A DNA stretch of 63,477 nucleotides, filler included, from Hyphochytrium catenoides (Eukaryota > Protista > Hyphochytriomycota), in assembly GCA_900088475.1 (NCBI GenBank). It is 11 parts of 11 records of this genome, joined end to end, with 100 filler letters (N's around TTAATTAATTAA, not from the genome) between each part and the next. Parts side by side here need not be neighbours in the genome. Positions count along the whole stretch, not along the records: positions 29,061 to 46,079 come from FLMG01004351.1; 10 more parts are not named here. The stretch is one strand, 5' to 3'. The notes under the pieces are model-generated. The model did no database searches and was not told the origin of the DNA. It saw nothing but the letters and a program-made list of their open reading frames with translations. A program made the position numbers and the translations under genes. Below, piece after piece: positions 1-63,477 of the stretch. Position 1 is the first letter of the stretch. Each line of letters opens with the position of its first letter.

Positions 1-1669
1 GGGCCTGCTTCAAGACCCAGAAAAAGCAGCTCGCATGGATCTCCTTTCGACGGAGTCCTTCGACTCTATTATAGGTTCTAAGAAGACCAGGAAGCGACCA
101 AAGCTGGGGGCATCTGACCTGGAATCTCTGCTGAACCGCGTCAAAGACTCGACAGACCAATATGAGAAGAGCACTCATAAGGACAGCAACATTGAAAAGG
201 TTGAAGACTTTAGAGACGAGGCGAGACACGATATCTTCGAGAAGGGCACGTCAAAGCGCATTTGGGCAGAACTCTATAAAGTGCTGGACTGCTCTGACAT
301 CGTCATCCACGTCCTCGACGCACGAAATGTACCGGGTACAAGGTGCCAGCAGATTGAGAAGCATCTAAAGAACAATGCGCCACATAAGCAGCTAATCTTT
401 GTCATCAACAAATGTGACCTGGTCCCCAACTGGGTGACCAAGAAGTGGGTTAGGCTTCTATCGAAAACGGTGAGTTGGGAAGCTGAGCTGCTTCTGGCTC
501 TCTACTATCTGCTTTACTGCGCTAACCCATAGTGATCTCTCTTGGCACTCTTGCTTTCAATCGCTCTCTCCCTATCACTTTACCGCCGTGTAGTGGCAGC
601 CGTACCTGTGTCTGTCCTTACATTATCCACTGTGTTTGCGCTAGTGAGCTTTGAAGGATTTATGCACGTTCACCGGCAATGGCTAATCATTCAATCAATC
701 TGATGCAGGTGCCTACTCTTGCTTTTCATGCAAGCCTTGGCAATTCCTTTGGCAAGGGTGCTCTAATCAATCTGCTTCGGCAGTTCTCCCAGCTCCATGC
801 CGACAAAAAGCAAATCAGTGTCGGCTTTATCGGATACCCTAACGTGGGAAAGAGTTCGGTTATCAACACACTGAAGAAGAAGAAAGTGTGCAACGTTGCT
901 CCCATCCCCGGGGAGACCAAGGTATAGTCGAGCATCCTTAGACTGGTTCTAGATCTTTGGTTTGGTTAGGACATCTGCTTGCTAATCACCTGATTATGCT
1001 CCGAGTCTTCCAGTTACATATCTATAGCATTGCCGCTCCATGCTCTATCTTTTTGGGCCCCGAATCAGATAGCTCACCGTAGTCTTTGCTGCCCCATGAT
1101 CCCAGGTCTGGCAATATATTACGCTTATGCGTAGAATATTCTTGATTGACTGTCCGGGCGTGGTCTACGACGCTGGGGACACGGAGACAGAAATTGTGCT
1201 GAAAGGAGTGGTGCGGGCGGAGCGCCTGCCAGATCCAACGGATTTTGTGTCTGCCATTCTTGAGAAAGTCAAGCCAGAGTACTTGAGGCGGTACTACGGC
1301 GTGACTGAGTGGAAGGACCATTGGGATTTCATGACGCAAGTAGCGCAGAAGACGGGAAAGCTCTTCAAGGGAGCAGAGCCAGACTTCGCTAATGTTGCGG
1401 TACAGATGATCAACGACTTTCAGAGAGGCAAGCTGCCACACTTTGTTGCACCGCCGCTTGATGAGGGAGAGAAAGAGGAGGAGCTTTCTTATGAACCTGC
1501 GGGAGAAGAGTTGGAAGCACTCAAGGAACTGGCCCCTGATGCAAAGGACGATGACGAGGAAGCGGAGGAAGAAGATGAAGAGAGTGGTAGCGCGGAAGAA
1601 GAGGGCCATTCAGAGGGAGAAGGTCAGGGAGAGGAGAAGAAGCTGGATTGGGATGATCTTGAAACGTAA
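1..1669 (+). CDS. NOG2: Nucleolar GTPase NOG2/GNL2, 5'-partial; exons <1-469, 709-921, 1106-1669
   Basis: Circularly permuted GTPase motifs: [20 protein letters not shown] (G4), GYPNVGKSS (G1), PGETKVWQY (G2, across the 921/1106 splice), LIDCPG (G3). In-frame GT-AG introns at 470-708 and 922-1105; acidic tail. Confidence 0.95.
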
Positions 1670-1946
1670 GCTAACCATACACTATAAATAAAGCTTATAA
1701 AACTCTCGTTCTTGCAATTTTAAACGCGTCAAGAGGACAGCGGTAGAAACTCCTCGAAACCCCGAATTGAGAGGGAGGCGGGATAGCGCAGGCTGAGAGT
1801 ACCGCACTGCGGAGGGCCCGAGACAGGCATGCAGAGGAAGGGAGATGGCTTTGATGGAGAAAGGCGATGACAATCAAGCAACACCCCTGCCAAACGGAGG
1901 AGAGAAGAGAGAGACGCCGCTTATGTTTAAATACACTGTCATCCTT

Positions 1947-2190
1947 TTATTCCGCTTTCCCAAGCCCAACGTCAGGCAACGCCACGACACAGACGCCATT
2001 CTTTGCTTCCTTGATCCTCTCCCAGCGCCCAAGCCTGTGCTCCTGTCCTATGGCGGCCAACATAAATCGACCAGATCTAGCAAACTCTATAGCATTGACG
2101 AATCCTTTCACAGGCACAGAGGCCACATGCTCCATGGTTCGGCCCTCCAGGTCTGCCCTCCAGAGCATTATCTCTCCATTTGAAGAGCCC
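1947..2190 (-). CDS. RRP9: U3 snoRNP WD40 protein RRP9/U3-55K, C-terminal fragment cut by the contig end
   Basis: GFVNAIEF...AAIGQEHRLGRWERIKEAKNGVCVVALP matches the characteristic RRP9 C-terminus (GQEHRLGRW). Confidence 0.85.
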
Positions 2191-2290
2191 NNNNNNNNNN
2201 NNNNNNNNNNNNNNNNNNNNNNNNNNNNNNNNNNTTAATTAATTAANNNNNNNNNNNNNNNNNNNNNNNNNNNNNNNNNNNNNNNNNNNN
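2191..2290. other. Artificial contig-join spacer; identical spacers at 5338-5437, 7755-7854, 11407-11506, 16595-16694, 21084-21183, 28961-29060, 46080-46179, 48353-48452, 51657-51756
   Basis: 44 N + TTAATTAATTAA (stops in all six frames) + 44 N, ten times. Plain N gaps without the linker (8442-8540, 8921-8973, 12450-12529, 29275-29318, 29619-29663) look like within-scaffold gaps. Confidence 0.98.
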
Positions 2291-5209
2291 GACAATCCAG
2301 CAGCTGTACGGCATCTCGCAGCGCTGAAGAATGACAACCTAATTGAAAAGTGAAGTTGAGAGGAACCTTGACAACATTGTGGGGGCATCCTAGGCTTGTA
2401 CAAAGCTCATCCTTTCCTCCAACAGATTCCAAACCCATCCATGCCCCAGAGCCTAACGGTGGGCAAGCATCTAGCACTGAGTTGCTTGAATATCCTTTCT
2501 TCTTGGCCTCTTGAAAAGGTTCTTTCCTTGCTCCTAGTCCGTCTCCCATTCACTGCCTCTCTTGGGCCACTTACCGCCATAACTGACCAGCAACGCGCTA
2601 GGAGGGCGCTGGTGCTCGGCGGAGAGTCTGTCGATCAAGTTCCCTTCGTGGTTGCTACTCATAATCTCTACCTCATCAAACGCGAGACGCTTGCCCACAG
2701 CCTTGAGATGCTTAATGACAACAGCCTCCTTCGTCTTGGTCCTGCATGGCGGGAAGAAGACATATGACATATAGAAAGGCCCTAGAGCTAAAGACGCGAT
2801 GGCGCCTTGAAAGCGTAGGCAGGTGCCACCTCCCTGGAGACTGCTCTGATCATCTTTCTCTCTTCCTATATCTATAGCAGCTCTTACAGTTTCTCTCCAA
2901 CTTTACTTCATCTTGTGAGGCACCCCTTCGTTTACGCTGTCGGTCCCCCTCATACTCTTGTCTGCGCCATCCTTCCTCTCCTGTCTAACCCTGTCCGTTG
3001 CTTGCCTACTATCAGCAAGGTACTTGCAACCATGAACAGGGGAGGGGCTTTGGCAGAGAGAAGAGGCGTTTGTGTCGTACCCTTGTAGCTCGCCTCCGAA
3101 GAAGACGTTTGCGCCATTAAGGATGAGAACTCGGCCGCGCGTTCCTCTTCTCTCCTCTCTCTCTTTCTCAGCTTCTCCATCGTGGTCCTCCATTGTTGAG
3201 CGATCTGGCCCTTCGTCCGTAGGTGGACCCTTGCTATCATGGTCACCTCTAATCAGGGTGCCTAACTTTTCAGCTCCCTTTTGCCCAGGACCTGGTCTGA
3301 GCTGATCGTCAAGCTCACTAGAGTTTAAGGAGCCGAAGAAGCTCTCCATCTCTATTGTCAGTGAGACGTCATCGTCAGCCAGACAGGGCGGAATATACGG
3401 ATAAAACAGAGTAGTTGAAAGTTGTACCACTGTTAAGCTCGTCTACGGCCTTCTCATAGCGGCTCACATCTCTCTCCTTCCGTGGCGGGGAAGGGGACAA
3501 GAAGTCATTAAAGAAGCGCTGGATCACGACGCCATTCGCTTTCCGAACATGTCTGGAGAAGGTGGTGCAAAGTTATTGTAGCATCGGCGGGTAAGCAAAC
3601 ATTTGTTGAGAGCACGCGCCGCAGCAGGCGTTTTGCACGCACCTCTGGACCGTGGTGGCTGGCAAAGAAGGTGCCACACTGCTGACTAAGAGCAGCTGTG
3701 CGGCGGACCGCTGGGCTAGCCTCTTAGTCGTGGAGAGTATCACAGTCATCTTCCCCTTTCAGCCATCCGCAGCTTGGCTTCTCTTCTAATGCCTACCTAC
3801 CTACCTTTCCCCTTCCCCGCTCAAGAGAAGCTTGGCATCCTCTTGCAGCTCGCCGTGGAAGGCAGCAAGCAGGCCTGGTCCTAGGCTGTTCCTGTCCTCA
3901 GCACGCTGGATAATTGCTCTCAATAGAGCTTTTGAAAAGGAGCCCGAATAGCCCTTATATAAAAAAGAGGCACCGAGAATTAGCGATTTGCCAGATGTAA
4001 GATTAACAAAGTATTGGGTGAAAGGAAAGCGAAGTGCCGAAGGTAAAGATGAAGGTAAAGTAGCTGCTCTCATACGAAAAGATAATTCTTCAGCATAACT
4101 AGCGCAGATGCAGGAGCAGCAGCAGATCTCCTACCACCAGCTAGCGAAGGAAGCACCGGAGGCTGCAGCAGCCGACGTAGTGATGGCACAGCAGCGAAGA
4201 ACGACAAGAAGAAGAGCTTTATAAGATCCATTCTGTTGACAGACCTCCCTCCATCATCACCCCCACCGTCTGTATGGTGCCTAGAGCGACTACTACTGTC
4301 GATATACAGAGAAGAGAACAGCAAAAAGGAAGAGTCCCAGTGCGACGACTTAATGCAGACGCTTGGAGCGGTGCTTGGTCCACTACCATACGACAGAGTA
4401 CATGGTAGGCAAGGAGGGAAGAAAGGGCAAAGGAACACCTGCTTGAAGAGAGAGTCAGGGGTTGTTAGTGCAAGATGCCTCGTTGATCTAAGAACAGACC
4501 GAGAGCAGGAGCCGAAAATCTAGTGGACGCGTTAGCCAAAAGATAGAGCAAACGGGCGGGTCCTTATCCTCTCCTGTCACTTAAGGAACGGGCTCTATAG
4601 AACAAATTTAGACGCTTTGCTGCCTGTTTCCCGGTGACTACAGAGGAAGTGCTCTCTTTTTTTGCTTTCACTCTGATCTGTCCTCCGCCGCACTGAGGAC
4701 ATCTCTATAATGAATTGAAAAAGCCACTCTCTCCTCGAGCACTTCTCCTGCTCTTCTCTCGTCTCATCTGCTACTTAGCTCCCCTTTTCACCCGGGAGAG
4801 ACATGCGTCTTATTGTCCAATGTATGATGAGTAAGAGCTTCTACGGCTAGTTATTGATTAGAAAGTAGTATCGCAAGGGCGAGAAGAGAGAAGCTGAAGA
4901 ACGTCTCACAGCGGCTACATTGGATACGCTTTGTGCTCATCTTGCTAGTCAGCCAAAGAATAGGAAGCGCAAGAGGTAGGATGCATACAGAGGTAAGGCT
5001 CAGTAGGTAATGAGGCTCACCATCCCTACCAATATGCCATTCAGAACAGCCGACGGGCCGTCTGGGCCATTGGATCAGAAGGATAGACGTTGGATGCTGC
5101 TAGATACACCGTCGTATAATAGAACAGTGGCGCAAAGTCGATAGTCCTCGGTGTGGGTTCTGGGATAAGGGTGCCGACACAACCAACTTCATCTTCTGTG
5201 CCGAGGAGG

Positions 5210-5337
5210 TCATGGGGCACTGGTAGGAGCGTCCGTGGGAGCTTCTGTCGGTGCCTCAGTGGGAGCATCTGTCGGTGCGTCAGTGGGAGCATCTGTTGGT
5301 GCGTCAGTGGGAGCATCTGTCGGTGCCTCAGTGGGAG
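5210..5337 (-). repeat. 12/24-bp coding tandem repeat, probably the 3' end of a mucin-like Pro/Thr-rich protein
   Basis: Minus strand reads PTEAPTDAPTDAPTDAPTDAPTDAPTEAPTEAPTDAPTSAP then TGA at 5210-5212; runs off the contig. Confidence 0.7.
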
Positions 5338-5437
5338 NNNNNNNNNNNNNNNNNNNNNNNNNNNNNNNNNNNNNNNNNNNNTTAATTAATTAANNNNNNN
5401 NNNNNNNNNNNNNNNNNNNNNNNNNNNNNNNNNNNNN

Positions 5438-7754
5438 AAAATGCGAGAGAAGCAACACGAGGGAGAGAGGTACACTTAGCTAAAGGGCTAGAGAAGATGT
5501 GTGCTTGGGAGAGAGAAAAGAGAAAAGAGGGGAGAGAGTGTGAGAGAGAAAGAGATAGACAGGCAGTGTACGTTCGACTGGAACAATCGTAACAGAGAAG
5601 AAGGAAAGTGAATTGTAGATGGTAAGCAGGTGAGGCTGGAAAAGAAAAGATGGGCTTGAATAGGATAATAGAGAATAGTATAAGGTCCAACCTGGATAGT
5701 GCTTGTTGAAGCTCTCACTGAGCATTTCATATCTATCATAGAAGGTGAGAACCTGCTCGTCGTTTGTATGATCAAGAAGGAACGGGACTCTTTCAATCAG
5801 AGAGGATCGAGATTGAGAGAACAGAGGCGACGTGTCCAAATAGATCCCTAAGAGATGAAAGAAAACGGCAGTGATTAGACGGGACGGAGAGATGATAGCA
5901 GCCTCCATTTTTCGTAGATCTCAGAGTATCTGAGAGGAAAGACCACCCATCCTAGACAGAAGACAAAAGGACCAAGGAAGGACCGTAACGGGCCATCTCG
6001 TCTTCGGAGAGGAGAGGCAAGACAGGAGGAAGACAAAGGACTGGAAGTAAAGAACTTTGAAAAGCGATGGAAGCCTTGATCCGCCAGTCACAATTTCGAG
6101 CAAGCAGGAGAAGAAAGAGAGACACTCGTAAGGGGAGAGCAAGAGAGAGCGGAAGAGAGTGAGTCAGGGGCAAGCCACCAAGACAAGGGTATACAACGGG
6201 CGGTCAAGTTTACCCTGTAACTCATAGGCAATGACTTGAGAAGTGAGCTGCATAAAATGCTCCGCATACTGGAACTGCACCGACTGGCCTTGGATAGTGT
6301 AACTACGAGAGATCAATAGAGATAGAGGAGAACAAGAGGAAATGTGAGGAGGAGGAGTGAGGGGCTGACTATGGCTGGTGAGAGATTTTTGTGGAGCACT
6401 GTTCACCTTATTTGTATCTGTCCTCTGGGCCCATCATCTGGCGCTGCCGCGTTTACGAGTGAGCGTAGCTGCTGCTCAAAACTCTCTAGATCAGCATGGC
6501 TACCGATCCTCTGCCTTATTGGCTCGCATAGGTAGGTAACTGAGAGAAAAAGAGAGATGAGATAGTAGAGTAAGAGAAGACATCCAAGAATGAATGGTAG
6601 GAAAGGATAAGCCATCACCGAAATAAAGGCTTTCAGGAGTAAACAGGGACAGACTAAAGGTCCCTGGCGAAGTCGCATAGTACAAGCGTAACTGAAGAGT
6701 CTGCTAGGTGACGATAGAAATTGTCGGAGTTTGAAATGGCAAGAAGAAGGCAGATAAAGGAAGTTGATGTGCCAAAGAGTTATGTACCTAAGTCCTCTGG
6801 AGCTAGGCTCGCCTGTACTCTTAGTCTGAAGGTCCGCCTAAACGTTGAGTCCAGAAAGTCTGAGAAGAAGTTGATGTTGGCTGCTAGTCTGCCCGCAGAT
6901 TGGCCCTTATACTATTATGGAGAGGGAGCAAGATAGAAAGTTCAGGCGATATAAAAGGCGTTGCGTCTCATTGAAGGGAGTTAAAGGGAAGAGAGATAGC
7001 CTTGAGAGGTGTAGAGCAGAATCATCCTCGGAACTCAGAACAGACGTGTGCACAGTAGAAGAGTTTGAGCCTAAGTGTTTCTCATCTCAGCTGGGAGAAG
7101 GAGGGCTTACCCCAGACAAAGCTTGCCCGCACCCTTCACCGTCAACATAGAGGCCCAGCGCATATACATATCCTACAGAGCAAAGCACTTAGAGCAAGCC
7201 AGGCGAGAGTGAACTCATAAAAGCTATCTGGATAGTTGCCAACGTGGTTCTGTTTCCCTCTGCTTGCTATCTTAACCCAGCGTAGCCTATTTCCTTCTTC
7301 TTGGCAAGACCATATCCGCTATCTTACCTGACTGGTCCGGTAGAGGCCTAGCCCAGACTCCAATCAGAACATCGCCAAGCGGAAGGTTTCCCTCGAACTG
7401 CTCCAATGTCCTGGGCTCGACCATAGGTGCGAAAGTACCCTTGCGTAGAGAGAGCGGGTCAGCAGGTAAGAGAGACTGACCCAGAAGAGGAAATGCATAG
7501 GACCAGAAAAGGAGACGGCGTGCGACCCAGAAGACAAGTGTTAGGCGAGACAAAGCCAGAGAGAATGAGAGCAAACAAGGAAAGCCAGAAGCTCTTACCT
7601 CCATATGAACAGACAATCTCCTTCCTCGGTTAGCCCCAGGAGTAGACCTTCCAGCGCTTTCCTCTTCTTCATCATCGTCTTCCTCTTCATCCCCTTCCCC
7701 TTCTCCATCTCCTTCCTCTTCGTCTTCCTCTGTGTTTAGTGCACAGGAAGCACC
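5438..7754 (-). CDS. Intron-rich partial gene with a chalcone-isomerase-fold (CHI/FAP-like) domain after an acidic linker
   Basis: Spliced exons give LIGVWAR...GYVYALGLYVD...YKGQSAGRLAANINFFSDFLDSTFRRTFRLRV...EPIRQRIG...YTIQGQSV...GIYLDTSPLFSQSRSSL, the motif order of CHI-fold proteins. Some exon boundaries are uncertain. Confidence 0.6.
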
Positions 7755-7854
7755 NNNNNNNNNNNNNNNNNNNNNNNNNNNNNNNNNNNNNNNNNNNNTT
7801 AATTAATTAANNNNNNNNNNNNNNNNNNNNNNNNNNNNNNNNNNNNNNNNNNNN

Positions 7855-10800
7855 ATACCAGGGATTTTCCCCTCTGCGTCGTCCGCTGTACACTTTTTGG
7901 TATCATCGTCGATCACATTTCAACAGAGAGCATCAAGACGATGACAGAACAAGAAAGGCATTTATGGAGCAAGGCGTCGTGGAAAGCAACCCAAACCAAT
8001 GGATTCCTGACTCTGGAGCGACTCATCATATGTGTAAGGACAGAAGTGCCTTTGTGACCTTTATCACCGAAAATGATGAGGTTGAAGTAGCTGGAGGCCA
8101 AAAGCTACGCTCTATGGGGCATGGAACCATCCACATTGACATGATCGTTGATGGAGTTGTGAAGCCATGCTCACTGCAACACGTGCTATTTCTGCCGGAC
8201 TTGTGCAGCAACCTGTTCTCTGTTCAACAGGCCTCGAGCCGAGGAGCAGAGACCTCATTCAAGAGAGGCTCCTGTATCATAAAGGATGCTACAACTCAAG
8301 AGGAGTACGGTGAAGGTTATAGGAAGAATGGTCTCTACTACCTGAAAGCTACTATGCCTAAGGACAAGAAAAGCGCTCACCTAACAACGAAAGGCCAGAA
8401 GAGAACGATAGCTGCTTATTATGGCATCGAAGGCTAGGTCANNNNNNNNNNNNNNNNNNNNNNNNNNNNNNNNNNNNNNNNNNNNNNNNNNNNNNNNNNN
8501 NNNNNNNNNNNNNNNNNNNNNNNNNNNNNNNNNNNNNNNNAAAACGAACAGAAGAAACGTCTCAAGAGCTTGAGGACTGACAACGGCGGGGAGTACACGT
8601 CTAACGAACTCGACGATTGGCTAGCTGAACAGGGCATTCTCCACGAAACCATAGTACTTGAAAATCCCCATCAAAATGGCATTGCCGAACGTTACAACAG
8701 AACTCTTGTGGGGATGATTAGGGCGATGCTCAAAACTTCAGCGATGCCAAAACAGTACTGGGCAGAAGCCCTTAACTGCGCGGTCTATCTTATCAACAGA
8801 CTCAAACCGGCAGCACTTGATGGAATGGTCCCCTGGAGGCCTGGACAGGCCATCGACCTTTGGCTGTCTTGCCTTTGCACGTGTACCAGAAAGCAAAAGG
8901 AGGAAGCTGGATGACAAAGCNNNNNNNNNNNNNNNNNNNNNNNNNNNNNNNNNNNNNNNNNNNNNNNNNNNNNCTTTAAGGAAGATGTCTTCCCGTTTAA
9001 AGGCAAGGAGGGGATGCAGGAGACTGATGCAGGAAGCTTAGAAGATGGTTATAACCTAGAAGAAATTGTTCTTCTTGAAGACTGTAGCAGGGTTAGCTAC
9101 AACGAAGGCATGGAAGGACCTCAACAAGAGGAATTGGCTAATGAGGCAACTGCCGTTGATGACACTGAAGACTTCAACAGTCCCGATGATGAAGAAGAAG
9201 GATCTGGTTTGCGGCGCTCCAGTCGAAATTGAAAGCCCGTTGATCATGGTCCTTACATTGCTCACGTAGCCATGGTATCTAACTCTTCTCTGGGTGAACC
9301 TGGGACTTACAGTGAAGCTCTTGGTTCTCCTGAGGCCAAACAGTGGCAACTAGCTATGGACGCAGACCTTGATTCTTTACAAAAGAATGAAACCTGGGAT
9401 TTGGTAGAACTTCCTGTTGGTCGGACAGCCATATCCAACAAGTGGGTGTACAAGAAGAAGCTTAATCCCGACGGAAGCATTGAGCGGTACAAAGCGCGCC
9501 TGGTAGCAAAAGGGTTTTCTCAAAAAGCTGGCATTAACTACACCGAAACGTTTTCACCAGTAGTCAACTTGTTACGGTTCGCTGCTTGCTTGCCATAGCA
9601 GCAATGAGGAACTTAAAATTTCACCAGATGGATATTACTACTGCTTTCCTTTACGGAGATCTCCATGAGGAAATCTACATGAAGTTACCGGAAGGATACA
9701 CTGTACCTGGGATGGAAGGGAAAGTATGTAGACTCAGAAAGAGTCTTTATGGATTAAAGCAGGCACCGCGACAGTGGAACGAAAAGCTGGACAGTATTTT
9801 GAAGTCTCGTGGTCTCTCACCAAGTGAAGGGGATTCGTGTTTGTACTGCAGAGTGGAAAACGGACTCGAGCTGTATGTCGCAGTCCTTGTGGATGATATG
9901 GTCATTGCTTCTAACGACTTGATGGAGATAACTGAACGGAAGAGCCAACTGAACTGCGCTTTGAACTAAAGGATATGGGAGAACTGTGATACTTTCTTGG
10001 GATAGAGATAACGCGGTGTAGGTCTGCTCGGAGCCTGACTCTATCACAACGGAAATTTACTCTGGATGTGCTTGCACGCTTTGGAATGATGGGATTGCAA
10101 CCCTGTCTCCACGCCTTTGAACCCTGTGAACCACTCTCTGCGAAAGACAGTCCTGTGTTGCAGAAAAAGAAGAAATGGAGTCATTTCCGTACAGGGCCTT
10201 AGTAGGATCTCTGATGTATCTTATGGTCACAACAAGACCTGACCTTGCTTACGCCGTAAGCATGATCAGTAGGTACATGGACAATCCTGGTAGAGTACAC
10301 TGGAGAGCTGCAAAGTGGATCTTACGGTATTTGAAAGGTACACAGGGCTACGCCCTGACCTTTACTGGAGGGAGCGCACATAAAGGACTCTATGGGTATA
10401 TTGACTCGGATTGGGCAGGAGATCTAGACCAAAGGAAATCTACGTATGGCTTCCTGTTCTTACTTGGTGGAAATGTGGTGATGTGGGCCTCTAAGAGACA
10501 AAAATCTGTGGCCTTATCTAGTACAGAAGCAGAGTTTATTGGCGCTAGTGAAGCTGCACGGGAACTTCTCTGGCTCAAAAAAAATCGGAGAGACTCTAGG
10601 GGTCAGTCAGGAAGCACCGTTGATTCTTCATGAGGACAACCAAGGAGCGATATCCCTTGCTGCAGAAGAAAGTCACAAGAATCGAACCAAGCATCTTGAC
10701 GTTCGTTACAACTTCATCCGTGACTGCGTAAGAGCTGGGTTGATGAAGCTTCATTATTGTCGCACCGCAGACATGATCGCCGACATGCTCACAAGGACTG

Positions 10801-10870
10801 TTTCCAGAGCTGTGCTCCGACGACACTGTCAGGCAATCAATCTTGGAAACCTCTGATTGCGAGGAGGGGT
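7855..10870 (+). mobile_element. Ty1/Copia LTR retrotransposon pol region, frameshifted
   Basis: Copia domain order: protease WIPDSGATHHMC; integrase RTDNGGEY, QNGIAERYNRTL; RT YKARLVAKGFSQ, QMDITTAFL, SLYGLKQAPRQW, LVDD; RNase H DSDWAGD, KHLDVRYNFIRD. Purine tract GAGGAGGGG at 10861-10869 just after the stop at 10856. Confidence 0.95.
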
Positions 10871-11138
10871 TTGTAACTATTTTCACAAACAGAGGTTTCC
10901 GTGGTACTTTATTTAGGCGACTAAGTCTGATCTGGGAAGCAGGATCAGAACTTCACTGCCTACCCAACCTCAGAGCAGTATACTCAGTCTTGGTTAGTTA
11001 AAGAGCAGTCCATCCATCTCTCAGATAGGGGACTACCCACCTCTCCAACAATGGACCCTAGGCTAAAGTATTCCAAGAGCATGACTGAGAGCCCACCCAG
11101 ACTGTGACAATGTAGGCAAGGATACCAACGAGAAGAAG

Positions 11139-11406
11139 TGTTATAATGTATGGGATTTGAAGACACTCTTATGTAGGTTATGTGGTCTACTGATATGCTC
11201 AAAGTGAGTATGAAGAGCTTATGGGACCCTGTTTCCTAGTTATCACGTTGTCTAGTTCTTCTGCAGAGTAACTGTGTCTCGTATAAACTACTAGACCCAG
11301 TTACTACTTCTTGACGTCATATGATGACTTACCTGATGATAATAACCTAGTCATCATTGTTATAATGTATGGGATTTGAAGACACTCTTAGTTAGGTTAT
11401 GTGGTC
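11139..11406. repeat. Direct repeat with 219-bp spacing downstream of the Copia PPT (LTR-internal repeat or satellite)
   Basis: TGTTATAATGTATGGGATTTGAAGACACTCTTA..TAGGTTATGTGGTC at 11139 and 11358; second copy cut by the contig end. Confidence 0.8.
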
Positions 11407-11761
11407 NNNNNNNNNNNNNNNNNNNNNNNNNNNNNNNNNNNNNNNNNNNNTTAATTAATTAANNNNNNNNNNNNNNNNNNNNNNNNNNNNNNNNNNNNNN
11501 NNNNNNTGAAATTGAAATGTCCTGAAATACACAATGCACTCGCTTCCCCACGTCAAATAACCCCTTGGCACCAAATCTCAGGTTTTTTCGCTTAAAATTG
11601 ACGTGCCAAATCCCAGGTGAACAACTCTTTGGGGTTTAGAGCCGGGCAAGCTCGTACTGTACTTATTAACCAGCCACTCTGCCACTATAGAACTACTGAC
11701 AAGGACCCGCAAGAAGGCAAGACGCCACTTGGCTGAGGAACTGATCTTGTTTTCTTGCTAA

Positions 11762-11859
11762 ATTCACTCCTAGGAGTACTACTTGACCGACCGGATTAGT
11801 TGACCGACCGGATTATCTCATAAAGCCGTAGAATAAAAGCTTTAGTCCTAGGAGTGAAT
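11762..11859. repeat. 98-bp unit with perfect 14-bp inverted ends and an internal 17-bp tandem duplication
   Basis: ATTCACTCCTAGGA (11762-11775) and TCCTAGGAGTGAAT (11846-11859); TTGACCGACCGGATTA(G) twice at 11783-11815. Confidence 0.75.
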
Positions 11860-12266
11860 AAGGAAATCATCATTCAGTTCTAAGAAGAAGAAGAGAGAGA
11901 GAGAGAGAGAGACAGAGGCCGAAGAACTGATCTTCTTTTTCCCTCCTAGAAGTACACAGAAAACCCGCCCTTGTTCTACCTTTCTATCTCTAGTTCTACC
12001 TCCCCCTCTGTCTCTCTCTCTCTCTCTCCTTCTCTCTTCTTCTCTCAAGGGGCAGCTAAACAGAGGCATTCCTAGACTACGATGTACTGACAAGAAGAAG
12101 GAGGACACGCGCCGCTGGTGGAACTGGTATATTATTATTCATCACTCGTCCAACAATAAGATGAAGCTTTCCTAGGTAAAACAGTACGGTTCGAGGAAAG
12201 CCAGCTCTTTCTCTAGCTCTCTCCTATCATCTGCCTTTCGTCTGTCGGTCTTCTGTCTGTCTTCTG

Positions 12267-12304
<38 letters not shown>

Positions 12305-13370
12305 GGGGGAGCTAAACAGAACCAGTGCTACACTACTACTACTACTACTAGTAAGGTCAGCAAACGTCGCTGGTAGTTCTACAACTGTTAGTGGAAAAAA
12401 AAAAACAGTACAGTACTAGTTGTACAAGCAAAACCCGCTCTCTCTCTACNNNNNNNNNNNNNNNNNNNNNNNNNNNNNNNNNNNNNNNNNNNNNNNNNNN
12501 NNNNNNNNNNNNNNNNNNNNNNNNNNNNNATAAAATTCTACACTAATAAGACTAATATGCTTATTAGGTAAGAAGAGGATTCGGGTACAGTACAAGAACA
12601 ACCCGCTCTTTCTTCTTCTCTCTCTCTCACTCGCGCGCGCTCTCGGCTGCTCTCTCTCTCTCTCTCTCTTTCTCGCTCTCTCTCTCTCTCGCTCTCTCTC
12701 TCGCTCTCGCTCTCTCTCCCCCCTTCCTCCCTCTCACATACACAACACACACACATTTCATCGTCCTGCTCTCTCTTTCTCTTCTCTAGCTACTCTCTGG
12801 AAAGTCGTCATTCCTACCTTGTTCCGTATCGGGAGCCTAGAACCTTTCTCTCTCCGTCCCCGGCTCTACAACTCCCTCGTCGCTTGTCGTCCTGTTTTAC
12901 AGGAAAACTGGGCGCAGAAGAGAGAGCTCCTTTATGATTGATGGCTGTACGGATGGTGAGGCCTCCAGTGAGGTTACATTGTTACATTGACAGCGCGCCC
13001 CCTTGGGGGAGAGGGTCGAGACAATCATAATGAAAGAGAGCACCAGGAAACTGAAGAAGTGGCCGACGACGGACAGAAGATAAAAACAGAGTCAACTCCA
13101 AACAGAAGAAGGAGGGAGCGTGCCGCACCTCCTCTCTAATAACAACAATTCTCTCCTTCTTTCTCGCTTCTCCATCGGCTCATTCTCTGAAATTCCTCTT
13201 TGGTTCAACAGCCAAGCCCAGAGCCATAGGACAAGACGCAAGGCTATTCTTCTTGTTCGGACAAACCAGCTCCGCCTCCCTCGCTTTTCCACGACGAGAG
13301 AGAGGAAGAAAAAAAGAAGAAGAGGAAAAGCAAAAGTGTTGAAAGACCGAAGCTTCCCATCCCCAGAGAA

Positions 13371-14402
13371 ATGAGGTTTTCAGCATTCCTCCTTGGTATC
13401 GTCGTCACCGCGACCTTCCAATCTTCTTCGCTATTCTCTCTAGCCCAAGAAGAAGCGAAGAAAGGACTGGACAGAAGTGCTGTGCGAAGAAGCAGCCGGG
13501 AGGTCGTAGATAGCGGGGACGCCGCGGGCACTGCCACCAGCAGTGACTCCGGGAGACATGTCACTGGAACAGACGTCCGAGTACTGGCAGTAGAAGACGG
13601 TGCTCCTGCTGCTCACCATCTCCGATCAGAGAGAAATAACACCAAACGACAACTCGCTTTCTATGATGTATGTAACATGAATGACTCTCCATTCCGAGAT
13701 GGGGGAGTGGAAGGTGACTGTCATCGTGATCCTCTTCAGCAACAAGGGAAAAGCCTCTCAGGATTCGTGCAGCTATCTGAACATGCTTGCTGGGGCAACC
13801 ACGAGAACAAAGGCCACGCTCTCCATTGGGACGGGCACCATGTGGGCATTAGCTTCGGGAAGGATGCCAGAGCCAAATGCATCAACCTGTCGGGATGCGA
13901 CCTGATAAGCGAATTCAATGACCGCGTGTCCTCGGCCTCGTGGCAGTTCCAGGACGTTCACTGTGATGACCGTATTAGGTTCTATCCTGACGAGAACTGC
14001 CAAGGATCTTACAAGGAATGGCCTCTTACGGTGGATCACTTCCCCAACAACTTCCTCAAGGACGGCATCAACGACATGGTTTCGTCCTTGATGATTTATA
14101 ACCCTCTTCTGGACGACAGCAGCAGCGCTGGGCACACCGACAAGCGAACGGTTTGTCCTACTTTTCTCCACAACACCGTGGAGAGATACCAGCAGACCCT
14201 TTTCTCCTTCCATGTATACACATACACTAAGAAAGTCAGCTATTTTTCTGCTGTTCCTTCTGCCACGTGCAGCCTTAGCAATGCAGCAGTAGCCTCGCAG
14301 CATACCAGCAGTGCGCCATCAACAGACCAAGAACCACTGGGTCCTGACGCTGAAGTGCCCTCCCAGGTTGCTGATGCGGAGCAGGATAATGTAGCGACCT
14401 AA
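13371..14402 (+). CDS. Secreted protein with a beta/gamma-crystallin-like domain, apparently intronless, 343 aa
   Basis: Hydrophobic signal peptide MRFSAFLLGIVVTATFQSSSLFSLA; two crystallin-type N-D-x-V-S-S motifs (FNDRVSS, INDMVSS), FYPDENCQG hairpin, several Cys. Confidence 0.7.
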   Translation: MRFSAFLLGIVVTATFQSSSLFSLAQEEAKKGLDRSAVRRSSREVVDSGDAAGTATSSDSGRHVTGTDVRVLAVEDGAPAAHHLRSERNNTKRQLAFYDVCNMNDSPFRDGGVEGDCHRDPLQQQGKSLSGFVQLSEHACWGNHENKGHALHWDGHHVGISFGKDARAKCINLSGCDLISEFNDRVSSASWQFQDVHCDDRIRFYPDENCQGSYKEWPLTVDHFPNNFLKDGINDMVSSLMIYNPLLDDSSSAGHTDKRTVCPTFLHNTVERYQQTLFSFHVYTYTKKVSYFSAVPSATCSLSNAAVASQHTSSAPSTDQEPLGPDAEVPSQVADAEQDNVAT

Positions 14403-15224
14403 CAAGATCTTGCTGTTGATCGAGGGGAAATGTTCATTGTAAAAACAGGTGGTGGCTCGTAATAACAGAAGAGAAATGGAAGCTGGTATCTTAGACTAAT
14501 CTTAAGCGAGAACTTCTGATCTTGTTAATGTTGAGATGGCAGAGTTGGTTGGAAGATCAACTTCTATGTTGGCGTGCAAATAGTAGGAATGAAGATTATC
14601 AAGGAGCAGCTTGACAGAGTGCTGGTCCTTAAGTACTATAACGCCTAAGGATGTATGCGGAGCTATGAAGGTGATATGCAAGAGAGAAGGCAGAGAGAGA
14701 GAGAAACACTCTAATAAGGAAGAGAGAGAACAGAGAATGTTAGAAATTCATTGAATGATCACCAAGGGATCCGTCGTTGTCTTGAGTGAGACAACAAGAG
14801 AAATCAGCAATAATTGGTGGTGGACGGAGGAAGGAAGAAGGGAAGGAGTAAAGTCTTGAAAGAGACAACGTTCATGAAGAAAGAACAAATCTCTAAGAGA
14901 AATGATGATTAGTGAAAGAAGAAAGTAGGACAACAAGGGATGAAGAAGCAGAAGAGTATACCTTTGCCCATAGAGAACTCACCAAGAGATAAGGGTTCTC
15001 AACAGTTAGGCACCTACTTTGACTATGTCTCACCCCGTTAACTATCTTCTCCCGATCTTCTCGTTCTCGCACGGAGAAGATGATGACATCTCCTCTAAAT
15101 CTATCTCCTGCAATATTCTTTTAGCGAGGCAATAGAAGAGATGCAATTATAAAACCCCGCGAAGGAGATGCTCTTAGAACATAGCCCGAGAAGATCATGG
15201 AGAGGAGGACAGACTACTACTCTT

Positions 15225-15730
15225 ATCCTTCTGCTCACCCAGATGAAGTGGCAGGGCATGCAGAAGAACATAAGCCTCTGGCTGGGGGATCAAACTGGCG
15301 CTTGACATCTAGCCTGGGAGCTCTCCTTGCCGGCTCGCTGGGTCAAGCTAAAGGAGGCTCTTGGCCCGTTAGTAATTACCGTCGTGTCCTACTGACTCTA
15401 GGGCAACAACTAACTCAATCAGAAGGACTAAGCTAACTAACAAGAACTGAGTACTCTCTTCTTACCGCCGCGACTACAGTTTCTCTACGCACTCTCTCCT
15501 CTAGCATGGGGTTTGGCGCAGCGAAGAAAAGGCGGGCGGGCGGGTATCGACTGTTCCTGCTGCGCCGAATCGGTGCAGTCAGCTGTGCCTCCTCCTCCTC
15601 CCCTCTCCGTCGCCGCTGTGTCTAAGTCTGGGCAGGCGGCAGAGGCTTCGTTCGGCGGACCGAGCAAGGCTGAGACTGAGGCGTGAGGTCAGCCCTACCA
15701 TCCTCTACCGCGCCAGGAAAACCTAATATT
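15225..15730 (-). repeat. About 500-bp interspersed repeat, copy A
   Basis: Reverse complement aligns with 17980-18450 (TATTAGGTTTTCCTGGCGCGGT; CCCAGACTTAGACACAGCGG; GGGTGAGCAGAAGGA). Confidence 0.85.
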
Positions 15731-17495
15731 CCCCTCGGACATTCAACCTCCTTCTTCTAGAGATTCTCTTGTTGGTCAGACGTGCATTAGGAAGAGAAGA
15801 AGAAGAGAAAGAACCCTTTGATGGTGATGATGGTGACAGCGTTACCACTGAGCATCCTTCTTCTTGTTCTTCACACCTTTCACCACCACCTCATTCGCTC
15901 AAATAGTCTTCTCCTTGCTGGTACGGTCACCAGTGCTGCTGCTGCCACGGCTACCACTAATATAATGAGTGTAGATCAGGGAGGACCTGATAGACCAGCA
16001 CCACCTTCTTCTCCCGCCTCGCCCGTTGGTGTCATTGATCTTCTCCGGCACCTGCTGCTTTCCTCATCCTCCGCGGCGGGTTGTAGATGATGTTTGTTCA
16101 ACGACAGAAGGGCAGGTACGGCAACGAGCTAGCCGACTCTCCTCCCATCCATTATTTTGAAGAAGATGATGATCCAACGGCCAGTAGTTTTTAGAGGAAC
16201 GGGGAAAGCCCACCAGCTTCTTCTCTACCTTCTTCTTCCAAAACGACGGATGAACAGTCACAGAAAGACCAGGGCTGTTATGTTGTTGAAGACGCTGCTG
16301 GAGTTAGAACTCAAGAGGAGCCATCACTAGGAGGGTTATCCGTCGTCGAAAGGTAGGATGATGGCAACGGCAATCCAATCTAGGCGAAGAAGAAAGTATT
16401 GGGAGGAAGGAGCTAAAGGTTATCGGCAAAGATCCTCTTCCCTCTGGGCAGGATAATAGGTCTATTAGCGTCCAGTGTCCAGCAGAGATGCTGCTGCTGC
16501 TGAAGGTGAAAGCTCTTGATGATTGAGCAATAATCGTCGTAGTAGGGACACTTCTCAAAATAAAGAAAGAGGCGGCTATGCTGGACCTTGATATNNNNNN
16601 NNNNNNNNNNNNNNNNNNNNNNNNNNNNNNNNNNNNNNTTAATTAATTAANNNNNNNNNNNNNNNNNNNNNNNNNNNNNNNNNNNNNNNNNNNNAAAGGA
16701 CCTTAGTCTTGAGAAGTTGTTGCAGACTTTACTCTAGATTCTCTCTTTGCGCGTTTCCTGAGATATCGTTAGAATCAAGTCACTACCGATTAGGGTTACT
16801 CATCCTTATGCGTCTGTTTTTCTGCCTGCAGAAGGTTGGTATATGCAAGAGCGTCCTTCTCTATGTTGGCTCTCCCCTAATCTAGTCTCTAAATATGACC
16901 ATGAGATTCTTTCTCGCACCTCTTTATTATCAAAAATAACAATAGTCCGAAGAAGAACTTGACTAACGACGATGGAGATTGTAAAATGAGCTAAAGGGTT
17001 GTGCCAATTCGGAAGTGAAGGGGACTGAGGGATGCTAGAACTTAGCACTAAGAACCTATATATTACACAGAACAAAGAAAGGGTGATGTAGGAAAGCCGC
17101 TGCAAGAGAAAAAATGAGATAAAAGGGGAATGTGGAGGTTGAGTATAACTTTGGGAGTTGGGAGCAATAGAAAGGAGGCCAGATTAGATAAGAATGCCAG
17201 ATTATATGAGAAGACTGCTACTGCAGATCGCGCAAACAGACACACAAGGGGAGCCATGCCGAGAGAGGAGCGGTACGTAAACTGAAGATCTCTCAAAAAT
17301 GTAAGAAGAAAATAGAGTGATTGTCCACGAGGACAAAACAAAAAACAGGTAGAGAATGAGAGACTGAAGGAATGGAGGGACGGGCTGGAGACGCTTGAGC
17401 AGGGATGGGAAAATGGACAGTGGTCAAGAAGGTGAACGCAGTGCCCTAATCATTTGAGAATATATATAGGGAGAGCGACTGAAAGAGGAAAAAGA

Positions 17496-17670
17496 AAAAG
17501 CAGAAAGAGTGATGCAGGGGAGAGGCCAGATAAAGCGACAGAAAGGAAACGGTGACAAATAGAAGTTAGTGAAGCGACGGGTGAAAGAGTAAAAAGAGAA
17601 AGCAGAAAGAGTGATGGAGGAGAGAGGCCAGATAAAGCTACAGAAAGGAAGCGGTGACAGAAGTTAGTGA
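17496..17670. repeat. Diverged tandem duplication, period about 100 bp
   Basis: AAAGCAGAAAGAGTGATG..GAGAGGCCAGATAAAGC.ACAGAAAGGAA.CGGTGACA..GAAGTTAGTGAA occurs twice. Confidence 0.8.
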
Positions 17671-17979
17671 ACCTATCTAAACGGTGATCGTAGCGACAAG
17701 GAAAGAAGGAAGGGATAGAATAGGCTAAGTAAGGGCAGAAAGCCTGCCCGGAAAGAAAGGGAGAGGTAGGGTTGTTTTAGCCCCTAAGACAAGAGAGGAC
17801 ACAAACAGAAGGTTATTAGGAGACCAGGATCGGGCACTCTCTAGTCCGATCGCATCCTATAGCTAAGTACTTTCCAGAATTAGTACCAGCAACGACTACT
17901 TGCAAGGCAGGGTTCGCTGCTGGACTCAAAATTGAGGAACTCTTTGCACGCCAGGTGGTTGATTATCTTGGGGGTTGGG

Positions 17980-18450
17980 GTATTAGGTTTTCCTGGCGCG
18001 GTTAGAGGATGGGGCTGACCTCGGGCCTCAGTCTCAGATTTGCTCGGTCAGCATCAGCCTCTCCCGCCTTCCCAGACTTAGACACAGCGGCAACGGAGAG
18101 GGGAGGCACAGCTGACTGCGCCTATTCGGCGCAGCAGGTACAGTCAACGCCCTCCCGCCCTTTCCTTGCTGCGCCCACGTACGTTAGAAGAGAAAGTACG
18201 TAATTAACTTGCAGTCGTGGCGGTAAGCAGTACCAGTTCTTGTTAGTTAGCTTAGTTTTTGTGATTTAGTCGTAGAGTTAAGGCCCGTCGGCGATTACTA
18301 ACGGGCCAAGAGCCGCCTTCCGCTTGACCCAGCTAGGCGGCAAGGAGAGCTCCCAGGCTAGTAATGTCAAGCGCCAGTTTGATTCCCCCAGCCAGAGGCT
18401 TACCATTTATCTGATGCTCTCTTACGCTCATCCGGGTGAGCAGAAGGAAG
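17980..18450 (+). repeat. About 500-bp interspersed repeat, copy B (different contig)
   Basis: Colinear with the reverse complement of 15225-15730, with substitutions and small indels. Confidence 0.85.
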
Positions 18451-18472
18451 ATTTATTATCGCGATGGGAACG

Positions 18473-18630
18473 GTCACTGTCTGTACATGGACGGGCAGGC
18501 CAAAGACGACAGCCTTGAGGTAGGAAACCAGGTCAATGACGTCACTGTCTGTACACGGACGGGCAGGCCAAAGACGACAGCCTTGAGGTAAGAAACCAGG
18601 ACAATGACGACACCTTAAGGTAAGAAACCC
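18473..18630. repeat. 68-bp tandem repeat, two copies plus a partial
   Basis: GTCACTGTCTGTACA.GGACGGGCAGGCCAAAGACGACAGCCTTGAGGTA.GAAACCAGG.CAATGAC at 18473 and 18541. Confidence 0.9.
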
Positions 18631-18774
18631 GCTTAATGAGGGAACTAGTAGGAGGAGAAAGATAGGTCATAGGCGCTCTAGAAGATACCATAGTACAGGG
18701 GCTAATTTCTAAAGAGTGACTATTGGAAATGTCCGTCAGTTATGCTAGATAGAAGAGAAGAGGAGTGACCCTAA

Positions 18775-20630
18775 GCTAGGTGCCCGTAATGGTGCCTGCC
18801 ATAGATGCCAGTTTAGGTGCCACCCGAGGAGCCAGTCTCGCTTTGCCCCCTAGGTACCAGTTAGCAGGATCCTGGAATCCAGCCTCAGGAGCCGCCTATA
18901 TATTACCAGCTCTGTCAAGCACGTACTGATGCAAGTCACAGTTCGCACTACTCTAGCTTCTAGCCTTTCAGAGGCGTCAGATGAGGCACCAACGTAATAG
19001 GTAACCAGCTCAATGTCGGCCCTGATACCCGCTTAGGCAACTGCCTTTTATGCAGACCTTAGGCGCGGCTAGATACCAACTCTGCGGTGCCAGTCTTGAT
19101 GCGAGGAATCATAGGTGCCACCCGAGCTAGAAGAATAGGGGCCAGAGCCAGCCTAGGTAACAACCTAGATTGTACCAGTCCGGTCTCAACCTCAATCGCC
19201 AGCCTAATTGCCCGTGTTGGTGCCATTCTTTGTCCCAGCAGCCTTCATGCAAGCCTTATGCGCCGGCTGTAGGTGGCAGCGTAGGTGCTCGGATGGGTGC
19301 CAACTTAGGTACTACTTTTACTGATGGATTCTACGTATGAGTAGCATTGGGATCACTCTAGAGCCAGCCTTAGGAGTCACACATATACATTACTTTAGAT
19401 CACTAAACCCGACGATGAACAGCCTACGTGCCATAGCCCTGCTGCACGCGAGCGCTACTCATTAACTATTGTTCCAGCTTATATGTCAGTCTTCGTTGCC
19501 AGCTTAATGACAGAGATAAGGAGTGCGAGGTACGCCTAGGTGCCAGCCAAAAGGTGCTATTCATGAGGCCACCTAATTCCCATCCTTAGGTGTAAACATA
19601 GTGCGAGCCCTGCTACTGGCTAGATAATATTCTGTTTCACCAAGTTAGGCGAAAGCCTAGTAGGTGCCAGCCTGAGTTGCCATCAGAGTTGTCATGGTAA
19701 GATATGACCTGCTAGTACTTGTGCCAGTCTACGTCGTGCCAGGATGCAAACTTAATCTACCTGGCTAAACGCCATCCTATATTACTGCCCCTCATCCTGC
19801 TTGTGAACACTAAGTGGCCGATGTGATTGCCAGCTAAGTCAATTCGGTAACAAGGTGCTGCTAGCGTAGGTGCCACCATAGGTCCCAGCCTTAGAAATAG
19901 CCTTCACCCGCATTAGAAACCAACCACGGCGTCTGTCTCAAACTTGATAACCTAGCTGCCGCCCTAGGCGCCTTCCTGGCAGCCGGCAGCTTCATACCGA
20001 GCTAAAGTGCAACCCAATAGGAGTGTAACCCACGAGAAAAGAAGGCCTTCGTCGGGTCCGTTGGCCTGATAGCTTGACTGACCACACCCCGATGCAGGCA
20101 AACAAGCAGAACAAGACTGTCGCGGAAACTACCCAAAAAAGCGACTTTTCTTCAGAGAGAGTGCTTTACCTAGATACTTAGAGAAGCCTATGAACAGCAA
20201 GGGCAAGATAATTGAGAAAGGAAAGAGAGAAGAAAGAAGGCATAAGGGGTGACGAGAAAGATTAGGTCGTAAGACTCTCGAGGCAGTAGAGAGAAAGACA
20301 AGAGGAAGGAACAGGGTCCAGTCGTTGCTGACTGCAAGTGCCGGGATAACTCTTCCCGCGCTTAGCATCTGCCTTTTAGTCTTGAGTTCTGTCTCCGATA
20401 TGCCTGCCAGTTGATACTGATCTATGGCCCAGTATGCACCAGAGATGGGACGAACAACAACTAGCAAGTACCTACACACAAGCTAGGTGCCAGGTGTTCT
20501 GCGAAAGCCTGTCTAACCTTTTCTATTAGCATAAATACCAGCCTGCTGTGTGCTCGGCCGGAGCCAGGCTAGGCTGTAGCCGGACGAGGTGCCAGCTTCA
20601 ATAGCAACCGGAGGGTGCCAGTCTAATACT
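18775..20630. repeat. Highly decayed array of about 12-bp periodicity, consensus near TAGGTGCCAGCC
   Basis: Many AGGTGCC/GCCAGCCT variants (near 18814, 19111, 19537, 19661, 19866, 20483, 20587); no long ORF. Confidence 0.6.
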
Positions 20631-22025
20631 GCTGAAGTTTGGACTTTGGACTGGAAGTCTGTCGCGCGCTGTGGCTGCACTAGGCCGTGCTGATTATCTC
20701 GCTACACTTTGCAGATGGAAGGTCTGATGGCGCTCCGAACTTCTTCGCTGGACACAAGGATTGAAGCTCTTGAGGGCCTTCCTTCCTTCACGCTTCCTCT
20801 GCAAAAAATCTTGCTTCTACCCTTGCTACTTCTATCTTACTTTCGTTTGTTTCACTCTTATCTAAGGACTTAAAGGGTATAGGAGGTAGCTCAGTGGTGA
20901 TAGCTCATAGGTAGAAACTTCGGTACTTTAGCTATAAGAACTCTAGTCAAGAGCTTGATGAGCACTTGTCAGTTGATCAATTCATTCATACATCATTCTC
21001 CTACGAAGAGCAGAAATCCAGCAGTACCTCTCAGTCAGCATGCAACTAAAAGGTTTCAGCTCAGGTACCAGCGCAGCTACGGTNNNNNNNNNNNNNNNNN
21101 NNNNNNNNNNNNNNNNNNNNNNNNNNNTTAATTAATTAANNNNNNNNNNNNNNNNNNNNNNNNNNNNNNNNNNNNNNNNNNNNAAGGAGAACTGGGATGA
21201 AGAAAGAAGAAAGAGGAAGAGGTTTTCCGAACTATGTTTAGCGCAGAGTCATCAGGTAGTAGTGGCTCGTCGGTTTAGTGTTCTCGTTTCCTCCGTCTTA
21301 GGCTCTATATTATGTATCTGCATTTTCTTGACTACCGCCATCATGTGAGATGGTTGCACTTATGCTTGGTTAATAATGGCGAACTGGAAGAAGGGGGTCG
21401 GGAAGAGGAGCAGCACCTCAGCGTGTCTGTCATAGAGATCGACATTATTTGACAGCTGGAGGTAGGGAACAAGTGGGACGCATGCAATCTCTTGCGTGAT
21501 GCGCCCCCCGTCAGCATCGCAATGGTATTATCGCCAGCCAAAGGTGGAGCATGGTGGAGCTGCGCTGTCCGAGACCTATCCATAACGATAACTGGGCTGA
21601 AGAAAGAAGGCAGACGAGGAGATTCTCCGATCCTTGGAAACTATTTTCCAGCGCGAAGTCATCCAGTAGTAGTGACTCGTTGTCGGTTAAGGATTCTCTT
21701 TTCCTACATCTTTTTTTAGAAAGAGTTCTATATTATAATCGCTTCCCTCTCTTCCATAGGGGATTATACTACATATTTCTACAATGCAGTCGAAATAACA
21801 GAGAGAGCAGATATACATGGATAAGAGTTGTCGCACTTCAGTCCTTGACGAGTCAACTCTACCGCTGTAACATTCGTCGTGCTTTTATCTACCACTTCAC
21901 CTGTGTTCAGTTTCCGATTTTCTGTGGTCTCTTCTCATCATCCACCCTCACTTTCATCTGGTTATAATCCAACAACCAACAGCCAACGACGGCGTTTTGA
22001 GTTCTCTCAAAACACCGTCGCCAAA

Positions 22026-24206
22026 ATGACCTCAACGGCTGGTACTGCTGCTCCTGAGGACAGTCAGCGGGCACCAGCATCCTCGCCGGTGCCGTTGCTT
22101 CAAGGTATCGAATCTGAGAAGCTGAGGCGCCTGGTCGACAAGCTCAATGAACTCGGCGTGCAGAGATACATCGAGCTTCCGCAAATCGCGGTGATGGGCG
22201 ACACTAGCTCTGGAAAGAGTTCTGTTTTGACAGCTCTCTCTGGTATCCAATTCCCGTCCTCTGACGCTCTCACCACCCGTTGTCCAACTCAGCTTATTCT
22301 AAGCTATGGAAAGACCTTCTACTGCAAAGCTAGGATACAACGTGATGACGCCAGAAAGGACATGGCAAGCAGCAGCCGGGAATTGTCCACGATCGATGAG
22401 ATCACCAACGTTATCAAGGAATTTACCGAGCAGCTCGTTAAGGAGGGACAAGAAATCAGTGACGATGCCATCGTTATCGAAGCTGTCGGGCCGCATTTCC
22501 CCAATTTGACGCTCACCGACCTCCCGGGCCTCATACGAACAGTAAAAGACGGAGAGGACAAGAGCATGATTGGACAAGTCCGTCTCCTCGTTGGTCGCTA
22601 CCTAAAGCAAAAACGGACTGTGATCTTGGCTGTTGTTCCGGCAAACGTGGACATGCACAACAGCGAGATCTTGCAGGATGCGAACGAGGCTGACACTGAA
22701 GGCGACCGAACGCTAGCAATTATTACGAAGCCAGATCTGGTAGATCCGGGAGCCGAGGGCAACGTGATCAAGCTCCTGAATAATGAAGCAAAAAAACTGA
22801 GGCTCGGGTACCATGCTGTGAGGTGTCGCGGTCAGAAGGACCTTAACGATAATGTGACACTCAAAGAAAGCCTCATTCATGAGCAGGATTTCTTTAGTTC
22901 ACGGGAGCCGTGGAATGGAGTCTCGAAGAGCCTCTTAGGCATCGGGACACTGAAGGGAAAGCTGGTCCGCTTGCTGGAGACTCGAGTGACGGAGTGCCTG
23001 CCTGCCGTGCACGAGGATGTAAGATCTCAGTTGGAAAGCTCTCAGGAAAGGATCCTCGCTCTGGGTCCTGCTCTTCGTGACGTCTACGATCAGCGCCGCT
23101 TCTACACTGGAAAGGTTTCACAGATTGTGGCTCTGGTAGATGCTGCGGTTCGAGGCAAATACGACGACAGGTTCTTTGACTCATATACCAATAGGCTGCG
23201 GGCTGTCTTGCGGGAGGAAGGCCATAAGTTCTCTGAAAAACTGCGCCTTCTTTGTTCCTACAAGAAGGATAAGGATATCAAGGTTGGAGATGATGTCGAG
23301 TATGTGGATGCCAATGGAACGTGGCGCGCAGGAACACTAAAGGATTTCGGCAGTACTAATTCCTGCTACACTGTGCGAGTCTTCATCGGCGACGGGAAAG
23401 TTATCGATAAAAACGACGTAAGGAAAATCCGGGTTTCTCTGGCCGATATCAAGAAGAAGATATCTCAATGTCGCGGTGAAGAGCTGGAGATATTCTCCTC
23501 GTACGATGTCTTCGTTCGTCTCGTTAACGAGCTTGTGGTTTCCAAATGGAGGGAGCCTGCGATGAGCCTTCTTCACTTCTACGAAACAGCCGTTAGAAAG
23601 GTTTGCATGGAGATTGTGCGGTATGTCATAGACGTATCGGCCCACAAAAGACTGGCCGACTACGTTGCGAGAAAGATGGCAATTTTCATCAAAGATCTGG
23701 TCAAGAAGGCGACTGAACGTCTAAACGAACTCTTAGAGATAGAGCTTCGCCCTTTCACGCTAAACCATTACTTTTACGACGTCTACGACAAGCTACGGTA
23801 TCAGCCGCTTCTCAAAGAAATTGAAGACAATTCGCTGACATCAGGTTCATACTCTGGTTATATAAATAAAGACACAGTCATGCGACTTCTGGCCTCGTAT
23901 GGCATCGGCTCTAGCTCGAATCAGGATCGCGAGGCTGACGACCTGCGCAGAGCCGTTGGCGCCTATGAGAAGGTCGCTAAGAAAAGGTTCACGGACGATG
24001 TCCCCAATTGGATTGACTACTATCTGCTGAAGAGTCTCACCAACAATCTGTCCAATTACCTTGAAGACGTTCCAGAAGATGTAGTGAGTGCACTCCTCGC
24101 TGAGGACTCGGAGAAGGTTGATCAGCGAGCGATCCTGCAGAAGAAGGTGGAGACGCTACGGCTCGCTGAGAGTGTGATTGTTGCCTTTGCTCCCGCTTTG
24201 CCTTAA
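22026..24206 (+). CDS. Mx-like dynamin-superfamily GTPase, intronless, 726 aa from ATG 22026
   Basis: LPQIAVMGDTSSGKSS (G1), TRCP (G2), DLPG (G3), TKPD (G4), KLRLGYHAV; stalk RGEELEIF, PFTLNHYF; GED-like AYEKVAKKRFTDDVP. No PH, PRD or TM domain. Confidence 0.93.
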   Translation: MTSTAGTAAPEDSQRAPASSPVPLLQGIESEKLRRLVDKLNELGVQRYIELPQIAVMGDTSSGKSSVLTALSGIQFPSSDALTTRCPTQLILSYGKTFYCKARIQRDDARKDMASSSRELSTIDEITNVIKEFTEQLVKEGQEISDDAIVIEAVGPHFPNLTLTDLPGLIRTVKDGEDKSMIGQVRLLVGRYLKQKRTVILAVVPANVDMHNSEILQDANEADTEGDRTLAIITKPDLVDPGAEGNVIKLLNNEAKKLRLGYHAVRCRGQKDLNDNVTLKESLIHEQDFFSSREPWNGVSKSLLGIGTLKGKLVRLLETRVTECLPAVHEDVRSQLESSQERILALGPALRDVYDQRRFYTGKVSQIVALVDAAVRGKYDDRFFDSYTNRLRAVLREEGHKFSEKLRLLCSYKKDKDIKVGDDVEYVDANGTWRAGTLKDFGSTNSCYTVRVFIGDGKVIDKNDVRKIRVSLADIKKKISQCRGEELEIFSSYDVFVRLVNELVVSKWREPAMSLLHFYETAVRKVCMEIVRYVIDVSAHKRLADYVARKMAIFIKDLVKKATERLNELLEIELRPFTLNHYFYDVYDKLRYQPLLKEIEDNSLTSGSYSGYINKDTVMRLLASYGIGSSSNQDREADDLRRAVGAYEKVAKKRFTDDVPNWIDYYLLKSLTNNLSNYLEDVPEDVVSALLAEDSEKVDQRAILQKKVETLRLAESVIVAFAPALP

Positions 24207-24880
24207 GGAGTAGCTAATAACTAGCTACGATTTCTAAAGTTTTCTACTACACATAAGGACAGAATTAAATACTTCTGGGTTAAACGCATGCTCCTCAGGT
24301 AATCTCCGTTAATTTGCCATTAATTTCTTCTTTCTAGCGAAGAAGAACGACGAAGAAGGGCTGTGGGAGAAAGTCCCGCAGGATGGCAGAATGAGATCGA
24401 CGAGAAGAAGAAGATGCTGCCACTACTGCTGCTGGCTGTGGCTGCGCTGCCTCCGTCCACTTTAACAGGAGGGAAAGAAGTGGAGCGAGGCTGCCTCTTC
24501 TCTACCCTAGCCTGATGAGATCTCGGGCTGAAGAAGTGGTAGACGGTGACTCTTGCTGGAGTACTGCGGTGTCGAGCTGTTGCCTCCACCACCGGTTGCG
24601 CGGACCACTACTTGCCTCTTCTTCTGTCTCGAGATTGCTGTGTGAGTAGAGGCATGAAAGCCGGGACGCTACGATGATATTATCATCTCATTATAATATA
24701 TTTTTTTGAAGTTGATGTGGCCCTCTATTATGAAGAAAATTAGTAGAGAGTGTGAAATCGACTACTGTTGTTTGAAGAAGATGAAAGAAGCAAATATGTA
24801 CGTATACTACGAAGCAACAAAAGAGAATGGAGAAAGAGCTAAAATTGGCCAAAAAGAAGGAAGACCAGAGTAGCAGGACC

Positions 24881-25890
24881 TCACCCGGCCCCCAAGGGCC
24901 GGGACTTGACTGAAGAGAGCAACTGTGGGGCTACCAAGGAGGGGGCGGGGAGATCGTCCTCCTCTCCAATAATTCGAGAGAGGAAAAAGTCTTGATGCTG
25001 CTCACGGTCAACAACCGGGAGGGCGCTGTCAGGAGCAGGAGCAGCGGCAGGAGCAGGAGAAGAAGAAGCAGCAGAAAAGAGGAGGGGAGAAGAAGAAGAG
25101 AGGGGAGAAGAAGCGTGAAAGGCGGCAAGAAAGGGCGCAGAAGAAGGCGGCAGTCTCGAAACGATCATACGGGCGGCCTCCTCGTGCAAAGCCAAAGACA
25201 CCTGTCTCAATAAGCGATGGCGAAAGAAGTGTACATCACGCTCAAGAGCAACGGTCCGATCAGCTTGAGCAGCACAAATAGTATTGACAAAGGCTGCAAC
25301 GGTGGCGGAGCCCCCACCAAAAGACTCCCCCCAACAAACTAGAGGGAGGAAGTCAATTTGGTGGGCATTGCAAGCAGCTAGATACTTGTGGCGCTTACGA
25401 TCCTCAACCACCGCCATCTGATATCCCGACCGTTCCGCTGCATAACGAAGGGTATTATGTTGCAGCGGGTGTGTGACCGAGATAATATCGAAGAAGGCTG
25501 TGACTGGGAACCGGTTGCCATACCACCCAGGGATAGCTAGGTCAGCAGGGCGGGAGAAGGGAGAGCGAGAGAGCAAGTGGAGGGGTTCCCGAGAGCAGCG
25601 GTATCCGGCATCGGATACTGCAGAGCACAATAGGGAGAGAACTCGGTTATGACGGCGGGAGGCACCACCGCCACCTGTGCGGCAGACCATCGCGTGGTCG
25701 CCGAAGATATCCATGTCAGCTCTTCGACAACTCCCGCATACCACGGGGGCCTGAAGAAAAGGAAGACCAAGAAAACGTCGAAGCATAGCCCGAAACAGAA
25801 CAGAGGACTGAGCCTTGTGCAGCAGCGCCCCACAGGGAGAAGCGGTGAGGAAAGCCCCAGCATGTGGTGGGAGAGAAACAGAACGAAGAC
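24881..25890 (-). mobile_element. 5'-truncated non-LTR retrotransposon with restriction-like endonuclease (CRE/R2-group)
   Basis: HAGAFLTA...FRAMLRRFLG, zinc knuckle CGSC...GDHAMVC, RRHN, RPADL (PD), FFDIISVTHP, KRHKY, FLPLV..ESFGG. The RT domain is absent. Confidence 0.85.
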
Positions 25891-26512
25891 GGGGTTTTAT
25901 ATATATAACGAAATAACTAGAATATATATATACTGTCTCCTCCTTGGGACGCCGTTACCTTTGGTGAGGAGGAGGGAGCTCTTCTGGGGTGTTGATGACA
26001 AAAGCCCGATAGCTGATTGAGCAGATACACGATGACGGTGTTCGCCAAAGTAGTAGGGGTACAGGTAGAAGTAGTGTAGTTGGGAGTACAAGTAGAGTAG
26101 AACTATGGAAGGAATCAATGATGATGATATCAACAGCGGAGGATGGATCATCAAGAAGGTGGTGACACTCTACAGGGTGGTGACACTTGTGACTGGTCAA
26201 GATGTAAAGAGTTCTATGCATGTTACTCTTCTCATTTGTGAACGATAAAAAAGACCTTATAAAGCCATTGACCACTAGTGGCCAGTTTCTGCTGCAGACA
26301 ATAATGGAGGTTTTGGTGGTGGTGGTCAATGGAACAATGGTTAGAGAAGAGAGATATGAATGAGAGAGAGTTGGTTGCTGCTGGAGTCAAGCAGTAGTAT
26401 TATAGCAGTGAGGCCAACGAACCTCGATTACTCTCTACGGCCGGCAATAACTTGTTCATTAACAACTAGCGCGCACAGCGAGCACAGTACAAGTCCTACC
26501 CAGGGACTACCA

Positions 26513-26900
26513 TCAATTTGTGGTCTCGTAGTAGTACACATAGTGCTCTAAAATCCGGCTAATCGCAAAGTAGTCGTCTGCTCGTCCAGGGTACTTACTT
26601 AGGATGTTCCTGCAGCAAGCGGTTTGCCTCTTCCACGCTGTGTCATCCAAGTCGCAGCCGACGATAGAGGCGCTGGGGAATAATAGATCTGCTGCCAAGC
26701 GGAAGACGAAGAAGACTCCGCAGCCGCAGCCGCAGCCGACGTCTAGAATCTCTAGGGAGAAGATGAGCTGACGGAGCTTTTCATACCGGGAGAGAATATC
26801 TGCCTCAAGCGGCCACGTGGCGTCCATCTGACGCGCTAAGAAGGCGGCAAAGCCTTGCTTCCAGGACTTTTGAGGGTCCAGCTGGTGGTAGTAGGTCGGT
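26513..26900 (-). pseudogene. Class I SAM-dependent methyltransferase fragment, probably decayed
   Basis: Motif I ILDVGCG(CG)CG and motif II IVGCDLD; downstream motifs not seen; low-complexity sequence upstream. Confidence 0.45.
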
Positions 26901-27059
26901 GATGAGTCATTCTGCTGCCCTGTCCCTGTCTCTGTCGTCGCCCCTGTTGTCCCCGTTGATGCCGCCTCAGAACCCTTGGGAGGAGCAGGAGAGTGAGTCA
27001 ATAGGGGCCACCAACAGTTGGCTATGTGGGAGTAGGATGGACGTCCAATAGTATGGTCA

Positions 27060-27270
27060 GGCAAGGGAGGAGTGGATAAGGGAGGACCGGGCAAGAGAGG
27101 ACTGGGCAAGGGAAGACTGGGCAAGTGGGAGGAGTGCTAGCTGGCAAGGGAGGGAGGAGTGGCAGCTACAGGAGAGGAGTGGTAACTGCAAGGAGGGAGG
27201 GAGGAGTGGTAGCTGCCGGGGAGGGAGGAGGAGTGGTAGCTGCAAGGGAGGGAGGAGTGGCAGCTGCAAG
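27060..27270. repeat. Imperfect minisatellite of 15-bp and 24-27-bp units
   Basis: GGAGGGAGGAGTGGTAGCTGCAAG-like and GGGCAAGGGAAGACT-like units in tandem. Confidence 0.75.
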
Positions 27271-28421
27271 AGCGCTGGTGATCGTAGTTCTTTGTGTTTA
27301 TATGACAATGGATATGAATGATGTGCCCCAGCGGGCTATGGCACTAACAGTGGTTGGTGCTGCTGAGTTGCGGTTGACGAAGTGGTGGCCATGAGGTAGA
27401 ATATCCGTAGGATGTTAGGGTTTCCGGGGCTGCGGAGAATTGACCTGGCCTCACTCTCTAGGTTGCCTGAGGCCAGGCACATCCCTCCTTTACGGGGCAG
27501 CGCATGTACTTGCGCTCAGGGCAGTCAGTTAGCAGGCCCCTGCTGCCTGCTGGTGCCCCAAAGCATTTCTTTGTTGCACCACCTTCCCTCCCATTGCACG
27601 TAGATTAGGAGGTGTAGATTTGTTTACGTAGAATAGAGGCACATTGAGGATAAACTAACTAGATAACAGGCTTCTGGGCCAGAGCCTACTACTTCTGTCA
27701 CACTGCGAAGGCGAAAGGCCTCGGCACCTTCAATATATATCAGAACCTCGTGCAACCCCCAAGTACTGCTGTTGATCCCAACTATTTGAGGTCAGTCTCT
27801 CCTAGAAGAAGCCGAAGGAAATGTAACGATCGGGAGCAGGATTATTCATCAAGAGAGCTTGAGACCTCTTCCTTAAGACGTTGCTTGAGGACTGACACTT
27901 TGTATGGCCTAGATAGGTTTAGCGCTGCATCGGGAGGATAGCACTACAGAAGAACAGTTCTATAGTACTAGAACGACTGGATTCATATCTTTCCCTCTCT
28001 ATCCCTGTCTCTGAGGACTAGAACAGCGGGAAACAGCACCTGGCGCCAGATTACCCTAGATATCATCCTTGTTCACTGGAAACCCTTTCCCCAGACACCC
28101 TAGCAAATTTCAGATGAGGAAAAAAAAGCATAGTATTCGTGCTCGGTCGATTAGAGATTGAACCATCTCCTGCGCAAAATCCAAAGAAGAACTAACACCG
28201 TCTGCGTCAGCTTGCCAGACAGAGAGAGAGCGCCGAGAGGGAGACTGAGAGAGTCGGCGACAGCTCGTCAGAGTGAGAGAGACGAGAGGAGAGTCAGCAG
28301 CGACAGCTCGTCTAAGAAGAGAGCGCGAGAGAGTGTTTGTGTCAGAGATAGAGTGAGATAGAGTGAGAGAGAGAGAGAGGCTGTCATCGAGAGAGACAGC
28401 GTCAGCGGCGGGCAGTGTCTA

Positions 28422-28455
<34 letters not shown>

Positions 28456-29584
28456 AGAGTGTCTGCATCAGAGAGTGAGAGAGAGAGAGAGAGAGAGCTT
28501 GCCAGAGAGAGAGAGAGAGAGAGAGAGATTGTAATAATGGAGAGTCAGACATCCTACTTCAGTCTGGCTCACACGTTTTCGTCATCAGCGCATCTGCTGA
28601 ATCCATCGCAGCATAGTGTCGGCCAATATATTAAAGTATCATCTTGATTCAGCGCTTCAATCATACTGGCACCACCCGCTTCTGTGCATAGCAACAGCTT
28701 TGAGACTCGCTTACGGGGCTCTGAATGAGGAAGTAGTAGTCTTTCATTATTTAGAAAGTCTTCATCAATTCATCCCCTGTTATAGTTTATCTTTAATTAA
28801 TAACACTCCATTCGCGATTGGTAGCGCTTCCCATCCACTTCTTGCAATCACCCCGCTTTCATACATAACGGATCATGAATGTTATGAATGCCAGTGTGAT
28901 TTTTCCATGTATCATTTCCTATGAAATCGCTCCAATCCGATGGTTCATTCCTTCATTGAANNNNNNNNNNNNNNNNNNNNNNNNNNNNNNNNNNNNNNNN
29001 NNNNTTAATTAATTAANNNNNNNNNNNNNNNNNNNNNNNNNNNNNNNNNNNNNNNNNNNNCGCTGTCTCTTTCTCTTTGTGCACGGGAGGAGATTGCAGG
29101 TCAATCTGGATATAGAGTGCCCATGATCAATGCAGTCAAAGGCGAACTGCAGAAGCGACAGAGAGGCAGGATCGCCGCACTGCCGACAGAAGACAATAAG
29201 AGAGAGAAAAAGGAGAGAGGAGAGAGGGAAAAGTCGTAAGCGGCAGGGTGGCAGGCTAACGACAGAACTGGGAANNNNNNNNNNNNNNNNNNNNNNNNNN
29301 NNNNNNNNNNNNNNNNNNCAAAGAGAGAAAGAGGGACGAGATAGAGGAACGAGAGACAGAGAGAGAGTGTAAGAGAGAAAGAGATACGAGAGAAAGAGCC
29401 ATGAGACTTGTGCCATTCTCCAGAAGGACCGAAAGGAAAAGTGTGAGGGACGAGAGAGAGAGAGAGAGAGAGAGAAGGGCAGAGAGAGAGAGAGAGAGAC
29501 AATGTGAAAAAGAGAGAAGCCAGAGTTAAGTGAGAGAGAGAGAAGACAGGAGATAGAAGAGGCACAGACAAGGCGGTCGAGAAG

Positions 29585-29618
<34 letters not shown>

Positions 29619-30020
29619 NNNNNNNNNNNNNNNNNNNNNNNNNNNNNNNNNNNNNNNNNNNNNAGAGAGAACACGGACAGAGCACTAGGGAAGGAAGAAA
29701 GAGAGAGACATCAGACCATCAACGGCCGCAGCCTAAAGGTAAACCGCCTCTGGTTCTCCTTCCCGCTAGAAGACTAGTCAAGGATCATTCTCGTTCCTCA
29801 ACCTTCGCCGCAGAGTAACGGCCCCGCTCTCACACACAACGCTGGAGCTGGTCATACTACTACAGCGAAGGAACACTAAAGGCTGGAGGAGATATGGGTT
29901 GAGGGTCAAGGGACCGTTATTACTAAGCCATCACATTGGAGTTGTGTTTGTGCCTGCTGATTCGAGCTCCTTTTGACCGTTTCTTTCTCCAAACAATGTG
30001 TGAGAGTAAAGAGGTGCCTT

Positions 30021-30096
<76 letters not shown>

Positions 30097-31322
30097 TCTC
30101 TTCTCTTTCTCTCTCTCCGACTCTCTCTCTAACTCTCTCACTCACTCTCTCTCTCTCACTTTTCTCACAACCCCCTGTCTCTCTCCGCTTTCTCTCTCTC
30201 TTTCTCGGTCTGCCTTTTCTCTGCTGTCTCTCTTCTTCATTTCTCTCTTTTGCCTTCCCCTCTCCCTCTTCCTTTCCATCTCTCTCTCGCATGCCATTCT
30301 GTATCGGGCCCTTGCCTTTCAGTCTTCCTTCCCTCTTCTTATTCTGTAACACGCTACATGCCTACTTGTCTTCTCTCCTTCTTCCACTCGGGCCGCTCTG
30401 GTTCGTTCTCACGCCCTCTTAGTCATCGATAGTGTAATCCCGGAAGGGCCGAAGGAGCCTCTCTCTCTCTCTCTGTCTCTCTCTCTCTCTCTCTTTTCCT
30501 TTTCTCTCGTCACTTTTACCCTCTCATCAGGGGCCTTTCTCTCACCTTTGTACATCATTCTTCTTCTTAGGCTCCTCGTCCCTAACTCCCTTCACAACGT
30601 AGAGAAGACATCCTTTATCAGTCATCGAATGGTCTCTTTACAAAGCTTCATCTGATGACTTCTCCTCTTCTTCGCTTCTCACACGCGTCGTAAGAAAGAA
30701 CTTTATAAAGTCTTCATTGCAAACTTCTTTTTGACTCTTTTCTGAAGATCTGGTGATGGTCTCTTCTCTGGCACTTGGTCTTCTTTTTTTCCGCTCTCTG
30801 GATAGCTTCTTTCTCTCTATCTCTAGTCGCATCCTCTTCACTATCTCTAGTAGGGGTTCGGCTGGGCAACTTTCAAACTAGCAGAAGTATCTTGTTGGGA
30901 ATTCGAAAGGAAGAATGTGACTCAACAGAAGATGTGCTCTTTCTCTCTCTCTCTTTTCCTCACTAGCCACGCATGAAGGTAGCATCTAGGAACAGAAAGG
31001 GATTATTCTTCTCCTTCAGTTGTCATAAAGGTAGAAAAGAGAGTTGAGATTCCTCCTCCTGCTGCTTCGATCGTGATAACCTTCGTGGAAGACATCATTG
31101 ATGACTGATAAAGTGACTAAGTAAAATAACGCAGAGCCTCCATCCTACGGAGGGTAACGAAGGAGAAGAGAGACAGAGATATCTTTGCGAGAGACAGAGC
31201 GAGAGAAAAAGAAAGACCGACGCTATGAAGCCACACCACGCTTGCCATGAGAGGTGTATCGGGGTAACAGAGGAAACGATCAAAGGCACGAATAATAGAA
31301 TAAAGTTATTAGGGCAAACATT

Positions 31323-32716
31323 CTAGAGAAGAACGCAGCCATCCTTCTGCTCCCTCGCTCTTCGTCTCTCTTCTCTCCTCTCCTTTCGACTTTGGCGGCT
31401 CTTGTCTCCATTCCCACGCGCTTGGGGATCAGGCACAGGACCACCTTGGAAGGTCTCCGTGCCGCTCTCGTTGCTCATGACTGAAGCTTCCGTCTGCAGG
31501 CGAGTTAGTGTCTTATCTCTAGTCTCATACTTGTCTGTGGAGTATTGAAGGTCTTCTTCCTTCTCTTCTCCTTTTTCGGCTCTGGACGGAGCCTCGGCAG
31601 GAACTCTCTCTTCAGAGACAACTTCCTCCGGCTTCTTTGGTTCTTCTACGACAGCCTCGACATTCTCTTCCGAGATAGCACCTTCGGTCTCCTTTGGCTT
31701 CTCTGCCTCAGGAGAAGGAGCTACTCGCTCCTCAGTTGTAGGGTTCTCCTTCTCCTTGTTCGAGGCGGTCTCTTCTATGTCCTTGTGCTGGGTGTCCTTC
31801 ACTGGAAGGACTTCTTCCTCAGTGCTTTTTGGCTTTTCCATTTCGGCTTCTTCCTCACTCTTTTTCTCATCGACTGGAGCTGGCTCTGGCTCAGCCGACC
31901 TCGCTTTCACATTGGTGGTGGTCCAGGAGGCTTCTCCCTCCTGCCATGTGTTATGAAGAGAGAGGGAGTCAAAGTCTCCGAAGGGTGCCGAGTGGTTGAG
32001 TCCCGGCTCCCATAGAACCTCGATGTCGCCACCTTCCTCCAGCTTCCCTCGCGCGATGAGGAACTTGAACTCAATGGGCTCGTCGTCCCGAGGAAGCTGC
32101 AGAAAGAAGATACTTCATTAGCAAACGCCTAACTCATTTCCAGATCCTCTCCTTCAAGCCCTTTCTGAGTATGACCCCACATTGCCCTCCCAAGAGTGCG
32201 TGCTGCCTGCCCAAGACCTTGCTAAGTAGGATCTTCTACTACTCTTTCCACTCAGTGTTAGGGAGAGCTATATTTCTTACTCTTCCCAAAGCCAGTTTTC
32301 CTGTCTGCTAACCAGACTGACAGGATGCCTCAGATAACTTCCTGTCCATTGACTTCTCAATCGTTTTAGTCTCTCCCATCTCTATAAAGCCGGCCTGCTT
32401 CCGTCGCCTTACCACGCTAGCTTCTAAGGACACAACCCCTTCAAGCTAACTCCGTGCCTTCTATTCCCTCCCAACACATAGACGACGAGGGGCTACAGCT
32501 TGACATCTTTGCCTCTCGCCCAAGCGCCTGTTATCGCCTCATGCACATGGCCCTTACCTCCATAATTGTCCTCCAGTTCCCCTCATGCCAAGCTAGCGGA
32601 AGGGCAGCGTTCAAGTCCCAGTGCCCGAGCTGTGGCTTGTTCCCAACAAGGTAGACATTCTCTCCCCACTGGGTGTCATACTGGATAGAGAATGTGACCG
32701 TCACCGCAGAAGTCAT
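31323..32716 (-). CDS. CBM20 (starch/glycogen-binding) protein with acidic linker and C-terminal polybasic-CaaX; exons 32716-32558 and 32096-31323; 310 aa
   Basis: VTFSIQYDTQWGENVYLVGNKPQLGHWDLNAALPLAW..W | LP..EPIEFKFL..WEPGLNH is CBM20; phase-0 GT-AG intron 32557-32097; ends RRRAREQKDGCVLL*. Confidence 0.85.
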
Positions 32717-33093
32717 CTCTGCTTTTCCAGCTTTCGTCAACTCCGTACTCTCTTTGCAAGTCAACGACCGCTGCGGGTTAAGCGCGATAGGCGCCGCTCA
32801 AAAATTCTGAAGCTTTGTCTCTCAAACTGAAGTGGAGCGCGGAGAAAAAGTGAGGAACTTGCAATGCCTCTGCTCCCTGATGCTCTGTCACAAGCACGGA
32901 GAAGGGAGAGATACTGGAAGACTATCCTTACACGCGAACTCTGGACAGAGGAGGATCGTCTCTTCGTCTCTGTTTTCTGGCATTTTGGTCCTCTTCCTCT
33001 TCTTCCCCTTTCTTGGCCTCTTACTTACCTTCTCGCTGATCTTTCTCATTTTGCTATACTGTTCTCTCTCAGCTCTGTTCTCCCTCTCTCTCC

Positions 33094-33160
<67 letters not shown>

Positions 33161-33201
33161 AAACTCTCAAACTCTCAAACTCTCAAACTCTCAAACTCTC
33201 T

Positions 33202-33237
<36 letters not shown>

Positions 33238-33432
33238 TCTCTCTATCAAACTCTCTTCTCTCTCTCTCTCTCAATCTCTCTCTTCTCTTTCTCTGTCTCT
33301 CTCTTCCCTTTATCAACCTCTCATCGCTCTCTCTGTCTCCTCTCTCTGTCTCCTCTCTCTGTCTCCTCTCTCTGTCTCCTCTCTCTGTCTCCTCTCTCTG
33401 TCTCCTCTCTCTGTCTCTTCTCTCTGTCTCTC

Positions 33433-33467
<35 letters not shown>

Positions 33468-34168
33468 ATGAGCCATCAGCTTGCTGGTTCGGCCGCACAC
33501 AACAAGAACCACCTGTGTCGCAAAAGGGCGAGAGTAATAATACCAACTTTGGCACACTATATAATGTCCAATAGCTATGTGTGGCATAGTAGTACCCTCA
33601 AGACTATCTCCTCAGACCTCCTCCAGGACTGCTCTTGCTGTTCTTTCCTTCCTCCCTTCAAAACTGAGCAATATTCTGATCCTGCTTGTCCTTGCTCTTC
33701 CTTCCCCCTCTTTTTTACACACTCCTCCACCTCTATAACCCCTCTGTCTTTCAAAGATGCCCTCATAACACACCGCTTATTGGCTACCTCGATCTGGCTC
33801 TGTCTTGCCCCATCCCCACATCTCGCCGTCCAAGCAGCTGCTACTCGTAGCAATGGACAGCCCACAGCAGAATCATCAATCCTGTTCATAAAAGCCGTTA
33901 CCGCCTCTGTTGGATTGTAAGAAGTAAAGATATTGGTTGAGTATCGCCGCTCGCGCGATGAAAGGCCAGAAGGCGGCATGAGAGCCAGAGAAAGAGCCAG
34001 ATCTGAAGGGGAAGACTAGCATCTGAAGCTGTGCATCTGCAAGCTTCATATCCTGGAGGGCTGTCCTCTGTCCTACTGCTCATAAGCTGATGATTGTGAG
34101 GGATGCGTGAGCATTGAAAGGAGAGGACAAGAGTGCTCCCTACCACTTGATGTGGTGACTGTGTGAGG

Positions 34169-35548
34169 ATGAGTAGTGTCAGCACCAAGGATGTAGCGGT
34201 GGCTTGTCCTGCTGCTTTCCGTGAACACAAGTACCTTTTGACGGTCCCGGAAGGGCTTGAAGACCTAGCCCTTGCAGAAGTTGAAGAAGTTTGTGAGGAT
34301 CTTGCTGTCCAATGGCAGGGAAGAGGAGTCCTGCTTGTTGACTCTTCATCATCACCTTCCATTCTCTGTAATCGTCTTCGATCGGTACACGCTGTCTCTC
34401 TCTATGTAGTCCATCGTCTCATCGACCCTGCAAGAGCTCCTCTTTCTTCCCTCGAGGATATTGCCAAGACACTGGACTGGCCCTCCATATTCTCTCTATG
34501 GTCTAGTCTCTCCCTCTCTTTCTCCTCTTCTCTCTCTTCTTCGGAACGTGCAGAACCAACAGAACCAACATTCCGTGTGACCTGCTACAGGAGAGGCTCG
34601 CATCTTTTCAACAGCAGCGAGGTAGAGCGGGCCCTAGGTGCAATTGTGGCTTTCCAGACGGGCTTGAAGGGCAAGATGAAAGACTTTGATGCGGATGTGG
34701 TGGTAGATGTGCGGGATGACCAAGTGACAGTGAGGATGCCGCTGCACCCACGAACTCTTTCTCTGAGAAACAGAAGAGAGCTGGGAAGGACCACTCTGAA
34801 CAGGTAACCAAGAGTGACAAACAGTCGTTGTAGAGAAGTGACCCTTGGTGATGAGCTTCTAGTAGACTTGGTTCTCTCTCTCTTTCTCTCTGTGCCTCTG
34901 TTGTTTGTCCCCAGTCTGCAACGTCTTCAAGGTTACGCCTCACATCCCGCGCCATGTCTGCCCCTTGAAACGCTTTCCTTCGACGTTTCTCTTTTCTCTC
35001 TTCCATTCAGCGCTGTAGCTTACTGCGTAGGAAGACTCGCGAACATTCAGCCCGGAATGCTAGTGGTTGATCCTTTGGCTGGCGTGGGATCCATTCCAAT
35101 AGAGGTGTCTCTCTCCTGCGGTGACTCCCTCTTCTTAGCGGGCGACATACACTTGGAGTCATGCCGCAAGGCAACCGCCAATGCCTATCTCCCCTGGACG
35201 ATACCTTGCGAAGGAACTGAGAAGAAAGGACTTTGTGACGTTGTCCAATGGGACGTCAAAAGACTTCCTTTGAAAAAAGACAGCGTTGACATTGTAATCT
35301 CCGATCTTCCATTCGGCTTCCGCCACGGCTCTTTCCGACAAAATCAGAGGCTATATCCTGCGATGATGAAGGAGTTGGGAAGAGTGATAAAGACTGGAGG
35401 CAGAGCTTTTCTTCTTACCACTGAGAGAAAGGTTATGCAAAGAGTACTGGAACAGAAGACAGTGAAGCCACTCTGGAGAGTGGAAGATGAGAGAAAGGCA
35501 GAAGTCGGAGGCTTTCTTGCCTCTCTTTGGATTTTGCTTAGGATCTAG
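34169..35548 (+). CDS. THUMP-domain tRNA guanine methyltransferase (THUMPD3/Trm14-like); exons 34169-34803 and 35011-35548
   Basis: TVPEGLEDLA..EV; TFRVTCYRRGSHLFNSSEVERALG (THUMP); TTLN-SAVAY across the intron; DPLAGVGSIPIE; VDIVISDLPFG. Confidence 0.88.
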
Positions 35549-35667
35549 CTTCTACTATCCTTGGGGATGAAGCATACTCTCTAGCTGGTCGCCCGCTGAG
35601 TTCCATTCTCCTGTTTTGCTGGCACAGTCCTTTGTGCAGCACATTACACCCGTCCCCTAACCCGAAT

Positions 35668-38079
35668 CTAGTCGTCAATGACGACCACCTCTTCTCTCTT
35701 CCTTTTGAGACCAGTCTCTCCTCCATTGCTCTCTTTTGCATCCGCCTTCTTACCCTTTATGGACGCAGATGAGATTGGAGCGGAGGCCGGTGGAGATGAC
35801 TTGGAAGTTGATTGGGTTTCTCGGAGTTTGTCGAGGTCTATCAGCCCAAATAGGCCAAAGTGATCGGATGGCCAAATCCCTTCTGCGATGGGCTGAACTC
35901 CTTGCTGCTCCACAGCTACAATGGCATCTCGCGGGACCTAGAGCGCGGTCATGGTGATTGACGACGTGTGATGAGGCGACGACGAGTACATAGTTCTGCT
36001 GGCTTGCGGCAGAGAACCTAACCTGCAGTTTCCCCGCCACCGGGCCACCGGTACTAAACAGAATCCTGTCGAACCGACTAACATAAGGGCGGTGAATCAT
36101 CTTGTTCCTGGTGCCATCATACGTGGCCGCGCCTTGTCTGCCTGGACCTTGGAGAGAGCGGAGGGAACAAAGCAACAATATAGAGACTGGTGTAGGGACA
36201 CTCGCCGGAGTTGCTCCCTGTCATGATAATGGTGGTCCTTACCATGATGCAGTTGCCACAAGTCAATCCACCCGTCGCCCAGCCCGGCTGTGGCCTGCGC
36301 GGAGAACCTTAGACGGTAGATGGACGAAAGGTGACGACAAGAGTGACCACAAATATTGAACCAGACGACTCTTTTGGGCACGGCTCTCCTCCGTTTGTGC
36401 TCGAAAGATCAAAATGCATCGCCTACCATCTTATAACGATAGACCTCTTCGTCCATGCTTCCCAGATCGCCACCGTTCCTTGTCCTAACGAGATCCAAAA
36501 ACTCCACCTAGGGGAGGAAAATGAAGGGTCAGTCAGAAGAAGGAGATTAATGTCGCCTTTTCGCTAGTTAATCCATTCTGCTCATTCCGCACCTTCTACG
36601 CCTCTATCCAATCTCTCTCTTCACTTCTGCTAATAGCTTTCATGCTAAGGCGCATACCACCATCAGTAAAGCACTTTGAAATTCATCCTAAGGCTAGCTG
36701 CCCAATGCGTATAAAATCTACCTCTACCTGCTTAGCTTCCTTAAGGCCAGAGTAACCAGGGATAGCCCGCGCAGGTATATGATCGAACTCTCCGGCCTTT
36801 ATGAAGCAAGAGGCGTGATAAAACATATCTATTTCCTGTGTCATGCCGTTCGCTGCCAATGGCTTGAAACCGTGGAGAGGTAGATGCGACGACGAGACGT
36901 GAAGCAGCTTAGCACTCCACCATTACGAGGGGTCAGGCGGGACTGGCATCAAACGCCCGCAGTAGTAGAGAAGAATCTCACCCCTTCACCCTTCTTGACG
37001 GCTCGGGTTTCTCCAGCAGGAATCTTTTCTTTGCAAATGCGGCAAGAAGATTTGCCTGCGGAAGTGTCATACCCGTGAGCAGAGTTCCCTTCCAACCGCT
37101 GGGTTGTCGAGAGTCAGAATAAAAGGAACCGCCAGGAAAGTGTGGAGTGCACTCTGAAGGTGAATGGCAAGAGCACGTTGATATGCATGAGGACCTAGGA
37201 AAAGAAGACAGGAGCGAGCAGATAGCACAAATGCATGGAGACCTGACTTTGCTGCCTCTAGCCGCTGGAACTGGCTGCCTGTCTCATTCTCTAGCTCTCC
37301 ATCAAGAACGTTCAAGTCTCCCATAAATACCGCACCCAAAGCACTCTCTTTAGATGCCCTGCAGTGTACATGAGGCGTAGGTACTTGCTCGACCGGGAGC
37401 ATACGTACATCTCTCTTAGAAGCGTGAAGCTCTCGTGAAGCTGGGCTCTTCTTCTGTATCTGCTTTGGGGGAGGCTCTCAAGATGTGAAGTCCCTACCAC
37501 GAAGGTATTGTTTGAGCCTACGTCAATCTTGAGATAAGTCTTAGCCCCATCAAAAGGACGAGTCGAGGAGCTACTGGTTGCCACAAAGAACCTTACCTCC
37601 ATGTAGACCAGCTCTCGGCCCATCTGAGAATTTGGGAAGTGATGGGTCCCAACTTTTATTACCGGGAGGGCACTCATTAGAAGGCTATAGTAGACTTCTG
37701 ACCGTGGTGGGCATTGGGCTATGCTAGTATGGAACAACCCAAACCAGTCCTACCCAGGACAAGGAGTGAACCCATGATTGAAGATGGGCAAGCGGGCAAC
37801 AAGAACTCTGCTACCTGCCTCTGGAGCAGACTTAGAATCGTAGGTGTGACCTCCTGTAGAGCTATGACAGCGGGCTTCAGTGCCTTTATGATCGCTCCGA
37901 TGGCCTACAAAGAAACGTAAAAAGCGTCATGCTTAGGGCGCATTTCTTCGCGCGAGTTCGGTACTATTCCCTAGTGAACTCAGTTCTAAGCTTTCCTTGT
38001 GAACACGCACCTGCATTCGAACTTCGAGGTGTACTTCCTCAAACCACACATTGTAGGTCAAGAGCGAGAGCCTCTTCAT
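35668..38079 (-). CDS. TDP2: TDP2-like EEP-family tyrosyl-DNA phosphodiesterase with an internal PARP-type zinc finger, multi-exon
   Basis: LTYNVWF, IALQEV, NSQMGREL, GTSHLES, FMGDLN, GWIDLW, TYD, SRFDRI, WPSDHFGL in order. The start ATG at 38079 is tentative. Confidence 0.85.
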
Positions 38080-39152
38080 TGTAGCTGTCAAGGATGCCGA
38101 TTAGCTTACAGAGTTCCTTATCTTCTTGCCCAAAGCGAAGGAAAGACTCTATTAGCCTCAATCGCTGGGCCTAGAACCGTCCTCGAGCTCAGCTCCGTAG
38201 CAAAAGTAGAGATATCTCCGATGACGTTGGTATTGGCCCGCGGACTGTCGAGACTTAAGCCTTTATCGCGCTCTTGGGATGATGGAAGGCATCCAGCCCA
38301 TCACGCTCTCGCACACACTCTCCTTCCCCCGTCGAGTGCTGCGGAAGGCCTGCGGCAGGACAGCAATCGATTCTGAAGATGGAGGCGGAGCTTCACAGAT
38401 TTTTCGTGCTCTGCCGCACTTTTTGATCTTTTTTCTCTTCGCATCCACTTCGCGGGCAAAATGACGAACTTCGAAATTGTAAAATTTCGCCCAAGCTAAA
38501 AGCCATTCTCTGGGATTTGGGAGTATATTCCGTGGCAAACATGACAATACTGTTTCATTGCGCTTCTTACGATTTCACGCGGTCTCATCCTCCTTCTTGC
38601 GCTTGACATTCTCATGAGACAGACAAGCGAACGGCGCCAGGAGAGCATCTCAAGCAGCTTCAGGGACCTCGAGAGACCCGCCGCCGTACGCAGATGATGG
38701 TACGTGACCTCAAGCACCGCAGGTCGATGAAGCATCTAGGAAGACTTAGCAGGTTCTTTTTGCTTAGATTAGGATCCTGCTCTTGGTCATAAGAGGAGAC
38801 TTCGGTTCCGCATCAATGATGCTAAGGTTGGTGCTCCCATTACCATCTCCTGGGGAGAGTTCCATGTTTGGCCTCACCTGTCTCCGCCTCACCTGTCTCA
38901 AGGCCAGAGCACATTGATATCTGGAGACACAGGCCAAGATAAGTTAGAGTCGTAGTTCACGCGAATGACACTCACAGATGCGTGTGTCCTGTAGCAGTTC
39001 GGCTACAGGCAAGAAAACCGGTAGAACCAGCCGAGCAGAGCGCCCATTGGAAATAATGTTGTCACTGACAATTGGACCTAAATAGATAAATAACCAGAGC
39101 CCAGGGACTATGGCATAAATCATGTCCTGACCTAACACTGGCTAAGTCGCCA

Positions 39153-42130
39153 TCAAAGACTTTTCACTCTTTCATGCACAGCAGACTGAGAATCTAGGTT
39201 GCCTTGAAACTTGTCTTGCCACTTGAGGAAAGAATGGTGCTTCTCCCGATCGAAAATCTCTTCCTCTTCCAGACATCTACAGTCCTTCAGTACTGGTGTT
39301 AGCAGCTGCTTCTGAAGCTCCAGCTGTAATGCCTCCATTTCTTTCTCAAAGACACTTTTGCTGTCGTCGCTTCGGTCTTTCAGCACAGAGACTTTGGTCT
39401 GCCGCCTGCATGTAGCAGCGTCACTATATGTTGGCATCAATATAAACTTCTCTTGGACTCTCTTCATGTCCTCTGTCTGGTTATCCTCTCGTCGCACTCG
39501 TCCGAGCATTTCTATCTCCTCTTTGAGGACGTCAGTGAGAAACTCATAATCGACGTCCATGTCTATGCCGCACTCTTTCATTAGCTCCTCCCAATAGGCT
39601 TTGTACTCCGCATTGCGGAACTGCTCCTGAAAGCGACGCCTTCGTTGTTCTTTTGAATTGTGCAGGTCAATGCCCCAGAATTTGTCCACGCGGCACTGAA
39701 GAGCTTTGGAAGATGTGGTTGGAAAAGGGACAGAGCAAAAAGAATGTGGACATGCAGACTTAGGAGAGGTAGTATGGAGAGTGGAAGGAGAAAGGAATGC
39801 CGATCAACGCAATCTGATGGTGCATAGATAAAGTAACCAGTAAGAGAAGATGAGAGAGAGAGACAGGAGAGAGAAAGGAGAGGGGAGGATAGAGGGAAAG
39901 GAGAGGACGGAGAGAGTAAGAGAAAGCGAGGATCTAATATGCGTGAAGGTATTCAAAAGACGACAGTCCTGGACCGGAGGTTTTAAGTCTTTTACCTTCT
40001 TCACATCTCATCACGAGCCTTTCCCTGATTTGCTGGGTCACTTCCAGGAGTAGATTTTGCAGCTCGATACGCCGCTTCTCCAGGTCGACGCAGCGTTGTT
40101 CGTACGCTGTTGTCTCTCTTCCAACAAGCCGCAGGAAGGCTTCCTTATTCTTTTCCATATGCCGCTCCACTCCTCCATAGAACATCGCATCACTTTTCCT
40201 CTTTTCCTCCTCTCTCGTCCATACTAGCTCCTCTCTCTCATCTCGTGCGATTTGAAGCGCCCTATCAGCTTGGCTACGCAAGATGTAGGCCTCATACTCT
40301 CTCTCTTCCTCCTGGACTTTTCTCTTCAAATCGCGTCTCCTCATTATCTCCACTTCATCTTCCATAGCCTCTGCCTGATGACGCCTCATCTCTTCGAAGA
40401 GATTCTCCTTTGCCATCTGTAGCCTTCTGGCAGCGTCTTCCTGCTTTTTCACCAACACCTCAGCTCTTCGCTGTTCCTGTGCCTTCTGTCTCTCACGGAG
40501 TAGGGCTCTCAAACTCCTCATCTCCCCCCGTGTTGATTGGTCCTCATTTACGGCTCTACGTACGCATTGGCGAACAAGGGAAACAAATAATAAGTATCAG
40601 AAAGAGAGGAAAAGAAAAATGATCAGGGAGTAACAGGAGCGACCAGCCAAGCAAAGAGGGTATATAAGAAGGAAGTTAAGGAAGGACCAATGAGAATACA
40701 TATCGACGGATAGATAGATGAACAGCGAGAGTCAGCCAATTGTGACAACAAGGGCAACGAGGTATTGGAGAGTGGAAGTCATAGCAAGTCATATCCAGTC
40801 ATATAACGTTCATGAGCACTTCAGAAATCGCAGCTCGCAAGAGGCGTCACGCCTGGCGGCCCGCCTTACCGTGGACCGATGATAGACAGAGGAAACGAGT
40901 CGAGAAAGAGCTTGGTACTCCGCAAAGCTTCTTCATCCTCCGCGTCACCACGCAGGGGAACGAGAGGGGCCGCCTTGAGAACTTTGTGGGATGGACTGAG
41001 TGTCTTACAAGCGGCCTTAGCATGTAGTTTGTCTGGCGATCGACTGGGCATCGTGGAGAACGTTGAGAACCAGAGCGCTTTTGCTGCGCCGAGCTCCACC
41101 TCAAATCTTTCTAGCGTACATTTCTTCTCCGGAGACTGACCAGGCACCTCAGCAGATTTCTCTAGGAGAGATCCACATTGAGAACCGAGCTGACTTATAA
41201 TAGCGGCCTGCGACAATCCTAAGGATGCGTTCGTCTGTCTTCTGCTGCTATCAGGGGGTGGAAGAAGGTTGACCGAGCTCTCTTTATCCTTAAGGTTCTT
41301 TAGTATCATACTTTCATCTGCCTTATAATGTTGTACAAAGGCAAAGGAATCCTTTCTGCACGTAGGACAGAGGTTGCCAATGTCTATAGTCACCGCTGGC
41401 GCATAGCCTCGCAGATAGACAAGTTCTATATGTAAGGAGCTTGAGACCCTCTTGACAGGGGAAGAAGTGCTGCTTCCTTTAGCTCCCTCTTCTCTCTTTT
41501 TTCCTCCGCCTGACGGTAGCCCTGAGGCCACACCTGGCAGTTTGGCCTTGATCGAGGGAGAAAGAAGGGGCGTCGATTTGGTGGGCGAGGGGGAGAGAAC
41601 ATGGCTGTGTGCCCCTTCCAGGGGCGAAAGATGGTCTTCTCTGGTAAGAATTATATGATAGCCAAGCGCTTGAGAAGACCTATCGGTAGTACCAAAGAAA
41701 CTCTTTCGCTTCCCACCGGAGGTAGCTAGGATCTTCGCCTGCTGCTGTCGGAGGCTTTTTGTCCTCCTGTCCTCGGCCACAAAAGTGCAAACCTGACAGC
41801 CCCCAATCTCTTCCGCCGCACCAGCCTTGACCTCCCTCTGTAGCAGCAGAACCGAAGGTAACCGACCTCGTCCAGGAGCGAAAGAAGCAGGATCTCCCAG
41901 TCGTTTTAGGGCTTCCCGTCGTGGAGAATCGAGGTCATTTGAGCTCTCCGTAGTTAGGGAACTGTCAGTTGAGATTTTACTGGTTGACGTGCTCTGCCTG
42001 CTAAGGGTCGGCAGCGCTGCATTATGGCGCCCAATGAGTTCCTCCAAGCCAATCATGCTATCTATTAGACCATGAAACCTCCCTTTCCTCTCCCCCTCCA
42101 CATTGGCAAGACCTGAAGCCTAGGCTGGCG
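39153..42130 (-). CDS. Uncharacterised multi-exon protein with Ser-rich and coiled-coil regions
   Basis: Three long same-strand ORFs (40866-42101, 39934-40521, 39153-39689) with plausible splice sites and E/R/K/Q-rich heptads; no family recognised; 5' end not resolved. Confidence 0.55.
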
Positions 42131-43258
42131 CTGACTGCACGCATGCAAGCTTCGCAGGGACAGACGCCACCATGGACCAAGAAGGGACTATCATAGCCAC
42201 TATAACTTGCCTATAGTAGTGTCCTCATCAGAAGTCAGTCATCACATTGAATCCCTCAAGAGTATGCACATCAAAAGGTCAGACTGGCTTCGCAGCTGTC
42301 CAAAGCCCTGAGCACCGCTGTCCTGGAAGAATGACCAAAGCGGCAATAAACCGTGGGAATGCTTACTATGAACTCCACACAGTACATTGTTTTTGACCCT
42401 CTGAGCACCCCCAGGACATGGGGTCCATCATCCAAAAGGCGTTACAAACTTGCCACTTGTACCCAGCCCTAGCGTGGCAGTAGTAATATCTTAAATCGTC
42501 TTTCGGCCATTGGTTGGGATACTACTACTACTTGGAACCAGGTGCATACTTGTACAATGTTTGGACAAATAAGCTTTCTGTGAGGCTACGAAGGGACATC
42601 TGGGATGCGGGGATACAACAAGTGCGCACAGCATTTTTCTCCTCTAATTTTCGTGTGTATACGGGGAGCAGTGTTGGTGTTGTGTGGCAACCTGTCTCTG
42701 AGGGCCTCGATACAGATATAATTCTCTCTGGTCCAAGAGAAAGGTATGTGCGATTATGTTTGTTGATTGTGGGCACATTTTTAGTGCGCTTTGAAACTTT
42801 GTAAGCAGGGCTCATCTACCAGGTTGTGCCATCTCATGACTCATGACAGAGAGAGCAGGGAAGGGCAGGAGAAGGACGAGCGCAGTTGTCCAGACCACGA
42901 AGATTGCAGGTGATCACAATGATTGTGGTGCCGGCTGTTTTTATCTCTTTCGGTGGCTTCGCGTGATCCTCTGTCTTCCGTAGCCTCCCTGGTGCATGCT
43001 CTTGTCTGAAGAGGGACAGTTCTCCCTTTGTATAGCTTATGGCGGCCGCCTCCTGCTGCTGCTGCCAGACTCCTCGTTGCTTGCGCCGGTCTTTTGCATT
43101 TTCTTGCCTCTTCAGCACCAAAGGATTGCCGGCGTCCCCCTCGTGGTCCGCCACCAGTGCCTCAGTTTCTATCCACCTATCGGCAGGAGCAGAAGTCTAA
43201 ACGATTTCTCTATTGTCCGAAGAGGCAACTTGGTAGAGTTGTAAGCAGCGAGAGGAAA

Positions 43259-44521
43259 ATGGGTCACGAGGAAGGGCTGGTTGTGGACCAGGGCCTTCTG
43301 ATCCCGACATACTTTTACCCAGGAGAGTATTGGCTTCAACTTCATGATTCCTACGTTCCATCTACTTTCGCGATTATTAACCCCAATAGTGGTGTGGGTG
43401 AGAAGCTCAACCAGAACTATGTGGATCAAGTGAAAGCTTCCAAGGCAAAGGGAATCAAAGTACTTGGTTACGTCCACACCCGATATGGAGCAAGAGAGCT
43501 TGAAGAGGTCCTTCAGGAGATAAGAACCTTCAGGGAGTGGTATCACGTTGACGGGCTATTTATAGACGAGGTAAGCTGTTTTCTTACATGTGACATTATC
43601 CTCTTTATGTTTCGTTAGAAGTCCAGCTGCAGATCGGACAATTACTATTGCCCTGCCTGTGCTTAGATATCTCTGACCTTCATCGCATAGCGTTTAGCGA
43701 ACCTTCGTCTCCATTCGCCTAGAACGAAGCACGGTTGATTTAGTTCTGCCCTCTGGTGCCACGAGCACTGCGGTTAATGCATTGATGTTCACTGTGGAAC
43801 TTGTAGGCAAGCAGCGACGGTGGCAAGTTCGAGTACTATCTAGCTCTTTATAACTCAGTCAAGCAGGAGGCAGGGAACACCGCGACGGTGGTTCTCAATC
43901 CTGGGAGACACTGCCATGAGTGCTACATGCAGGCCTCAGATATCGTTGTGGTCTTCGAAGACTACTATAAAGAATATATAGAGAACTTTACGGCACCTTC
44001 GTGGACGAAGAAGTACCCTTCGTCAAGGTTCTGCCATCTGGTCCACTCATGCAAATCGGAAAAAGCAATGGTCCGCGCAGTAGATCTAAGTAAGACCCGG
44101 CGCTGTGGTTGGGTCTTCGTCACCTGCGGTGAGTTAGTCTTACAAGTCTCTGTCCTGGGAGGTTGGGCTCCTTTGTCACCGTTCAAAAATCTTACGGCCG
44201 TCAATCCTTTTTTTGTCCGTTTCGTCCGTCTTAGTGGCAGGCTCAAGCTGGTCCACTAAACCCTTTGCTTATCCTCTCTGTTTTTTCTTAGTTAACCCAG
44301 CACTCTCGTCCCGTTACTTTTTGACTGCTTGTTTGTTTCTCCGGGGTCTTTCCCTTCTTGTGTATAACGTTGTTTGAGGCTTTAACTCTTATTACCTGCT
44401 GTCCCTTGTAGGAGAAATGCCAAATCCGTGGGACAAGCTTCCGACGCCTAACTACTGGGCATTAGAGTGCAAGAAGGTGAAGGAGAATGTGTCAGTGGGA
44501 TGCAATTGCGTCGTCCAGTGA
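43259..44521 (+). CDS. Spherulin-4 / GH135 protein with C-terminal CaaX; exons 43259-43570, 43807-44128, 44412-44521; 247 aa
   Basis: LLIPTYFYP, IINPNSG, VLGYVHTRYG, VDGLFIDE, VLNPG, DIVVVFE, FCHLVH, GWVFVT, NPWDKLP; both GT-AG introns keep frame; ends VGCNCVVQ*. Confidence 0.9.
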
Positions 44522-46179
44522 CCACCATTCCTTTAGTACTAGATGCCTTCTCAACTATTTATAGACTCTTAACAGATTGTGTGGGGCACCTTTCTTACTC
44601 GAACATGACTGAAGCTGTCCGTGAGGGAGGCCCGACTTTTGACACTTCTAGGGGCTTATTAGCGCTTTTTGATCGTTGGGTTTGAGACATCTTTGTATGT
44701 CTTGCGTCATCTCTTTTTGTCAAGTTTTCCGGTGCACATCTTTGTCGATACCTGCAAACAAAACGATTCTTGGTAATAGACCACTCCCGCAATATGTCTC
44801 CCTCTTGTAAAGCTTTCTGAAAATGCTCTCGCAGACAGTAAACTATACAAAGTGAGAATGACCACATGCCGTCCAAGACATCACCTGGCAGTCCACAAAA
44901 GTCTTCCTCCTACATTTCCGCACGCCACCCACCACTGGTGCTGATGCCTAACTTACCATGATAGATATGCTGCTGCTGGTAGCGGCAAGAAGGAGGGCAA
45001 TTCAAAAAGCTCTTTCTATGGGAAGATGCTCAAAAGCCTTTCAGCAGGGAAAGGAGGCTCCATACAGTTGCAGCTTCTTCTTGTTATGCCGTACGCGGAC
45101 CATCACTCTCTCCTGCTCTAATGCAGGACTGACGGACAGGCGCCCAGTCAACGACAGCAGAATAGGCTCTAACTACCTTCCCTAATAATAATAGTCCTAT
45201 AGAACTACCAGTAAGGCAGCAGGCTCCTCCTCTGTCTCCCTGTGCGTTATGATAGACTCTACTGCTAGGAGACTCTACTGTTTTATCACGTGTACGTCGA
45301 TGTTAGATCCAGTGTGAGGCTGTACAGGGACCTCGTTGTGTGTGCATAGAAGGTCAAGAGGCATTTTCTAAATCCTAGTTGTGAAGCTGCATGAGACAGA
45401 ATCGTGTAGAGATGTTAAAATAAGATGGTTTTATGACATAGTAAACGCTAGCCTAAGAAGGACTTGTGGAGTGAGACAGAGTGGCGGTGAGAAGGCAGGT
45501 TTTGTTGCGGTCACAAAGGATAAGAAGCTGCCGCATCATGTCCTAGTTCTGATGATCATCTTTCCTCTGTTGTCCCTTCTGCTGCTTGGGCGGCGAGCTA
45601 GTGCAGCCCGCAGCGCGTCCTCCTCCGCGTTAAATGCCGACAGGACCGACAGAGAAAGAACTTAGAGCTTCGCCATCGAGCATGCTTCAAGAGGTTGCGA
45701 TTGGCGTCTGTTGCTGCTTTTAACGATCTGAGAGAGGATTCGCGGAGGGGCGTTCTTCTGATGGAAGTTGAAGAGAGCTGCTGAAGTAGAGATCTTGTCA
45801 TAAGGTTCTGCCATCTCGGTAGGAATCTACCGGGAGAGGAGAAAGAAAGCAGATGTCAAGCTTGACACTACGGAACCTCAACGGGCCCATGGTGCAAGCC
45901 GGCAAGTAAGAGACCAAAGTAGTTTATCATAATGCCTCTTCTGTTCAGTTGGGCTCATCCCCTGTCTGGCACTATTTCCGCTGCATTGAAGATCAGGCTT
46001 GATTGCATTGGATGCGGACGGCAGAGCAGTCGTCGAAGTTTTTGAGAACCAGCGCCGAGTGCTGAGGTGGGAGAGTGCANNNNNNNNNNNNNNNNNNNNN
46101 NNNNNNNNNNNNNNNNNNNNNNNTTAATTAATTAANNNNNNNNNNNNNNNNNNNNNNNNNNNNNNNNNNNNNNNNNNNN

Positions 46180-48352
46180 GGCTCTAAAGAATATCTTCGA
46201 AAGGAGAAACAAGAAAGAGAACCAGCAGGACAGTTATGAGACAATCCTGATCTCCTCAATTCTCCAAAGCCTCCCTCCCTCCTTTGGCTCTATAGTAGGG
46301 CCACCTGTACGTCCTAGGGACTTCCTCTCTGGCTGCAAATGAGGTCATCAACCGTATTATCGCTGATGAACAGAGAAGAGTGTCTAGCTCTGTACACTTT
46401 CCGGATACTCTACCCTCTTCGGAGATGAATGCCCTTTCTGCTTCAGGGGAAAGGAAAAGAGAAGATCCCCATATCAGCGAAGACAGGAGAAACCTGCGCG
46501 TGGTAGCAGGCAGTGCGGCATCTGCCGGAAAAAGGGACATAACAGCGCAGACTGTTTTGAGCTTCCGGAGAACGCTGCTCGCAGGCCAACTGGCTGGAAG
46601 TCTCGCGTCCACGTGGACAAGTTGCCGTTGGTACAGGAACCCAGCAGTAAAAGCAATGCTCAGCAACTTAGTGCTCTCATAGCTGCTCTCCTATCCTCCA
46701 CTTCTTCTTCACCAGGAGCTCTATCATCAGTTGACACTAAGGATTGGGATTAGCCAATCAGTATGCAAAGTCTTCTGTCGAGTCTGGTGAATCCCTTACC
46801 CTAGCCTCTATCCAGCAGGCTGCAGCGAAGGCGAAAACCGTCCAGAGTAGCCACAAATGGCTGCTAGACAGTGAAGGCTCCAGTCACATTACTGGAGATC
46901 GATCACTCTTTCTCTCTTTCACTTCTATTGACCCTCTTCTCTCTTTACCGCTGACAACCGGCCAGTTTTTGCCCTGGGAAAGGAAAGCATACTTATCCCT
47001 GCTGCCAATAGAGCTACCACCCCTCTCTACCTGCTAAATGTGCTTTCTGCGCCAGGCTTTCCGAAGCATCTTCTCTCTATTGGACAATACATCCAAGACT
47101 CCTCTGGTGCAGCAGTGTTATTTACCTCAAATGGAGCTTACACTCTCAGTCCTTCGGTGGTCAAGGACATTGCAAAGAAGTTAACCTCACAAGAACAAGT
47201 GAGACGTATTGGTTTGACCAATGGAACCGTTTATTACTCCTCGGACACTGACGATGCGCGGGGACAAAGTGACTCTTCTTCTCCAAGACTAGCCGCAGCT
47301 ACGAGCAAGCAAGAGCCTATCACCCTGTGGCACAAACGGCTTAATCATCTTCACCACACAGATATTCGCAGACTAGCCCTGCAGGCTTCCGGCATAGCCC
47401 TTGATAGAGCTTCTCAGCAGCTCTGTCTTTATGAGACCTGCATTCTTGCGAAGCTAACTCGTAAGCCTTATCACGCTCAGCCCCGTAGAAAACAAGACTG
47501 CTGGAACTTCTGCACGCCGACGTTGGCATTGTCAATACTCGTAGCTATCAAGGCTATGTTCATTTTCTGCTCGTGGTGGATGATCACTCTCGGAGGTGCT
47601 TTGTGCAATTTCTTCGGAGCAAAGGAGAAGCAGAAGCTAAGTTGGAGGAACTCCTTCTTTTCATGGAGAACCAGACAGGTGAGCGCGTGAAGGAGATACG
47701 CTCCGATCGCGGGGGAGAGTTCGTTAGCAGTGCTGCACGCAGAGTGTGCTCTCGCCGCGGCATCGTGCACTCTCCTACACCTGCCTATTCCCCCTCTAGC
47801 AACGGCTGTTGTGAACGCTGGATGAGAACTGTCATGCAGGCGACGAGATGCCTTCTGATTGCTACTGACCTGCCTCGTTCTTTTTTTTTGGGCAGATGCA
47901 TTGGCCTCCGCAGTTCATGTGATCAATCGCTGTCCTACTGCTCCACTCGATGGCTCTACCCCCTACGAAAAGTGGTACGGCAAGCCGCCTGATGTTGGTC
48001 ATCTACGCGTCTTTGGTTCACTTGCGTATGCTTTAAAGCCGTCGACGATGCTGCGAAAGCTTGATGCGCGGAGCTCTCGCTATATCTTTGTAGGGTATGA
48101 CTCTGGCACCCATGACTATCGACTGTATGATCCTCTGACCAAGAGAATCTCTGTGCGGCGTGATGTGGTTATCGACCAGTCTCGCTCTGGGGCCTTTCTA
48201 CTCAAACAGGCAAAAAGGCACCAACACTATGACTATGTCTCTTTTATTCCCATCATAGGGAGCGAATTAGCAACTGCCGCTGAAGCAGGGCAGCAAGTAA
48301 GTGGTGAAGCGAGTGCAGCGAGACAAGCAGAAAAAGAAAGTGAACCTTCTGC
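46180..48352 (+). mobile_element. Second, distinct Ty1/Copia element (gag end, protease, integrase), degenerate
   Basis: Gag knuckle CGICRKKGHNSADC near 46512-46556; WLLDSEGSSHITGD; LWHKRLNH; RSDRGGEF; SNGCCER; HLRVFGS, IFVGYD..YRLYDP; several frameshifts. Confidence 0.92.
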
Positions 48353-48452
48353 NNNNNNNNNNNNNNNNNNNNNNNNNNNNNNNNNNNNNNNNNNNNTTAA
48401 TTAATTAANNNNNNNNNNNNNNNNNNNNNNNNNNNNNNNNNNNNNNNNNNNN

Positions 48453-49900
48453 CTGCGGAGTGTCATAGAAGCGCTCCTCCAGCATCTGGAAAGATAGCGA
48501 TCGCAGACTGAAGAGACACCGCAGTTAGAAAAGAGACGAGCAACTCAGCTTGAGGGGCGACTAGAGCAGAGTAGTCACCGCAAGACTAAAACTCTTGGGG
48601 CAGAAAAGCAGAAGAGAAGAGAAAAGGGAAGATGACAGGAAAGAGAGACTCATTGGACGAAGAGGCAGAAGAATCGCGTGGCCTCTAAAGGAAGGGAGGT
48701 ACTGGCCTGTGAGTTACAAAGAGGGACAAGGATGAAGTTTGCTTACTCCTGTTGAATCTCATGAGTGAGTCCGTTCAGTAGAGGCAGCTGCTCGTCAGCG
48801 TTGAAGACCAAGTCGTCAGCGATGTCCTTTATCGCCAAGATGACGTCTTCTTTGCCGTCTGTCAAAGCGGGTGCCTCCTCGATTCTTGATCCGCAAATCT
48901 CCTCAATTTGTCTTAGAAGTGGAGCACGATGCTGTCAATGAAAAAGAGAGAGAAGAGAAAGAGTTTTAAATGGTGGATGGACTATTAGCATCTTATAGTA
49001 TTTGGTGCTTTGACCAACAAGCCCGTTTACCTTCATCAAATCCAGTCCACGTGTCCTCTCATAGACGGCCATGTCAGCATCCCTGCAAAGGTAAAGCCAT
49101 TGTCAATTAACAGGCGATCGGAATCAGGGCTAGCAAGACAGTGAAAAAGAGACTTGGAGAGAGTAGGAAGAGGTGAGTGAGTGGACAGGGAGAGAGAAAG
49201 GGAGTGAGGGAAAGAAAGAGAGCCAACAGAGAGGAGAGAGCGAAAGGGCTGAGAAGGGAGAGTCCCTACTTGACGGCCTTGCACGAAGCTTTGGTGGTGT
49301 CGAAGAGGTTATTCAGTGTTTTGGGGATGGTCCAGATGGAGACAGGCTGTAAGTTAAACCAGCCTGGGCCCGTGCGGTCCGGGTACAGGGCCTTCGCAAA
49401 GACGGCAGCGCTCTGTAAGCACCGGTCGGCGGAGTCCGCGCTGTGAGGTAAGCCGTTCAGAAAGAGAAAAGAGAGAGAGAAAAATAGGGAAGAGAGATGG
49501 TAAAATATCAGCTTAAGAGTCAAACAGGTGAGCGAAAAAAAGAGAGAGAGAGAGTTATGCCGATCAATGCTAGCACAGAGAGAAACTGCTCGATAGAAAG
49601 GCTCTGCGCCTGAGAGAGAGCACACGGGACAGGATGCATGCCAGCCAGTGAGGACGAGACCGATTGAATCCCTTAATTCAGCTCTTATCTCTTTCTCTCA
49701 CTCTCTCTCTCTCTCCCCCCCCCTTTCTGGACCTTGTGTCTCCCCTCTTACATGAACTTTGTATGGAAGGAGACGTCAGCGGCACCGCCATAGGTTGGCG
49801 GCAGATACTTCATATCATGGACATAGCGCTGGCGGACGAACTGCCCGAAGGAGAATATTTGCTGCATACCTTTCCAATAAAAGCGTATCGATGGAAGAGA

Positions 49901-49973
<73 letters not shown>

Positions 49974-50025
49974 CGATTAGCCCGGCCATACTACCTCAAT
50001 CAAGCCTCAAGCACGAGATTAACTT

Positions 50026-50062
<37 letters not shown>

Positions 50063-50407
50063 TCGCGTCCTCTCTCTCTCTTGTTCACGCTCTCCCTCTC
50101 TCTTCTTTGCCACAATCTTCTCCCTTCTCGATTTGAGCGTCTCACCTATCTCTGTCAGCTGAGCATAAGGCACATGATAAGAATGGTGGTTGTCAAGGTC
50201 ATTGGGACAGAGTTTGGCAGTCACTTCATTCGGAGCACGGCTACCGTGCCGCGTGAGAGATTGGACCAGGACCAGCTTGCTGCACAGAGAAAGAGAGAGA
50301 AGGGGAGAGAGTATGAGGGAGAGGGTGAAAGGTTGAGTTAGAGGGCAGGTGTCAAGAGAGAGAGAGAAATAGAGGACGAGACAAAGTTGAAAGTGAGAGA
50401 GGGAGAA

Positions 50408-50463
<56 letters not shown>

Positions 50464-50536
50464 AAAAGATAAGCAAGAGAGTGCGGGTGTCAGAGAGAGA
50501 GAGATTAGAGCGCGCGACAGAGAAAGAAAGAGAGAG

Positions 50537-50567
<31 letters not shown>

Positions 50568-50788
50568 GAAAGAGAGGGAGAGAGAGAGAGAAAGAAGAGG
50601 GAGGGGGAAAGAGAAGAAGGAGCAGCTAAGCTAGCTCAATGTCCTGTAAGCGCAAGGCTCAACCTCTCCCGAGAGAGAAGCAGCATGAGAGGGCAGACTA
50701 GGGAGAGAGCTTGCTGTTCCTTTTACCTTTCACTCTCAGCGACAGCGGCGACCAGCAGCGCGGCAAGAAGACTCAAGCTGCGGGCCAT
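48453..50788 (-). CDS. Histidine acid phosphatase (secreted/lysosomal type), 3'-partial, multi-exon
   Basis: Signal-peptide exon MARSLSLLAALLVAAVAESE spliced to KLVLVQSLTRHGSRAP (RHGxRxP), then QLTEIG-MQQIFSFGQFVRQRY and DRCLQSAAVFAKALYP. Confidence 0.88.
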
Positions 50789-51019
50789 CGTGGCTTCTTT
50801 CCTTCTCCTCGTTGCCTGTCAAGCGCTGCTGCCGGCAACTGAAGGTCAAAGGCAAGCGAGGACTGTGGTGCCCAAGAGGCAAATAGTGGAATGGATGATG
50901 GCGGATGAAGGCGGATGGTCGACTAGGCTTCCTGAGGGAAGTGCAGCATCCTTTCTCTTGTTTGTTCTCTCTCTCTGTTGCCCTTATTTCTCTCTCTCTC
51001 TTCCCTTTCTCTCTCTTCT

Positions 51020-51072
<53 letters not shown>

Positions 51073-51887
51073 CTTTCTCTCTCTATGATTCGACGACCAG
51101 AGGGAAGGAAGTTCAATCAATATCCACAGCTACGAGCAGTAATAATATAATATTAATATCAGAGCCATTTATAGAGGAGCATATTATTGCGGAGCAAAGG
51201 GCGTCACAAAGGACAGCATCGAAGGGACAAACCACGAACAAACTCTATTTTGGTATAAATCCACATAAACAACTCAATAAATCGTACATAAACTTCCAAC
51301 TCCAATATAAAAAAGTGTCCTGATGCAGAATAATACCTAGGATGAAGCCAAAATGTAACCAATAGTGATTAGCTATATCTAGAATACAATAATAATCATC
51401 CCAAAAAAGATGTGTCTAGGAAAGACCTTTATAGATGATGCTTTGGCCTTCATCTGTTCCTACATGTACTTTTATTTAGTTACTGGTTGGAGAAACTAAA
51501 AAGCGGAGAAACTACATACCAGACGTTATGCATAGCCTACGACTACTGTCGTCTCTTCCACCTCCACACTCCACCACACCACCACTACTAGAGAAGACCT
51601 CCGGCGACAGCTCCAGGAAGCTGACCCAAGATCGCATCCTCCATATGCGCAGGCAGNNNNNNNNNNNNNNNNNNNNNNNNNNNNNNNNNNNNNNNNNNNN
51701 TTAATTAATTAANNNNNNNNNNNNNNNNNNNNNNNNNNNNNNNNNNNNNNNNNNNNTGAACTATGACACAGAGGCTTGTTTGTGGGTCCTGACGAGGAGA
51801 GAAGAAAATAGAATTAGGAGCGCCAAGAGAGAGAGCGCGAGAGAATGGGGAGGAGGGAGAAAGAGGAAACACTGAGCGCGGGTTGAG

Positions 51888-51919
<32 letters not shown>

Positions 51920-53279
51920 TTGGTCTTCTGGACCGAGGAGGAGAAGAAGGATGCTGCCAATCAACGAAAGATTTTGTGATGACAGGGCGGCGTAACCTCA
52001 GGAATCATAGAACCTCAGCCAATAGTCTATAAAGGACAGGTGATTCTACGCGGCTTTCTTTGGGTCAGAAGGATTTGGAAGGTTGGCCCTTGGAAGATTC
52101 TGACACACCTTCAACCACCTTAGGGAGCCGCTAACGGTACTTGTTTGATCTCCCTCTCTTTATAAAGTTTTTCCTTGTCCATTATCTTAGCTCTCTCTTC
52201 TTCCGGCTGCTTCTCCTCTCTCTTCTGCTGCCTCCTTACCTCTGTCTCTTCTCTTTCTCTCTCTTTCTTACTCTTTCTGCTCGTTCTTCCTCTTTCTTCC
52301 CGTCTTCTCTCTCTTCTTCCGACTTCTTCGTTTCCTCTCTCTTCTTTCTCTCTCTTTCTTACTCTTTCCTGCTCTTTCTTCATCTTCTTCCTGTCTTCTC
52401 TCTCTTCTTCTGCTTCGGTCACCTAAGTAGTACTACTTTTACTATCTTCTGTGCTCTGGCTGCTTCTCTCTCCTCCGCCTGGCGCCGCCGTATACTTTCT
52501 TTCTCTCTTCTCTCTTCTCTTTCGACGATCTATCTTTTTTCTTTCTCGTTCTCCAATTCCTTTGTTTGCTTCTCTCTCCTGGTCATATATCTATCATCAT
52601 GGAGGAGTTGTTAGTTCTCTCCTCCTTCTTCGCTAGGATGATCGATGATGAACAGTGCTCTTTCTCTTCACTCATGAATCTCTGCTGCTGCTGCTGCTGC
52701 TGATGATGACAGAAAAAGGAGACACATCGCCCTTTGATGGCAGGCGTCATCTTCTCTTGTTCTCTCTCTCTTTTTCCTGATATCTTCTGACAGGTGAGGA
52801 GAAAGAAGAGGAGAGAAGAAGGTAGATAAAATAAAGAGAGACGAAGGAGAAGAAGAGAAGGCGTGACCTGCTGGTTGAAATCTCTCTCTCTCTCTCTCTT
52901 GCTCTTCTTTTTCTTTCTAAGGAAAAGGAAGACGAAAGAAGGGAGGGAGAGGCAAAAACTATAGAAAAGGAGAGAGAGACACTGCTATGGCTATCACTCT
53001 TTCCTTTGTTCTCGCTTTCTTTATAAGGAAGATTTTCTGATCTCTTCACTATTTATTATTATCATTCATCTTATTCTTTGTTTAGAAAGGAGAAAGCTTT
53101 CTCTTTATAGAAAAAAAAGGTAACAAACAAGAAAGAAGGCAACGCTGAAGCTCTTTCCTCGTCAGCCGAAGAAGAAGAGAGAGAAGGTTCTCTTCTCCTT
53201 TCTCTTTCTTAGCTCACCTTGCCCACCAGAAGAGAGAGAGAGAGAGACAGCAGACAGATCTAACATAAGAAGACAGGCT

Positions 53280-53464
53280 TTAGAAGGGTCTGCCAGTGGA
53301 GCAGCCTTGTGTCTCGGCGTCCCAGTTCTGTTGGATTAGATACTTGCGGCCGTCAACCTCGACATTGTACTCTGCGCCGTTTGTGAGACGGCTGGTCTTC
53401 CCGTACTTGAAGCCACTGCAGAGGGTAGCCGTAGATAGACCAACAACAAAGAGAGAGAGAGAGA

Positions 53465-53498
<34 letters not shown>

Positions 53499-53589
53499 TG
53501 TGTAAGAATGGCGACATCTTTGCTGCGTTGGGGAGGTTACCAAGGGGGAAAAAGTAACAACGGCAGATAAGAAGGAAGAGAACGGAGTT

Positions 53590-53624
<35 letters not shown>

Positions 53625-54476
53625 CTATCCCACAATAAAACTTACCACTTGTCAGCATTCTCATAGCCCTGGGCGTCCTGCCAGGCCCTGAGCTCCTCCA
53701 CATCCGAGACGGGGTCGCTCACCGCCTCCACGAGCTCATGGGCAAAGACAGAGAGAAGCGCATCCACGCCCACGTCATTGTTCGGAGACACTCTCTGGTT
53801 CTTAGGCGAGCACCCAGACAGGCAGCGGTTGGGGTTGCCGACGAAAGAATAAAAGTATCTTCTCTCCTCAATCTTCATAGAGACGTGGTACCCGCAATAG
53901 TTCCTGCAGAACGCAGCGTTCCCTAGATCTGGCCGGATCTGCTCACTGACATCAGCCGAGGAGAGAAAGAAGTAGATGGCCGTGTCATCATCAGGCAGAT
54001 CCCCAGACTTTATATATTTGGTCAGCAGGTCTGGGATCGCGTTTCCAGAGATTCTCTTCCCAAGAGAATAGCTATCGGTGTACGTCTTCCCTAGCCTGAT
54101 GCCGTTCTCTACCTTGACAAACTCCTTGGGCGAGGTGCTGTTGGCCTGGAAGTAGTAGGTGCTCATGATGTTATACCACTCTGTCTTGTCCACGTTGCCG
54201 CTAAAGTGCTCGACCGTCTCCTTCTGCTGCTCCGTCCAGTTTCCATAGTAGAGAAGATGGACGTACGTGGGACCCACGAGGACAGGGTTCCCCATCGTAT
54301 ATTTGATGGCATCCGTGGCGGCAGAAGAGGAGTCTTCTCCCTCTCCTCCAAAGATGTCTTTCCCTCTTTGATCCTCTCCGCCGATAAAAGGAGATTCGTA
54401 GGTGGTTGGGTAGATGAAGTGGTTGGCCGCGGAGGCGAGAGAGAAAGACGAGAGGAGAAAGAGAGAGAGTCTTCAT
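53280..54476 (-). CDS. Phi-1/EXORDIUM-like protein; exons 54476-53646 (frameshift near the start as assembled) and 53415-53280
   Basis: PVLVGPTYVHLLYYGNW, WYNI..TY, FCRNYCGYH, YSFVGNP, SPNNDVGVDAL..AHELVEAVSDP, AW, ENADKC, YLIQQNW. Confidence 0.88.
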
Positions 54477-55104
54477 GATGCTGGAAGATGATGACGACCT
54501 TGTGCTCCTTCTTCTTTCTTTGTTGCAGCTGTCTGCCATCGAAAGGAAGAGCTGTTGCTGTTTTGCTGAGGATGTTCTGGAAGCGTTGCTCCTGCGCTGT
54601 CGACAGTAAACTGTGAAGTGAGACTTGAAGGGCGGAGGAGAAAGAAGAGAGGACCTTGTCTGTCTTTCTTTCTCTTTATTTGCTCGTCTATGTTGACCCA
54701 AGACCCAGGTGTTCCTTCCTATCCAATCTTTGAGGGGCAGGAGGGGAAGTGGGAGAGAGTGAGAGAGAGAGAGAGAAGTAGCTGAAGAGATCCAACACTC
54801 TCTTTTTTCCGTGTGGAGATGAAGGAACAAGATCATTCGGATCTATCCTGGGACGCAGGTTGTTTGAACCGCTCTCTGTATCCTTGCTCTCCGTTGTTCT
54901 CTCTTTCTGTCTTCGCTCTCCTCTTGTCTCTCTCTCTCTCTCTTCTCCAATGTGTATCGCGCAGGAGCTAGAAACAGGGCAGCAGTAGGGATAAACAGGT
55001 TCTTCCATTCATGAGTGGCTTCCAACGATTCCAAGCCAGAAGAGAATAAGTCTTCCTCGCTATCCGTCAATCACGCACGGTGACAGATGTCTTTCCTATC
55101 CCTA

Positions 55105-55164
<60 letters not shown>

Positions 55165-55434
55165 CTTGTGGAGCTGCCCTCTTTCGCTGGTCTGGACTCC
55201 TTCCCTTTGTTCTCTCTTTCTCCTTTAAGATCCCTTTCTCTCCCCTTCCGGCTTCCAATCGACCTGATTGATCTCTCTCTCCAAAGGTGCGTCTGACTTC
55301 AACCTCTGCTCCTTCCCGTCAGCTCCGCCAAGAACTACGGTCCTTGAAGCCCTTCTGGCATATCTTGTTCTCTCTTTGTTTTTCTCTTCCTTTACCTCTC
55401 TCTCTGTTCCTGTTCCATCATCTTTCTCTCTCAT

Positions 55435-55466
<32 letters not shown>

Positions 55467-55795
55467 ATTTATACCAAGCCTTCGAGCTGAGAAGTGCAAA
55501 CATAGTGCACGGTCTAAGAAATGTCTTGAGGAAGAAGAGAAGCGATCGCAGCATTGTATGTGGTGCACAACTGGTAGAACAACCTCAACGCTGTTCCGCG
55601 CCTCACTTCTTCCATTTCTCTCTTTCCTACTTCCTCTGTTTCTTCCTCGGCTGTTGTCTGCTATTTCCCTTTCTTTTCTGCTTCTCTGTCTCTCCCTCTC
55701 TCTCTGTCACCTGCTCCCGCCATCTCCTTCTCTCTGTCCTCCTGTTATCTGTCTCGCCTCTCTTTGTTTGTTTATTTAGCTATGTCTAGATTTCA

Positions 55796-55840
<45 letters not shown>

Positions 55841-56164
55841 ACTCTCTCTCTTTCCCTCTTTTGCGTGTCTCTTTCTCTCTCTCTCACGCTCAGATAAAAC
55901 GGTAGTCGAACTTTGGATGGCTGCTTCTTGGTTTCGGTTGTTTCATGATCCTGCGTCACAGAAAGCAGTACTTCCGCTATTTGAGAGCCAAAAGATCGTA
56001 TTTCGGCGCTAATTCGGGTGAACGTGGTAATATCGGTGCTAGCCTTGCCGGAATGTTTGTCTCTTCTCTCTCTCTCTCTGTCTCTCCTCTTTCCCAAGTA
56101 GTTTGATGATGCTCGTCTCTTCTTTCCCTCTCTCTGTCTCTCCCCTCTCCTAAGTAGTTCAATG

Positions 56165-56190
56165 AGGGTTAGGCCTAACCCTAACCCTAA
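56165..56190. repeat. Short interstitial telomere-like (TTAGGG/CCCTAA) repeat containing an 18-bp palindrome
   Basis: AGGGTTAGG-CCTAACCCT-AACCCTAA. Confidence 0.6.
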
Positions 56191-56639
56191 GTTTCTCTTT
56201 CTCTTTCTTCCACGCGTACTCACGAAGTTCCACGGAGCCTCTCTCTCTCTCGCTCTCCCCCTCTCACGTAGTCCAACCCTAAAGGAACTCTTTCTCTCTT
56301 TCTCACGTCGTTCAATGGAACATAGCGGCTTAGAAAATTATTGGAAGGAGACCATAGAGAAAGTGTGATGCGGCCTGCAGTCGACCGGCCGCGCCGCCTT
56401 CCTTCTAAAGCAAGGGACGACCGTATCCGAGAGACACAAAGGCGAAAGCAGGCAGAAGAAGGAACATCGCGCCGTCTAAAGAGGAACCCAAGAGAGACAG
56501 AGGGAGAGCAGAGAGTAATGTCGACAAAGAGAAATGATCGTGGTCGACGTCATTCGCTTTTCTGCTTGCAGTCTCTCTCTCTCTCTTTTCCCCTCTCTCT
56601 CTCTCTCTGAAAAACTTCTCATCATCTCTTGAGGTCAAT

Positions 56640-59600
56640 GAGTCATTCGTCTGGAGCGGATATCACACTTCGGACCGTCTTACTATTATAGCTCGAAGCC
56701 TTCTCCTTTTCATTCCCACTGCGTCTGATGTCAGCAGGGCTGCACACAGGGCTGCACACAAGATAGAGAGAGGTAAAAGGGCATCTGGCAAAGATACCAA
56801 GGGAGAGAGAGAGAGAGAGAGAAAGATTGGAGGAGAGAGTAGAAGAGAAGGAGAACCTACGAAGGCGATAGTAGGAGAGAAACAGCTTAGTTCCTCTCCC
56901 ATTCGTTGTGTTCTTTCTCTCTCTGCAATAGATAAACAGGGAAAGAAAGAGTGTTCTCTCACACGAAGTAAGAGACAGAGAGAAAGCTGAGCTAGCAGCT
57001 TCGATCTCTCTCTCCCTAAGTAAGAAGAGAAGAGGAGAACTCTGTCTCCAGAGTTTGCAGAGACATCTTCAGCATCTTCACAGCCGAGAGATCCACGCCT
57101 TGTGTTCCTAGCTGCCTGACTCTCTCACAAAGGGCAAGACTTCTCTCTCCTTTATCGAAGTCGCGCATCCATAATGAGAGACGGACAAGAGGAAGAGAGA
57201 AGACAGAAAGGACAGTGAGAGAGAGAGAGACAACAGAGAGAGAAGGGGTGTAAAGATCAACATAAGCTTTCCGCAGCTTCAGAACAGACACCTAGATCAC
57301 CATTGAGAAGATCCAGAAAAGAGAGAGAGACATGGAGTGGAAGAGAGCAGCCAAGCCAATAGGAATGAGCCTAATAAAATAAGGTGAAGACAGATGGATC
57401 TGTGCTCGGACAGAGCCTTTTCTCTCTTCTCTCTCACCTGTCACCAGGACGCCCTTCAACACATAGCGCAGACCTTCCTGTCTCCTTGTGGATACTCCTC
57501 CGCCCTTGTCTATCTCTTTCTGCGTGCGCTCTCTCTCTCTGGCTTTCCTTTCTTCTGCCTTCATTCTCTCGTTCTTCTCTCTTTTGTCTATCTCTTCCCT
57601 CTCTACTCTGAGTCTAAAGGCAATGACAGCTTCTAAACTCAAGGAGGAAGAGGAGTTTGCGAGCACAGCTGCAGAGTCTAGCAGTTCTCTCTCCATCCTG
57701 TTGAGCTCGTGAGGAAGTTGCTCCTGATCCAGGAGAGAAACATCTTCAGCAAAATGGTTGCTCTTGAACACTTTCTCCCGGAGATGGACCTGTGTGCAGT
57801 TAGGACGACATGGAAAGAAGAGACAGTTGAGGACCACCAGCTAACAGAGAGAAGAGAGAGAGAGAGAGAGAGAATAGCAACGAGAGACACTGCTCCAGGG
57901 AGGATCAAAGATCTCAGCATAATCAACAGAGAGCAGGGCAATACAGCAGAACAGCAGGAAGAGAGAGAGGAAAGACGAACCATCAGAACGAGAGGAAACT
58001 GTTCTTTCTAGTTTAGGGAGAGAGAGAGAGCGAGAGAGAGAGAGAGAGGTAGAGGCAGACAGGCAGCGGGGACGAAGCAGGGAAGTGGAAGTACTTACTA
58101 GATCCCGAATCAGCACGTCATAGCGCTGCACCTGCTCCCACTTAGTGCTAAGAAGGTGCTTCATTATCGACGGCGCGTCCTGGATCTGGCGGATCTTATC
58201 GCGAACTTGACTGGCATAATGCTCGAGCGTTGCCAGCGCCCAGTAGCGGCGGTAAGCACGGCCCGCTCTCTCTCTCTCCTCGCTAGAAAAGACAGGGGAA
58301 GAGAGGCCACTGGCGAGCTTCTCTTCCACCTTTAGCCTAAGGTGTCCAAAGGTATGACAAGAGAGGGCGAGGGAAAGGGTTGAAAAGATAGACATGGAAG
58401 CCGGACACCAGAGAGGAGAGGAGATTGGAATCTGGGACGAGAAGAAGCCATTGACCAGCGAGAGAGGTCGGAAAGGGAGAGGAAGAAACTTCAGAGAGAG
58501 ATGTGTCTACCAAGAGAAAGACGTACTTCTCAATCCAGGTTGAAGGAGCTGAGGATGATCCCAGAGGAAGACCCAAGGCATCAGCCTGTACCTCAGAGAC
58601 AAGAGGAGCAATATTAACAAGAGGAGAAAAAGAACAACCGCTAGCAGAGAGAGAGGAACAAAGAAAGAGAGCGAGAGAGAGAGGGAGAGAGAGATGTGGG
58701 TAAGCGAAGGAACGAAAAGAAATCAGAGAAAGGGGAAGACACCGTTTTAAGTGCGAGAGTGCGGCCTATGACTGGGAGAAAGGAAGGGAAACGTACCTTC
58801 TGGCTCACTTCCTGGTAGAACTTGCGGGCTTCCTAGAGGAACATGGACGCAGAGAAAGAAGGACGAGGAAAGAGAAATAGAGAGTCAGAGAAAGCAAGAG
58901 AATGAAGGGAAGAGGACGGACAAGGGCAGGGCAAGAGAGTGGGAGCGAGCGAGAGAGATAGAGAGCAGGAGAAACGTTGCGGAAAAAGCAGCAAACATAG
59001 AGTTGCTATAATGAAAAGAAGAGGAGTTGCACAAGGACTGGCCACAACGCCAGGAGAGAGAAAGAGAGAGAAATAGATAGTCAAGAATCAGAATAGTCTT
59101 CATGGGACAGGCAGAGAGAGAGAGAGAGAAAGCCAAAGGGGAGCTGAAAAGGAAAGCTTTACCGTTTCAGTGCCAAGTTCCTGCGTAAGAAGACTATCGA
59201 AGAGGAGAAGGATGTCTTTCTTGTTCCGCTTGAGTTTCTCTGCTGCTCTTGACCTCACGTGGTCGCTTAGCTAAATAAAGGGAGAGAGGGGACAATGAAG
59301 TGTGAGCCTGGTGGGGGAGAGAAGAGAGAACTGGGCGAAGGGGAATCAGTCCGTACTATCATCTAACTCTCTCTCTTTCTCTCTCTCTCTGTCCTGTAGG
59401 TTCCCCCACTGCTTTGCCGTCCTTCCCTACTCCTTGAACCTTCTTTCTCCAACAGAATCTCTCTCTTCCTCAGCTCTGCCATCATTCTATATCTCAGGCA
59501 GTAGCAAGATCCCTTCTTCCCTGTTCCCCCTCTGTCTCTGTCTCTCTCTCCCTTGACGTCTTTCAGCCTAGGGATCGCGCTTCTATCCTCTGTTTCCCAC

Positions 59601-61299
59601 TCTTTGTCTCTTCCGCTGGGGCCTCTCCCCTACGTACCTGGTTAATCAATAGACTTGGCAAGGCCTGTCCTCCTCCCATAGAGACAGCAGTTAGACTCTT
59701 CTTCAGCGTCTCTCCTTCTCCCTTTTTCCTCTCGCCGCATGCATTTGTCCAGTCTCTTTCTCTCTCGCTGTCTCTCCTCTGCAGTTCCCTACTATTCAGT
59801 GCCAATCTCGCGGCTGCCAGCTCCAGTCCCAGGCCATGGTAGCCGCCAAGAAAGAAAGGATGTCGAACTATTTCACTCATATTCGGCCGTTTGCTGGGCG
59901 AGCCTTGAAGACAGAGGGAAAGAAGAGAGAGAGCAGCAGGATCGGAGACAACAGAAGAGAGAGAGGCACTAAGAGGAGAAAGTGATCTCTCCCTCATATC
60001 TTCACCAGGACAGAGAATCAAGTCGAGGATACTCTTAGGAATCTCTCCCTTGAGAAACAGCTTGAGAAGAGAGATGCCAAAGGACCAGATGTCCATTGAA
60101 AATGACGCCAAAAGCGGAGGAGAGACTGTGCGCTCCTCGCTGTTCTTCTCCGTTTCTCTCTTGGCGTCGCCCACGCCTGTGTTGGCGCTTCTCCCTTTCT
60201 CTTTCTCTTCCTCTGTCTCTTCTCTTCTTTCTGTCTCCCTCTGGAGCCATCGGGCCAGTTCTGGCGGGCAATACTCATCGATCGTCCTCGTCTCTCTCTC
60301 TTTGATAAATTGCAGCGCTGTTCCTTCTTTTTGGGCTAGAGAGAGAGAAAAAAGCTTTGGAAGGATGTTTCTCCTCACTGAAAAGTCTCTGAGTGTCTCC
60401 AATCTAAAGTCTGAGTGTATGAAGCCATGGACATGTACAGAAGAGAGAGAGTGGGCCACTCTCTCCGAGAGAGAGCGGATCTCATTTACCGTTAGCTGGT
60501 GACTCTCTGCAAACTCCTGCAGGTTATCTCGTCCTGCTTCCAGTACAGCGTAGACCCGTCTACCATTCCACTCTGTCTCACACAGCTCATCATGGAGAAC
60601 CTCAGCTGCGAACTCTGGCCCGAGAAGTTGAAAGAGAGAGAGCTCGGCCTGGGCGCGCTCTCTCTCTTCCACAGGCCAGATCTTCAGCGTGACCAGAGCC
60701 GTCTCTGGGTCATACTGCCAGGTATCTACAGCCTCGAAGGTCCATCCCTCGGCCAGTCCAATGTCCTGCCGGAGCTGGTAGCGCCCGTCGAGCAGCAGGT
60801 TTCTCTCAAGGTCTGGACGCCCTGCAAGGTCCTGGTGACGGAGATCTATGGCTATCGCGGTAGGTATTGTCTCTTCTTCTTCCCCAGTCCACAGCGCGTA
60901 ATTCCTGCTGGGAGCGTCCAAGAAGAGGAAGGCAGCGGAAGAGAGAGAGAGAGAGGAACAGACACGGCAACAATGCAGAGATGAGGGCGAGACACAGCTA
61001 CAGCGAGCAGCAGGGCCAAGCTGGTAGCACGCCGGGCGGTAGTAGAGAAGAATCGACAAGGACAAAGACAAGCGCGAAGGCACAAGTAGAGAGAAAGGGC
61101 AGAAGAAGAGAGACCAAGACGCAGACGGCAGGCAGAAGAACAACGAAGCTATACTTTTACTTCGGCGCCAGATGGAACAGAGTGTCAGTCAAGCAGAAAG
61201 CAAACAAAGGAGATAGATCTGAGGAAAACTGTGTGGGAAGCAAGGTAAGAGAGATCGAGAGAGAGCGTATCCGTGCGTGGGAGACAGCGACAGACAGAC

Positions 61300-61333
<34 letters not shown>

Positions 61334-62729
61334 TACCCGATCTGACTCTGATCTCTGTCTGTTATTGTGGCTATCCCGACTGCCCATGGTGTCGCGAGAG
61401 CGTGCTGAGATCCGCTTGTGGAGGAAGAGGTAGACTGCAGGGGGAGAGCCAGAGACGAAGAAAATGAGGAAGGGAGAGAGAGAGCGGAAGCCAAAGCAGA
61501 AGAGGAAGGGGGACGAGAAAGAGAAGAAGAATGGGAGCCCGAGCGGGGATGGAGAGAGAGAGGCCTACGGAGACGGAAGCGCCTCCTGTTCTCTACCAGC
61601 CTCTTTTTTCTACCATCGTCTTTCTCTGGGTCTCGAAAGGAAGAGAGAGAGAAGTTATTGCTGAGGTTTCTCTCTTCTCTCCTTTTTGCTCGCTATCCTC
61701 ACCCGACGTCCTCCTTCCTCCCGGCCTTCTTCTCCGGATCTCTCTCTCTTTCCTCTTCTCTTCTAGAAGAAGAGGAAGAGCTGCAGGGACAAAAGGTCCG
61801 AGGAAACGTAGCACTTTCTTGCGGGAGAGAAAAGAGAGATCCTTTAGGAGTCTCGTCTCCACGTCCTCTCGGTCCAGAAGTGAGAGAGACGCACCAACTA
61901 GCATAAGTTCTCTACTTCTCTCTCCTACTCTGACGTCCCCACCAGACTCTCTCACTAACACCTCAGACACTTGGTCCATACTCCAGAACCGCTCCCTCCC
62001 CCTCTCTCCCTCCGTATGCCAGGCCACGGAGCTTGAGAACTCTCTCTCTCCTCTTCCGCTTTCTATTTCTCTTTCCTCGCTCTCTGTTGCCACCACTAGA
62101 AGTACCGCATGGAGAGCCTCGATATCTCTCTTCGAGACAGAGGACAGCTCTTTCCGTAGAAGTGCCTTATTGTTGGCCAAGAGAGAGAGAGAAGTGCCAT
62201 GGACTTGTCTCTCTCTCGCCAGCTCAGCGACTTCCACCGGGAAGCCCAGCCAAAGCAGCCACCGCGACACATCTTCGGCTGTCCAGCACGCAGGAGAAGG
62301 TTTGTCCCGCCAGCTTCCGTTCTCTTCTACTGTCTCTGCTGTCCTCTCGCTTTCCGCTTCCTCTTCTTCTTCATCGCCTAGCACTGAGAATGAGTGTCCT
62401 TTGTCTCTCTCTTGTTGATGAGAAGGAAGCACGGAGGAAGAGAGAGAGAAAGGAAGAAGTGCGATGGCTTGGAAAGCGGGGGCTGAAGGCTGAGCGATAA
62501 TGGCAGGAGGCGGAGAGAGCCCTGCTGCTTGTGAGGCGGGAGAAGAGGAAGAGCAACCGAAGGGTCTCCTTGGGGCTGTGGAGACAAGGCTATCGCTTCT
62601 CTCCTCCTCTCGCTCCTCTCTCTCTCTGATATCCGTAATGGATCGCCTTTCCTCTTTCATCTCTTCGCTGTTGCTTCTCTCTCCTCCTCCTCCATCTTCC
62701 CCGTCTGCCATTGGAAGGCTCCAATTCAT
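56640..62729 (-). CDS. Large multi-exon gene: two SAM-like domains, a protein-kinase-like (probable pseudokinase) domain and a coiled-coil C-terminus
   Basis: WTAEDVSRWLLWLG..QVHGTSLSLL and WSMDQVSEVL..LVGASLSLLDREDV (SAM-like); kinase exon about 60905-59638 with VTLKIW, IHSD, YCPPE, DIWSFG, KRP..IVRHPFF; phase-0 splices to exons 59270-59163 and 58832-58797. The join between SAM and kinase exons and the 3' end are inferred. Confidence 0.6.
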
Positions 62730-63477
62730 TCTACTCTTCGCCTTCCGCCATCACCTGAACAGCCTCTGGACCTCCAGTCTCCTCTTCTCTCGCTCTCCTG
62801 ACTTTCCTGCCTCGGGCCCGGCGCCTCACGGGAGCATCACCCATAGCCAGAGGAGGATGAAGAAGAAGGAAGAGCTCTGGGCACTGCAGCTGCTTGCGCC
62901 CTTCCTTCTTTCCCTTTCCTCTGCCCTTCCTTCTCTCGCCTCAGTCACAGCCTTTGCTGGTCTTCTCGCTCTTCTTTCCCTTCTTGTCATCAGTCCTCCT
63001 TCCTCCACAAGAAGAAAACCCCAGAAAAGAGAGGGAGAGAGAGAGAGAGAGAGAGAGCGCGAGGGAGAGAGAGAGAGAGAAAGAGAGAGAACGACCCTGC
63101 TGTCTTTTTCCCCTGCTCAAGTCCAGGGGTAGGACAGGGAGTTGTAGAGCCGGTGACGGTAAGCGCACATCGCATAATACATTCAGTAACAACAACATCG
63201 GAAATAACGACACCGCAATACAGTGCAGAGAGGTCTTGGCTTGTGCGGTGCTGGAACAGTAGTTCCTCTCTAGTTCTATCTCTAACAAGTCGTACTTGTC
63301 CCCCCTCCTGTTGCCTTTCTCGGGTATCAAAAGCGGCATTTCTTTACTGTAGCAGTGCCTCTCAATGCCTGGCTCCTCTCATCCTCCTCCATCAGCTGAA
63401 GGTGCAGAGCTAATTTATCCAGGGAACTTTCTTACGACTGAGCCTTAGTAGTAAGTAACTAAAAAAGAATGATTCTA

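Follow-up and report, generated by a model that had tools for sequence, protein, structure and literature searches.

A predicted TDP2-family enzyme of Hyphochytrium catenoides with a PARP-type zinc finger inside its catalytic domain

The genome of Hyphochytrium catenoides carries a predicted gene for a Mg-dependent EEP phosphodiesterase of the TDP2 family, in which a single zinc finger of the PARP1/ligase III type (zf-PARP) is inserted within the catalytic domain, in the M6-M7 loop of the DNA cleft. Predicted proteins with the same nested finger form a TDP2-like family conserved in oomycetes and a few protists. We propose, with a probability of roughly 0.6, that this enzyme removes 5'-phosphotyrosyl (topoisomerase II) adducts and that the finger aids lesion finding.

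How animal TDP2 finds trapped topoisomerase II is debated; ubiquitin, SUMO, and ZATT have all been implicated. A natural TDP2 with a putative break sensor in its DNA cleft would provide a simple, testable model for direct lesion recognition. It would also be a clean case of one domain nested in an EEP enzyme between two motifs that contact DNA.

A predicted gene of eleven exons

The window (the whole stretch of DNA analysed, 63,477 nucleotides with filler) derives from assembly GCA_900088475.1, and the gene lies in part FLMG01004351.1 (positions 29,061-46,079). On the minus strand (38079-35668), eleven predicted exons join into a single open frame of 418 codons (~418 aa), from an ATG at 38079 to a TAG stop that ends at 35668. 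All ten predicted introns have GT..AG borders, with lengths of 50-220 nt. Searches were run exon by exon, and exons were concatenated solely for checking the frame, the number of stops, and the distance between ligands. A family profile built from 34 relatives matches 10 of the 11 exons in order (i-Evalues 8e-16 to 0.011), and stray matches score negative. The prediction is of an intact, intron-rich eukaryotic gene.

Five exons, on the minus strand like all the others, lead from the start codon to the finger. Exon 1 (38011..38079) begins where the family proteins begin, and encodes the first EEP motif, LLTYNVWF, with the catalytic Asn equivalent to human TDP2 N120 (family profile 3-22, i-E 5.6e-05). 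The LQEV motif, with the catalytic Glu (E152), lies in exon 2 (37815..37904; profile 23-52, i-E 4.7e-08), which also gives a weak Pfam Exo_endo_phos match. EEP core strands and a GMGRELV motif follow in exon 3 (37597..37749; profile 54-106, i-E 8.4e-16). Exon 4 (37409..37527; profile 102-143, i-E 1.3e-11) carries GTSHLES, the TDP2 motif M5 'cap', and ends in phase 2 with the donor GTACGT at 37409. Exon 5 (37243..37358; profile 149-172, i-E 6.5e-06) contains GDLN (the M6 'floor', with catalytic Asp/Asn), a short linker, and AAKS, the first residues of the finger; it ends in phase 1.

The PARP-type finger (C-x2-C...H-x2-C) lies between the GDxN motif of M6 and the GW.DLW/RFDR motifs of M7. Its first half, in exon 6 (36982..37055), includes G-KSSCRIC with the C-x2-C ligands and a conserved Arg in ETRAV (Pfam zf-PARP 7-27, E 0.01; family profile 190-213). 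Exon 7 (36728..36835) supplies the second half: MFYHASCF, with the H-x2-C ligands, and IPGYSGL (Pfam zf-PARP 40-80, E 0.18). Exon 8 (36427..36507), recognized by its good splice sites and uninterrupted frame, completes the finger and adds a variable linker leading back to the EEP fold. It is the weakest of the eleven exons: it gives no match to the family profile, and the stretch that it encodes is variable, with low confidence in relatives.

The TDP2 fold resumes in exon 9 (36243..36294) with ATAGLGDGWIDLW (profile 276-295), aligning from TDP2 chain residue 162 onward. Exon 10 (36023..36147; profile 294-330, i-E 1.9e-06) holds the TYDG and RFDR motifs of the M7 'grasp' region. Exon 11 (35668..35937; profile 340-383, i-E 1.9e-09) encodes WPSDHFGL, with the catalytic Asp-His (H351), followed by a tail of low complexity, the basic patch KRKR, a C-terminal VVVIDD, and the stop. 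A reading as two separate genes, or as one gene nested in the intron of another, was rejected because the EEP fold requires both of its halves and, in relatives, one ORF spans the full layout.

The sequence-only reading had spliced 37055-36982 to 36835-36728 in frame and quoted the resulting peptides. The peptides are all there, that splice does keep the frame open, and the zf-PARP matches are collinear across exons 6 and 7 (7-27 and 37/40-80). Scored singly, the two exons reach 17.0 and 13.0-14.3 bits, each below the Pfam gathering score of 39.3 bits, so the expected zf-PARP hit is found as a collinear pair but not above threshold in either exon; relatives score 38.4-61.8 bits. Collinear Pfam matches in the finger exons, together with ordered profile matches in 10 of 11 exons, place the pattern of a finger within this gene beyond chance.

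The exon 6/7 junction is less certain. The one originally named, 36982/36835, is in frame but not unique: 36990/36852 and 36955/36835 are equally in frame and likewise keep all four zinc ligands. Homology mildly favors 36990/36852. Acceptor 36852 adds ANGMTQ to exon 7, and the longer form matches Pfam zf-PARP 37-80 (E 0.072); the family-profile alignment of exon 7 extends upstream to 36856. Depending on the junction, the spacer between ligand pairs would be 23, 26, or 32 residues, compared with 28 in PARP1 Zn1 and mostly 31 in relatives. With 23 or 26 residues, as in two of the models, the inter-ligand loop would be shorter than in relatives, and DNA end-capping by the finger could differ.

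Could the finger exons be mis-modelled altogether, either skipped, belonging to another transcript, or part of a pseudogene? The ambiguous junction leaves some room for this, as does the fact that the frame survives the loss of exon 7 alone or of exon 8 alone. Nevertheless, omitting exon 6, exons 6 and 7, or exons 6 to 8 breaks the frame and brings stops into the C-terminal catalytic half; no exon contains a stop; and the splice sites are canonical. Moreover, relatives carry the finger at the same place, including the metagenomic relative P0009, in which a near-uninterrupted ORF runs through the finger and the nested layout, ruling out an artefact of splicing as the source of the nesting. We judge mis-modelling very improbable.

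The catalytic domain and its finger

The predicted protein contains GDLN, GWIDLW, TYDG, RFDR, and PSDH, and the equivalents of human catalytic residues N120, E152, D262/N264, and D350/H351 are all present (TYNVW, LQEV, GDLN, and PSDH, in exons 1, 2, 5, and 11). The family profile aligns these catalytic motifs, as well as TSHLES, with those of TDP2. Against PDB, it matches TDP2 with E 1.5e-25, the match being split into two stretches that meet at residues 160/162 of the TDP2 chain; no EEP enzyme other than TDP2 is found at E<=0.01. Exons 3-4 alone gave no match to PDB, so the family profile is needed for this comparison.

Structure prediction, which the sequence-only reading had put forward as a check, points the same way. 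The AF2 model of an oomycete relative (P0005, Lagenidium giganteum N0F65_008358) has pLDDT 81 and pTM 0.81, with finger pLDDT 84-95. In Foldseek searches with this model, TDP2 takes every one of ranks 1-45 (TM by target, 0.77-0.86 in catalytic-domain chains), and the E-values of the EEP families that follow are weaker by six to seven orders of magnitude. Thus, the claim of a TDP2-like enzyme with a zf-PARP finger inserted inside its catalytic domain is upheld by the profile comparison with PDB, by the Pfam layout of relatives, and by fold.

Animal TDP2 (human, mouse, zebrafish, and C. elegans; PDB 5ino, 4gz1, 4f1h, 4gew) shares the EEP fold and is the best match by both profile and fold; TSHLES and the catalytic motifs (Asn, Glu, Asp/Asn, and Asp-His) are common to both. 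The differences are an inserted finger module, about 100 residues long, between M6 and M7, an added C-terminal tail, altered cleft residues, and identity of only about 20%, such that the substrate could have shifted from that of TDP2. The N-terminal UBA-like domain also is missing: in the H. catenoides protein, as in its relatives, just a few residues precede the first EEP motif. The UBA-like domain marks the architecture of animal TDP2, not the catalytic family.

In TDP2, motifs M5 ('cap'), M6 ('floor'), and M7 ('grasp') form the DNA cleft, and the cleft residues of the mouse enzyme are H236/S239/R241, R276, W307, and F325 (PMC5778467). The H. catenoides protein keeps TSHLES and the Phe of RFDR. 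The position aligned with mouse R276, the 'floor' Arg, is Leu, and that of W307, the 'grasp' Trp, is Tyr (Phe in the family).

The inserted module has the zinc ligands with the AKSG-type start (AAKS-G-KSSCRIC ... MFYHASC). The middle part of the family profile matches the PARP1 Zn1/Zn2 and ligase III fingers in PDB at E ~1e-10, fitting PARP1 and ligase III about equally well. The features shared with these PF00645 fingers are the C-x2-C...H-x2-C ligands, the AKSG start, the basic residues that grip the backbone, and the I.G...L tail. The predicted finger differs in being one copy nested in another domain, instead of N-terminal. The ligands and the Arg corresponding to PARP1 R34 are invariant across the family, H. 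catenoides included; at the position of PARP1 R18, the family has Arg and the H. catenoides protein has Lys.

This architecture might instead belong to a nick- or gap-directed end-cleaner that acts on other 5' or 3' blocks or on TOP1/TOP3-type adducts, its finger detecting nicks much as do those of ligase III and the plant 3'-phosphatase ZDP. The PARP1 and ligase III fingers are mainly sensors of single-strand breaks, and the equal fit to both, the low identity to TDP2, and the changed R276 and W307 equivalents would all suit such an enzyme. Yet TDP2 is the sole solved EEP enzyme matched by sequence, its lead by fold is wide, and the TDP2-typical TSHLES, RFDR, and PSDH are kept. We therefore regard this alternative as unlikely, if a serious one.

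A finger with no role in break sensing seems less probable still. It is predicted to adjoin the catalytic cleft and so could occlude the active site as a regulatory plug; alternatively, it could bind protein, RNA, or poly(ADP-ribose). The inter-ligand loop, which in PARP1 houses the base-stacking residues, is shortened in H. catenoides under two of the three junction models, as such a role might allow. Conservation across the family of the backbone-gripping basic residues and all zinc ligands argues against it, and we know of no zf-PARP finger with a ligand other than DNA.

Relatives and their annotation

Relatives are found in Phytophthora, Pythium, Albugo, Plasmopara, Bremia, and Lagenidium, thereby spanning oomycete orders, and in a few metagenomic eukaryotes; essentially every oomycete pathogen of plants or animals that was sampled has a member. 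In every full-length relative, zf-PARP lies inside Exo_endo_phos: for example, Exo_endo_phos 6-365 of P0008 encloses zf-PARP 198-271. Local identity between the H. catenoides protein and oomycete relatives is about 40-54%. These relatives, a Plasmopara halstedii entry and the Lagenidium protein modelled above among them, have their domains in the same order, with the finger inserted at the same point, and share the C-terminal motif, in which a basic patch is combined with a hydrophobic-acidic end. The H. catenoides gene differs from that of P0009 in having ten introns, and its product keeps the full C-terminal part of zf-PARP, which is shortened in many Phytophthora members (Pfam 1-56 of 87).

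Exon 3 was used as a search query. A metagenome scan with a piece of the H. catenoides gene found no relative, and one with the family alignment found only two EEP genes, both finger-less, high-GC, and bacterial-looking. All scores in a feature-based atlas search with P0009 were below 0.9. Among other ORFs of the window, the 411-aa ORF at 40866-42101 gave no match in a search, and a methyltransferase ORF gave one, at 39% identity, on a contig whose gene order is not shared.

The architecture had seemed new to the sequence-only reading, and that impression is weakened. PF00645 and PF03372 occur together in about 40 oomycete entries (NCBI/UniProt), so the layout already is in public databases, under automatic names such as 'PARP-type domain-containing protein' or 'putative Zinc finger, PARP-type, endonuclease/exonuclease/phosphatase'. 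None of these entries is named TDP2, and a full-text literature search found no paper on the nested zf-PARP/EEP architecture. A TDP2-like label would correct dozens of 'hypothetical protein' annotations.

Proposed function

If the favored reading is right, and the enzyme does remove 5'-phosphotyrosyl adducts of topoisomerase II, the finger would hold a duplex end or nick beside the adduct. Like the PARP1 fingers, it would take hold of the phosphate backbone of the 3'-ending strand, leaving the single-stranded 5' end to the cleft. Animal TDP2 has an N-terminal UBA domain that binds ubiquitin; the present enzyme presumably would find its lesion without one. The KRKR basic patch may provide nuclear import, and the VVVIDD tail, by motif resemblance, may bind SUMO-modified topoisomerase II.

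TOP2 breaks carry 4-base 5' overhangs, and SUMO2 helps TDP2 even though animal TDP2 lacks a canonical SIM (PMC5778467). In a more speculative model, which we consider possible but doubtful, the geometry of a TOP2 break would be read jointly by the finger, seated on the recessed 3' duplex end, and by the cleft, holding the 4-nt 5' overhang. With a SUMO-binding tail as well, the enzyme would be self-contained in repairing TOP2 adducts, needing neither a ubiquitin-binding domain nor PARP1 signalling. If so, oomycetes and related protists would have reached a separate evolutionary solution.

Other DNA end-cleaning enzymes likewise are fused to zinc fingers: plant TDP2, with RanBP2-type fingers and EEP, and plant ZDP, with three zf-PARP fingers and a 3'-phosphatase. 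Among the structural neighbors is a plant TDP2-like cluster that bears RanBP2 fingers. As far as is known, the fingers of both plant enzymes are N-terminal, not nested; the finger type differs in plant TDP2, and the catalytic fold in ZDP.

Gene model and finger exons

A minus-strand reading of 38400-35400, combined with the short-ORF list, gives a TDP2-like gene of 11 exons. Its first five exons lie at 38079-38011, 37904-37815, 37749-37597, 37527-37409 and 37358-37243 (family profile positions 3-22, 23-52, 54-106, 102-143 and 149-172); the finger exons 6 and 7 at 37055-36982 and 36835-36728 (190-213 and 218-241); exon 8 at 36507-36427; and exons 9 to 11 at 36294-36243, 36147-36023 and 35937-35668 (276-295, 294-330 and 340-383). 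All introns are GT...AG and span 50-220 nt; the exon 4 donor is GTACGT at 37408. The joined frame counts 418 codons with no internal stop. Exon translations show LLTYNVWF, LQEV, GTSHLES and GDLN in the N-terminal half; then the finger peptides AAKS-G-KSSCRIC ... MFYHASCF ... IPGYSGL; and finally GWIDLW, TYDG, RFDR and PSDHFGL. The sequence-only reading had the peptides, motifs and outer coordinates right.

Relatives aligned onto the window by tblastn recover exons 1-5 and 9-11. A family profile of 34 relatives, run against stop-to-stop pieces of the gene region, matches 10 of the 11 exons in strict order (i-Evalues 8e-16 to 0.011), and every off-model match scores negatively. Only exon 8 goes unmatched by this profile; it is the counterpart of a variable, low-confidence linker in the relatives.

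Pfam searches were made one exon at a time; exons were concatenated solely for checks of frame, stop codons and ligand spacing. Exon 6 matches zf-PARP positions 7-27 (E 0.01, 17 bits), exon 7 matches positions 40-80 (E 0.18, 13 bits), and exon 2 matches Exo_endo_phos weakly. Scanned singly, both finger exons fall below the zf-PARP threshold of 39.3 bits, but the two matches complement each other, side by side and collinear, and none of the four zinc ligands is missing. Mis-modelling of the finger exons is an improbable rival, and the reading frame speaks against it: omission of exon 6, exons 6 and 7, or exons 6-8 causes a frameshift with 6-10 stops in the C-terminal catalytic half, because the phase is 1 at the end of exon 5 and 0 at the start of exon 9. 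Exon 6, at minimum, is required for enzyme production. Moreover, the metagenomic relative P0009 is an uninterrupted 349-aa single ORF on its contig, reading EEP part (the nuclease fold of TDP2), finger, EEP part; nesting is therefore real coding sequence and not a product of exon modelling.

Three site pairs for the exon 6/7 junction preserve frame and ligands. The pair first proposed, 36982/36835, places 23 residues between the ligand pairs (family profile 8.4 + 5.2 bits for the exon 6 and exon 7 pieces); 36990/36852 places 26 (7.8 + 9.2 bits), and 36955/36835 places 32 (8.1 + 5.2 bits). In relatives this spacing is mostly 31 residues. The profile alignment extends upstream of 36835 into ANGMTQ, which fits the family pattern NG.T.EI, and the longer exon 7 form scores slightly higher against Pfam zf-PARP (14.3 versus 13.0 bits). 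On these sequence grounds 36990/36852 is mildly preferred.

A finger between floor and grasp

A profile of 29 full-length relatives (A1) was searched against all PDB sequences. Its top match is TDP2 (5j3p, E 1.5e-25), followed by further human, mouse, zebrafish and C. elegans TDP2 entries; no EEP enzyme other than TDP2 appears at E<=0.01. The alignment falls into two stretches (profile 6-172 with chain 8-160; profile 278-369 with chain 162-251), and the insertion therefore lies between adjacent TDP2 residues, right after GDTNLRDRE. The middle part of the profile, 186-267, matches PARP1 Zn1, PARP1 Zn2 and the ligase III finger (E about 1e-10).

Structure was predicted, with the A1 alignment, for Lagenidium giganteum N0F65_008358 (P0005), so the fold results are those of this relative and not of the window protein. 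The model (mean pLDDT 81.2, pTM 0.81) has a finger at about 195-262 with pLDDT 84-95 and a disordered linker at 264-275. Foldseek against PDB ranks TDP2 chains 1-45 (E 1e-16 to 4e-14), with TM by target of 0.77-0.86 for catalytic-domain chains and 0.61-0.62 for full-length C. elegans TDP2; neutral sphingomyelinase and CNOT6L follow at 7e-10 and weaker. The TDP2-like identity read from the sequence is supported by the family profile and by the fold of P0005, and the finger's place inside the catalytic domain by the two-stretch alignment, by P0009, and by the relative P0008, in which Exo_endo_phos (6-365) surrounds the finger (198-271).

In TDP2, motifs M5 ('cap'), M6 ('floor') and M7 ('grasp') form the DNA cleft; in mouse, M6 comprises D272, N274 and R276, and M7 comprises W307, L315 and F325 (PMC5778467). 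This puts the inserted finger on the DNA-binding face, with the floor motif before it and the grasp motif after it. The window gene differs from mouse TDP2 in having Leu at the position aligned with R276, and Tyr at that of W307 (Phe in the family).

The gene product combines a catalytic domain of TDP2 type, in which no catalytic motif is missing, and a complete zf-PARP finger; short helices at one end of the finger and a flexible linker at its other end tether it at the cleft. By analogy with solved TDP2-DNA complexes, the cleft would hold a single-stranded 5' end bearing a phosphotyrosyl adduct. A less likely rival is another end-cleaning specificity, exercised at nicks; the two substitutions speak for it and the TDP2 matches against it. 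The finger would bind the adjoining duplex end or nick through conserved backbone-grip residues; a regulatory or non-DNA role is an unlikely alternative, against which those residues speak. Such DNA binding would target the lesion without a UBA domain, for which the window protein has no N-terminal space. In an ESM Atlas shape search, chordate TDP2 clusters carry UBA domains and a plant cluster carries RanBP2-type fingers; zf-PARP is in no large cluster.

Relatives and the shared tail

Exon 3, intron 3 and exon 4 form, by chance, one stop-free frame. Its 114-aa translation (37408-37749, minus strand), searched against 1.84 billion representative proteins at E 1e-3, found 10 proteins, including P0007, a leucine-rich-repeat protein rejected as a chance match. 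Eight of the remaining nine contain zf-PARP; Exo_endo_phos also scored in six of these eight, the other two being N-terminally truncated. A second search, with P0005, found 52 proteins, about 40 of which contain PF00645 and PF03372. Genera include Phytophthora, Pythium, Globisporangium, Peronospora, Plasmopara, Bremia, Albugo, Peronosclerospora, Nothophytophthora, and Lagenidium; the divergent members P0003, P0004, P0009 and P0053 come from metagenomic eukaryotes.

Among relatives, P0044 (Phytophthora cinnamomi, 702 aa) is labelled an ABC 'pleiotropic drug resistance protein' yet holds an EEP part, and is probably a merged gene model; P0010 (200 aa) is probably a model that skipped both the GDxN motif and the finger, which it lacks. 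An LRR_9 gene lies directly downstream, on the opposite strand, at the metagenomic loci of both P0009 and P0053 (L001 4053-4736 and L004 4371-5000, both minus). This common order, absent from the window, suggests that the source organisms are related. A finger-less TDP2-like EEP protein of 296 aa, with FNTWF, TAHLES, GDFN and PSDHF, is encoded on high-GC, bacterial-looking metagenome contigs (L006 1459-2349, plus; L005 2756-3331).

At the C-terminus of relatives, a basic patch precedes a final hydrophobic-acidic motif, which reads ...PI.ID/E in oomycetes, EVIEID in P0009, and EVIIIDSDDD in P0053. The window protein ends in KRKREEVVVIDD, with terminal motif VVVIDD; patch and motif (35671-35706, minus) are kept across the family, including P0005, P0009 and P0053. 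The tail may comprise a putative nuclear localisation signal and a SUMO-interaction-type motif. What makes the latter reading attractive is that SUMO2 helps TDP2 act on topoisomerase II complexes (PMC5778467; PDB 5tvq), although animal TDP2 is without a canonical SIM (PMC5778467).

Full-text literature searches, a broader one included, found no description of a TDP2 with a PARP-type finger, but about 40 public oomycete entries are machine-annotated with the domain pair, and in databases the architecture is not new. These entries are named 'hypothetical protein' or 'PARP-type domain-containing protein', and in one case 'putative Zinc finger, PARP-type, endonuclease/exonuclease/phosphatase'. What is new is that the family is recognised as TDP2, that the insertion is placed exactly, between M6 and M7, that a tail common to the family is seen, and that an intron-rich member, the window gene, is added.

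Neighbouring sequence

For the genes next to it, the collections searched contain hardly any close relatives. At 34163-35548 (plus), a THUMP domain ORF and then an UPF0020/RMKL-like methyltransferase ORF are probably parts of a single tRNA/rRNA methyltransferase gene that has a small intron. This gene, whose sole database match is a metagenomic protein (39% identity), and the TDP2-like gene are arranged tail-to-tail, their stop codons only about 120 nt apart. An uninterrupted, Ser/Pro/Lys-rich 411-aa ORF at 40866-42101 (minus), which matches no Pfam family and for which a 5.8-billion-protein search found no relative, is either a lineage-specific gene or a non-gene. Long (CT)n/(GA)n microsatellites at 29061-30420 and 33100-33500, whose ORFs read SLSLSL or ERERER, lie in a piece with short internal N runs, which has the look of a scaffolded draft assembly. 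GC is about 0.46-0.52 throughout. Two ORFs at 43028-44259 (plus), one matching the first half and the other the second half of Pfam Spherulin4 (spherulation-specific family 4), are probably one gene with an intron.
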